This document shows, piece by piece, positions 1 to 64,000 of a stretch of 64,000 nt of DNA. Position 1 is the stretch's first letter, and the number at the start of each line of letters is the position of its first letter. The stretch covers positions 406-64,405 of the forward strand of contig CAKNPW010000007.1 of assembly GCA_930990555.1 (NCBI GenBank). Reading direction: 5' to 3'. This stretch comes from an uncultured Clostridium sp. Its GTDB lineage: Bacteria > Bacillota > Clostridia > TANB77 > CAG-508. The notes below the pieces were generated by a model. The model ran no database searches. It saw only the letters and a program-made list of their open reading frames with translations, and was not told the origin of the DNA. A program made the position numbers and the translations under genes.

Positions 1-261
1 GGTCTTTTTTGTGATTTTATGGGAAAAAGGAGTGCTACACAGCCTATTGCAGCAGAAATTATAGATATTAATCGTATAAATTATGGTAGAAGAAATACAG
101 AATATATGTATACATTAACTGTTAAATATACTGTAAATAAAGTAGAGTATATAGCTAAAAATTTAAAAGGATATAGTGAATTAGATGAGAATATGAAAAT
201 TGGAAATCAAATTATTATAAAATATAACCCAAATAATCCAAATGATGTTCGTATGCCATAA
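1..261 (+). CDS. DUF3592-like protein, probably 5'-truncated by the window edge
   Basis: The frame is open from nt 1 (GLFCDF precedes the ATG at 19). The beta-rich C-terminal part (YTLTVKYTVN...IIIKYNPNNPND) resembles DUF3592. Recall-based call. Confidence 0.4.
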   Translation, partial: GLFCDFMGKRSATQPIAAEIIDINRINYGRRNTEYMYTLTVKYTVNKVEYIAKNLKGYSELDENMKIGNQIIIKYNPNNPNDVRMP

Positions 262-301
262 AATATTAATGTATCTAATATAAAGAAGGAGAAATCTATT
301 T

Positions 302-991
302 ATGAGAGTTTTAGATAATGAACTTAAGGATAAACTAATAGATTATGATAAACTATTAAAATATGGATTTATACAAGAGAATGGAACATATTTATATAAA
401 ACGAAGATACATAATGGAGAATTTGAACTCGAAGTTACTGTAAAGAATAATAAAATGCCATCAAAAGTAATTGATTTAATGAATGAAGATGAATATATTC
501 TTGTAGATATTAAAGATAGTACTGGAGAATTTGTTGGTAATCTTAGGAAGGAATATGAAGAAGAATTACAAAATATTATAGAAAAATGTACAGTACCAAA
601 TATATTTAAAAGTGAACAAGCAAAAGAAATAATTAAATATGTAAAAGAAAAATATAATGATGAATTAGAATATCTATGGAAGAAGTTTCCAGAAAACGCC
701 ATCTGGAGAAATAAGAAAAATAACAAATGGTATGGATTACTACTTGTAATATCAGAGAGAAAGTTAGGAATTGAATCAGATAAGATCATTGAGATTATAG
801 ATTTAAGATATTCAAAAGAGAATATAAAAGAAATCATTGATAATAACAAGATATTTCCGGGATATCATATGAATAAAGAAAGTTGGATTACAATAAGATT
901 AAATGGAGATATGAATACGAAAAAAATATTAGAGTTAATAGATAATAGTTACAAGTTATCATTAGCGAAATCAAAAAGAGGTACAGCATAA
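302..991 (+). CDS. MmcQ/YjbR family DNA-binding protein
   Basis: 229 aa. The C-terminal half (NAIWRNKKNNKWYGLLLVISERKLG ... GYHMNKESWITIRL) matches the YjbR/MmcQ signature. RBS aaggag lies upstream. Confidence 0.7.
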   Translation: MRVLDNELKDKLIDYDKLLKYGFIQENGTYLYKTKIHNGEFELEVTVKNNKMPSKVIDLMNEDEYILVDIKDSTGEFVGNLRKEYEEELQNIIEKCTVPNIFKSEQAKEIIKYVKEKYNDELEYLWKKFPENAIWRNKKNNKWYGLLLVISERKLGIESDKIIEIIDLRYSKENIKEIIDNNKIFPGYHMNKESWITIRLNGDMNTKKILELIDNSYKLSLAKSKRGTA

Positions 992-1563
992 TGAAAACTA
1001 GATGTAAATGGTGTAATGTAAAAAATGAATTGTATATAAAATATCATGATGAAGAATGGTGTAAACCAAATTTTGATGATAAGTATTTGTTTGAAATGCT
1101 AATATTAGAATCTTTTCAAGCAGGGCTTTCTTGGGAATGTGTATTAAATAAAAGAGAAAGTTTTAGAAAGGCATATGATAATTTTGACTTAGACAAAGTT
1201 TGTTTGTATGATGAAACTAAGATAAATGAACTATTAGTGAATAAAGATATAATAAGAAATAAATTAAAAATAAAAGCAAGTATAAATAATGCTAAAATTT
1301 TTAAGACTATAAAAGATGAATATGGAACTTTTTATAATTATTTAGAAACTTTTTCTAAAGACAAAATAATTTATGAAACTGGAAAAACTACAAATGCTTT
1401 ATCTGATGAAATATCAAAAGATTTGAAAAAAAGAGGAATGAAACTTGTAGGTTCAACAATAATTTATTCATATTTGCAGGCAATAGGAATTATAAATTCG
1501 CATGATAAAGACAGCTTTTTATATAATCAAAAAAATCGTAAGGAGATAATTGATGGAAGATAA
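991..1563 (+). CDS. tag: DNA-3-methyladenine glycosylase I
   Basis: N-terminal CKWC...YHDEEWCKP zinc motif and FEMLILESFQAGLSW are typical of Tag. The start overlaps the upstream stop (ATAATG). Confidence 0.9.
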   Translation: MKTRCKWCNVKNELYIKYHDEEWCKPNFDDKYLFEMLILESFQAGLSWECVLNKRESFRKAYDNFDLDKVCLYDETKINELLVNKDIIRNKLKIKASINNAKIFKTIKDEYGTFYNYLETFSKDKIIYETGKTTNALSDEISKDLKKRGMKLVGSTIIYSYLQAIGIINSHDKDSFLYNQKNRKEIIDGR

Positions 1564-1807
1564 ACAAATATTACTTAATAATATAGATAAAATTCATACT
1601 ACTGAAATGGGAATTGGTAGAATTAAGAAAAATCTTGAATTGTATACTAATGATGTTGTAGACTTTTGCAAAAATAAAGTCTTAGCTAAAAACTGTAATA
1701 TCTATAAACAAGGCAAAAATTGGTATTGCGAAATTGATAATATTAAAATAACAATAAATTCATATAGTTATACAATTATAACAGCGCATAAATTAAAGTG
1801 TAAATAG
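1550..1807 (+). CDS. DUF3781 domain protein
   Basis: 85 aa. IHTTEMGIGRIKKNL motif. Overlaps the tag 3' end by 14 nt. Confidence 0.65.
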   Translation: MMEDKQILLNNIDKIHTTEMGIGRIKKNLELYTNDVVDFCKNKVLAKNCNIYKQGKNWYCEIDNIKITINSYSYTIITAHKLKCK

Positions 1808-1974
1808 ATGATATATATAGAATAGAGTGAAGTGAAAAGGTTGTACTTCACTTTATTTTTTTACTAAAAATAATAAAAGCAATAGTATCCAAAGGGAAAC
1901 TAAGGCACATTAAAGTGCGTACTTCACAAGTAAATATAATGGAAGTATAATTTATAACAATAGGAGGTAGAAAC

Positions 1975-2763
1975 TTGGAAAAGTTAGATTATTTAATAAA
2001 TTATTTATTAAAAGAAAGAAATGAATCTATAGAAATTAATAATTTATCTTATGAAGATAAAAAAAGAATATGTCGTTCTTTGTGTAATATAAGAGCTGCA
2101 AAACCAATTTCAGAAGAATATTTAAAAATAGAAAATGAGTATTTACAAGAAGAACTTAACAAAAAGAATATTACAAATATAGCAGAAATAAAAACAGTCC
2201 AAAATTCTAATTTAAAATACAAAGATAAAATATGCTTATGGAAAGGCGATATAACTACCTTAAAAATAGATGCTATTGTAAATGCAGCAAATTCACAAGG
2301 GTTAGGATGTTTTGTCCCAATGCATTCTTGCGTGGATAATATCATTGGAAGCAATGCAGGTGTTTCACTTAGGCTTGAATGTAATGAAATTATGAAGAAC
2401 AAAAATTATTTCCTTCCAACCGGGGAAGCATTTATAACAAAAGGATACAATTTACCAGCAAAATATGTAATTCATACAGTTGGACCAATAATTTATGAGA
2501 GTGTAACAACAAAAGAAGAAAAAGAATTAATCAATTGCTATATTAATTCATTAAATTTAGCTATTCAAAACGGGATAAGAACCATTGCATTTCCTTGTAT
2601 TTCAACTGGAGAATTCAGATTTCCACAGACACAAGCTTGTAAGCTTGCAATATCAGCAGTAGAAACTTTTTTAACAGAACATGAAACTGATGTAGATAAA
2701 ATTGTATTTAATGTTTATAAAGAGGAGGATTATAACATCTATGAACAAAATATTAGAAGTTAA
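1975..2763 (+). CDS. Macrodomain protein (protein-ADP-ribose hydrolase type, sirtuin-linked)
   Basis: TTG start after aggaggt. Macro motifs WKGDITTLKIDAIVNAANS, GCF..HSCVDN and IAFPCISTGEF. The ~80-aa N-terminal extension is as in Staphylococcus/Streptococcus sirtuin-linked macrodomains. Confidence 0.85.
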   Translation: MEKLDYLINYLLKERNESIEINNLSYEDKKRICRSLCNIRAAKPISEEYLKIENEYLQEELNKKNITNIAEIKTVQNSNLKYKDKICLWKGDITTLKIDAIVNAANSQGLGCFVPMHSCVDNIIGSNAGVSLRLECNEIMKNKNYFLPTGEAFITKGYNLPAKYVIHTVGPIIYESVTTKEEKELINCYINSLNLAIQNGIRTIAFPCISTGEFRFPQTQACKLAISAVETFLTEHETDVDKIVFNVYKEEDYNIYEQNIRS

Positions 2764-3568
2764 GGAATTAATAAATGATGCAGAATATATTTTGATTGGT
2801 GCTGGTGCAGGTCTTTCTACAGCAGCTGGAATTGAATATTCTGGTAAAAGATTTACAGACAATTTCGCAGAATTTATAAAAAAATATAATTTTACAGATA
2901 TGTATACATCTTCGTTTTATGATTTCGAAACAGAAGAGGAAAAATGGGCATATTGGGCAAAACGCATATATGTTAATAATACTGGAATGGAAGCAACAGA
3001 GCTTTACAAAAAATTATTTGATTTAGTAAAAAGTAAAAACTATTTTGTTATAACCACAAATGTAGATGATCAATTTTATAAAGCAGGATTTGATAAGGAC
3101 AAGATATTTGCAACACAGGGAAGTTACAGATATACTCAATGCGGAATAGCGTGTCACAATAAATTATATGATGCAAAAGATTTAGTAGCAAAAATGTTAG
3201 AAAATACGCACGATTGTAAAATACCTTCAGAACTTGTTCCAGTATGTCCAGTATGCGGAGAAACAATGGATGTAAATATTAGGAAAGATGCATATTTTGT
3301 AGAAGATGAGCATTGGTATAAGCAAGATGAAAGATATGGAGAGTTTTTAGATACGACAAAAAATAATAAAGTTTTATTATTGGAATTAGGAGTAGGATTT
3401 AATACTCCGGGAATTATTAGAATTCCATTTGAGCAAATGACATATAAAAATCTTAATTGGAAATTAGTGAGAATAAATAAAGACGATTGCAAAACATTTT
3501 TAGATATTGAAGATAGAAGCCTATTAATTGAAGATGATATAAGTAAGGTTTTAAATGAAATTATATAA
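2741..3568 (+). CDS. SIR2-family protein, macrodomain-linked (SirTM-like) sirtuin
   Basis: ATG at 2741, 12 nt after agaggagga. NAD-binding GAGAGLSTAAGI and a Cys4 zinc ribbon (QCGIAC ... CPVCG). Overlaps the macro gene by 23 nt. The longer TTG-2702 ORF start is unlikely. Confidence 0.8.
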   Translation: MNKILEVKELINDAEYILIGAGAGLSTAAGIEYSGKRFTDNFAEFIKKYNFTDMYTSSFYDFETEEEKWAYWAKRIYVNNTGMEATELYKKLFDLVKSKNYFVITTNVDDQFYKAGFDKDKIFATQGSYRYTQCGIACHNKLYDAKDLVAKMLENTHDCKIPSELVPVCPVCGETMDVNIRKDAYFVEDEHWYKQDERYGEFLDTTKNNKVLLLELGVGFNTPGIIRIPFEQMTYKNLNWKLVRINKDDCKTFLDIEDRSLLIEDDISKVLNEII

Positions 3569-3667
3569 TCAAATAAAAAGCATGTAATTTACGTTGAAAA
3601 TTATGTGCTTTTTTGATAATATGAAGGTATAATTATAAAGAGTAATTTATAAGGAGAACTTTAAAGT

Positions 3668-4108
3668 ATGAAAAGGAAAATAATTATTATAAGTTTAGTT
3701 GTTATATTTCTTATATTAGCAATAGTATTATTGATGAATCTAAATAAAAATAGTAAAAAAGATATCAACGAAATTTTAGTACAGAAAAAAATTTATAACT
3801 ATCCATATTTAACAGTAATAGAAATAGATATGAATGGAGATATTTTAAGGAGTAAGATAATTGATGAATTAACTTTGGAAGGTAAGCCACAGCATAACTT
3901 TTCTAAAATTGGAACTACTTCTGAAGAAGAGTTAATTACAATAAAAAATATTATTGAAGAAATGAAAAAAGAAACATTGAAAAGTTCCAATTTTTCTGAA
4001 AATTATGGAATATCAGTAAATATAGGAGAAGATACGCTATACGGAGGAGAATATTTTTCACAGGAGGATGTTGATAAATTAAATGCCATTATACAGAAAT
4101 ATGAATGA
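3668..4108 (+). CDS. Hypothetical membrane-anchored protein
   Basis: 146 aa with one N-terminal TM helix (IIIISLVVIFLILAIVLLM). No recognisable domain. Confidence 0.45.
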   Translation: MKRKIIIISLVVIFLILAIVLLMNLNKNSKKDINEILVQKKIYNYPYLTVIEIDMNGDILRSKIIDELTLEGKPQHNFSKIGTTSEEELITIKNIIEEMKKETLKSSNFSENYGISVNIGEDTLYGGEYFSQEDVDKLNAIIQKYE

Positions 4109-4162
4109 TTTTATAATTTAAAAAATATAAAATAGGTTTAGCAACAAATTTACCATAAATAT

Positions 4163-4191
4163 TTGACAAATAGAAAAAAAGGCAATATAAT
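4163..4191 (+). promoter_or_regulatory. Sigma-A type promoter of the pheST leader
   Basis: TTGACA (4163-4168), 17-nt spacer, TATAAT (4186-4191): perfect consensus. Confidence 0.65.
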
Positions 4192-4197
4192 CTAGAA

Positions 4198-4422
4198 GAC
4201 TAATAAATGTTGACGAAGAAATTATCAAAGTAGTTAATTTGAAACTCTAACCAGGGAATTGTAGTCATAGACTGTAAGCTACAATAGAAAGACATATTAA
4301 CGAATTTCAATAATGGAGTCAAATCGTGTAAGAGCGTTAATCTGTAATGAGGTAGTAGAGATACTATAAAAAAAGGTGGTACCACGAGCAAATCGTCCTT
4401 TTAGGATGATTGCTCGTTTTTT
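4198..4422 (+). promoter_or_regulatory. T-box riboswitch leader (Phe specifier) controlling pheS-pheT
   Basis: Conserved T-box sequence AAAGGTGGTACCACGAG at 4371-4388 overlaps the 5' arm of the terminator hairpin. A UUC followed by A at about 4306-4309 sits in a stem I context. Located directly upstream of pheS. Confidence 0.85.
4386..4422 (+). terminator. T-box intrinsic terminator
   Basis: Stem gagcaaatcgtcc/ggatgattgctc followed by TTTTTT. Confidence 0.8.
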
Positions 4423-4440
4423 GATTTTAAGACCACATAC

Positions 4441-4540
4441 AAATAGGAAAATAGGGAGTATGGAATAGGGAAATAGGGACGTTCCTGAAATCCCTATTCG
4501 AAAACAAAAAAGGGAAAAAAAGAACGTCCCCAAATCCATT
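4441..4540. repeat. Palindromic repeat family, locus a (forward unit plus inverted partial unit)
   Basis: aaataggaaaatagggag..aatagggaaatAGGGACGTTCCtgAAATCCCTATT at 4441-4498 and agggaaaaaaaGAACGTCCCCAAATCCatt at 4511-4540. Near-identical to the locus at 49251-49344. Confidence 0.75.
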
Positions 4541-4556
4541 AGAAAGGAAAAGGTTT

Positions 4557-5594
4557 ATGAAAGAGAAATTAGAAGAAATCAAAACAAAAGGTTTAGAGAA
4601 AATTAAAAACGTAAAGACTATCGCTGAACTTGAAGAAGTCAGAAAAGAATTAACTGGTAAAAAAAGCGGATTATCAGAAGTTTTAAAATCTATGAAAGAT
4701 TTACCAGTAGAAGAGAAAAAGACAATTGGAATGATGGCAACAGAGATAAAAAATACATTTTTAAGTAATTTACAAGAAAAAGAAGAAGAAATAATTGCTT
4801 CTATGAGTGTATTAGATGAACCAATTGATTTAACTATTCCTGGTAAAAAGGTAAGTGGAGGAGCACTTCATCCAATAACTCAAATGAAACATGACTTAAA
4901 TGATGCATTCTTATCTTTAGGCTTTGAAGTATTCAACGAAGATGATATAAGTAGTGAAAAATATGCATTTGATAATTTGAACTTTGCTAAAAACCATCCT
5001 GCACGTCAATCTATGGACACATATTGGCTTGAAGGAACAGAAGATAAAGAAGGTGCAGAAAGATTATGCTTAAGACCACATTTAACAGGTGGTTCTGTAA
5101 GATATTTACTAAAACATGGAGCACCAGCAAGATTTGTATATCCAGGAGAAGTATATAGAAATGAAACAACTGATGCTAGACATGAAAGAGCATTCTTCCA
5201 ATATGAAGCATTAATAGTTGATAAAGATATATCTTTTTCATCAGGTATGGTTATGATTCAAACAATCTTAGAAAAAGTTTTTGGAAGAAAAATAAAAACA
5301 AGAATGAGAGAAGGATTCTTCCCATTTACAGAACCAGGATATGAAATAGATATGGAATGTTTAGTATGTGGGGGAAAAGGATGTAAAGTATGTAATCATA
5401 ATGGATGGATAGAAGTTATGCCAGGTGGTGTAATTCATCCAAATGTATTAAAATCAGCAGGATTAGATCCAGACATATGGACAGGATTCTATATTAATAT
5501 TGGATTAGATAGATTAGTAATGATGAGATATGGAGTAGATGATGTACGTTTATTCCATAGTGGAGATTTAAGATTTTTAAAACAATTTAAATAG
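4557..5594 (+). CDS. pheS: Phenylalanine--tRNA ligase alpha subunit
   Basis: 345 aa. Class II aaRS motifs (HPARQSMDTYW, FRNE-like YRNETTDARH, GFYINIGLDRL). Preceded by a T-box. Confidence 0.97.
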   Translation: MKEKLEEIKTKGLEKIKNVKTIAELEEVRKELTGKKSGLSEVLKSMKDLPVEEKKTIGMMATEIKNTFLSNLQEKEEEIIASMSVLDEPIDLTIPGKKVSGGALHPITQMKHDLNDAFLSLGFEVFNEDDISSEKYAFDNLNFAKNHPARQSMDTYWLEGTEDKEGAERLCLRPHLTGGSVRYLLKHGAPARFVYPGEVYRNETTDARHERAFFQYEALIVDKDISFSSGMVMIQTILEKVFGRKIKTRMREGFFPFTEPGYEIDMECLVCGGKGCKVCNHNGWIEVMPGGVIHPNVLKSAGLDPDIWTGFYINIGLDRLVMMRYGVDDVRLFHSGDLRFLKQFK

Positions 5595-5608
5595 AAAGGA
5601 TTTTGAAT

Positions 5609-8026
5609 ATGAAAGTATCATTAAATTTAATTAGAAAATATGTTGATTTACCTGAAGGTTTAACTGATGAACAAATTGCCTATGATATGACACTTCGAAC
5701 AGTAGAAGTAGAAGAAGTCGAAAATACTGCCAAAAAATTTCATGACATAGTTGTAGGAGAAATTTTAGAAATAAAAGAACATCCAAATGCTGATAAATTA
5801 AGAATATGTATGGTAGATATTGGAGAAGAAGAACCTGTACAAATCGTATGTGGTGGTTCTAACCTTTATGTTGGAGAACATGTAGTAGTATCAAAACCAG
5901 GAGCAGAAGTTGTTTGGCATGGTCAAGGAGAACCAGTTAAAATAACAAAAACAAAAATGAGAGGAGAAAGCTCTTACGGAATGATTTGTGCTTCAACAGA
6001 AGTATATTTAAGTGATTTCTTCCCAAACGAAGGTGAAGAAGAAATAGTTGATTTAAAAGATTTTGATTGTAAGCCAGGAGATAGTGTTGCAGATTTATTT
6101 GGAATGAATGATACAGTATTAGAAATAGATAATAAATCTTTATCTAATAGACCAGATTTATGGGGCCATTATGGAATTGCAAGAGAATTATCAGCTATAT
6201 ATGATGCACCATTAAAAGAATTACCAAAATTCGAATTACCTAAAGTTCCAGAATACAGTGTAGAAATAAAAGATACAACTAAATGCAATAGATATGTAGC
6301 TGTAGAAATAGATGGTATATATGAAAAACAATCTCCAATGTGGATGCAATCATTATTATCAAAAGTAGGTCAAAGACCAATAAATGCTATTGTAGATATA
6401 ACAAATTATGTAATGATGGCAGTAGGTCAACCACTTCATGCTTTTGACAAAACACATGTAAGTGGAGAAAAAATAATAGTAAGAAATGCCAAAGAAAATG
6501 AAAAATTATTATTATTAGATAATAACTTTATCGAGCTTTCAACAGATGATTTAGTAATATGCGATGAAAGTGATGCAATGGCATTAGCAGGAATTAAAGG
6601 TGGTAAAAAAGATTCTATTCTACCAGATACAAAAGGAGTTGTATTAGAAGTAGCAAACTTCTCTGCAGATACAGTTAGACAAACAGATAAAAAATTTGCA
6701 GAAAAAACAGAAGCTTCAATGAGATTTGAAAAAGGTGTTGATACACAAAGAGTAGATGAAGGATTAAATTTAGCATTAAGATTAATTAAAGAAATATTCC
6801 CAGATAGCAAAATAATTAAATATGCAGATGTTTATCCAAACGAAACTAAAAAGAATGAAATAAAAGTAAGTGAAGAATTCTTGGATACAAGATTAGGAAA
6901 GAAGATACCACAAGAGAAGATTGAACAAATTTTAACAGCTCTTGGATATGAAATATCTTTAAATAACGGAGAATATGATGTAATAGTTCCAACATGGAGA
7001 TCAACAGGTGACGTTACAATTAAAGATGATGTAATGGGAGATATTGCAAGAATACTAAGCTTTGATAGTTTTGAAGCAAAACCAATTACTATAACTTTTG
7101 AACATTCTGTAAAACAAAATGATGTTTTACTTGAAAGAAGAATTAAAGAATATTTAGCATATAGATGCGGATTTTATGAAATTTTCACATATCCATGGAT
7201 TGAAGAAAAATATATTAAAGCAGCAGGAATAGATATGGAAAAATCTTTAAAATTAGCAACTCCACCAGCACCAGATTTAGCATATTTAAGAAGTTCTTTA
7301 ATACCAGGAATGTTAGAAGCAGTTGCTAAAAACTTAAGATACTATGATGAATTTAGATTATTTGATTGTGAAGAAGTTTATGAAAAAGGTGATTATAGAC
7401 CATCTTCAGAAGATGAAATTTTACCAATTCAAAAGAATTATTTAACTGGATGTATAGTTGGAAAAGATGCTAAAGAAATATTCTATGAAGCAAAAGGTGT
7501 AATTGAAAATATGGCTGAGTACTGCCATATGGAAGAACTTAAATTAGAAAAAATGGAGAAGCCATATTGGGCAGATGTTAATGCATACTTAAATGTAGTT
7601 AAAGGTAATGAAGTAATTGGAACATTAGGATTAGTTTCAGTTAAAGTAATGGCAGATACTAAAATAAAAAGAACTAATGTAGCAATGTTTGAAATAAATA
7701 CAGAAAAATTTGTTCCATATGCTTCAAGAACTAATGAATATGAAAGATTACCAGAACTACCATTAGTAGAAAAAGATTTGTCAATTATAGTTGATGAGGA
7801 AATTACATGGAAACAAATTGAAGAAAACATCAAAGCAAAAGTTAAAGAAATTGAATTTGTAGATGAGTATAGAGGAAATCAAATTCCAGAAGGAAAAAAA
7901 TCAATTACATTAAAAGTAAAAATACTTAATGAAGGAACAACTATGACATCAGAACAAATAAATGAGAAAATGAATAGCATATTAAAAACACTAGACAAGA
8001 GATGTGGAGCTAAACTAAGAGATTAA
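5609..8026 (+). CDS. pheT: Phenylalanine--tRNA ligase beta subunit
   Basis: ATG at 5609 (MKVSLNLIRKYV, the typical PheT N-terminus) 8 nt after gaaagga. tRNA-binding, B3/4, B5 and FDX-ACB order. The TTG at 5603 is less likely. Confidence 0.97.
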   Translation: MKVSLNLIRKYVDLPEGLTDEQIAYDMTLRTVEVEEVENTAKKFHDIVVGEILEIKEHPNADKLRICMVDIGEEEPVQIVCGGSNLYVGEHVVVSKPGAEVVWHGQGEPVKITKTKMRGESSYGMICASTEVYLSDFFPNEGEEEIVDLKDFDCKPGDSVADLFGMNDTVLEIDNKSLSNRPDLWGHYGIARELSAIYDAPLKELPKFELPKVPEYSVEIKDTTKCNRYVAVEIDGIYEKQSPMWMQSLLSKVGQRPINAIVDITNYVMMAVGQPLHAFDKTHVSGEKIIVRNAKENEKLLLLDNNFIELSTDDLVICDESDAMALAGIKGGKKDSILPDTKGVVLEVANFSADTVRQTDKKFAEKTEASMRFEKGVDTQRVDEGLNLALRLIKEIFPDSKIIKYADVYPNETKKNEIKVSEEFLDTRLGKKIPQEKIEQILTALGYEISLNNGEYDVIVPTWRSTGDVTIKDDVMGDIARILSFDSFEAKPITITFEHSVKQNDVLLERRIKEYLAYRCGFYEIFTYPWIEEKYIKAAGIDMEKSLKLATPPAPDLAYLRSSLIPGMLEAVAKNLRYYDEFRLFDCEEVYEKGDYRPSSEDEILPIQKNYLTGCIVGKDAKEIFYEAKGVIENMAEYCHMEELKLEKMEKPYWADVNAYLNVVKGNEVIGTLGLVSVKVMADTKIKRTNVAMFEINTEKFVPYASRTNEYERLPELPLVEKDLSIIVDEEITWKQIEENIKAKVKEIEFVDEYRGNQIPEGKKSITLKVKILNEGTTMTSEQINEKMNSILKTLDKRCGAKLRD

Positions 8027-8067
8027 TGAACTTTGAACGAAAGATTATGAACTTTGAATGAAAGATT
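8026..8067 (+). repeat. Two tandem 21-nt direct repeats abutting the -35 of the type III TA promoter
   Basis: atgaactttgaacgaaagatt (8026-8046) and atgaactttgaatgaaagatt (8047-8067), 20/21 identical. Confidence 0.8.
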
Positions 8068-8072
8068 AATTA

Positions 8073-8102
8073 TTGACAAAGAAGCATATTTTATGCTATT
8101 AT
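8073..8102 (+). promoter_or_regulatory. Extended -10 sigma-A promoter driving the antitoxin repeats and toxin
   Basis: TTGACA (8073-8078), 18-nt spacer, TGcTATTAT (8094-8102). Confidence 0.65.
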
Positions 8103-8138
8103 GAATATACTAATTAAGAATGCTTCTATTCTTAATAT

Positions 8139-8290
8139 AAATGCATTTGTCGCTACCTCTTTGGCGACTAATAAATGAGAGAGTGAATAAATGTGTTTGT
8201 CGCTACCTCTTTAAGCGACTAATAAATGAGAGAGTGAATAAATGTGTTTGTCGCTACCTTTTTAAGCGACTAACAAATTAAAGAGTGAAT
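8139..8290 (+). ncRNA. Type III antitoxin RNA: three tandem 50/51/51-nt repeats (ToxI/CptI-like)
   Basis: Units at 8139-8188, 8189-8239 and 8240-8290. Consensus aaatgtgtttGTCGCtacctctttaaGCGACtaataaatgagagagtgaat. Contiguous with no spacers. Lies between the promoter and terminator, immediately 5' of a ToxN-like ORF. Confidence 0.75.
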
Positions 8291-8297
8291 AAATTAT

Positions 8298-8333
8298 GGG
8301 GGCTTATCAGAAATGATAAGCCCTTTATTTTTT
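8298..8333 (+). terminator. Intrinsic terminator between the antitoxin repeats and the toxin gene
   Basis: gggcttatc-agaaat-gataagccc followed by tttattttttt. This position matches the attenuating terminator of type III TA loci. Confidence 0.85.
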
Positions 8334-8349
8334 AAAGGGAGATATTAGT

Positions 8350-8843
8350 ATGCAAATTAAAATTGGTTGTTTTTATTTTATAAAAGATACTTTTTTGAAA
8401 TTATAGATGATCCAAAATTGATGCAAAATAAAGAAAATGGAAATAAAAGACCATGTTATTATTGTTTTAAAAGTAAAAAATATGATAACATTATCTGGTT
8501 TATACCTATTAGCACGAAAATAGATAAATATAAAAAAGTTTATAATAATAAAATAGAAAAACAATTAAAGTTAGGAAAAAAGATTTCGGTTGATACTTTG
8601 GTTTTCGGAAAAGTTGCAAATACATTTAGTGCCTTTTTAATTCAGAATATGTTTCCTGTAACAAAACAATATGTAGAAAATCAATATCTAAAAAATAAAG
8701 TGCCTATAAGAGTGTCAAACAGATTACAGACAGAAATAATATATAAAGCTAATAAAGTTTTAAATTTATATAAACACGGAATGAAAAATATTATTTTTCC
8801 TAATATTGATAGAATTCTAGAACAACTATTAAAAGATATATGA
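8350..8843 (+). CDS. Type III TA toxin, ToxN/AbiQ/CptN-like endoribonuclease (N-terminus apparently out of frame at a T6 tract)
   Basis: The long ORF 8367-8843 (TTG) has RPCYYCF..IIWFIPISTKIDKY and AFLIQNMFPV motifs resembling the ToxN/AbiQ-type fold. The strong RBS agggag plus ATG at 8350 encodes MQIKIGCFYFIKDTF in the other frame. One extra T in the T6 run (8391-8396) would fuse them into MQIKIGCFYFIKDTFFEIIDDPKLMQNK. Confidence 0.7.
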
Positions 8844-8997
8844 AAATATTTTAAACTTATAATTAATATCTAATTTATGCCTCAGATAAAATGCTTACTA
8901 TATGTGAAACTTACGTGAAATATTAGCCATAGTTGTTGATTTTAGCAAAGAAAAATAATAAACTATATTTCATAAGTTTACAAAATGGAGGAATAAA

Positions 8998-9801
8998 ATG
9001 CTTGGCAATATAGTCACAAATCCTAATTTATTAGAAGATATAGATAAAAGATATTATAGAGAATGTTACTGTGGGCTATGTAAATCATTACAAAAAGAAC
9101 ATAAAAACATAAGCAGATTTACATTAAACTATGATATGACTTTTTTGATTGTATTACTTAATGAAGTTTATAAAGAAAATAACGAAAAATTAGAATGTAG
9201 ATGTATGATGCATCCTGTAAATAAACATACTTATATTAATGGTAAATTTGTGGACTATGTAGCAGATATGAATATATTATTAGCTTATTATAATCTACTT
9301 GATGATTGGCAAGATGATAAAAATGTATTTGCTAATTGCTATGCAAAATTAATAAAAAAGAGTTTTAAAAAAATATGTAAGAAATATCCTAAGAAAGCTG
9401 AAATTGTGCAGAATAGTTTAAAAGAATTAAACGATTTAGAAACAAAAAATATTATAAATCCTGATTTATCAGCACAATGCTGTGGTAAATTATTTGGAGA
9501 AATATTTGCACCATATGAAGACGAACACGAAGAAAAATTAAGAAATTTTGGAGACTCATTAGGAAAGTTTATATACATTTTAGATGCTTGTATAGATTTT
9601 GAAAAAGATATAAAAAAGAAAAGGTATAATCCTTTAATTATAAATTCCAAAACAGAATTTGATGATATGCTTAATTTACTTTTAGCAGATTGTGTAGAAA
9701 AATATAAGGAGCTAAATATTTCAAATAAAATAATTGAAAACATTCTATATTCAGGTATATGGACAAAATATGAAATACATAAAAAGAAGGGAGAAAAATA
9801 G
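8998..9801 (+). CDS. DUF5685 family protein
   Basis: 267 aa. N-terminal YRECYCGLCKSL..RFTLNYDMTFLIVLL motif. Confidence 0.65.
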   Translation: MLGNIVTNPNLLEDIDKRYYRECYCGLCKSLQKEHKNISRFTLNYDMTFLIVLLNEVYKENNEKLECRCMMHPVNKHTYINGKFVDYVADMNILLAYYNLLDDWQDDKNVFANCYAKLIKKSFKKICKKYPKKAEIVQNSLKELNDLETKNIINPDLSAQCCGKLFGEIFAPYEDEHEEKLRNFGDSLGKFIYILDACIDFEKDIKKKRYNPLIINSKTEFDDMLNLLLADCVEKYKELNISNKIIENILYSGIWTKYEIHKKKGEK

Positions 9802-10401
9802 ATGATACAAAATCCTTACGAAGTATTAGGACTATCATATGGAGCAACAGATGAAGAGGTTACAAAAGCCTACAGAAAATTAGTAAAAAAATATCATCCA
9901 GATTTACATCCAGGAGATGAAGAAGCAGCAAAGAAAATGAGGGAAATAAATGAAGCATATGATCAAATAAAAAATGGTACTGCAAATCAATATAATGGCT
10001 ATTCAGGGGGACAAAATAATTCATATAGTAGTAATAGTGGAAGTACAAATCTTTATCAAGTAGCAAGCCATTTCATACAAACTGGAATGTATAGAGAAGC
10101 TCTTAGAGTACTTTCCGAAATTCAAGATAGAACCGCGGAATGGTATTATTTAAGTAGTATTGCAAATTATTATACAGGTAATAGTATAACAGCTTTAAAC
10201 TATGCGAAAACAGCGGTACAAATGGAGCCTAATAATTTAAGATATCAAGAATTGTTGCAACAATTGCAAGGTGGAGGAAATGTATATAGAGAACAAAGCA
10301 GAGCCTATGGAAGGCCATTTAATATGGACAATATATGCTTTTGGTGGTGTTTGGCAGATACAATATGTAATTGTTGTTGTGGTCCAAGATTTATTTGTTA
10401 A
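9802..10401 (+). CDS. J-domain (DnaJ-like) protein with TPR-like middle and Cys-rich tail
   Basis: NPYEVLGL...[14 protein letters not shown]-domain with HPD. C-terminus [21 protein letters not shown]. The start abuts the upstream stop. Confidence 0.85.
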
Positions 10402-10415
10402 AGGAGGAATGTGTA

Positions 10416-10823
10416 TTGAAAAAATTTATGTATAAAATAGCCTATTTTTTGCAAGGTAGATATGGAATAGATGAATTATATAAGTTTTTATTTATTATAT
10501 TTTGGATTATTGCTATTTTAAGTATAGTTGTACGAAATCCAATTATATATTTATTAGAAATATTAATATGTTTTTATATGATGTTTAGAGCACTTTCACG
10601 CAACATTTATAAAAGGCAAAGTGAAAATGCTAAATATATAAAAATAAGGGACAAAGTTAAAGGTAAACTAAAACTTCAAAAAAGAAAATGGAATGATAGA
10701 AAAACACATATATACAGAAAATGTCCTAATTGTAAAGCGGAAATCAGATTACCAAAAAAGAAAGGTAAGCATGTTTGTACATGTCCTTCTTGTAAAAAAG
10801 ATTTTGATGTAAGATGTATGTAA
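10416..10823 (+). CDS. Membrane protein with C-terminal zinc-ribbon
   Basis: TTG 10416 (or ATG 10428) after aaggagga. Two TM helices, then CPNCKAEIRLP...CTCPSCKKDF. Confidence 0.5.
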   Translation: MKKFMYKIAYFLQGRYGIDELYKFLFIIFWIIAILSIVVRNPIIYLLEILICFYMMFRALSRNIYKRQSENAKYIKIRDKVKGKLKLQKRKWNDRKTHIYRKCPNCKAEIRLPKKKGKHVCTCPSCKKDFDVRCM

Positions 10824-10857
10824 AAATTAATTATATAAAAAAGGAATGTAAAGTTAA

Positions 10858-11751
10858 ATGAACCATAAAGTATTAATAATTGTTAATCCAGTATCAGGAA
10901 AAAATAATATAAAAAAATATATATCAAGAATTAAAGAAAATTTTGAAAAATCTGATTTTCAGACCGAAATAAAATATACATCTATTGAGAATGGTGCAGG
11001 AAGTATTATAAAAGATTCTAAAGAAGATTTTGATATGATTCTAATATGTGGAGGAGACGGAACATTAAATCAAGCTATACAAGAAGTTGAGTATGAAAAT
11101 TTAAAAGTACCTATTGGATATATACCAACAGGTACTACAAATGATTTTGCTCATAGCATAAATATTTCTTTTGATAAATTACATATATCAAAAAATATAA
11201 ACAAATATTGTTCAAGAAAAATCGACTTAGGAATGATAAATGATAGAGTATTTAATTATGTTGTAGCATTTGGATTGTTTTCTGAATCATCTTATAAAAC
11301 AAGAATCAAGTTAAAACAAAAGCTTGGAAGATTTGCATATGTGCTTTATGGAATAAAAGAAATATTTAATCATAAAACATATAAATTACAGATTCAATCA
11401 GATACAACTATAATAGAAGATGAATTTATTTATGGAAGTATAAGTAATTCTAAATATATTGGTGGTTTTGACTTGTTTAAAAATAAATCTATAGAATTTG
11501 ATGACGGAAAGTTTGAAGCTGTTTTTGTAAAAAAACCTAAAAATTTTTTACAAATGCTAAGAATAATATTAAAGGTACTACGAGGCAAACTAGAAGATGA
11601 GTGTATATATTATATCCAAACATCAAATCTAGAAATAAAATGCAATAAACCTATAGAGCTTTCGATAGATGGTGAATATGGTGGCGGTAAAAAAGATATA
11701 AGAATTCACGTGAAAAAACAAAGTATAGAATATCTTGTGCCACCAACGTAA
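10858..11751 (+). CDS. Diacylglycerol/lipid kinase family protein (YegS/BmrU type)
   Basis: IIVNPVSGK, ICGGDGTLNQA and PTGTTNDFA motifs of the DAGK catalytic domain. Confidence 0.85.
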   Translation: MNHKVLIIVNPVSGKNNIKKYISRIKENFEKSDFQTEIKYTSIENGAGSIIKDSKEDFDMILICGGDGTLNQAIQEVEYENLKVPIGYIPTGTTNDFAHSINISFDKLHISKNINKYCSRKIDLGMINDRVFNYVVAFGLFSESSYKTRIKLKQKLGRFAYVLYGIKEIFNHKTYKLQIQSDTTIIEDEFIYGSISNSKYIGGFDLFKNKSIEFDDGKFEAVFVKKPKNFLQMLRIILKVLRGKLEDECIYYIQTSNLEIKCNKPIELSIDGEYGGGKKDIRIHVKKQSIEYLVPPT

Positions 11752-11819
11752 TTTACTTTAATAAGAAAATGAATTGGTAAAAAAGTAGTAAAAATTTTAC
11801 CAATTCATTTTGCTTTAAT

Positions 11820-12692
11820 TTATATTTTTAGTTCTTTTTGTAATTCATCCAAAAATATTTGTGAAGCCTTAGAAAATACTTGATATTTTTTCCATGCCAT
11901 TACCAAATTAGACTTTAAATTAGGCTCAAGAGGTTTAAAACATAGATTTGGATTATTTACTAAATTATCTAAAGTTAATGCACTTCCAAAGCCTTCTTCT
12001 ACAAAGAAAGAAGCATTATATATTAAATTATATGTTGCAACAATATTTAATTTTTCAACATTATGCCCAAACCAACCTGTAAGTTCATTATTATCTAAAG
12101 CTTGTTTAGAAAAAATTAATGGAATATTTAAAAGGTCTTTAGGTTTTATATATTCAAGGTTTGCTAAAGGATTATCTTTTTTCATTAAAAGTCCCCAATT
12201 ATTATATACTGCTAATTTTATATGATTGTATTTTTTAAAATCAGATGGTTCAAACAAAATTGCAAAATCAATAAGACCTTTATCTAGCTTTTCTAAAACA
12301 TCTTCACTATTACCACTAAAAAGATGATAATGAATATTTGGATATTTATCTTGTAAATTTTTACATAGTTTAGCAATTAATTTTATTCCATCTGTTTCAG
12401 CAGCACCAATATAAACATCACCAACTACAAGTGCATCATTTTTTTGTAATTCTGTTTCAGTTTTTTCAACTAATTCAATTATTTCACTAGCTCTTTTTCT
12501 AAGAAGCATGCCATCTTCTGTTAAAGTAATTCTTCGTTTACCTCTAATAAATAATTTTTTTCCAAGTTCATCTTCTAAATCCATAAGTTGTTTAGATAGA
12601 GTTGGTTGTGTTATATGCAAGCTTTCTGCTGCTGCAGTAATGTTTTCTTCTCTTGCGACTTCTAAAAAATATCTTAATACTCTAAGTTCCAT
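11820..12692 (-). CDS. LysR family transcriptional regulator
   Basis: MELRVLRYFLEVAREENITAAAESLHITQPTLSKQL HTH plus a substrate-binding domain. Divergent from the aldo/keto reductase cluster. Confidence 0.9.
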   Translation of the reverse strand: MELRVLRYFLEVAREENITAAAESLHITQPTLSKQLMDLEDELGKKLFIRGKRRITLTEDGMLLRKRASEIIELVEKTETELQKNDALVVGDVYIGAAETDGIKLIAKLCKNLQDKYPNIHYHLFSGNSEDVLEKLDKGLIDFAILFEPSDFKKYNHIKLAVYNNWGLLMKKDNPLANLEYIKPKDLLNIPLIFSKQALDNNELTGWFGHNVEKLNIVATYNLIYNASFFVEEGFGSALTLDNLVNNPNLCFKPLEPNLKSNLVMAWKKYQVFSKASQIFLDELQKELKI

Positions 12693-12810
12693 ATCTTTTC
12701 CTCCAATGCTAAAGATATTATATCATATTACCATGCTTATTGGCTATGATAAATCATTCAAAATAAGTATTGGCTATTTTGAATAAGTACAATTATAATA
12801 TATTTAGAAG

Positions 12811-13050
12811 GTGATGAGATTGATTTGTGATGCAAATAAAAAGGAGAATTTAATTGAAAGTTTACGTGACGCAGGCTGTAATAAAAAGCTTATAGACGAA
12901 TTCCTTTCTTTATTAGAACAAAACAAATTCGAGAAAATATATGAGTTACTTCGAAAACATAGAGAAGCTCTATTAAAAACAATACATAAAAACCAAAAAG
13001 AAATAGATATTTTAGATTATTTAATAGTAGCATTAAAAAAAGAAAATTAA
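12811..13050 (+). CDS. Small helical hypothetical protein
   Basis: 79 aa (GTG 12811 or ATG 12814). First gene of the LysR-divergent operon. No domain recognised. Confidence 0.4.
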   Translation: MMRLICDANKKENLIESLRDAGCNKKLIDEFLSLLEQNKFEKIYELLRKHREALLKTIHKNQKEIDILDYLIVALKKEN

Positions 13051-13074
13051 ATGCTTAAAAGAAAGGAGGGTGCT

Positions 13075-14043
13075 ATGAGCAGAAAAATTTTAATAATACT
13101 TATAGTTATTTTAATAATTTTAGTGATTATAGGATGTTTAATTTACCAAAATAAAACAGAAAGTGAGGTTGGTAACAATATGGAGTTACAAAATACAATT
13201 ATAAATACAAATTATGATACAACTCCAAGAGAATTTAACTTTGAAACTAGAACTGTAACATTAAATAGTGGTTATGAAATGCCATTAAATGGAATAGGAA
13301 CATATAGTTTAACAGGAGATACTTGTTACAATTCTATAACAAGTGCGTTAAACTCTGGAGTAAGATTAATTGATACAGCTTATATGTATAATAATGAAGA
13401 AGAAGTAGGAAGAGCAATTAGAGATTCGGGTATTCCAAGAGAAGAAATATTTGTTATTACTAAAATATATCCAAGTCAATTTAATAATCCAGAAGAAGCA
13501 ATAGAAATGGCCTTTGATAAAATAGATATAGGATATATAGATATGATGTTATTGCACCATCCAGGAACTAATGATGTAAATGCATATAAAGCAATGGAAA
13601 AATATGTTCAGCAAGGAAAAATTCATTCAATTGGTCTTTCTAATTGGTATATAGATGAATTAGAGGAATTTTTACCACAGATAGAAATAACACCTGCTCT
13701 TGTTCAAAATGAGATTCATCCATATTATCAAGAATTAGATGTAGTGCCATATATTCAAAGTAAAGGTATTGTAGTTCAAGGTTGGTATCCTTTTGGCGGT
13801 AGAGGATATACAAGTGAGCTATTAAATGATAAAACAATTGTAGAAATAGCAAATACTCACAATGTAACATCTGCACAAGTAATATTAAGATGGAACTTGC
13901 AAAGAGGAGTAGTAGTAATTCCAGGTTCAAGTAATCCAGAACATATTAAAGAAAATACTGATATTTATAATTTTGAATTAACTGATCAAGAAATGCAAAA
14001 AATAGAAGAATTAAACCGTGATGAAAAACATGATTGGTATTAA
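13075..14043 (+). CDS. Aldo/keto reductase with N-terminal membrane anchor
   Basis: ATG 13075 after aaaggaggg. TM helix ILIILIVILIILVIIGCLI, N-rich linker, then AKR motifs (GIGTY, IDTAYMYNNEEEVG, LLHHP, SNW..., IPGSSNPEHIKEN). Confidence 0.85.
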   Translation: MSRKILIILIVILIILVIIGCLIYQNKTESEVGNNMELQNTIINTNYDTTPREFNFETRTVTLNSGYEMPLNGIGTYSLTGDTCYNSITSALNSGVRLIDTAYMYNNEEEVGRAIRDSGIPREEIFVITKIYPSQFNNPEEAIEMAFDKIDIGYIDMMLLHHPGTNDVNAYKAMEKYVQQGKIHSIGLSNWYIDELEEFLPQIEITPALVQNEIHPYYQELDVVPYIQSKGIVVQGWYPFGGRGYTSELLNDKTIVEIANTHNVTSAQVILRWNLQRGVVVIPGSSNPEHIKENTDIYNFELTDQEMQKIEELNRDEKHDWY

Positions 14044-14058
14044 TAGAAAGGAGAAGAA

Positions 14059-14646
14059 ATGGCTAAAAAAATATTAATTCCTATTATTATATTAATTATA
14101 GTAATTGGTATAATTTTATTATTTAGTATGTCTAATAATAAGACAGTAAATGAGCTATCAAGTATGAATGTTAATGTAAATGAGAAAACAAATAATGTAG
14201 AGAATGAAACAACGACTACTAATGAAAGTATAGAGAACATTACAGAAAATACAAATATTATAAATGAGGAGATGAATACTATGAATAGTGAAGAAATAAA
14301 GATAAATTTAATATTAAATAATAAAACATTTACTGCGACTTTAGAAAATAATCAAACAGTGCAAGAATTGATTCAAAATTTACCTATGACACTAAATATG
14401 AGTGATTTACATTCAAATGAAAAATATAATTATTTAAATTCAAGTCTAACTACAAATAGCAGTATTCCAAGAATGATAAACGCAGGTGATATTAAATTAT
14501 ATGGAAATAATTGCTTAGTGGTATTTTATGATGATTTTAGAAATTCATACAGTTATACTAACTTAGGAAGAGTAGATAATGTGGATGACTTTGTTGCTGA
14601 TCTTGGAAGTGGAAGTGTAAATATTAGATTTGAGTTAGCAGATTAA
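14059..14646 (+). CDS. Cyclophilin-like fold protein with N-terminal membrane anchor
   Basis: TM helix, 50-aa N/T/E-rich linker, then IKINLILNNKTFTATLENNQTVQELIQNLPMTL...GDIKLYGNNCLVVFYDDF. Paralogous to ORF 33279. Confidence 0.6.
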   Translation: MAKKILIPIIILIIVIGIILLFSMSNNKTVNELSSMNVNVNEKTNNVENETTTTNESIENITENTNIINEEMNTMNSEEIKINLILNNKTFTATLENNQTVQELIQNLPMTLNMSDLHSNEKYNYLNSSLTTNSSIPRMINAGDIKLYGNNCLVVFYDDFRNSYSYTNLGRVDNVDDFVADLGSGSVNIRFELAD

Positions 14647-14698
14647 AAATAATAGTATAATAAAAAATAATATATATGATATGAAGGGAAACGATAAA

Positions 14699-15556
14699 AT
14701 GAAAATTAAAAATACAATAGAAAATCAAACTTTTGATGAAGAAAGAGCATTATATAATTTAAAAAATACTGAAGTTAGAAATTGTACTTTTGCAGGTCCA
14801 CAAGACGGTGAATCTGTATTAAAAGAAACAAGAAATGTAAGAGTTATTGATAGTAAGTTTTCTTTAAGATATCCTTTATGGCATGCAAAAACATATGAGT
14901 TAATACATTCTACTTTTGATGATAAAACAAGAGCTCCAATATGGTATGCTGATAATGGTCTAATTGATAATTGTGATTTAAAAGGAATAAAATTATTAAG
15001 AGAATGTAATAATACAGTAATTAAGAATTCAAATATTGTTTCTCCAGAATTTGGTTGGAAATGTAATAATGTAACTATGGAAAATACAAAAATTATATCA
15101 GAATATATCTTTTTAGATAGCAAAAATGTTAAATTGAAAAATGTAGAATTTCAAGGAAAATATTCATTCCAATATATGGAGAATTTAGAGATAGAAAACT
15201 GTGAACTAGATACAAAAGATGCTTTTTGGCACAGTAAAAATGTAACTGTTAGAGATTCAGTTGTAAAGGGAGAATATCTAGCTTGGTTTTCTGATGGTTT
15301 AACACTTATAAATTGTAAGATTATTGGAACACAACCACTTTGCTACTGTAACAACTTAAAATTAATAAACTGTACAATGGAAGATACAGATTTAGCATTT
15401 GAATATTCTGATGTAGAAGCAGACATAAAAGGAAATATTATATCAATTAAAAATCCTAAATCAGGAACAATTACAGTTGATTCTGTTGGCGAAATTATTA
15501 ATGAAGATTCTATAATGGAAGTTAACGGAAAAGTAATAATTAGAAGCGAACTTTAG
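14699..15556 (+). CDS. DUF3737 family (beta-helix) protein
   Basis: ATG 14699 after aagggaa. FDEERALYNLKNTEVRNCTFAGPQDGES and repeated beta-helix turns. Confidence 0.65.
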   Translation: MKIKNTIENQTFDEERALYNLKNTEVRNCTFAGPQDGESVLKETRNVRVIDSKFSLRYPLWHAKTYELIHSTFDDKTRAPIWYADNGLIDNCDLKGIKLLRECNNTVIKNSNIVSPEFGWKCNNVTMENTKIISEYIFLDSKNVKLKNVEFQGKYSFQYMENLEIENCELDTKDAFWHSKNVTVRDSVVKGEYLAWFSDGLTLINCKIIGTQPLCYCNNLKLINCTMEDTDLAFEYSDVEADIKGNIISIKNPKSGTITVDSVGEIINEDSIMEVNGKVIIRSEL

Positions 15557-15574
15557 GGACGGAGCTTAAAGCTC
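15554..15574. repeat. Possible degenerate copy of the palindromic repeat family
   Basis: TAGGGACGgagcTTAAAgctc starts on the stop codon of the upstream gene, as at the nrdG locus. Only about two thirds of positions match the family consensus. Confidence 0.3.
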
Positions 15575-15658
15575 AAAAAGATTACATAAATAATCAATTA
15601 AACAAATATACATTAGAGTTCTTTTAAAATAAATTATTTTAAAAATATAGGAGGTATT

Positions 15659-16216
15659 ATGGAGGTACAAGAATTTTTAGACAAAATGAATAGTGGTGAA
15701 ACTGTAAAAGCTAACTCACCAGCACATGTTAAAATGTGTTCACTTTCACAAGATGCTATGAAATTAACTTCAAAATTAAATAGTACATATCATACACCAG
15801 AAGAAATTAGAGGAATTATGACAGAACTTACAGGTAAAACAGTAGATGAGACATTCTCTTTATTTCCACCATTTTATACTGATTGTGGTAAAAATCTATC
15901 AATTGGAAAAAATGTATTTATAAATAGTGGTTGTAAATTTCAAGATCAAGGAGGGATTACAATAGGAGATGGAACACTTATAGGTCACAATGTTGTTTTA
16001 GCTACATTAAATCATAGTTCTGATGTTAATAATCGTGCAGATCTTATTCCAGAACCAATTCATATTGGTAAGAATGTTTGGATAGGTGCGAATGCAACTA
16101 TTCTTCCTGGAGTTAGCATAGGAGATGGAGCCATAATTGCAGCAGGAGCGGTTGTTTCTAAAGATGTTCCTAAAAATTCAGTTGTTGGCGGAGTTCCAGC
16201 AAAGAGGATAAAATAA
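15659..16216 (+). CDS. Sugar O-acetyltransferase (maltose/galactoside acetyltransferase-like, hexapeptide repeat)
   Basis: Mac N-terminal domain then LbH repeats ([53 protein letters not shown]). Confidence 0.85.
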
Positions 16217-16258
16217 AATCTTTAAGTATAGATTAATTAGAAGAAAGAAGGTATATTT

Positions 16259-17248
16259 ATGGAAGAAAAATTAAATTTAGTTCAAGAATGGGATAAAACA
16301 TTCCAAAAAAGTGAGAAAGTAAATCATAGAAAAGTAACATTTCATAATCGTTATGGAATAACACTAGTAGCAGACTTATATGAACCAAAAGATGTTACAG
16401 GAAAATTACCAGCTATAGCTGTATGTGGACCTTTTGGAGCAGTAAAAGAGCAAGCATCAGGATTATATGCACAAGAAATGGCAGAAAGAGGATTTTTGAT
16501 GATTGCATTTGATCCTTCATATACAGGAGAAAGTACAGGAACACCAAGATATGTTGCATCACCAGATATTAATACAGAAGATTTTCAGGCTGCTGTTGAC
16601 TTTTTATCTGTACAAGAAAATGTTGATCCAGAAAGAATTGGAATTATAGGAATTTGTGGCTGGGGAGGTCTAGCATTAAATACAGCCGCATTAGATACAA
16701 GAATAAAAGCAACTGTTTCATCAACGATGTATGATATGTCAAGAGTTGGAGCAAAAGGATATTTTGATGCAAATGATAGCGAAGAAGAAAGACATAATCT
16801 TCGTGTAACATATAATACGCAAAGAATAGAAGATTACAAAACAGGAACTTATAAAAGAGCAGGTGGAGTTGTAGATCCACTACCAGAAGATGCACCATTT
16901 TTTGTAAAAGATTATTATGATTACTACAAAACAAAACGTGGATATCATAAGAGATCTTTAAATTCAAATGATGGATGGAATGTAACTGGAACAATGTCAT
17001 TTATGAATATGCCTATTTTACAATATACTAATGAAATAAGAAATGCAGTATTAATAATTCATGGGGAAAAGGCACATTCATGTTATATGAGCAAAGATGC
17101 ATATAAAAATATGACAGAAAATAGTAAATATATAGACAATAAAGAATTAATGATTATTCCAAATGCTGTTCATACAGATTTATATGATAGAAAAGATATA
17201 ATTCCATTTGATAAAATAGAAGAATTCTTTAAAACATATTTAAGATAA
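16259..17248 (+). CDS. Alpha/beta hydrolase
   Basis: 329 aa. The nucleophile elbow GICGWGG looks Cys-type (dienelactone-hydrolase-like). C-terminal IIHGEKAHS. Confidence 0.65.
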   Translation: MEEKLNLVQEWDKTFQKSEKVNHRKVTFHNRYGITLVADLYEPKDVTGKLPAIAVCGPFGAVKEQASGLYAQEMAERGFLMIAFDPSYTGESTGTPRYVASPDINTEDFQAAVDFLSVQENVDPERIGIIGICGWGGLALNTAALDTRIKATVSSTMYDMSRVGAKGYFDANDSEEERHNLRVTYNTQRIEDYKTGTYKRAGGVVDPLPEDAPFFVKDYYDYYKTKRGYHKRSLNSNDGWNVTGTMSFMNMPILQYTNEIRNAVLIIHGEKAHSCYMSKDAYKNMTENSKYIDNKELMIIPNAVHTDLYDRKDIIPFDKIEEFFKTYLR

Positions 17249-17505
17249 ACTATTGTGCTGTCATCATTTAAAAAGGTAAATAATTAGTTGCTAGTTATTT
17301 ACCCTTAATGTTATGATAAAACAAAAACAGTAAAAAAATCAATTGATTGGCAATTAAAGGAGCTAAGAGTATTTTGAAAAATAAAAGTCCTTTGAAAAAT
17401 GTGTAAAAATGTCACAAAAGTCCTTTGAAAAATGTGAGCAAAAACACAGAAGTCGTTTGACTTTTGTGCTTTTTTGCTTTAAAATAGAATAAAGAGGTGG
17501 TGAAA

Positions 17506-18817
17506 ATGTATAGATATAAATTAGAAGATTTAAAGAAATGGAAATCTTCTAAAACAAGAAAACCTTTAATAATAAGAGGAGCAAGACAAGTTGGAAAAAC
17601 TTGGCTTATGCAAGAATTTGGTAAAAATGAATATGAAAAATGTGCATATATAAACTTTGATGATAATAATAGAATGGAACAACTTTTTTCAGGAGATTTT
17701 GATATAGAAAGAATAATACAAGGATTAAAAATCGAATCTGGAGTAAATATAGAACCTGAAAATACATTAATAATATTTGATGAAATTCAAGAAACACCAA
17801 AAGCGTTAACTTCTTTGAAATATTTTTATGAAAATGCAAACGAATATCATATTATGGCAGCAGGTTCTTTATTAGGAGTTGCAATGCATGAGGGAACATC
17901 ATTTCCTGTTGGTAAAGTAGATTTTCTGGATTTATATCCATTAAACTTTTTTGAATTTTTAAATGCATTGGGAGAAGAAGAATTAGTAGAGTTAATATAT
18001 AAAAATGATTTGGATTTAATAACTGTATTTGCAGATAAACTTAAAACATATTTAAAGCAATATATGTTTATTGGGGGAATGCCAGAAGTAGTAGAAACAT
18101 ATATAGATACAAAAGATTTTAACGAAGTAAGAAAAGTACAAGAATCATTATTAAGCGCATATGAACAAGACTTTTCAAAACATGCTCCTAATAATGTTGT
18201 ACCTAGAATAAGACAATTATGGAATAATATACCTACTCAACTTGCAAAAGAAAATAAAAAATTTATTTATCGGATTAGTAAAAGAAGGTGCCAGAGCAAG
18301 AGAATATGAATTAGCCTTATCATGGCTTATAGATTGTGGTTTGGTATATCAAGTAAATAGAGTAAAGGATTGTAAGATTCCATTATCAGCTTATCAAGAC
18401 TTTAGTGCATTCAAATTGTACTTATTAGACGTCGGGTTATTATGTGCTATGGCTAAAATTGATCCTCAGACCATAATAGATGGTAATAAAATATTTGTAG
18501 AATTTAAAGGTTCACTAACTGAACAATATGTTTTGACTGAATTAAAGTCAAATATTGATACACCAGTTTTTTATTGGGCTTCTGAAAAAGGTACTGCAGA
18601 AATTGATTATATAATTCAATTAGGAAGAAATAATGTACCAATAGAGGTAAAAGCAAGTGAAAATTTACAAGCTAAAAGTTTAAAAAGTTTTGTAGAAAAG
18701 TATAATACTAACATAAATATAAGAACTTCAATGACAAATTATAAAAAGGAAGACTGGCTAATAAATATTCCTTTATATTTAATAGGAAATGTAGCAAATA
18801 TAATAAAAAAGAAATAA
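17506..18817 (+). pseudogene. AAA+ ATPase with DUF4143 domain, frameshifted
   Basis: Walker A GARQVGKTW. ORFs 17497-18309 and 18242-18817 overlap in different frames. Deleting C18271 (tatCgga) restores KKFIYGLVKEGARAREYELALSWL. Confidence 0.8.
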
Positions 18818-18911
18818 GAGATGTAATTGAAGTGATAAAATAAAAGTAGACACATTCTTTTTGTGTCTACTTCTTGTTGACAACTTCAAGATGTAATCTC
18901 TTACTTCTTTT

Positions 18912-19547
18912 TTATATTTCATATAATATTTTAATTTTTCTACCATCAACTTCTATAAGTTTATCATCTTTCAAATGTTTTAATTCTCTGAACATTGCAG
19001 ATCTGTCTATGGCCAAGTGATCTGCTAAATCTTTAAAAGGAAAACTTAAATAGATATTTTTAGAATGACTTTTTCTATGCTCAATCTCAAAGAATTTTAA
19101 TAATTTTTCACGTATTTGCTTTTTCTCCAAAACTTTAACTCTTTCGTTAGTTTCTCTATATTTTGTATTTATTATATCAAATAAGTTACTTAAAAATATA
19201 TTAAAGTAATTATGATTTGTATTTTCTGGTCTCATTAATTTTACATAATCTATAATAAGGACTTCAGTATTCTCTTTTGCAATTATTTGACAGTCTTCAC
19301 TATTTGTTGCAGAAATTGTTGTACCAAACACACTATCTTTTCCAAGATTTTCCTGTACCATTTCGTTGCCATTGTACTCTATATTCATAATTTGGGCAAA
19401 TCCATCAAGTACAATTCCTATAATATTATCATTTTTTATAGTTGGTATTATCTCTTCACCTTTAGCATATCTATACCTATGAACGCCTAGAAGTACAAAG
19501 AGTTTGCCGATTTGTAATTTTGTTAATCCTTCAAATGGAAGCCTCAT
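18912..19547 (-). CDS. Crp/Fnr family transcriptional regulator
   Basis: ATG at 19547 after aggtga. cNMP-like barrel plus C-terminal HTH (FKDLADHLAIDRSAMFRELKHL). Divergent from nrdD. Confidence 0.8.
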   Translation of the reverse strand: MRLPFEGLTKLQIGKLFVLLGVHRYRYAKGEEIIPTIKNDNIIGIVLDGFAQIMNIEYNGNEMVQENLGKDSVFGTTISATNSEDCQIIAKENTEVLIIDYVKLMRPENTNHNYFNIFLSNLFDIINTKYRETNERVKVLEKKQIREKLLKFFEIEHRKSHSKNIYLSFPFKDLADHLAIDRSAMFRELKHLKDDKLIEVDGRKIKILYEI

Positions 19548-19676
19548 TTTTATCACCTGAAAAAATTTTAACAAAAAAATAAAAAAGTTGCAAGTGCAAC
19601 TTGTATATATACAAATTTATATATAAGATTTACTCGTAATAAATAATAAAAAATAAATCAGGGGAGGAACAAAAGA

Positions 19677-21866
19677 ATGAAAATCGTAAAAAGAGATGGC
19701 CATATTGTAGACTATGACCCAGAAAAAATTAGAGTAGCAATAGGAAAGGCAAATGAGGAGGTAAGAGGAAGAGAAAAAGCAACTAAAGAAGAAATTAAGG
19801 AAATAATTAAGTATATAGAAGATTTAAACAAAAAAAGAATTTTAGTTGAAGACATTCAAGATATAATAGAACAAAAATTAATGGAATTTGACAAATATCA
19901 ATTAGCAAAAAAATATATAACATATAGATATACTAGGGAATTAGTAAGAAAAGCGAACACAACAGATAAGTCAATTAAAGAATTAATTGAAGGAGAAAAT
20001 GAGTATTGGAATAGTGAGAATTCTAATAAAAATGCAGAAGTGGTTACAACTCAAAGAGATTATTTAGCTGGAATAACAAGTACAGATATTACGAGAAGAT
20101 TTCTACTCCCTGAAGATATAGTAGCAGCACATGATGCAGGAATTATTCATTTCCATGATGCTGATTATTTTGCACAAAATGCGCTTCATAATTGCGAATT
20201 AATCAACCTAGAGGATATGTTACAAAATGGAACAGTAATAAATGGAGTAATGATAGAAAAACCACATAGATTTTTAACAGCAGCCACAATAGCTACACAA
20301 ATAATATTAGCAGTAACATCATCAAGCTATGGAGGAGCTACAGTATCACTTACACATTTAGCACCATTTGTTAGATTAAGTTATGAAAAATACTTAAAGA
20401 AATATCAAGCAAGAAACTTCAGTAAAAAAGACTGCGAAAAATATGCTATGCAAGATACTAGAAAAGAAGTTGAAGACGGTGTACAAACATTTAATTATCA
20501 AGTAAACTCTATGACAAATACAAATGGACAAGCACCATTCTTATCAGTTTGTATGTATTTAGGAGAAACGGATGAATATAAAGATGAGCTTGCAATGATA
20601 ATTGAAGAATTTTTAAAACAAAGAATATTAGGTTTTAAAAATGAAAAAGGTGTATATATAACACCAGCTTTCCCAAAACTTTTATATGTGCTTGAAGAAG
20701 ATAATATTCGTGAAGGTAGTAAATATTGGTATTTAACAAAACTAGCTGCGGAATGTACAGCTAAAAGAATGGTTCCAGATTATATATCAGAAAAAATGAT
20801 GTTAAAATTAAAAATAAATGAATTAGGAAATGGAGATTGTTATCCATGTATGGGTTGTAGATCTTTCTTAACTCCCGATAGAACAATGAGCCTTGGAAAT
20901 ATTGCTAAAGCTAAAAATTACGTAGAAGGAAAAGGAAAATATTATGGAAGATTTAACCAGGGTGTTGTTACAATAAACTTACCAGATGTTGCTCTTTCTG
21001 CTGATGGAGATATGGATGAGTTCTGGAAGATATTTGATGAAAGATTAGAATTATGTCATAGAGCATTACAAATAAGACATAAAAGATTAAGTAAAGTAAC
21101 AAGTGATGTTGCTCCTATTTTATGGCAACATGGTGCATTAGCAAGGTTGGATAAAGGAGAATCAATACATGAATTATTACATCATGGTTATTCAACAATT
21201 TCACTTGGATATGCAGGTTTATATGAATGTGTTAAAGTTATGACAGGACATAGCCATACAGATAATGGACCAGGAAAAGAATTTGGATTAAAAGTTATGC
21301 AACATCTAAATGATGCAACTAAGAAATGGAAAGCTGAAGAAGATATAGATTATTCTGTTTATGGTTCACCAATAGAATCAACAACATATAAATTTGCAAG
21401 ATGTTTAAAAGAAAGATTTGGAACTATAAAAGGAATTACAGATAGAGGATATGTTACAAATTCATATCATGTTCCTGTATTCGAAGAGATAGATGCATTT
21501 TCTAAATTAAAATTAGAAAGTGAATTCCAAGTATTAAGTCCTGGTGGAGCGATTTCATATGTTGAAACTCCAAACTTACAAGGAAACTTAGATGCTGTTA
21601 TAGAAGTTATACAATTTATTTATGATAATATTATGTATGCTGAACTTAATACAAAATCTGATTATTGCCAAAAATGTGGTTATACAGGAGAAATTTTAAT
21701 TGATGATAATTTAGAATGGTATTGTCCAAATTGCGGAAATAGAGATCATAATACATTAAATGTTGCAAGACGTACTTGTGGATATATCGGAACAAACTTC
21801 TGGAATAAAGGAAGAACACAAGAAATAAAAGAAAGAGTTTTACATATCGATAACAAGGAGGCATAA
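19677..21866 (+). CDS. nrdD: Anaerobic ribonucleoside-triphosphate reductase
   Basis: N-terminal ATP-cone (IVKRDGHIVDYDPEKI), C-terminal zinc site CQKCG..CPNCG and the glycyl-radical motif RRTCGYIG. Confidence 0.96.
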   Translation: MKIVKRDGHIVDYDPEKIRVAIGKANEEVRGREKATKEEIKEIIKYIEDLNKKRILVEDIQDIIEQKLMEFDKYQLAKKYITYRYTRELVRKANTTDKSIKELIEGENEYWNSENSNKNAEVVTTQRDYLAGITSTDITRRFLLPEDIVAAHDAGIIHFHDADYFAQNALHNCELINLEDMLQNGTVINGVMIEKPHRFLTAATIATQIILAVTSSSYGGATVSLTHLAPFVRLSYEKYLKKYQARNFSKKDCEKYAMQDTRKEVEDGVQTFNYQVNSMTNTNGQAPFLSVCMYLGETDEYKDELAMIIEEFLKQRILGFKNEKGVYITPAFPKLLYVLEEDNIREGSKYWYLTKLAAECTAKRMVPDYISEKMMLKLKINELGNGDCYPCMGCRSFLTPDRTMSLGNIAKAKNYVEGKGKYYGRFNQGVVTINLPDVALSADGDMDEFWKIFDERLELCHRALQIRHKRLSKVTSDVAPILWQHGALARLDKGESIHELLHHGYSTISLGYAGLYECVKVMTGHSHTDNGPGKEFGLKVMQHLNDATKKWKAEEDIDYSVYGSPIESTTYKFARCLKERFGTIKGITDRGYVTNSYHVPVFEEIDAFSKLKLESEFQVLSPGGAISYVETPNLQGNLDAVIEVIQFIYDNIMYAELNTKSDYCQKCGYTGEILIDDNLEWYCPNCGNRDHNTLNVARRTCGYIGTNFWNKGRTQEIKERVLHIDNKEA

Positions 21867-21868
21867 TT

Positions 21869-22360
21869 ATGAGATACAATTTAATTAGAAAAATGGATAT
21901 TTCAAACGGGCCAGGAGTAAGAGTATCTATATTTATGCAAGGATGTCCTTTCCATTGTAAAAACTGTTTTAACCCTGAAACATGGGATTTCGAAGGTGGA
22001 AAAGAATTTACACAAGAAACAATCGATAAGGTACTAGAATTAAGTGATAAAAACGAAGTAAAAGGTTTGTCTATATTAGGTGGGGAGCCAATGGCTCCTA
22101 CCAACATTGAAGGAACTGCAAAACTTGCTAAAGCATTTAAAGAAAAATATCCAGAAAAAAATGTATGGGCATGGTCAGGCTATAAATTTGAGCAAATAAA
22201 AGATAAAGATGCGTTAAAATATATTGATGTATTAGTAGATGGAAATTACGAAGATGAATTACATGATCCAACATTAAAATGGAAAGGTTCCTCTAACCAA
22301 AGAGTAATTGATGTTCAAAAAAGTTTAAAAAAAGGTGGAATTAATCTATTTAGGGATTAG
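21869..22360 (+). CDS. nrdG: Anaerobic RNR activating protein (radical SAM)
   Basis: GPGVRVSIFMQGCPFHCKNCFNPETW cluster motif. Tightly coupled to nrdD. Confidence 0.93.
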   Translation: MRYNLIRKMDISNGPGVRVSIFMQGCPFHCKNCFNPETWDFEGGKEFTQETIDKVLELSDKNEVKGLSILGGEPMAPTNIEGTAKLAKAFKEKYPEKNVWAWSGYKFEQIKDKDALKYIDVLVDGNYEDELHDPTLKWKGSSNQRVIDVQKSLKKGGINLFRD

Positions 22361-22383
22361 GGGACGTTCCTTAAAATCCCTAT
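22351..22383. repeat. Palindromic repeat family, locus b
   Basis: TAGGGATTAGGGGACGTTCCTTAAAATCCCTAT. Overlaps the last three codons and the stop of nrdG. Confidence 0.75.
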
Positions 22384-22481
22384 TTTGTAAAAATTTAAAA
22401 ATAAGTGTATTAAAAGTAGGTAATTTATTGTAAGTTACCTACTTTTGTGTTATTATGCAAATAATTTAAGGAGAAATAAAA

Positions 22482-22973
22482 ATGTCTAACTTAGTTATAT
22501 TAAGAGGAAATTCAGGAAGTGGAAAGACGACCGTTGCAAGAGGGTTACAAAAGAAATTAGGACATGGAACAATGCTTATTTCACAAGATGTTGTTAGAAG
22601 AGAAATGCTATATGTAAAAGATGGTGAAAAACCTAAAGTAAGTGAATTACTTTTTCAACTTGCAGTTTATGGTAAAGAACATTGTGATGTAGTAATTCTA
22701 GAAGGAATATTAAATTCAAAATGGTATGAAACATTATTTAAAAAACTAATGAAAGAATTTGATAAAAATATTTTTGCTTTTTATTTTGATATTCCATTTG
22801 AAGAAACTTTAAAAAGGCATAAAACTAAACCAAATGCAAATGAATTTGGAGAAGCAGAATTACGTAAATGGTGGAATGAAAAAGATTTACTCGAATGCAT
22901 TCCAGAAACAATATTAGGAAAAGAATTAGAAGCTGATGAAATAATAAATTTGATATTTGATAAGCTTATTTAA
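22482..22973 (+). CDS. P-loop kinase/AAA_33-like protein
   Basis: GNSGSGKTT Walker A at the N-terminus. 163 aa, small-molecule-kinase-like. Confidence 0.6.
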   Translation: MSNLVILRGNSGSGKTTVARGLQKKLGHGTMLISQDVVRREMLYVKDGEKPKVSELLFQLAVYGKEHCDVVILEGILNSKWYETLFKKLMKEFDKNIFAFYFDIPFEETLKRHKTKPNANEFGEAELRKWWNEKDLLECIPETILGKELEADEIINLIFDKLI

Positions 22974-23004
22974 AAATAATATTAATATGAATGGAGCTTA
23001 AAAT

Positions 23005-23637
23005 ATGAAAAATATTTTAATACATGGATTAGGTCAAAACGAAACAAGTTGGGATATGGTAGAAACAGAATTAAATATTCATAATATGAATGTAGAAAAG
23101 CCCAATTTATATTCAATAATAAAAGATACAAAAATAAACTATTCTACTCTATATAAAAAATTTGCTGAATATTGTAATAGGTTTAACGAACAGCTAAACT
23201 TATGCGGATTATCTCTTGGTGGAATATTGGCACTAGATTATGCAAAGGAATTTCCAGAGAAAGTAAATTCACTTATTTTAATAGGAACACCTTACAAAAT
23301 ACCAAAATTTCTTTTTAAACTTCAAGGTGTAATATTTCATATTATGCCAAAATCTACCTTTGAGAAAATAGGATGCACAAAAAGAAATTTTTTGTCATTA
23401 GTTAGTTCGATGAGCGATTTAGATATTGGAACTAATTTAGATAAAATAGATTGCAAGACATTGATTTTATGCGGAATAAAAGATAATCAAAATATGGAAA
23501 ATGCAAAATTATTAAATGAGAATATAAAAAATAGTTACTTTAAGACAATTGGCAATGCGTCACATGAAGTGAATGTTGACAATCCAAAAGAACTAGCTAA
23601 TATAATCTATGATTTCTGGAGAGAAATACAAGAGTAA
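23005..23637 (+). CDS. Alpha/beta hydrolase
   Basis: IHGLGQN and nucleophile elbow GLSLGG. C-terminal His (NASHEV). Confidence 0.7.
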   Translation: MKNILIHGLGQNETSWDMVETELNIHNMNVEKPNLYSIIKDTKINYSTLYKKFAEYCNRFNEQLNLCGLSLGGILALDYAKEFPEKVNSLILIGTPYKIPKFLFKLQGVIFHIMPKSTFEKIGCTKRNFLSLVSSMSDLDIGTNLDKIDCKTLILCGIKDNQNMENAKLLNENIKNSYFKTIGNASHEVNVDNPKELANIIYDFWREIQE

Positions 23638-23661
23638 AAAAATAGAAAGGAGAAAATTTAA

Positions 23662-24318
23662 ATGAGTAAAGAAAATGAGGAAACATTAAAAATATATGAT
23701 AGAAAGGCATGTACATACTTAAAGACAAGTATTGCACATGACAATCTTGATCCAGAAAAGGCAAAACGTAAAAGTGAATAATTGCATAAATTTATTACAA
23801 CTAATATTGGTACATTACCTAAAGGTTCAAAAGTATTTGAATTTGGCTCAGGAGATGGAAAAAATGCAAAATATATAGAAGAGTTAGGATATGATGTAAC
23901 CGCAAGTGATGTAGCAGAAGATTTTATTAATGCAACTAAATCTACAGGCGTAAAAACTATAAAATTTAATGTTTTAGAGGATACATTTAATAAGAAATAT
24001 TCAGGAATTTTTGCATGGAGAGTATTTGTTCATTTTACAAAAGAAGATGCTTTAAAAGTTTTACAAAAAACGTATGATGCACTAGAGGATAATGGATTCT
24101 TTGTTTTTAATGTAATGAATCGTGAAGGAAAAGCTGTTGATGAAGAATGGGTGGATTTTCCTAATGAATATCATATGGGAGCAGATCGTTATTATAGATA
24201 TTTTAGTGAAGATGAAATGAATGAAATTATTGAAAAAACAGAATTTAAAGTTTCTGGATTTCACACAGAAGGCGGAACAAACAACAACAAATGGTTAGTA
24301 TATGTTTTGAAAAAATAA
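23662..24318 (+). pseudogene. Class I SAM-dependent methyltransferase interrupted by an in-frame TAA
   Basis: ATG 23662 after aaaggag encodes 39 codons, then an in-frame TAA (23779-23781). The same frame continues from TTG 23782 through motif I (VFEFGSGDGKNA). Confidence 0.6.
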
Positions 24319-24326
24319 TAAATATA

Positions 24327-24356
24327 ATAGGGATTTAAGGAACGTCCCTAAATCCC
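24327..24356. repeat. Palindromic repeat family, locus c (inverted orientation)
   Basis: ATAGGGATTTAAGGAACGTCCCTAAATCCC, 5 nt upstream of the RBS of the cupin gene. Confidence 0.75.
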
Positions 24357-24368
24357 GAAGGAGGAAAA

Positions 24369-24722
24369 ATGAAAGTAGTTAAAAAAGAAAATGCAAGACA
24401 ATTTAAATATGCTGATACTAGTTCAGTATTGGAATATTCAATTGATTTAAATGAAAAAAACTTAGATTTTTGTATAAATTCAATTACTGGTAGATATCCA
24501 GAAAAAGGCTATTGCTCTAATTTAGAATGCGAAGAATTATGTTATGTATTAGAAGGTGTAGGTTCAATATACAAAAAGGGAGAAAATGCAATTGAGTTCA
24601 AATCAGGAGATGTTATTTTTCTAAATAAAAAAGATATTTATTATTGGAAAGGGAACTTTAAACTTGCAATTGTATGTACACCTGCCTGGAGTAAAGAACA
24701 ATGTAAATTATATGATGAATAA
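24369..24722 (+). CDS. Cupin domain protein
   Basis: 117 aa. The beta-barrel pattern (EELCYVLEGVG...GDVIFL) suggests a cupin. Confidence 0.6.
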   Translation: MKVVKKENARQFKYADTSSVLEYSIDLNEKNLDFCINSITGRYPEKGYCSNLECEELCYVLEGVGSIYKKGENAIEFKSGDVIFLNKKDIYYWKGNFKLAIVCTPAWSKEQCKLYDE

Positions 24723-24742
24723 TAAAATAAGGAGAATACAAA

Positions 24743-25048
24743 ATGAAAGTAATAACTGTATGTGGGAGTTATAAATTAAAAAAAGAAATGAATGAGATTA
24801 CAGAAAAAATGGCTTTAAAGGGAAATTGCATGTTAACTCCAATTGAATTAACAAAGCATAATAAAGAAGCATATACAAAAGAAGAAGCATCAATGATTGA
24901 TAAAATGCATAAAGAAAAGATTAAATTATCTGATGCTATATTAGTTGTAAATGTAGATGGATATATTGGAAACAGCACAAAAAGTGAAATTGAATATGCC
25001 AAATCATTAGATAAAGAGGTTTTATATTATACAGATTTAGTTAAATAG
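24743..25048 (+). CDS. Hypothetical protein (possibly nucleoside 2-deoxyribosyltransferase-like fold)
   Basis: 101 aa. Good RBS aaggag. No firm motif. Confidence 0.35.
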   Translation: MKVITVCGSYKLKKEMNEITEKMALKGNCMLTPIELTKHNKEAYTKEEASMIDKMHKEKIKLSDAILVVNVDGYIGNSTKSEIEYAKSLDKEVLYYTDLVK

Positions 25049-25069
25049 TTTTTCGAGGGGAGTGTTATT

Positions 25070-25636
25070 GTGACAAAAATAGTATTTATTAGACATGCAG
25101 AATCAGAATATAATAAAGATGGTATTTGGGCAGGAAGAGTTGATTGTAGCTTAACAGAAAAAGGTATAGAAGCAGCTAAAGAATTGGGAAAAACTATAAA
25201 AAATAATTTTGATGCTATATATTGTTCCCCTTTAAAAAGAACTAAACAAACGTTAGAAGCAATATTTCCCGATGCAAAACCAATCTATGATAATAGAATA
25301 ATTGAAATATCAATTGGAGAATGGGAAAATAAGAAAAAAGATTTATTTGATGAACATTTAAGAGAATTGTTCAGGAAAGGTTTATATACGCCACCAGGAG
25401 CGGAATCACATCAAGATGTTGATAAACGAGTATGTAACTTTGTAGAAGAACTATTTAAAAAATATAATAATAATGAAAGGATATTAGTAGTAACACATAA
25501 TGGAATAATACGTTCTGTTAAAAGAAATTTTTTTGAGCCTTCACAAAATATAATGTCTACTAATTTAGGAATGATATCTTTAGATGATTCAAACTATGAA
25601 TATTATATAAGCAGAAGAGATTTTGAAGAAAGATAA
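25070..25636 (+). CDS. Histidine phosphatase (phosphoglycerate mutase) family protein
   Basis: GTG start. The RHAES catalytic motif (IVFIRHAESEYN) and VVTHNG. Confidence 0.85.
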   Translation: MTKIVFIRHAESEYNKDGIWAGRVDCSLTEKGIEAAKELGKTIKNNFDAIYCSPLKRTKQTLEAIFPDAKPIYDNRIIEISIGEWENKKKDLFDEHLRELFRKGLYTPPGAESHQDVDKRVCNFVEELFKKYNNNERILVVTHNGIIRSVKRNFFEPSQNIMSTNLGMISLDDSNYEYYISRRDFEER

Positions 25637-25675
25637 TAGAAGAAAGATAATAATTGTAAATAAGTAAGGAGAATA

Positions 25676-26998
25676 ATGAAAAACTTTAATTTATTTGAAG
25701 ATAGTAATGATGAAAAACAAGCGCCTCTTGCAAGTAGAATGAGACCATTAAGCTTAGATGAAATAGTAGGTCAACAGCATATAATTGGAAAAGATAAATT
25801 GCTTTATCGAGCAATAAAAGCAGATAGGCTAGGTTCTATAATATTATATGGACCACCAGGTATAGGAAAAACAACTATTGCAAAAGTAATCGCTAATACA
25901 ACAAATTCATATTTTAGCAAATTAAATGCTACAAATGCAGGAATTAAAGATGTAGAAAAAATTATTGATGACGCAAAATTTAATTATGGTGCATATAAAA
26001 AGAAAACAATATTATTTATAGACGAGATACATAGATTTAATAAAAATCAACAAGACTATTTGCTTCCATTTGTTGAAGATGGTGTTGTTACTTTAATTGG
26101 TGCAACTACAGAAAATCCATATTTTGAAGTAAATAATGCGTTACTTTCAAGGTGTAGGATATTTGAATTAAAGCCACTAGAGAAAGATGATTTGATACAT
26201 ATAATGGATAGAGCACTAAAAGATAAAGAAAGAGGCTTAGGAGATATAGATATAGCCATTGATAATGATGCAAAAGAATTTTTAGCAGATATGGCAAATG
26301 GAGATGCCAGAAGTGTTTTAAATGCATTGGAATTAGCATATCTTACGACAACGCCAGAAAGTGATGGAAGCCTACATATTACTCTTGAAGTTGCAGAAGA
26401 ATGCATACAGAAAAAGGCTATAAGATATGATGTAAATGGAGATAATCATTATGATGCAATTTCAGCATTTATAGAATCAATGAAACATACTGAGCCAGAT
26501 GCTACCTTATATTATTTAGCTAGAATGCTAGTAGCTGGAGAAGACATAAAATATATTGCCAGAAGAATTTGCATATGTGCCTCAGAAGATGTGGGACTTG
26601 CAAATTCTGAAGCTTTAGAAGTTGCAACAACAGCTATGCTTGCTGTTGAAAGAGTAGGAATGCCAGAAGCTGCAAAAATATTAGCTCATGCAGCTTTATA
26701 TGTTTGTTGCTCTCCAAAATCTGATACTGTTTTTGGAATTTTGTCTGCCATGAAAGATGTAGAGAGAACAGGAAATATTCCTATTCCACCATTTTTACAA
26801 GATTCAAGTTATAAAAATGCTTATAAACTTGGTAGAGGAATAGGTTTAGATGATGTACATGTATTTCCAAATCATTATTCAGGTCAGAACTGTATGCCAG
26901 AAGAATTAAAAGATAGACATTACTTTAAACTATCAGGTACTGGAAAGGAAAAGGAAATACAAGAATTTTTAGATTATTTAAAAAATAATTTGAAATAG
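25676..26998 (+). CDS. rarA: Replication-associated recombination protein A
   Basis: PLASRMRP..LDEIVGQQH, Walker A GPPGIGKTT, Walker B FIDEIHRFNK and the MgsA C-terminal domain (YYLARML). Confidence 0.93.
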   Translation: MKNFNLFEDSNDEKQAPLASRMRPLSLDEIVGQQHIIGKDKLLYRAIKADRLGSIILYGPPGIGKTTIAKVIANTTNSYFSKLNATNAGIKDVEKIIDDAKFNYGAYKKKTILFIDEIHRFNKNQQDYLLPFVEDGVVTLIGATTENPYFEVNNALLSRCRIFELKPLEKDDLIHIMDRALKDKERGLGDIDIAIDNDAKEFLADMANGDARSVLNALELAYLTTTPESDGSLHITLEVAEECIQKKAIRYDVNGDNHYDAISAFIESMKHTEPDATLYYLARMLVAGEDIKYIARRICICASEDVGLANSEALEVATTAMLAVERVGMPEAAKILAHAALYVCCSPKSDTVFGILSAMKDVERTGNIPIPPFLQDSSYKNAYKLGRGIGLDDVHVFPNHYSGQNCMPEELKDRHYFKLSGTGKEKEIQEFLDYLKNNLK

Positions 26999-27011
26999 AA
27001 ATGGGGTAAAA

Positions 27012-27506
27012 ATGAATTTTATAGAAAAATTATCTAATTTATATAAAACGAATAAAGATATTGAAATTTATATAGATATGGATGGTACTATTGTAGAACT
27101 GTTATTTGATAAAGAAGGAAGCTATACCAAAAAAGGTGTGTATTTAAATAAAAGACCAATAATACCAGTAGTTAATAAACTAGAAGAGATAAAAAACAAA
27201 TTTCCACTAATAAAATTTAAAATATTAAGTTGTTCTAAAACGAATCAGATGCGAAATGAAAAAAATGAATGGCTTGATATTCAAATGCCATATATAAAGA
27301 AAGAAGACAGGGTCATCTTTTCTGAAGAAGCAGGTGATTATGCAAGAGAAGACAGAAATCTTGTAAAAGCTGAATATATAAATAAAAATAATGGCGATGA
27401 TAAGATAATAATTTTGATAGATGATGATATAGAGGTATTAAAAGGGGTACAAAATTTAAATAAAGAAAATGTATTACCTGTTCATGTTACTTCTATATTA
27501 ATTTAG
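27012..27506 (+). CDS. HAD-superfamily 5'(3')-nucleotidase-like protein
   Basis: IYIDMDGTIVE motif I and a late IDDD motif. 164 aa. Confidence 0.5.
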   Translation: MNFIEKLSNLYKTNKDIEIYIDMDGTIVELLFDKEGSYTKKGVYLNKRPIIPVVNKLEEIKNKFPLIKFKILSCSKTNQMRNEKNEWLDIQMPYIKKEDRVIFSEEAGDYAREDRNLVKAEYINKNNGDDKIIILIDDDIEVLKGVQNLNKENVLPVHVTSILI

Positions 27507-27523
27507 GAAAAGAGTGATAGTTT

Positions 27524-28222
27524 ATGAATATTAAAATCTTACAATTAATTGAAGGTGCAAAAAGAGCAACAGGAACAGCTGTTATTATAGATGTGTTTAG
27601 AGCATTTACTGTTGAAGCTTATTTGGTAAATAACGGTGTACAAAAATTAATTCCAGTTGGAGACAAACAAATTGCATATGATTATAAAGAAATGCATAAG
27701 GATTGTATATTAATTGGTGAAAGACGAGGGATAATGCTGGAAGGTTTTGATTATGGAAATTCACCAACACAAATAGAAAAAATAGATTTTTCTGGGAAAA
27801 CAGTTGTACATACTACAAGTTCAGGTACGCAAGGAATAGCAAATGCACAAAATGCCAAAGAGATTTTAACAGGAAGTTTAGTAAATGCAAAAGCTATAGC
27901 TGAGTATATAAAAATGCAAAATCCAGAAGACGTTTCATTGGTTTGTATGGGCAATGGCGGCCTATCAGAAGCAGAAGAAGACACTTTATGTGCAAAGTAT
28001 ATAAAAAGTTTAATAGAAGGGAAAAATCCTAATTTGGATAAAGAAATTGAGAAATTAAAAATTATTGCGGGTAAAAGATTTTTTGATCCAAAATTACAAA
28101 ATATTTTCCCAGAAAGAGATTTTTATTTGTCTACAGAATTAAACAAGTTTAATTTTGCTTTAAAAGTTGAAAAAGATAATGAAGGATTAAATTATGTTAG
28201 AAAAATAGAAGAAACTAACTAG
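27524..28222 (+). CDS. comB: 2-phosphosulfolactate phosphatase family protein
   Basis: VIIDVFRAFT, GERRG and DYGNSP motifs typical of ComB. Confidence 0.8.
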   Translation: MNIKILQLIEGAKRATGTAVIIDVFRAFTVEAYLVNNGVQKLIPVGDKQIAYDYKEMHKDCILIGERRGIMLEGFDYGNSPTQIEKIDFSGKTVVHTTSSGTQGIANAQNAKEILTGSLVNAKAIAEYIKMQNPEDVSLVCMGNGGLSEAEEDTLCAKYIKSLIEGKNPNLDKEIEKLKIIAGKRFFDPKLQNIFPERDFYLSTELNKFNFALKVEKDNEGLNYVRKIEETN

Positions 28223-28383
28223 TATAGATACAATATGAAAATAACTGGTTATTGTATAGAATATTCGATAGTAAAAATAGAGATTAGAAATAATCTCTAT
28301 TTTTGCTATAAAACTTATTTTGCTACAGCCATAACAGTTATGACAAATTCTGAAAGGAAAAGAAAAAAATTTTAAAAAAACCG

Positions 28384-28437
28384 TTGACACGGTGTCAGTA
28401 AAATGATATATATTAATTGTAGATTGACACGATGTCA
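28384..28437 (+). promoter_or_regulatory. Promoter with two TetR-type palindromic operators
   Basis: TGACACgGTGTCA (28385-28397) overlaps TTGACA (28384-28389), with TATATA 17 nt downstream. A second palindrome TGACAcgaTGTCA (28425-28437) sits near the expected transcription start. The TetR gene is in the operon. Confidence 0.55.
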
Positions 28438-28448
28438 GAGAAAGAAAG

Positions 28449-28655
28449 GTGGCTAAGATTATGAATTTACCAAAAATAGCCCTAGGAGCTTGGGCATGGG
28501 GAAATGACGGAACATTTGGAGTTAATTATACTGCAAATGAATTAAAAGATGTATTTGAAGAATGCATGAAAAATGGATTTAATTTATGGGACACAGCATA
28601 TGCCTATGGAATGGGGCAAATTACAATAAGATATTGGGAAAAAGAGATGAAATAA
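28449..28655 (+). pseudogene. Aldo/keto reductase N-terminal remnant
   Basis: LPKIALGAWAWGNDG...GFNLWDTAYAYGMG matches only the first ~57 aa of an AKR. It then diverges and stops 13 nt before the TetR gene. Confidence 0.65.
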
Positions 28656-28668
28656 GGAAGGCGAAAAA

Positions 28669-29280
28669 ATGACAAAGAAAATAATTGACGCAAGAAAAGA
28701 AGAAATTATAAATAGTTGCGAGAAACTATATAAAGATAATAACTTTAAAGATATCACAATAAAAAGTATTGGTGAAGAAACAAGTTTTTCGCGTACATCA
28801 ATATATAATTATTTTCAAACAAAAGAAGAAATATTCCTAGCGCTTTTCACTAGAGAATATGAAATATGGATAGATGATTTAAGTAAAATGTATGAGCAAA
28901 ATTCTACTATGACTAAAGAGGAGTTTGCAGACAAACTAGCTACTACAATTTCAAAAAGAAAAAATTTACTTAAATTACTTTCTATGAATATGTACGATAT
29001 GGAAGAAAATAGTAGAATGGAAGAATTAACAGAATTTAAAAAGGCTTACGGGAATTCTATGAAAATGGTTAGAAAATGTATAGATAAATTTTTTAACACA
29101 ATGAGTGAAGATAAAAAAGACGAATTTATATTTTTATTTTTCCCATTTATGTATGGAATTTATCCTTATGCAGAAGTAACAGAAAAACAAAAACAAGCAA
29201 TGTCAGATGCAGACGTTCCTTTTAAATATTTAACTATATATGAAATTACTTATAAAGGAATTTTACAGTTTTTAAAATAA
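28669..29280 (+). CDS. TetR/AcrR family transcriptional regulator
   Basis: N-terminal HTH (FKDITIKSIGEETSFSRTSIYNYFQTKEEIF). Confidence 0.88.
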   Translation: MTKKIIDARKEEIINSCEKLYKDNNFKDITIKSIGEETSFSRTSIYNYFQTKEEIFLALFTREYEIWIDDLSKMYEQNSTMTKEEFADKLATTISKRKNLLKLLSMNMYDMEENSRMEELTEFKKAYGNSMKMVRKCIDKFFNTMSEDKKDEFIFLFFPFMYGIYPYAEVTEKQKQAMSDADVPFKYLTIYEITYKGILQFLK

Positions 29281-29311
29281 TAGTAGCTTAATTAAAACGG
29301 AGGTAATAATT

Positions 29312-29845
29312 ATGAAAATCGTTATATTAACAGGAAGTTATAATTTGCATGGTACATCAAACACATTAGTTGATGAATTTATAAAAGGTGCTGAAGAAAA
29401 TAATAATGAGATAATAAGATTTGATACTGCACATTTAAATATACGTCCATGTATTGGTTGCAATCATTGTGGTATGGACGGAGATTGTGTATTTAAAGAT
29501 GATATGGTGCAAATATTAGATGCAGTAGAAGATGCAGACATGTTAGTTTTAGCAACACCAGTTTATTATTTTGCAATGACAGCTCCACTAAAAGCTGCAA
29601 TAGATAGATTTTATTCTAGGACTGGAAGAATAAGTCGTAAAAGATTAAGAACAGCATTTATTATGACTTGTTGGAATACAGATGATTCTACAGTTGAGCC
29701 ATTAATAGTACATTATAAAAAATTAGTTAGTTACATGAACTATAAAGATGAAGGTATGATTATAGGAAAAGGTTGTGGAACTGTAGGAATGATGCCAACA
29801 CATTTTTATAAAGAAGCATATGAATTAGGTAAAAAGATTAAATAA
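29312..29845 (+). CDS. Flavodoxin-like NAD(P)H-dependent FMN reductase / iron-sulfur flavoprotein-like
   Basis: IVILTGSYNLHGTS and a compact Cys cluster (CIGCNHCGMDGDC). ATPVYYFAMTAPLKAAIDR. Confidence 0.8.
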   Translation: MKIVILTGSYNLHGTSNTLVDEFIKGAEENNNEIIRFDTAHLNIRPCIGCNHCGMDGDCVFKDDMVQILDAVEDADMLVLATPVYYFAMTAPLKAAIDRFYSRTGRISRKRLRTAFIMTCWNTDDSTVEPLIVHYKKLVSYMNYKDEGMIIGKGCGTVGMMPTHFYKEAYELGKKIK

Positions 29846-29862
29846 AATTTTGGAGGAATACT

Positions 29863-31317
29863 ATGAATAAAAAGGTTGTTGCACTCATAATTGCAATTAT
29901 CATTGTAGGAGTTATATCGGGACTAATTTATGTAATGAATAAGCAAGATGAAAATGGAAACGAAACAAATAATCTAGGAAGTACAAATAATGCAGAACTA
30001 ACAAATGATCTAATATTAATTAATGGAGGAACTTATCTGATGGGAAGTCCTGAAACAGAAATGCAGAGGGAAACAGATGAGGTACAGCATGAAGTTACAG
30101 TAAGCGATTTCTATATTGGAAGATATGAAGTAACACAAAAAGAATATGAAGAAGTAATGGGAGAAAATCCAAGTAATTTTGAAGGAGAAAATTTACCTGT
30201 AGAAAATGTTACATGGTATGATGCAATTGAATATTGTAATAAATTAAGCGAAAAAGAGAGATTAACACCTGTTTATACAATTGATGGTGAAAATGTAAGT
30301 TGGGATAGAAGTGCAAATGGATATAGATTGCCAACAGAAGCTGAATGGGAATATGCAGCAAGAGCAGGAACAACAACTCCTTTTAATACTGAGAACTCAA
30401 TAAGTGATGAAGAAGCAAATTACTATGGACATTATCCATATGGAATAGAAGAAAATTATTTTACACAAGAAAATCTTGAGACAGAGCCAGGACAATATCG
30501 ACAAACAACAGTTGAGGTTGATAGCTTTTCTCCAAACAAATGGGGATTATATAATATCCATGGAAATGTAGCAGAATGGTGTTTTGACTATTATGGGGCA
30601 TATGATTTAGAAAATACAGACAATCCATCAGGACCTACAACTGGAACATTAAGAATAAATAGAGGTGGAGGTTGGAATGATTATGCAAAACATTTAAGAT
30701 GTGCATACCGTGCATCAACAACACCAGACCAAAAGATGAGTAATATTGGTTTTAGAGTAGTAAGAAATGGAGATAATAATTCTGACACATCAGTGATTAG
30801 TGATACAAATAGAAATTTACAAACACAAACAGGCGGAAATATATTAATTGCATATTTTTCTTGGAGCGGAAATACCGAAAATGCAGCACAAATAATTCAA
30901 GAACAAACAGGAGCAGATATTATAGAATTAAACCCAGCAGAACCGTATTCATCAAATTATAGCGAGGTATTAGATCAAGCACAAAAAGATATGAATGCAG
31001 ATGCAAGACCAGAACTTGCAAACCATGTAGAAAATATGGAGCAATATGACACTATATTACTAGGGTATCCTAATTGGTGGGCGACAATACCAATGCCAGT
31101 GGCAACATTTTTAGAAGAATATGACTTTAGTGGAAAAACAATAATTCCATTTTGTAGCCATGGTGGTGGTGGATTTGGCCAAAGCATAACAGATATTTCT
31201 AAACTTGCACCAAATTCAAGAATAGGAGAAGGTTTAAGCATACATTATTCAGGAGGCACTAGTTTAGAAAATGATATTACAACTTGGTTAAATTCTAATG
31301 GAGTTGCTACAAATTAA
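29863..31317 (+). CDS. Membrane-anchored fusion: formylglycine-generating-enzyme (SUMF1/FGE-sulfatase) domain + flavodoxin-like domain
   Basis: TM helix VVALIIAIIIVGVISGLIYV and an N-rich linker. FGE-type motifs (GGTYLMGSP, YEVTQKEY, NVTWYDAIEYCN, GYRLPTEAEWEYAARAG, RGGGWN, GFRVVR). Then ILIAYFSWSGNTE..YPNWWATIPMPV..PFCSHGGGG (flavodoxin_4-like). Confidence 0.75.
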   Translation: MNKKVVALIIAIIIVGVISGLIYVMNKQDENGNETNNLGSTNNAELTNDLILINGGTYLMGSPETEMQRETDEVQHEVTVSDFYIGRYEVTQKEYEEVMGENPSNFEGENLPVENVTWYDAIEYCNKLSEKERLTPVYTIDGENVSWDRSANGYRLPTEAEWEYAARAGTTTPFNTENSISDEEANYYGHYPYGIEENYFTQENLETEPGQYRQTTVEVDSFSPNKWGLYNIHGNVAEWCFDYYGAYDLENTDNPSGPTTGTLRINRGGGWNDYAKHLRCAYRASTTPDQKMSNIGFRVVRNGDNNSDTSVISDTNRNLQTQTGGNILIAYFSWSGNTENAAQIIQEQTGADIIELNPAEPYSSNYSEVLDQAQKDMNADARPELANHVENMEQYDTILLGYPNWWATIPMPVATFLEEYDFSGKTIIPFCSHGGGGFGQSITDISKLAPNSRIGEGLSIHYSGGTSLENDITTWLNSNGVATN

Positions 31318-31334
31318 AATGTGGGGTAAAGAAA

Positions 31335-32006
31335 ATGAAAAATAAAGTGAAAATGATAATAGATATAGCAATGACAATATTGTTTATTATACTAATGGGT
31401 TGTTATGTAACAGATAGTGCTGTACACGAAATATTAGGAACAATTACATTTATACTATTTATACTGCATCATATCCTAAATATAAAATGGTATAAATCTA
31501 TATTTAAGGGCAAGCATAGTTTTAGAAGAACATTTCACATCATTCTTAATTTATTACTATTTTTAGCAATGGTTGGAATGATGGTAAGTGGAATAATGAT
31601 TTCAGCTGATGTATTTGCATTTTTAGATATACCAACAACAATGTTTGGAAGGAATTTACATATGATTTCAACAGCATGGGGCTTTGTACTAATGGGAATA
31701 CATGTTGGGCTTCATATAGCAGGTTTTATGAATAAGTTAAATAAAAAAATGAAAAATAGTACATTTGAATATGTATATTACTTTATATTAATACTATTAG
31801 TTGGCTTAGGAATATATTCATTTATATCTTTAAGATTATGGGAAGAAATGTTTTTATTAGTACATTTTAAATTTTTTGATTACGAGCAAAGTCCATTAAT
31901 GTTTTATTTAAAATATATAGTATTATTAATTGCTATCATTCTAATTATTTATTGGATATTTAATTTTATAAATAAATTTAAAAATAAAAAAGAGGGAGGA
32001 AATTAA
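31335..32006 (+). CDS. DUF4405-like polytopic membrane protein (cytochrome b-like)
   Basis: Six predicted TM helices. Conserved His residues in HEILG...HHILN and LHMIS..HVGLH. Confidence 0.55.
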   Translation: MKNKVKMIIDIAMTILFIILMGCYVTDSAVHEILGTITFILFILHHILNIKWYKSIFKGKHSFRRTFHIILNLLLFLAMVGMMVSGIMISADVFAFLDIPTTMFGRNLHMISTAWGFVLMGIHVGLHIAGFMNKLNKKMKNSTFEYVYYFILILLVGLGIYSFISLRLWEEMFLLVHFKFFDYEQSPLMFYLKYIVLLIAIILIIYWIFNFINKFKNKKEGGN

Positions 32007-32007
32007 A

Positions 32008-32550
32008 ATGCAAAAAAATATTGGTTCAAAATTAGCTTTATATCCAATGCCATTATTAGTAATAGGAACAATGGTAGATGGAAAAGTAAATTGGCTTTTA
32101 GCAGGTCATAGTGGAATTATAGGACATGACAAGGTTATGGTTAGTTTAGTTAAAACACATTACACAAATAAAGGAATTAAAGACACAAAAACATTATCAA
32201 TTAATATAGTTGATGAAAGTACGCTAAAAAAAGCAGATTATGTTGGAAGTGTAAGCGGTAGCAAAGTAGATAAATCAGAAGTATTTGAATATCACATAGG
32301 TGAAGCAGGTGCTCCAATAATAGATAATGCACCAGTAGTTATGGAATGTAAAGTAGAAGATAATTACGAAACTGAAACTTTTGATAATTTTATAATGTCT
32401 ATATCAAATACTTATGTTCAAGAAGAAAATTTAGATGAAAAAGGAAAAATAGATTATGCTAAATTTAGTCCAGTTTTATTTGAATTTCCTAAATATACTT
32501 ATTTAAGAACAGGAGATACTATAGGAAATTGTTTAAGATTAGATAAATAA
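32008..32550 (+). CDS. Flavin reductase family protein (FMN-binding split barrel)
   Basis: LYPMPLLVIGTMVDGKVNWLLAGH. 180 aa. Starts 1 nt after the upstream stop. Confidence 0.7.
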   Translation: MQKNIGSKLALYPMPLLVIGTMVDGKVNWLLAGHSGIIGHDKVMVSLVKTHYTNKGIKDTKTLSINIVDESTLKKADYVGSVSGSKVDKSEVFEYHIGEAGAPIIDNAPVVMECKVEDNYETETFDNFIMSISNTYVQEENLDEKGKIDYAKFSPVLFEFPKYTYLRTGDTIGNCLRLDK

Positions 32551-32573
32551 TTAAATATATGGAGGATAAAATT

Positions 32574-33263
32574 ATGAACAAAAAAGTAGTAGCGTTAATT
32601 GTTTTAATATTAGTAATAGTTATAGCAGGAATAATTATAGGTATTAATTTAGCGGGAAGAAATGAAAATACAAATATAGCAGAAAACAAAACAAACAATG
32701 AAAGACAAACAAATACCGAGGAAGTAGCACAAGCTACGAATAATAAAACAAATACAGAGATAGCTCAAAACAATGAAGGAAATGGAAGTGGAAAAATATT
32801 AGTAGTATATTTCTCTCATACAGGTAATACAGAAACTGTTGCAAACTTTATACATGAAGCAGTTGGAGGAGATATTGTAAAACTAGAAACAGAAGAAGAA
32901 TATACTGATAATTACAATGATTTATTAGATATAGCACAAGAAGAAAAAAATGAAAATGCAAGACCAGCCTTAAAAACACAAATAGATAATATTGATGAAT
33001 ATGATACTATATTTTTAGGATACCCAATTTGGTGGGGAGATATGCCAATGGCATTATATACATTTTTAGACGAATATGACTTAAGTGGAAAAACAATAGC
33101 ACCATTTACTACGAGTGGAGGCTCTGGACTTTCTGGAACACCTAGTGATATAGAGGATGAAGAGCCAAATGCAACTGTAACAGAAGGATTATCAATAATG
33201 GATGATAATGTAGAAAATTCACAAGATGATGTAAACGAATGGTTATCTGAAATAGGTTTTTAA
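32574..33263 (+). CDS. Membrane-anchored flavodoxin (flavodoxin_4-like)
   Basis: ATG 32574 after ggagga. TM helix, 45-aa N/T/E/Q linker, then ILVVYFSHTGNTE..YPIWWGDMPMALY..PFTTSGGSG. Paralogous to the C-terminal half of ORF 29863. Confidence 0.75.
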   Translation: MNKKVVALIVLILVIVIAGIIIGINLAGRNENTNIAENKTNNERQTNTEEVAQATNNKTNTEIAQNNEGNGSGKILVVYFSHTGNTETVANFIHEAVGGDIVKLETEEEYTDNYNDLLDIAQEEKNENARPALKTQIDNIDEYDTIFLGYPIWWGDMPMALYTFLDEYDLSGKTIAPFTTSGGSGLSGTPSDIEDEEPNATVTEGLSIMDDNVENSQDDVNEWLSEIGF

Positions 33264-33278
33264 GGAGAAGAATATAGT

Positions 33279-33848
33279 ATGAAAAAAGTTATATTAATAA
33301 TAATTCTATTAATAATTATAATCAGTGTTATAGAAACATTAGTATATTTTAATAAAACTGAAAACATTCAAAACAATAATAATTTGGAACAAGAAAGTAC
33401 AGAGGATAAAATAAATAATGTTGTTGAAAATAGTACTAATGCAAATGATTCTCAAAATTTACAAAATGAGGGAGAAGAAGTAAGTATGGAAAATGTAAGA
33501 ATAAAATTAACTGTAAATGGAAATGAAATATTTGTTAGATTAGATGATAATCAAGCAAGTAGAGATTTTTTAGAGATGTTGCCTTTAACTTTAACATTTG
33601 AGGACTTTAATAATACAGAAAAAATAGCAACTTTACCAAATGAATTATCAACAGAGGATTTACCTTCAGGATATACACCACAAGTTGGAGATTTTTCATA
33701 TTATGCACCTTGGGGAAATATATCAGTGTTTTATAAAGATTTTAGATATTCTAATTCTTTATATAAGTTAGGAACAATAGAAGCTGGTACTGAAATATTA
33801 GGAAATTTAAATAATGATTTTGAAGTAACTATTGAAAGAGTTGATTAA
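33279..33848 (+). CDS. Cyclophilin-like fold protein with N-terminal membrane anchor
   Basis: TM helix, N/Q/E linker, then VRIKLTVNGNEIFVRLDDNQASRDFLEMLPLTL..GDFSYYAPWGNISVFYKDF. Paralogous to ORF 14059. Confidence 0.6.
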   Translation: MKKVILIIILLIIIISVIETLVYFNKTENIQNNNNLEQESTEDKINNVVENSTNANDSQNLQNEGEEVSMENVRIKLTVNGNEIFVRLDDNQASRDFLEMLPLTLTFEDFNNTEKIATLPNELSTEDLPSGYTPQVGDFSYYAPWGNISVFYKDFRYSNSLYKLGTIEAGTEILGNLNNDFEVTIERVD

Positions 33849-33909
33849 AAAGATTATTATATGTTTGAATAAAAACAAAATTGATAATTAAAAATAAGGA
33901 GGTTTTATT

Positions 33910-34203
33910 ATGAGTTTTACAATTAATATATATTATACAGGAGAAAACGGAAGTGCAAAAAAATTTGCAGAAGAAATGGTTGAAAAAGGAGTAGTAGAAA
34001 GAGTAAGAGCTGAAAAAGGTAATCAAAAATATGAATATTTCTTCCCAATGGATGATCCAGAAACAGTTTTATTGATAGATAGATGGGAAAATCAAGAAGC
34101 TTTAGAGGAACATCACAAATCTCTAATGATGAAAGAAATTGCAGATTTAAGAGATAAATATCATCTTCATATGAGAGTAGAACAATTTGTAGAAAGAAAA
34201 TAA
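33910..34203 (+). CDS. Antibiotic-biosynthesis-monooxygenase (ABM) family protein
   Basis: 97 aa ferredoxin-like fold. LLIDRWENQEALEEHHKS motif. Confidence 0.7.
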   Translation: MSFTINIYYTGENGSAKKFAEEMVEKGVVERVRAEKGNQKYEYFFPMDDPETVLLIDRWENQEALEEHHKSLMMKEIADLRDKYHLHMRVEQFVERK

Positions 34204-34446
34204 TTAATTTTTAAGTATGTCATCATGTTATATGGTGACATATTATAATTTATAAGTATTTCCTTGATTGCATTCTAAAAAATATTAAATCTTTTTTAGA
34301 GTTAAAGAGAAAATTTAGTTATAATTTCATTGAAAAGTTTTTGTACTCGCGGTACAAAAAAATAAAAATAATTGACGATTTTTTAGATTTATATTATCCT
34401 AATAAAGGCGAAAAAATAGAAAATAAATATGGAGGAAATATAAATT

Positions 34447-36159
34447 ATGAGCAAAGATGTTTTAGAAGTAAGAGATTTAAAAGATATGTTAAACAAAACA
34501 AAAAATTTATATGCAGACAGACCATGTTATACAATTAAGACTGAAGAAGGAGAATATAAATCTTATACACATAGTGAAGTAAGAGACATGATTGATTACC
34601 TTGGTACAGCATTAATTAGTTTAGGTTTAAAAGATAAGAGAATTGCTGTTATAGGAGAAAATAGATATGAATGGGAACTTGCGTATTTATCAGTAGCATG
34701 TGGTACAGGTATTGTAGTTCCTTTAGATAAATCATTACCCGCAAATGAATTAGAAGATTTAATAGAAAGATCAGAAGTTGAAGCAATTTTTTATACAAAG
34801 AAATATCAAGAGACAGTAGAAAAAATAAAATATAATGAAAAAAATAAATTAAAACACTTAATTTCTATGGATTCAGATATACACAAAGAAGGAATTTATT
34901 CTCAAAAAGAATTAATAGAAAAAGGAAAAGAATTAGTAGAAGCAGGAAATAGAGAATTTATTGATGCAAAAATAGATCCAGAAGTAATGGACATAATGTT
35001 ATTTACATCAGGAACAACATCAAAATCTAAAGTTGTAGCACTATCACATAAAAATTTAGTTTCTAATTTAATGGATTGTGCTCATGTAATAGATTTAGAT
35101 TCTACTGATAGAGTATTATCATTTTTACCATTACATCATGTTTTTGAATGCACAGTAGGTATGTTACTTTCATTATATTTAGGAGCAAATAGATTTTTCT
35201 GTACAGGAATGAGACATATAGTAGAAAATTTAAATGAATATAAAATAACATTTACATCTTTTGTACCAGCTATTTATGAAGCAATGCATAAAAATATTTT
35301 AAAGACTCTTGAAAAACAAGGTAAACTTGAAGCAGTTAGAAAACTTATGGAAGCAAATAAAGATAAAACTATGGCAGAAAAGAAAGAAATATTTAAAGAT
35401 ATTCATAATATATTTGGTGGAAATATAAAGATGTATATAAGTGGAGCAGCAGCATTAGATAAAGAAGTAGAGGAAGATTTTAGAGCTTGGGGAATCAATT
35501 TATGCCAAGGATATGGATTAACAGAAACATCTCCAGTTATTGGCGTAGAATATGGTGAAAACTTTAGAGTAGGTTCAATAGGTCAAGCACTTCCACATAT
35601 TCAAGCAAGAATAGACGATGCAAATGATGAAGGAATGGGAGAACTTGTTGTAAAGGGACCAAATGTTATGCTTGGATACTATAATGATGAAGAAGCAACA
35701 AAAGAAGTTATGGAAGATGGATGGTTCCACACAGGAGATTTAGCAAAAATAGATGAAGATGGATATATCTTTATTTGTGGAAGAAAGAAAAGTGTAATAG
35801 TACTTAAAAATGGTAAAAATATATTTCCAGAAGAAATGGAAGCACTAGTAAATAAAATTGAAGGTGTTAAAGAATCATTTATTTTTGGAAAACAACAATC
35901 AGATGATAAAGATGATATAAAAATAAATGTAAAAATAATATATGACAGAGACGTAATGAAAGAAGCATATAAAGTAAAAACAGATGAAGAAATTTACAAA
36001 GTTTTAGCAGATAAAATTAAAGATATAAACCAAATAATGCCAAAATATAAAGCAATAAGAGGAATATTAATCTCAGAAGAACCATTAATAAAAACAACAA
36101 CAAGCAAAATCAAGAGACAAGCAAATCTAGAAGTAATAGAAAAAGAAAACAGAGATTAG
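34447..36159 (+). CDS. Long-chain fatty acid--CoA ligase (AMP-binding enzyme)
   Basis: LFTSGTTSKSKVV AMP motif, GYGLTETS, WFHTGDLAKIDEDGYIFICGRKK. Confidence 0.9.
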   Translation: MSKDVLEVRDLKDMLNKTKNLYADRPCYTIKTEEGEYKSYTHSEVRDMIDYLGTALISLGLKDKRIAVIGENRYEWELAYLSVACGTGIVVPLDKSLPANELEDLIERSEVEAIFYTKKYQETVEKIKYNEKNKLKHLISMDSDIHKEGIYSQKELIEKGKELVEAGNREFIDAKIDPEVMDIMLFTSGTTSKSKVVALSHKNLVSNLMDCAHVIDLDSTDRVLSFLPLHHVFECTVGMLLSLYLGANRFFCTGMRHIVENLNEYKITFTSFVPAIYEAMHKNILKTLEKQGKLEAVRKLMEANKDKTMAEKKEIFKDIHNIFGGNIKMYISGAAALDKEVEEDFRAWGINLCQGYGLTETSPVIGVEYGENFRVGSIGQALPHIQARIDDANDEGMGELVVKGPNVMLGYYNDEEATKEVMEDGWFHTGDLAKIDEDGYIFICGRKKSVIVLKNGKNIFPEEMEALVNKIEGVKESFIFGKQQSDDKDDIKINVKIIYDRDVMKEAYKVKTDEEIYKVLADKIKDINQIMPKYKAIRGILISEEPLIKTTTSKIKRQANLEVIEKENRD

Positions 36160-36160
36160 G

Positions 36161-36193
36161 ATAGGGATTTGGGGACGTTCCTTTTTTCCCTAT
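36161..36193. repeat. Palindromic repeat family, locus d
   Basis: ATAGGGATTTGGGGACGTTCCTTTTTTCCCTAT, 2 nt after the stop of the CoA-ligase gene. Confidence 0.75.
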
Positions 36194-36309
36194 AATTATA
36201 TATTTGTAAAAAAGATTGATTTATAAATGCATAAATCAATTTTTTTTACATTAAAATATAGAAAACATGATAAAGGAATGATAAAATACATAAAAAATAA
36301 GAGGTAAGA

Positions 36310-37359
36310 ATGAATATAAAAGATTACGGGTTTAAGGATGAATTAAATAAAAATGAAATTCAAATTGTTGCAAGAATTATATCGACATATAGAGAACGAT
36401 ATGAAATAGTTTGTGATTATGGAGAAACTTTTGCAAGACTAAAGCAGTCAAACTATTATGGCAATCAAAAAAATGCTTATCCAACAATTGGTGATTTTGT
36501 GCTAATAGAATGGAATGATTCTGGAGATAGTTTAATTACCAAAACTTTGGAACGAAAAACATCATTTGTTAGAACGAAGCCAATGGAAGATAGAAAATCA
36601 AGAGATGGAGAAAAGGAACAAGTAATAGCAGCAAATTTTGACTATGTATTTATACTTCAATCATTAAATAATAATTTTAATTTACGCCGACTAGAAAGAT
36701 ATTTAACATTAGCATGGCAATCAAAAGCTGTTCCAGTTGTGGTACTAACTAAAAGTGATTTAGTTAGTAATTCTAATGAATATATAAATAAAGTAAAAGA
36801 CATTGCTCCAGATGTTGATGTATTTGCAATAAGTGCTGAAACAAACGTCGGATTAGAAAATTTTAATAAATATTTTAAAAAAGGAAATACATTGGTATTT
36901 TTGGGCTCATCTGGAGTAGGTAAATCTACCCTAGTAAATGCTCTTGCAGGAAAAGAAATAATGAAAACAGGAAAAATAAGAGAAGAAGATTCTAGAGGAA
37001 GGCATACAACCACATCCAAATATCTAATAATGTTAGAAAATGGAGCTATGATTATAGATACACCGGGTATGCGTGAACTTGGAATGTGGGATGTTTCAAC
37101 TGGTTTAAGTAAGTCTTTCGAAGATGTGGAACAATATATAGGCACATGTAAATTTAAAGATTGTACTCATACAAATGAGCCTGGTTGTAAAGTATTAGAA
37201 GCAATAAGTAATGGAGAGCTTTCAGTAGCCAGGTTTAATGAATATATGAAATTGAAAAATGAAGCAAAGTATACTGAAAATTCAAAAGAATATATTAGAG
37301 GTAAACAAGAAAAGTTTAAAGTGTTTTCAAAAAAATTAAGAAATAAGAGAAGAAAATAG
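36310..37359 (+). CDS. rsgA: Ribosome small-subunit-dependent GTPase A
   Basis: Circularly permuted GTPase (VLTKSDL ... GSSGVGKSTLVNAL ... DTPG) and the C-terminal zinc knuckle CKFKDCTHTNEPGC. Confidence 0.92.
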   Translation: MNIKDYGFKDELNKNEIQIVARIISTYRERYEIVCDYGETFARLKQSNYYGNQKNAYPTIGDFVLIEWNDSGDSLITKTLERKTSFVRTKPMEDRKSRDGEKEQVIAANFDYVFILQSLNNNFNLRRLERYLTLAWQSKAVPVVVLTKSDLVSNSNEYINKVKDIAPDVDVFAISAETNVGLENFNKYFKKGNTLVFLGSSGVGKSTLVNALAGKEIMKTGKIREEDSRGRHTTTSKYLIMLENGAMIIDTPGMRELGMWDVSTGLSKSFEDVEQYIGTCKFKDCTHTNEPGCKVLEAISNGELSVARFNEYMKLKNEAKYTENSKEYIRGKQEKFKVFSKKLRNKRRK

Positions 37360-37374
37360 GAAAAGGAGTTTTTT

Positions 37375-38010
37375 ATGTATAGGGCAGATAAACTAGTTAT
37401 ATTTGATTGGGGAGGAGTAATAGAAAGCCATAGAGATGGTGAATATTGCTTAAATATAGCAATAACTAATCTTATAAAACATTTTAATAATAATGTAGAT
37501 GAAAGCAATTTAATTGAAAAATATTTCTATGTTACAGCTCGCAAACTTAGGCAGGATTTTAAAGAATATACATGGTTTGATAAAATAAAAAATGAGTTTA
37601 ATTTGCAGTGTAATGAAGATGAATTCTATGATTTTTATATAAAAGAATTTGATAAAATAGAATATTATAAAGATGTAGTAGATTACGCACATAGCTTAAA
37701 ATCTAAATGTAAAATAGGGATATTATCTAATCTAGGTACAATTGATAAGCAAAGATTAGATAAACAAGTTGATTTAAAACAATTTGATTATGTTTGGCTT
37801 TCATGTGAACTAAAATACAGTAAACCTAATACAAAAGTCTATGAAATTGTAGAAAATGATTGTAAACTTAATCCTACTAATATTTTATTTATAGACGATG
37901 TACAAGCAAACTTAGAACCTGCCAAAGAAAAAGGATGGAATATTTGTAATGCATTTGGTTATGAATTAGACAAAATACAAAGAAGTGTAGAAGAATTTTT
38001 AAGAAAATAG
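37375..38010 (+). CDS. HAD family hydrolase
   Basis: LVIFDWGGVIE motif I, SNLG motif II, FIDDV motif IV. Confidence 0.75.
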   Translation: MYRADKLVIFDWGGVIESHRDGEYCLNIAITNLIKHFNNNVDESNLIEKYFYVTARKLRQDFKEYTWFDKIKNEFNLQCNEDEFYDFYIKEFDKIEYYKDVVDYAHSLKSKCKIGILSNLGTIDKQRLDKQVDLKQFDYVWLSCELKYSKPNTKVYEIVENDCKLNPTNILFIDDVQANLEPAKEKGWNICNAFGYELDKIQRSVEEFLRK

Positions 38011-38022
38011 GAGGGAATTAAA

Positions 38023-38364
38023 ATGAATGATTCAAAAGAGTATATTGGTAAAATGGTAGAAGCTAAAATAGATAGGCCAATGGGAACAGGACATCCTGAA
38101 TTTCCAGAATCTATATATCCTATTAATTATGGATATATACCTAATACAATTAGTGGAGATGGAAAAGAGTTGGATTGCTACATATTAGGTGTATTTGAAC
38201 CAGTAAAAACTTTTAAAGGAAAATGTATTGCTGTATTACATAGAGTTAATGATAATGATGATAAATTAATTTTAGCGCCAGAAGGCAAAGATTATTCTGA
38301 TGATGCAATAAGAGCATTAACCGAATTCCAAGAAAGATTTTTTGAAAGTATGATTATTAGATAA
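38023..38364 (+). CDS. Small inorganic-pyrophosphatase-like protein
   Basis: KIDRPMG...YPINYGYIPNT.SGDG.ELDCYILG resembles the family I PPase core. Confidence 0.65.
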   Translation: MNDSKEYIGKMVEAKIDRPMGTGHPEFPESIYPINYGYIPNTISGDGKELDCYILGVFEPVKTFKGKCIAVLHRVNDNDDKLILAPEGKDYSDDAIRALTEFQERFFESMIIR

Positions 38365-38449
38365 ACATAATGTATAGACAATATTTGACAAAAATGTTAA
38401 AATACTATCATACTTGTAATTTATGAGCCAATAAATTGGAGGATGTTTA

Positions 38450-49250: not shown

Positions 49251-49344
49251 AATAGGAAAAATAGGGAAATAGGGACGTTCCTTAAAATCCCTATCAGAAA
49301 AAATCATTAAATGGGGATTTTAAGGAACGTCCCCAAATCCCTAG
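49251..49344. repeat. Palindromic repeat family, locus e: two inverted units forming a 20-bp perfect inverted repeat
   Basis: GGGACGTTCCTTAAAATCCC (49272-49291) and its exact reverse complement GGGATTTTAAGGAACGTCCC (49314-49333), separated by 22 nt. Fills the spoIIIAC-spoIIIAD intergenic gap. Confidence 0.85.
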
Positions 49345-49354
49345 AGGAGATAAC

Positions 49355-49741
49355 ATGGATATTATAAAAATAGTAGGAATTGGGATAGTTGCAGTAATTA
49401 TAATAACTATAATAAAGCAGTATAAACCAGAATTTGCTATTTATATTTCTATCATTGCTGGTATAATCATTTTTTTTATGGTTTTTGACCAACTCTCTGG
49501 AATAATTAATTTGATAAACGAATTAACGTCTAAAGCGAATATAAATAGTGATTTTATAAAAATACTTCTAAAAATTACAGGAATAGCTTTTTTAGCAGAA
49601 TTTGCAGTTCAAATATGTATGGATTTAGGAGAGTCTGCTTTAGCTAATAAAGTTGATTTAGGTGGCAAAGTTATAATAATTTCTCTTTCTATTCCAATAC
49701 TATCTTCATTAGTAGAATCTGTTGTACAAATTCTACCTTAA
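49355..49741 (+). CDS. spoIIIAD: Stage III sporulation protein AD
   Basis: 128 aa, four TM helices. Position in the operon. Confidence 0.85.
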   Translation: MDIIKIVGIGIVAVIIITIIKQYKPEFAIYISIIAGIIIFFMVFDQLSGIINLINELTSKANINSDFIKILLKITGIAFLAEFAVQICMDLGESALANKVDLGGKVIIISLSIPILSSLVESVVQILP

Positions 49742-49753
49742 AGGAGTTTGCAA

Positions 49754-50902
49754 ATGAAAAAACTAATAACAATATTTGCTATTCTGATTTGTATTTTTGG
49801 TACAAGTATTTCTATAGCAGATACAGAAGATGAAGTTATAAATTCTCAAATGGATTCATTTAATATTTCTAATTTTATAGATGAGGCCAACAAATATTCC
49901 AATGATATTCTTAAAGATATTGACATACAAGAATTGTTAAATAATGCTATAAAAGGAGAATTAGATACAAATCAATTATTAAAAAATATTTTTCCTCTTC
50001 TTGGCACAGAAATTAAAGAAGCATTAAAAGTTATGGGAAGTATATTAATAATTGTATTAATACATAGTGTACTAAAAAGTATAAGTGATAATCTAAATAA
50101 TAAAAGCGTAGCTCAAATTACATATTATGTACAATATATTTTAATTGCAACAGTAATAATGACTAATTTTTCAAACATTATATCACTTACAAAAGAAGCA
50201 GTAGGAAATATGATTTCTTTTATCCAATTATTATTTCCTCTTCTAATGACATTAATGCTTGCTTCTGGAAGTGTTGTGTCGGTAAATTTAGTACAACCAA
50301 TAATATTATTTATAATAAATTTAATTTCAAATATATTTCAATCAATAATCATACCAATAATCTTAGTAGGTACAGCACTTGCAATTGTTTCAAAAATATC
50401 AGATAGAATTCAAATAGACAAATTATCAAAATTTTTAAAATCAAGTTCAGTTTGGGTAATAGGAATATTACTTACAATATTCGTAGGAGTTTTGTCAATA
50501 GAAGGGACTTTAGGTAGTAGTGTAGATGGTATAACAGCAAAAACAGCTAAAGCTGCAGTTTCTAGTTTTATTCCTGTTGTAGGTAAAGTGCTAGGAGATG
50601 CAGTTGATACAGTAATTGGCTGTTCAGCAATTTTAAAAAATGCTATAGGAATAGTTGGTGTTATTGTAGTAATTGCTATATGTATAACACCAATATTAAA
50701 ACTAGCAATTATAACTATAATATATCATCTTACAGCAGCTTTATGTGAGCCAATAGCCGATTCCAAAATTGTATCATTAATAACTCAAATGGCAGATACA
50801 TTTAAGATATTACTAGCAATACTGTGTTCTATAAGTGTGATGCTTATAATTGGAATAACTTTAGTTATTAATATTTCTAATACAGGACTAATGTATAGGT
50901 AG
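49754..50902 (+). CDS. spoIIIAE: Stage III sporulation protein AE
   Basis: ATG 49754 after aaggag. Signal-like N-terminus then a polytopic membrane domain. Confidence 0.85.
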   Translation: MKKLITIFAILICIFGTSISIADTEDEVINSQMDSFNISNFIDEANKYSNDILKDIDIQELLNNAIKGELDTNQLLKNIFPLLGTEIKEALKVMGSILIIVLIHSVLKSISDNLNNKSVAQITYYVQYILIATVIMTNFSNIISLTKEAVGNMISFIQLLFPLLMTLMLASGSVVSVNLVQPIILFIINLISNIFQSIIIPIILVGTALAIVSKISDRIQIDKLSKFLKSSSVWVIGILLTIFVGVLSIEGTLGSSVDGITAKTAKAAVSSFIPVVGKVLGDAVDTVIGCSAILKNAIGIVGVIVVIAICITPILKLAIITIIYHLTAALCEPIADSKIVSLITQMADTFKILLAILCSISVMLIIGITLVINISNTGLMYR

Positions 50903-50910
50903 GTATTAAA

Positions 50911-51504
50911 ATGATTTCATGGTTTAATAGTTGGGCACAAGGAATTATTCTTGCAGTTATTATTGTAACTATTTTAGAAATGATTGTGCCAGAAGGAAAA
51001 AATAAAAAATACATAAAGATTGTTATGGGAGTCTATATTACATTTACAATAATTTCTCCAATAATTACAAAAGTTACTGGAAATAATTTTGAACTTGATG
51101 TTAGTAAATATGAAGATCTATTTAATTCAAATTCTGTACAAGGGGCAAACGAAATTACAAGTATTAATAATCAAAGTATAGAAAATTTGTATTTAAATAC
51201 TATTAAAACAGATATAAAGACAGAATTAGATAATGAAGGGTACGAAAGTAAAAAGATTAATATAACTGCAGATATAAATGTAGAAAACGAAGAAGCTAAA
51301 ATATACAAAATTGATATTGAGGTAACTAAAAAGCAAAATGAAAAAGATATAAAGAAAGTAAACAAAGTAGAGATAGGCAATAGTATAGATGAATCTAATA
51401 TAGAAGATTCTAATTTATCATCAGGTGAAGTAAATAAATTAAAAGAAGTATTAGCAGAAAAATACGAAATAGAAAAAGAAAAAATTTATATAAATGGAAA
51501 GTAA
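50911..51504 (+). CDS. spoIIIAF: Stage III sporulation protein AF
   Basis: 197 aa. N-terminal SWAQGIILAVIIVTILEMIVPEG motif typical of SpoIIIAF. Confidence 0.85.
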   Translation: MISWFNSWAQGIILAVIIVTILEMIVPEGKNKKYIKIVMGVYITFTIISPIITKVTGNNFELDVSKYEDLFNSNSVQGANEITSINNQSIENLYLNTIKTDIKTELDNEGYESKKINITADINVENEEAKIYKIDIEVTKKQNEKDIKKVNKVEIGNSIDESNIEDSNLSSGEVNKLKEVLAEKYEIEKEKIYINGK

Positions 51505-51517
51505 GGAGGTGGTATGA

Positions 51518-52126
51518 ATGTTAAAAGAAAAAATACAACAATTAAAGGAAAATATGACTAAAAGCGATAATAAAACTGGTAAGAAAAAAGTAGAAAATTT
51601 AGTAGTTGGAATACTTATATTAATAGTAACAGTAATTGCAATTAATACCATCTTGGCAGATGATGATAAAAAAGAAACAAGCAAGGATAGTAATACAGTA
51701 AATAACACGACAGTAGCAGAAACAACACAAGTAACCAATAATAGTTTAGAAGAAAGATTAGAAGGAATATTAGCCAAAATTAATGGTGTTGGAAAGGTAG
51801 ATGTATTAATTAATTATTCTGAAAGCACAGAAGTAGTTGCAATGTATAACGAGAACATAAAAGAAACATCTACAGAAGAACAGGATGAATCTGGAGGTAC
51901 TAGGGTTATAACAGAAAATGATATTCAAAGAGATGTAATATTTCAAGAAGATAATGGAGAGAAAACACCAATTACACAAAAGACTATTATGCCAAAAATA
52001 GAAGGAACGATAATAACTGCAGAAGGTGCAGGAGATGCAAATGTAAAGGAAAATATCATACAAGCAGTATCAGCAGCTACAGGACTTGCATCACATAAAA
52101 TACAAGTTTTCCAAATGTCAAAATAA
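51518..52126 (+). CDS. spoIIIAG: Stage III sporulation protein AG
   Basis: 202 aa. One TM helix and a C-terminal ring-building-type domain (GVGKVDVLINY ... IEGTIITAEGAGD). Confidence 0.85.
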   Translation: MLKEKIQQLKENMTKSDNKTGKKKVENLVVGILILIVTVIAINTILADDDKKETSKDSNTVNNTTVAETTQVTNNSLEERLEGILAKINGVGKVDVLINYSESTEVVAMYNENIKETSTEEQDESGGTRVITENDIQRDVIFQEDNGEKTPITQKTIMPKIEGTIITAEGAGDANVKENIIQAVSAATGLASHKIQVFQMSK

Positions 52127-52144
52127 ATAAAGGGAGAGAAAATT

Positions 52145-52726
52145 ATGAATTTAAAGAATATTAAAAGTAATCAAATTATTTTATTTGTTGTAGCATTAAT
52201 GCTAGTGTCAGCAGGATATTTAAGTTATAGTATGAAAGGAACCCCTGTTTCTAGTAACATTGTCTCAGAAAATGAGGTATCTAGTATTGGAGATGCACAA
52301 TTAGTTTCTAGTAATAACATTATAGATTCTAATAGTTTAAATGAAGTGAGTGTAGAAACTAGTAGTTCCTCTTCTAAAACTGATGATTATTTTGCAAGCT
52401 CTAGGTTAGGTAGAGATACTATGTATTCACAAATGATAGAAAGTTATCAAAATTTATTAGATAATCAAAATGTGAGTGAAGAGCAAAAAGCTGTAGCAAC
52501 ACAAGAAATAACGGAAATTAATAATACACAAAATAGTATTATGATTTGTGAAAACCTAATTAAGACAAAGGGAATTGATGATGTTGTTATTTTTGTGAAT
52601 GATAAAAGTATAAATGTAATTGTAAAAGCAGAGAATTTAGAACAAGATACAATAGCTCAGATTCAGAATATTATTGCTAGAGAAATGAATGCAGAGATAG
52701 AAAATATACATATTAGTAATAAGTAA
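52145..52726 (+). CDS. spoIIIAH: Stage III sporulation protein AH
   Basis: 193 aa. N-terminal TM helix and a C-terminal YscJ/FliF-like domain (DDYFASSRL..R). Last gene of the operon. Confidence 0.85.
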   Translation: MNLKNIKSNQIILFVVALMLVSAGYLSYSMKGTPVSSNIVSENEVSSIGDAQLVSSNNIIDSNSLNEVSVETSSSSSKTDDYFASSRLGRDTMYSQMIESYQNLLDNQNVSEEQKAVATQEITEINNTQNSIMICENLIKTKGIDDVVIFVNDKSINVIVKAENLEQDTIAQIQNIIAREMNAEIENIHISNK

Positions 52727-52906
52727 TTTGCGGTATTTTACATAAAGTGGTATAATTAATATGTTACAAGTGTTTTTTGCAAGTATTATATTTATCGCCA
52801 GGAATGGTAAGTACTCCTAAATATTGGACGGAAGAATAAATATAAACTTAAGGCTTGTACACTAAAGACAAAGGTACTCCTAGAAAGAGTACAAGGAGGA
52901 CTTAAT

Positions 52907-53155
52907 ATGTTAGGCAGAAAGAAAAATATTCAGTGGAAAGTAATCGAAAGTATTCTTATTGAAAATAGCGCCAAAATTACGAATTCTGAAATGTGGAAAG
53001 TCGTAATTTATCTTCCAATTAAAAAGGGAACTTTATACAAAAGAAATAAAGAAAATTTAGAACTTTTAGGTTGGACAGTGGTAGAAACTTTCGAGGAAGA
53101 ATATTTTATCGTTCCAACTGCAATGTTCTTTCTTCAGGATAAGTTAGTAGGGTAA
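52907..53155 (+). CDS. Hypothetical protein
   Basis: 82 aa. Strong RBS aaggagga. About 150-nt structured leader. No domain recognised. Confidence 0.4.
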   Translation: MLGRKKNIQWKVIESILIENSAKITNSEMWKVVIYLPIKKGTLYKRNKENLELLGWTVVETFEEEYFIVPTAMFFLQDKLVG

Positions 53156-53263
53156 CCTGCTAACTTTTTCTGCTTATACAATAATTTTATACAAATTCAA
53201 ATAAAACTCTTGAAATAAAACAATATAATTGATATCATATAATTTGCGTAAGGAGGCATATAA

Positions 53264-53767
53264 ATGAAATTAAACATTGTACTAGTAGAACCAGAAATAC
53301 CACAAAATACAGGAAACATTGTAAGAACTTGTGCAGCAACAGGAGCTAAATTACATTTAGTAGAACCATTAGGATTTCAAATATCAGATAGATATTTAAA
53401 GAGGGCTGGTTTAGATTACTGGGACAAGTTAGAAATAGAAAAACATATTTCTTTTGCAGAATTTCTAAAAAAATATGACCCTACACAAACAAATATGTTT
53501 TTTATTACATCTAAAGGTACACATAGATATGATGAACCTAAATACGAAAATATGGATGAAGTATTTTTGCTATTTGGTAAAGAAACAAAAGGACTACCAG
53601 AAGATATAATGAAAAAATATATTGATAAAACTATGAGAATTCCAATGATAGATGGAATTAGATGTTTAAATTTATCAAATGCTGTTTCTATTTTAGCATA
53701 TGAAGTTTTAAGACATACTAATTTTGAACACTTAAAAGAAACAAGTGAACGATTATTGGAAAATTAG
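53264..53767 (+). CDS. trmL: tRNA (cytidine/uridine-2'-O)-methyltransferase TrmL (SpoU family)
   Basis: NIVLVEPEIPQNTGNIVRTCAATG and the C-terminal LNLSNAVSILAYE knot motifs. Confidence 0.9.
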   Translation: MKLNIVLVEPEIPQNTGNIVRTCAATGAKLHLVEPLGFQISDRYLKRAGLDYWDKLEIEKHISFAEFLKKYDPTQTNMFFITSKGTHRYDEPKYENMDEVFLLFGKETKGLPEDIMKKYIDKTMRIPMIDGIRCLNLSNAVSILAYEVLRHTNFEHLKETSERLLEN

Positions 53768-53831
53768 GGCACAAATAGATATTAATATTATGTGTCGCAG
53801 TTTGTACTTATCAATTAGGGAGGTTTTTTAA

Positions 53832-54974
53832 ATGATTAAAAAAGTAGCAATTTTAGCAAATGGTGGAGATGTTTCAGGTTTTAATGCTGTTATAAGAGCA
53901 ATTAAAAAGACTTGCGAAACAAATGGAATTGAATGTTATGGTTATATTGATGGATACAGAGGTCTCGTAAACAATAATTACATTCGTTTAGATGGAAACG
54001 AAAAAGCTTCTGGTATTTTAACAAAAGGAGGTTCTATTATAGGTTCTTCAACAAATGCTATAGTATTCCATTATAAAGTAGAACATGAAGATGGAACAGT
54101 TACTTATGAAGATTTATCAGACCAATGTGTAAGAAATGTAAAAGAAGCAGGATTTGACTGTGTATTTACATTAGGTGGAGATAGTACACAAAAATCTGCA
54201 AGAGATTTATTCTTAAAGGGAATTAACACAATAGGTGTTCCAAAAACAATAGATAATGATGTTGCTTGTACAGATGTTACATTTGGATATAATACAGCTG
54301 TTCACGTTGCAACTGAAGCTTTAGATAGATTACATACAACTGCAGAAACACATGACAGAATAATGGTATTAGAGGTTATGGGTAGATTTGCTGGTTGGAT
54401 AGCTTTAGAGTCTGCTATTTCTGGAGGTGCAGATGTTGCTTTAATACCAGAGATTCCATATGATATAAATAAAGCTGCTGCAGCAATTAATAAAAGAAAA
54501 GAAAACGGAAAAAGATTTAGTGTTGTTGTTGTATCAGAAGGAGCTCATCCAATAAATGCAGAACAAACAACACATGCAGCAGAGGGTATTGATAATAAAG
54601 CAGGAATAAGTGTAAAATTCGGTGGAGAAGGAAATAGAGTTGCAAAACAACTTAAAGAGTTAACAGGACTAGATTCTAGATGTACAATTTTAGGATATAT
54701 GCAAAGAGGTGGAACACCAACAGCATATGATAGAGTATTATCTACAAAATATGGTGCAAAAGCTATGGAACTAGCAATGGAAGGAAAATTTGGAGTTTTA
54801 ACAGTTATTAAAAACGGAAAATTAGATTGTGTTCCATTAGAAATAGTTGTTGGAGAAAACAAAGAAATTGGTGCTGTTCAAGGTGGTACAGCAGAAAGTA
54901 ATGTAAGATATGTTACAATGGATGATGATTTAGTAAAAACAGCAAGAGATATTGGAATTTGTTTAGGTGATTAA
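53832..54974 (+). CDS. pfkA: 6-phosphofructokinase
   Basis: GGDVSGFNA, LGGDST, PKTIDNDV, MGR.AGW and GYMQRGG motifs. Confidence 0.92.
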   Translation: MIKKVAILANGGDVSGFNAVIRAIKKTCETNGIECYGYIDGYRGLVNNNYIRLDGNEKASGILTKGGSIIGSSTNAIVFHYKVEHEDGTVTYEDLSDQCVRNVKEAGFDCVFTLGGDSTQKSARDLFLKGINTIGVPKTIDNDVACTDVTFGYNTAVHVATEALDRLHTTAETHDRIMVLEVMGRFAGWIALESAISGGADVALIPEIPYDINKAAAAINKRKENGKRFSVVVVSEGAHPINAEQTTHAAEGIDNKAGISVKFGGEGNRVAKQLKELTGLDSRCTILGYMQRGGTPTAYDRVLSTKYGAKAMELAMEGKFGVLTVIKNGKLDCVPLEIVVGENKEIGAVQGGTAESNVRYVTMDDDLVKTARDIGICLGD

Positions 54975-55022
54975 TTAAAAAAATATTATATAAAAATCTT
55001 AAAAACAAATAACAAGAAAATA

Positions 55023-55053
55023 AAGCGGGAGGACTTTAATCTTCCCGCTTTTT
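55023..55053 (+). terminator. Intrinsic terminator after pfk
   Basis: aagcgggag..cttcccgctt followed by ttt. Confidence 0.8.
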
Positions 55054-55085
55054 CCATTTTTAATAGGTAAGCTTACTGATAAGAA

Positions 55086-55114
55086 TTGACATAATATTAC
55101 AAAAAAGGTATAAT
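55086..55114 (+). promoter_or_regulatory. Consensus sigma-A promoter of the DUF3419-like gene
   Basis: TTGACA (55086-55091), 17-nt spacer, TATAAT (55109-55114). Confidence 0.65.
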
Positions 55115-55150
55115 TAGTAATGGAAAAAATGAGTTGAAAGGGGAAGAAAC

Positions 55151-56149
55151 ATGATAAAAGTAAAAAACAATCTCAATGCAATTGCATTGCGGGAAAAACT
55201 TAGCAGTAACACTAAAGATATAGTACATATAAGGGGTGGTAATCCCTATGTAACAATGGCGCCGGCATGGACGTCTAACGAAAATAGTGGTTATATTCGG
55301 CAAATACTAAAACCTTCTGATACAGTTTTAACTGTAGCCAGTACATTAGACAATGTTATAGATATGGCATTATATGGAATACGAAATATATATGCTGTGG
55401 ATATTAATCCGTCACAACTACCTGTGTCTTGGCTTAAGTATGCTTCGGTTGTTTATCTTAAGGAGTATTCGGAGTTTTATGATTTTGTAGTATCAACATC
55501 TGAGAATACACTTTCCAGAGAAATTGGTAACAAAATATTAAATGCTGAAGAAAAAACAACCGAAGAAATCAAATTTTGGAGAATGTTATATGCTGATAAC
55601 ACAGCAATAGATATTCGACGGAAATATTTCGTAAATGAGCCATATTATATAGAAGAACACATGGAAAGAGTAATGCGTTTTGATTATATAAAACCAGACA
55701 AATGGAATGCAGCAAAAGATGCTTTAACTGCATCAACAATATATGTAGAAAATAGTGATATTTTTAACATGTACCTGCCAGATAATGCATTTGATGTGAT
55801 ATATCTATCAAACTTACATAACTTTTATATGCCTGATGATTATGTAAAAAAGATTAAAAAAATGCGTAGTCATTTAAGAGATAAAGGCAGAATTCTTCTA
55901 TACTGCATAGGTATGAAAGAAAACTGGTTTTATGCATGGGATAGAAGAAAATCTCCAGATATATCCGCTGATGATTTTAATCAGGATTACTATGAATTCT
56001 TTAATGACGTTAGAAGACAGATAATAGAAACTATGATAATGTATTCACTGCTAAAAGAAGAATTCAAAGTATGGATTATTCCGCTAAAAACAGGAGGAGG
56101 TTATATGTACTATAATACACCAACTGACTGTGTATTAGTTATACAGTAG
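55151..56149 (+). CDS. DUF3419-like (BtaA-like SAM-binding fold) protein
   Basis: VLTVASTLDNVIDMALYGIRNIYAVDINPSQL..WLK resembles the DUF3419 N-terminal motif. Codon usage is atypical for the window (three in-frame CGG, plus GCG/CCG). Confidence 0.5.
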   Translation: MIKVKNNLNAIALREKLSSNTKDIVHIRGGNPYVTMAPAWTSNENSGYIRQILKPSDTVLTVASTLDNVIDMALYGIRNIYAVDINPSQLPVSWLKYASVVYLKEYSEFYDFVVSTSENTLSREIGNKILNAEEKTTEEIKFWRMLYADNTAIDIRRKYFVNEPYYIEEHMERVMRFDYIKPDKWNAAKDALTASTIYVENSDIFNMYLPDNAFDVIYLSNLHNFYMPDDYVKKIKKMRSHLRDKGRILLYCIGMKENWFYAWDRRKSPDISADDFNQDYYEFFNDVRRQIIETMIMYSLLKEEFKVWIIPLKTGGGYMYYNTPTDCVLVIQ

Positions 56150-56183
56150 TAACTGTGGGACTGAAAATTTTAATCATTAACTT

Positions 56184-56216
56184 AACCGGAGGAAGAGGTA
56201 ATTCCTCCGGTTTCTC
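56184..56216 (+). terminator. Intrinsic terminator
   Basis: ccggagga-agaggtaat-tcctccgg followed by tttctct. Confidence 0.7.
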
Positions 56217-56303
56217 TATGTACATAAATTTTCTCTAAAAAAAATTTGAATTAAATAAAAAGTAGTGATATAATATATTAAAATTTTATAGGAGGTATAT
56301 GTT

Positions 56304-56441
56304 ATGGGAAGAAAGAATCGGAGGTCAGTAGGACCAAATGATAGTAAAGCGTGGAAGAAAAGTTCTGACGGGAAATGGGAACTTGTTTCTAAAAGGGACA
56401 AGAAACTTAACCACGAAAAGGAAAGCTTAAGAAAACCATAA
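56304..56441 (+). CDS. Small basic hypothetical protein (45 aa), below the ORF-track cutoff
   Basis: ataGGAGGtatatgttATG. MGRKNRRSVGPNDSKAWKKSSDGKWELVSKRDKKLNHEKESLRKP. Followed by a good terminator at 56448-56490. Confidence 0.35.
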   Translation: MGRKNRRSVGPNDSKAWKKSSDGKWELVSKRDKKLNHEKESLRKP

Positions 56442-56562
56442 CGTACAATAGGGTTGTAGCATATCAATAATGCTATAATCCTATTTTTTTATCAAAAATA
56501 ATGTTATTAAATTATATTAAACTGGAAATACTTATATAAATTATAAAATGGAGGTAGACATG

Positions 56563-58110
56563 ATGAAGATATATATAAATGGGGATTTTATAACTCTAGA
56601 GAATGACAATATAGAAGCGATTGCGATAGAAAATGATAAAATTATAAAAACTGGATCTAAAGCTGAAATAATAAAATTGGCAGATGATAATACAGAGATA
56701 ATAGATTTAAAAGGGAATACATTGATGCCATCATTTATAGATGCTCATAGCCATATATTTGCGTTAGCTAAAAGTTTAATGCAAATATCTATTGATGGCT
56801 TAACTAGTACCGAAGAAATTAAGAATTGCCTAGCCAAATATAAAAAAGAGAATAGAACAAATGAATGGATTATAGTAAATGGCTATGACAATAACATATT
56901 AAAGAATAGAGAACATATTACTAAACGCGAATTAGATGAAATATTCCCAGATATGCCTGTTATTATAGAAAATAAATCTAGACATAATGGTATTGCAAAT
57001 AGTAAAGCATTAGAAAAATTAGGCATAACAAAAACAACAGCAGCCCCAGAAGGTGGAAGAATTATTTTTGATACAGGATTATTAGAAGAAAATGCATTTA
57101 TTGATTCTCTTAAAAAGATACCTCTTCCAAAAATAGATGAAATTATGATTGCGTTTAAAGAAGCACAAGAAATATATGCATCACACGGAATAACTATGGC
57201 ACAAGAAGGTGTTATAACAAATGAATTAGCAAAAATATACAAATTATTGGCAAATAAGAATGAAATATTTCTTAACATAGTTGCATACATGGATTATAAA
57301 AATGTGGATAAAATAAAGAAAGAATATTGTGAATATATTAATAAATATAACAACAATTTTAAAATAGGTGGAATAAAAATATTTTTAGATGGTTCGCCAC
57401 AAGCAAAGACTGCATGGTTAAGAGAAGCGTATACAAATGAATCAGAATATTATGGATATAGAATAATGAAAGATGAAGATGTAGAAGAAATATTAGAAAA
57501 TACCAAAGAAAACAATTTACAAATATTAGCTCATTGTAATGGTGATAAAGCAGCAGAACAATATATAAATGCAATTAAAAAAGTTGCAGGATTAAAAAGA
57601 CCAGTTATGATACATGCGCAGCTTTTAGGATTAGATCAATTAGAAGATGTAAAAAAATATAATATAATACCTTCTTTCTTTATAAGTCATATATATTATT
57701 TTGGAGATATCCATATAAAAAACTTAGGTATAAAAAGAGCTGAACACATCAGTCCTGCAGGTTCAAGCCTAAAACATAATATATTGTTTACTTTTCACCA
57801 AGATACACCTGTTATAGAGCCTGATATGTTCGAAACAATTTGGTGTGCAGTAAATAGAATAACAAAAGAAGGTAAAGTGCTAGGAGAAGATGAAAGAATA
57901 TCTGTATTAGAAGCAATAAAAGCTGTTACTACAAATGCTGCATATCAATATGGAGAAGAAGATGTAAGAGGAAGTTTAAAAGCTGGAAAAAAAGCAGATT
58001 TAATTATTATAGACAGAAATCCACTAAAAGTATATAAAGACGATCTACGAAATATAAAAATTTTAGAAACTATAAAGGATGGAAAAACAATATATAAAAG
58101 TGACTTCTAA
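56563..58110 (+). CDS. Amidohydrolase family protein (Amidohydro_3 / YtcJ-like)
   Basis: ATG 56560/56563 after ggaggt. PSFIDAHSHI metal-binding motif. KIFLDGS, HCNGD, IHAQ, FHQD. Confidence 0.85.
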   Translation: MKIYINGDFITLENDNIEAIAIENDKIIKTGSKAEIIKLADDNTEIIDLKGNTLMPSFIDAHSHIFALAKSLMQISIDGLTSTEEIKNCLAKYKKENRTNEWIIVNGYDNNILKNREHITKRELDEIFPDMPVIIENKSRHNGIANSKALEKLGITKTTAAPEGGRIIFDTGLLEENAFIDSLKKIPLPKIDEIMIAFKEAQEIYASHGITMAQEGVITNELAKIYKLLANKNEIFLNIVAYMDYKNVDKIKKEYCEYINKYNNNFKIGGIKIFLDGSPQAKTAWLREAYTNESEYYGYRIMKDEDVEEILENTKENNLQILAHCNGDKAAEQYINAIKKVAGLKRPVMIHAQLLGLDQLEDVKKYNIIPSFFISHIYYFGDIHIKNLGIKRAEHISPAGSSLKHNILFTFHQDTPVIEPDMFETIWCAVNRITKEGKVLGEDERISVLEAIKAVTTNAAYQYGEEDVRGSLKAGKKADLIIIDRNPLKVYKDDLRNIKILETIKDGKTIYKSDF

Positions 58111-58285
58111 GAATGTCAAAAAAAACTAAAATTGCTTTCATAGTGATTTTGTTATATTTTGTAGTAATTATTGCAACTATATTATAATGCAGTATTTACT
58201 GCAAATAGTATTTGGATAAGTCTGGATAATGAAACTCTAAAAAATAAAATAACTATAGCAAAAAAATAAAATTTAGAAGAAGTTA

Positions 58286-64000: not shown

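Follow-up and report, generated by a model that had tools for sequence, protein, structure and literature searches.

The CptIN family of type III toxin–antitoxin (TA) systems was surveyed by Blower et al. 2012 (PMC3401426), who also noted truncated cptN genes, and the CptIN system of Eubacterium rectale was described by Rao et al. 2015 (PMC4627078; PDB 4RMO). In E. rectale, a tandem-repeat RNA is made from a constitutive promoter, and a terminator after the array allows only a fraction of transcripts to run on into the toxin gene, so that antitoxin RNA is in excess over toxin. Single units are released from the repeat precursor by the CptN endoribonuclease, which cleaves 3' of an adenosine; each CptI unit is an H-type pseudoknot, and two of them clamp two toxin monomers in an inactive 2:2 ring. 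In the CptI type the stems are duplexes with an A-minor twist and the complexes are 2:2, whereas ToxI units are 36 nt long and form triplex pseudoknots in 3:3 triangular complexes (PMC4627078, PMC5086642). Growth inhibition, neutralisation by cognate repeats and repeat processing have been reported only for the E. rectale, R. torques and C. catus systems, and the CptIN systems tested so far did not defend E. coli against phage (PMC3401426, PMC4627078).

The window analysed here (the whole stretch of DNA, 64,000 nt) comes from an uncultured gut Clostridia bacterium of low GC (27%). It carries a locus that we interpret, with good confidence, as a horizontally acquired, self-contained CptIN-family type III TA cassette, the toxin gene of which is frameshifted and which is probably a decaying module. 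The CptIN family and its RNA plan are known; what is new is a further, decayed member, in which one identifiable deletion of 1 nt has become fixed in the population.

Layout and setting of the cassette

The cassette (nt 8068–8870) is chromosomal, with pheT on one side and a DUF5685 gene on the other, and consists of an extended −10 promoter, a leader hairpin, 3.1 tandem units of 50/51/51 nt, an intrinsic terminator, a ribosome-binding site (RBS) and the toxin gene. An earlier, sequence-only reading of this DNA had proposed a type III TA locus with the canonical layout of promoter, RNA repeat array, terminator and toxin; that layout is present, and all of the elements described were recovered in place or within a few bases. 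The features are as follows.

nt 8020–8068, + strand: 21-nt tandem repeat, 2.3 copies, at the pheT/cassette junction (Tandem Repeats Finder, TRF)
nt 8073–8102, + strand: sigma-70-type promoter with extended −10; 11/12 positions matched, best site in the region
nt 8113–8136, + strand: 5' leader hairpin, AUUAAGAAUG-CUUC-UAUUCUUAAU, contained in both the MFE and centroid folds
nt 8139–8188, + strand: CptI-like repeat 1, 50 nt (TRF, fold, family covariation)
nt 8189–8239, + strand: CptI-like repeat 2, 51 nt (TRF, fold, family covariation)
nt 8240–8290, + strand: CptI-like repeat 3, 51 nt (TRF, fold)
nt 8298–8333, + strand: intrinsic terminator between array and toxin; 12-bp stem-loop (nt 8298–8325), then a T-run
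nt 8334–8342, + strand: RBS, AAAGGGAGA, read from the sequence, 7 nt 5' of the ATG at nt 8350
nt 8350–8406, + strand: 5' fragment of cptN in the ATG frame, 18 codons (MQIKIGCFYFIKDTFLKL), stop TAG at nt 8404–8406
nt 8389–8396, + strand: frameshift site, AC-TTTTTT vs NNA TTT TTT in intact homologues
nt 8397–8843, + strand: rest of cptN in the other frame, carrying the catalytic core; no further stop

The promoter consists of TTGACA (nt 8073–8078), an 18-nt spacer and TATTAT (nt 8097–8102) with a TG at nt 8094–8095, as had been read before, and is kept in homologous loci. Transcription is predicted, from spacing, to start near nt 8109. The leader hairpin lies just 3' of this predicted start of the antitoxin precursor, which it may stabilise; at the same site homologues carry UUAAGAAC...GUUUUUAA, in which U-A is replaced by C-G through changes in both arms. 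The previously proposed terminator was also found by a terminator scan, which gave two sites vs 0.3 in shuffles, and homologues have a hairpin and T-run at this position. The RBS expected upstream of the toxin start is likewise in place, and corresponds to AAAGGAG in homologues.

The order promoter–leader–repeats–terminator–toxin is found again 5' of toxin homologues in a large number of unrelated genomic contexts, which argues that the arrangement is more than chance. Homologues of 164–165 aa (about 80% identity) are preceded by the same cassette in unrelated contexts, and near-identical cassettes occur in varied contexts among related gut Clostridia, some of them beside transposases and a Mob gene. 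Repeat arrays are present at homologous loci, and most of the CptN relatives sampled have arrays of 45–63-nt units.

Homology to other cassettes begins at nt 8068–8072. The 21-nt repeats, with the unit AGATTA(A)TGAACTTTGAA(C/T)GAA, lie outside this conserved cassette and, in their first copy, overlap the stop codon of pheT (nt 8024–8026). A 22-nt pattern built on the unit occurs within the window only at nt 8026–8047 and 8047–8068 (chance expectation 0), and the repeat is absent from every other copy of the cassette, including L057, which carries the same allele. The suggestion that these repeats could be an operator was rejected on account of their position and their absence from all other copies.

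Toxin family and antitoxin RNA

Membership of CptIN is defined by toxin sequence, and the tests of it were run on the frame-corrected sequence. The NCBIfam CptIN equivalog (NF047359) matched with 169.2 bits vs a cutoff of 90 (E = 5e-50), covering profile positions 1–150 of 150, and a phmmer search against the PDB returned CptN (4RMO_A; E = 1.7e-27, residues 7–160). Consistent with this, the sole significant Foldseek match of an AlphaFold model (pLDDT 74) was 4RMO_A (E = 5e-9, TM 0.69/0.72), with CcdB and MazF next. Sequence and predicted structure place the toxin as CptN. Of the earlier description as ToxN/AbiQ/CptN-like, only the last part holds: the match to Pfam PF13958 (ToxN_toxin) was below threshold (16.3 bits vs a cutoff of 25, E = 0.011), for which reason assignment to ToxN/AbiQ was rejected, and PADLOC gave no match. 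In corrected numbering, the catalytic positions S51-S52-R53, S85 and Y104 of the E. rectale enzyme, whose roles have been described (PMC4627078), correspond to S55-T56-K57, S94 and Y113, and S55, S94 and Y113 are invariant in the toxin alignment. Where the described CptN active site has a Ser-Ser/Thr-Arg triad, S-T-K is read here, with Lys for Arg, and D81 of E. rectale aligns with Asn; these substitutions appear conservative and are shared by the whole clade, intact members included.

TRF reported 3.1 copies of a 51-nt unit at nt 8137–8294 (92% matches, score 260); the unit boundaries given here were set in the AAAUG register, and a partial fourth unit of 4 nt (AAAU) follows at nt 8291–8294. 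The three contiguous repeats (50/51/51 nt, nt 8139–8290) and their internal GTCGC...GCGAC were noticed before and are confirmed: the units share 43–47/51 positions pairwise, and each contains GTCGCT...(A/G)GCGAC. The unit plan is a stem S1 (GUCGCU/AGCGAC), a loop L1 of 1–2 nt, a stem S2 (CUCUUU/AGAGAG) and a 9-nt L2 (UAAUAAAUG). In repeat 1, S1 is nt 8149–8154/8163–8168, S2 is nt 8157–8162/8178–8183 and L2 (UAAUAAAUG) is nt 8169–8177; in repeat 2 these are nt 8199–8204/8214–8219, 8207–8212/8229–8234 and, again UAAUAAAUG, 8220–8228. In repeat 3, S1 is nt 8250–8255/8265–8270, L2 is UAACAAAU, and S2 pairs CUUUUU(A) at nt 8258–8264 with (U)AAAGAG at nt 8279–8285, so that the changes relative to repeat 2 preserve pairing.

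Covariation in homologous loci, a check suggested with the sequence-only reading, was assessed for 39 distinct units, taken from about 40 loci and placed in an unfitted MAFFT alignment, and supports the pseudoknot. Its pairings were formed in 87.4% of alignment cells, vs 45–54% with slid partners, and 9 of the 12 pairs showed changes on both sides. The covariation score was 0.373 vs ≤0.18 for slid partners, and none of 500 shuffles equalled the observed pairing or covariation values. At single loci, the two copies of L039 have unrelated 7-bp S2 helices, each perfectly paired, and those of L045 differ by a U-A to C-G change. Each unit can form a CptI-type H-type pseudoknot, a fold that the covariation across the family supports.

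The E. rectale reference unit was recovered from L049, and its numbering agrees with that of the crystal-structure paper except at position 28. The unit described here shares with it the order of elements, the 9-nt L2 and the UAAAUG end of L2. The earlier proposal of a distinct repeat class, made by comparison with the 36-nt ToxI unit, does not hold, as the comparison should be with the 45-nt CptI from E. rectale, whose pseudoknot plan and 9-nt L2 the unit shares. A longer single-stranded linker between the pseudoknots accounts for units of 50–52 nt rather than 45 nt, and the ancestral processing site would lie in this linker, at A^AAUG or alternatively GA^AU. No Rfam 15 family was detected at its gathering score (cmscan), either in the region or in the whole window.

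The frameshift in cptN

The ORF of about 160 aa that had been proposed does not exist as a single reading frame, as the ATG frame stops at nt 8404–8406. The downstream frame is open from nt 8367 to a TGA stop at nt 8841–8843, and a protein of 164 aa results only when one base is added at the T-run (nt 8391–8396). At the site of the shift the intact homologue L015 reads ACA TTT TTC, and the lesion is a deletion of 1 nt at codons 14–16. Describing the toxin as 'frame-corrected', as was done earlier, understated a real disruption of the gene. The 5' fragment encodes the conserved N-terminal β-strand (residues 3–10 in the AlphaFold model, where it is part of the core sheet), and F8, Y9, K12, F15 and F16 are invariant in the family. 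Seven invariant residues fall within the first 24, and F15 and F16 are at the deletion site itself. Since the frameshift cuts this strand off from the catalytic core, an active toxin is most probably no longer made.

The identical lesion is present in L001–L003 and L055–L058. The first three, which represent 23 contigs (41 index blocks), have no mismatches to the window over nt 7990–8460; the contigs come from independent metagenomes that differ in study and assembler (ENA GLEN20, NODE_ and scaffold_ records). L055–L057 belong to a strain variant (P0054). No full-length allele of >83% identity was found among 619 matches, and no intact allele of the toxin sequence in a database of 5.8 billion proteins. 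The deletion is fixed in the population or species, and as it is both real and fixed, toxin and antitoxin probably do not work as a pair at this locus. Decayed toxins are common in the clade, and sister loci with truncated toxins include L030, L037, L038 and L040. Beyond the deletion, a further 147 codons read through without a stop, and promoter, array, terminator and RBS show no damage, which indicates either that inactivation is recent or that some expression has been kept. If the toxin is indeed inactive, the TA module would be one in decay, its antitoxin array still intact.

That the deletion is something other than simple decay, leaving either trace toxin made by −1 slippage or an array kept as a stand-alone immunity RNA, appears unlikely; if true, either would add a regulatory or ecological mode that is new to type III TA systems. 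According to the first, CptIN still works, with low-level full-length toxin produced by programmed −1 frameshifting or transcriptional slippage at U UUU UUG (nt 8390–8396), and the frameshift is a means of lowering toxin dosage. The ATG frame, ACU UUU UUG, does give an X XXY YYZ heptamer, U UUU UUG is formally −1 slippery, and a −1 slip would yield ...KDTFFEIIDD..., which is the family consensus and exactly the ancestral protein; the intact remainder of the ORF and regulatory elements, and an allele fixed in many samples, are also in keeping with it. Such a heptamer, however, arises automatically when one base beside TTTTTT is deleted, so no selective explanation is needed, and a T6 run is short for RNA-polymerase slippage. 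No downstream stimulatory hairpin or pseudoknot was found (MFE −3.5 kcal/mol, z = +1.1), nor was an SD-like element seen upstream of the site. The low-coverage contig L058 has an additional nonsense codon at position 4, 5' of the shift site, that would abolish expression by slippage, and the frequent toxin decay at sister loci also speaks against this explanation, which we regard as improbable.

Little weight can likewise be given to the second, in which the toxin is dead and the array is retained as an 'anti-addiction' or immunity RNA against incoming CptN of the same specificity on mobile cassettes. It would explain both the intact promoter and the extra repeat, as 3.1 copies stand beside a broken toxin vs 2.1 in intact relatives, a difference that simple decay does not predict. 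The leader hairpin and terminator are also intact, near-identical cassettes circulate among related gut Clostridia, and CptI RNAs show high specificity towards the toxin of their own system (PMC4627078). Against this, a recent frameshift accounts for the intactness equally well, within-species variation of the array is too low to show selection, and fluctuations in repeat number are known (PMC5086642). Loss of repeats is seen at other decayed loci, with one unit left in L030, L035, L043 and L048 and none in L034 and L037.

A sequencing or assembly error in the homopolymer, the toxin being intact in the real organism, is very unlikely: the lesion does lie beside a T6 run, a typical error site, but it recurs in at least 23 independent metagenome contigs as well as in the P0054 variant and L058, and the protein database holds no intact allele. 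The notion that the repeats are not an antitoxin (but a coding repeat, an operator array bound by a protein, or a leader or riboswitch acting in cis on the gene downstream) can practically be dismissed, since the ATG-initiated ORF through the array (nt 8141–8281, 46 aa) exists solely because 51 nt is 17 codons, has no RBS and is broken by homologous 50- and 52-nt units, the Moco-riboswitch match at nt 8243–8356 is weak (cmscan, 23.5 bits vs a gathering score of 36, with no Rfam family reaching its own), substitutions keep RNA pairing and not codons, and a CptN gene accompanies the array in every case.

Comparison with described type III systems

The preferred reading, a decaying CptIN cassette, is closest to the E. 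rectale system. Both are chromosomal, with promoter, tandem repeats, terminator and toxin in the same order, and the toxins are homologous (about 40% identity), match the same NCBIfam equivalog and share a fold. As in E. rectale CptI, the RNA unit has S1, a very short L1, an S2 strand within the S1 loop, a 9-nt A-rich L2 with U at the fourth position and a UAAAUG end, and a short tail ending in A after S2. The repeat number (3.1) falls inside the CptIN family range of 1.9–3.4. The two differ in unit length (50–52 nt here, 45 nt in E. rectale, and 40–48 nt in the 2012 survey), in the catalytic triad (S-T-K vs S-S-R), in the Asn aligned with D81, and in the frameshift of the toxin gene. Their stems have nothing in common in sequence, and cross-neutralisation would therefore not be expected. 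The locus also has a conserved 5' leader hairpin, a feature for which no description was found for CptIN.

With ToxIN of Pectobacterium atrosepticum and AbiQ-antiQ of Lactococcus, the type represented here shares a repeat RNA that the toxin, an endoRNase, itself processes, stoichiometry set by a terminator, a pseudoknotted antitoxin and a Kid/MazF-like toxin fold, while differing in a toxin that scores under the Pfam ToxN threshold. TenpIN of Photorhabdus luminescens has the same architecture, and the range of TenpI repeats (39–57 nt, mean 50.9) overlaps the 51-nt unit; the families are, however, defined by toxin sequence and the toxin is assigned to CptN, so that repeat length alone would wrongly suggest TenpI. 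The truncated cptN loci of Bryantella formatexigens, Lachnospiraceae 9_1_43BFAA and Pyramidobacter piscolens (Blower et al. 2012) similarly combine full antitoxin repeats and a terminator with a shortened or partial toxin gene. Unlike these, the locus described here has a single 1-nt deletion with the remaining coding sequence open, and this allele is fixed across many metagenomes.

Anatomy of the cassette and family of the toxin

The region after pheT is to be annotated as a CptIN-family type III toxin‒antitoxin cassette with three CptI repeats (the RNA antitoxin) and a toxin gene, cptN, that is most likely pseudogenised; gene callers at present report a 140-aa hypothetical protein for the toxin region.

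Features of the cassette and its left junction (window coordinates; TRF, Tandem Repeats Finder)
8020–8068, 2.3 copies of a 21-nt unit (TRF), overlapping the pheT stop codon
8026, end of the pheT ORF
8073–8102, promoter: TTGACA (8073–8078), 18-nt spacer, TATTAT (8097–8102), with TG at 8094–8095; 11 of 12 positions match, best site in the region
8113–8136, 5' leader hairpin of 10 bp
8139–8290, repeat array: three head-to-tail units of 50, 51 and 51 nt with a 4-nt partial unit after them (TRF: score 260 for 3.1 copies with 92% matches)
8298–8325, intrinsic terminator, followed by a T-run
8334–8342, RBS, AAAGGGAGA
8350, ATG start codon of the toxin
8404–8406, TAG closing the ATG frame of the toxin after 18 codons
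8367 to 8841–8843, long toxin frame (other than the ATG frame), open to its stop codon at 8841–8843

The coordinates given in the sequence-only reading are accurate, and its assignment of the locus to the type III systems was correct, as seen from the anatomy of the cassette and the family membership of the toxin; the locus belongs to CptIN, a family that has been described before and has a solved structure. The single long toxin ORF that it described was not found, as a continuous reading of 164 aa needs one base to be added to the early-terminating ATG frame, at the T-run 8391–8396.

The toxin is a CptN, and the family is already covered by an NCBI equivalog model. The translation obtained after adding the base (the corrected protein) matches this model (NF047359, 'type III toxin-antitoxin system CptIN family toxin') end to end with 169 bits (cutoff 90, E=5e-50), and also matches the crystallised CptN of Eubacterium rectale (CptN-Er, 4RMO_A; E=1.7e-27). 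Against the Pfam ToxN_toxin model the corrected protein scored 16.3 bits, under the cutoff of 25, and PADLOC returned no match for the toxin. A Foldseek search with an AlphaFold model of the corrected protein (mean pLDDT 74) gave 4RMO_A as the sole significant match (E=5e-9, TM 0.69/0.72), followed weakly by CcdB and MazF, as expected for the superfamily. In the alignment to CptN-Er, the active-site residues of which were described by Rao et al. 2015 (PMC4627078), S55-T56-K57 correspond to S51-S52-R53, S94 to S85 and Y113 to Y104, while an Asn stands opposite D81. Across 19 aligned sequences, drawn from both the window clade and the E. rectale clade, S55, S94 and Y113 do not vary.

No Rfam family at gathering score and no tRNA was found in the whole 64-kb window. 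Matches below the Rfam threshold at permissive E-values (GibS, Moco, snoRNAs) were rejected, as all of them stemmed from the terminator hairpin or from A/U-rich sequence. Firmicutes pheST operons often carry a T-box leader; none was called ahead of pheST here (upstream of pheS, 4557).

The repeat unit and its pseudoknot

The repeat is a CptI-type pseudoknot. The window unit consists of a 5' tail ending in GUUU, stem S1 (GUCGCU/AGCGAC), a loop L1 of one or two bases and stem S2 (CUCUUU/AGAGAG), with the 5' strand of S2 inside the S1 loop, followed by the 9-nt loop L2, UAAUAAAUG, and, after it, a short tail with A as its last base. A 45-nt CptI unit of E. rectale, AAGUUUACCACUGACCGAUAUGUGGUAUAUAAAUGGUCGGGUUGA, was recovered from a metagenome locus whose protein is 97% identical to 4RMO_A. 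Its numbering agrees with the residues given in the crystal-structure paper (A7–A10 and G22–G24 in S1, G13 in L1, L2 from A27 to G35 with the kink at U30, and G44-A45 at the 3' end), the sole exception being position 28, which is U in the recovered copy and A28 in the paper. The order of elements is the same in the two units, and their L2 loops are of equal length, have U at the fourth position and end in the same six bases, UAAAUG; the window unit is longer by about six bases, which lie in the single-stranded linker between pseudoknots. The sequence-only reading had proposed a distinct repeat class. The retention of the E. rectale plan, the 9-nt L2 with UAAAUG and the family-wide covariation described below speak against this.

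The stems differ by clade yet pair, for example CCGCUU/GAGCGG with GCCGA/UCGGU, CUCCGC/GCGGAG with ACCGGC/GCCGGU, and UCGCC/GGCGA with CCGUU/AACGG. Between repeats 2 and 3 of the window, both strands of S2 change (CUCUUU to CUUUUU, AGAGAG to AAAGAG) with every pair preserved. Pairs were counted on a MAFFT alignment of 39 distinct units that was not fitted to any structure: 87.4% of cells form standard pairs, compared with 45–54% when partners are slid by 1–3 columns, counts that are conservative for S2 because a longer L2 shifts the S2 partner strand of L045, L046 (two of the loci fetched from metagenome or MAG contigs) and some others. Both sides have changed in 9 of the 12 pairs and the covariation score is 0.373 (≤0.18 for slid partners); none of 500 shuffles reached the observed values. 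The alignment replaced a single-sequence dinucleotide shuffle test of S2 (P = 0.004–0.78 per unit), which had no power because the downstream segments are short and of low complexity, so that shuffling them recreates helices. The search for pseudoknots was limited to S1 stems with GC; an unrestricted search gave many chance 5+4-bp matches in AT-rich DNA. One locus with 48-nt units (L039) carries, in the two copies of one array, unrelated but perfectly complementary 7-bp S2 helices (UAAUCAA/UUGAUUA and AACUGGU/ACCAGUU), raising the question of whether one toxin accepts both.

Alignment to E. rectale places the processing site ambiguously, both A^AAUG, which fits most clades and is found in the linkers of nearly all of them, and GA^AU, which copies the G44-A45 context, being candidates; cleavage of the precursor would have occurred at one or the other.

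A 46-aa ATG ORF (8141–8281) spans the array for the sole reason that 51 nt makes exactly 17 codons. Relatives have units of 50, 51 and 52 nt, which rules the ORF out as a gene, and it probably gives rise to spurious gene calls.

The frameshift in cptN

In intact homologs, codons 13–17 of cptN read GAT-NNA-TTT-TTT-GAA. The closest homolog (L015) has GAT ACA TTT TTC GAA ATT where the window has GAT AC- TTT TTT GAA ATT, and therefore one base is missing in the window. The gene is broken and the lesion is real. Contigs with the 140-aa shortened call (database protein P0034) are present in 41 index blocks; 23 contigs, from different studies, were read, and the three loci retrieved show no difference from the window across 7990–8460. 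The same lesion is found in a strain variant (P0054, loci L055–L057) and in L058. Among the 619 relatives of the toxin in the protein database, the nearest full-length ones (164–165 aa) show 78–83% identity, and no full-length allele closer than 83% was detected. The frameshift separates the first 24 residues, which hold seven residues invariant in both clades (F8, Y9, K12, F15, F16, D21, L24) and the first core β-strand of the AlphaFold model (residues 3–10), from the remaining protein.

Degeneration of the cassette seems common in gut Clostridia MAGs. Toxins are truncated in the sister loci L030, L037, L038 and L040, a single repeat is left in L030, L035, L043 and L048, and the array is absent in L034 and L037. 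Truncated cptN genes with full repeat sets were also present in the survey of Blower et al. (PMC3401426). The recurrence of the lesion, the invariant residues that it cuts off, the decay of sister loci and these published truncations together indicate that the toxin has most likely been pseudogenised recently, while the antitoxin array is still intact; toxin function would then be lost at this locus.

Programmed frameshifting was considered as an alternative, since U UUU UUG in the ATG frame is formally a −1 slippery heptamer, the use of which would regenerate the ancestral protein exactly. However, the heptamer arises automatically when the base beside TTTTTT is deleted, and nothing structured lies 3' of it (MFE −3.5 kcal/mol, z = +1.1); we consider this explanation very unlikely. 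That the array is retained as an immunity RNA appears about as improbable. The fixed frameshift beside an intact array is a clear natural instance of how toxin‒antitoxin decay begins, and opens no new question.

Two side observations concern decayed loci. In some sister loci the array is gone and only the terminator and RBS remain. L058 (1–895), on a low-coverage contig (3.7x), has an additional nonsense codon 4 (AAA to TAA), lacks the original stop codon, giving a 150-aa call, and has a differing terminator hairpin upstream.

Cassette boundaries, relatives and known CptIN systems

Homology of the window to other loci extends from ~8068 to ~8870, that is, from the promoter to just past the stop codon, so that what is inherited as a unit is an 800-bp cassette. 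The 21-nt repeats end exactly at its left edge (8068). The only matches to a 22-nt search pattern in all 64 kb of the window are 8026–8047 and 8047–8068, where chance would give none, and the repeats are missing from all other copies of the cassette. They are thus a feature of this insertion junction, most simply explained by tandem duplication, and not a conserved operator; the operator suggested in the sequence-only reading is not supported. L057 (1–2865) is homologous from 8068 rightwards, with the same frameshifted toxin, a 3-copy array and the DUF5685 right flank, and its left flank is replaced exactly at 8068, without pheT and without the 21-nt repeats. Its leader and first repeat are of a type found in other species, which suggests recombination at the cassette boundary or within the first repeat, a chimeric assembly being a tenable alternative for so short a contig.

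In the loci of relatives, every element is kept, from the promoter through leader hairpin, array and terminator to the RBS. The hairpin occupies the same position, between promoter and first repeat, in L004, L009, L014 and others, and a U-A pair has changed to C-G on both sides between the window and homologs. It could shield the 5' end of the precursor or stabilise it; no description of it for CptIN loci was found in the literature examined. The window clade comprises cassettes that are nearly identical and number in the hundreds in MAGs of gut Clostridia. About 35 species-level MAGs from uncultured gut Clostridia contain relatives, which lie in unrelated neighbourhoods (beside an HD-domain gene, a short-chain dehydrogenase, transposases or a Mob relaxase). 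The arrays of intact relatives have 2.1 repeats (units of 50–52 nt) versus 3.1 in the window. Units are 46, 48, 49, 51 or 63 nt beside CptN relatives of 37–51% identity, and 45 nt in E. rectale-type loci.

Fifteen plasmids (PLSDB matches H1–H15) encode CptN relatives of 34–44% identity, all annotated as 'hypothetical protein', in Clostridium perfringens, Megamonas funiformis, Fusobacterium polymorphum, Oscillibacter, Planococcus, Virgibacillus and Peribacillus; in the 2012 survey, none of 33 cptIN loci was plasmid-borne (Blower et al., PMC3401426). Among 50,697 phage records searched, no CptN relative was found. In E. rectale-type loci (L049–L051) an RNA ligase gene (PF09414, positions 399–1328) lies directly upstream of cptIN, a suggestive neighbour for an endoribonuclease leaving 2',3'-cyclic phosphate ends.

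In the family, CptN cuts the repeat transcript after adenosine to give a 2',3'-cyclic phosphate end, one 45-nt unit by itself is enough for antitoxicity, a closed heterotetramer of two RNAs and two proteins hides the active sites, and antitoxins are specific to their cognate toxin; the E. rectale locus stabilised plasmids and gave no phage resistance in E. coli (PMC4627078, PMC3401426, PMC5086642). Set against this background, the mildly new elements are a clade with 50–52-nt CptI units, the conserved leader hairpin, a population-fixed frameshift paired with an expanded array, and covariation evidence for the CptI pseudoknot across the family. CptI units ranged from 40 to 48 nt in Blower et al. 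2012 (PMC3401426), a range that the window clade stretches slightly and L041 (63 nt, via a 23-nt L2) further. The same survey reported CptI sequences to be unalignable (PMC3401426). The window and E. rectale clades now form a CptI set with fully diverged stems and a constant pseudoknot plan and L2 motif, and, as the alignment and its covariation indicate, building a CptI covariance model would now be feasible.
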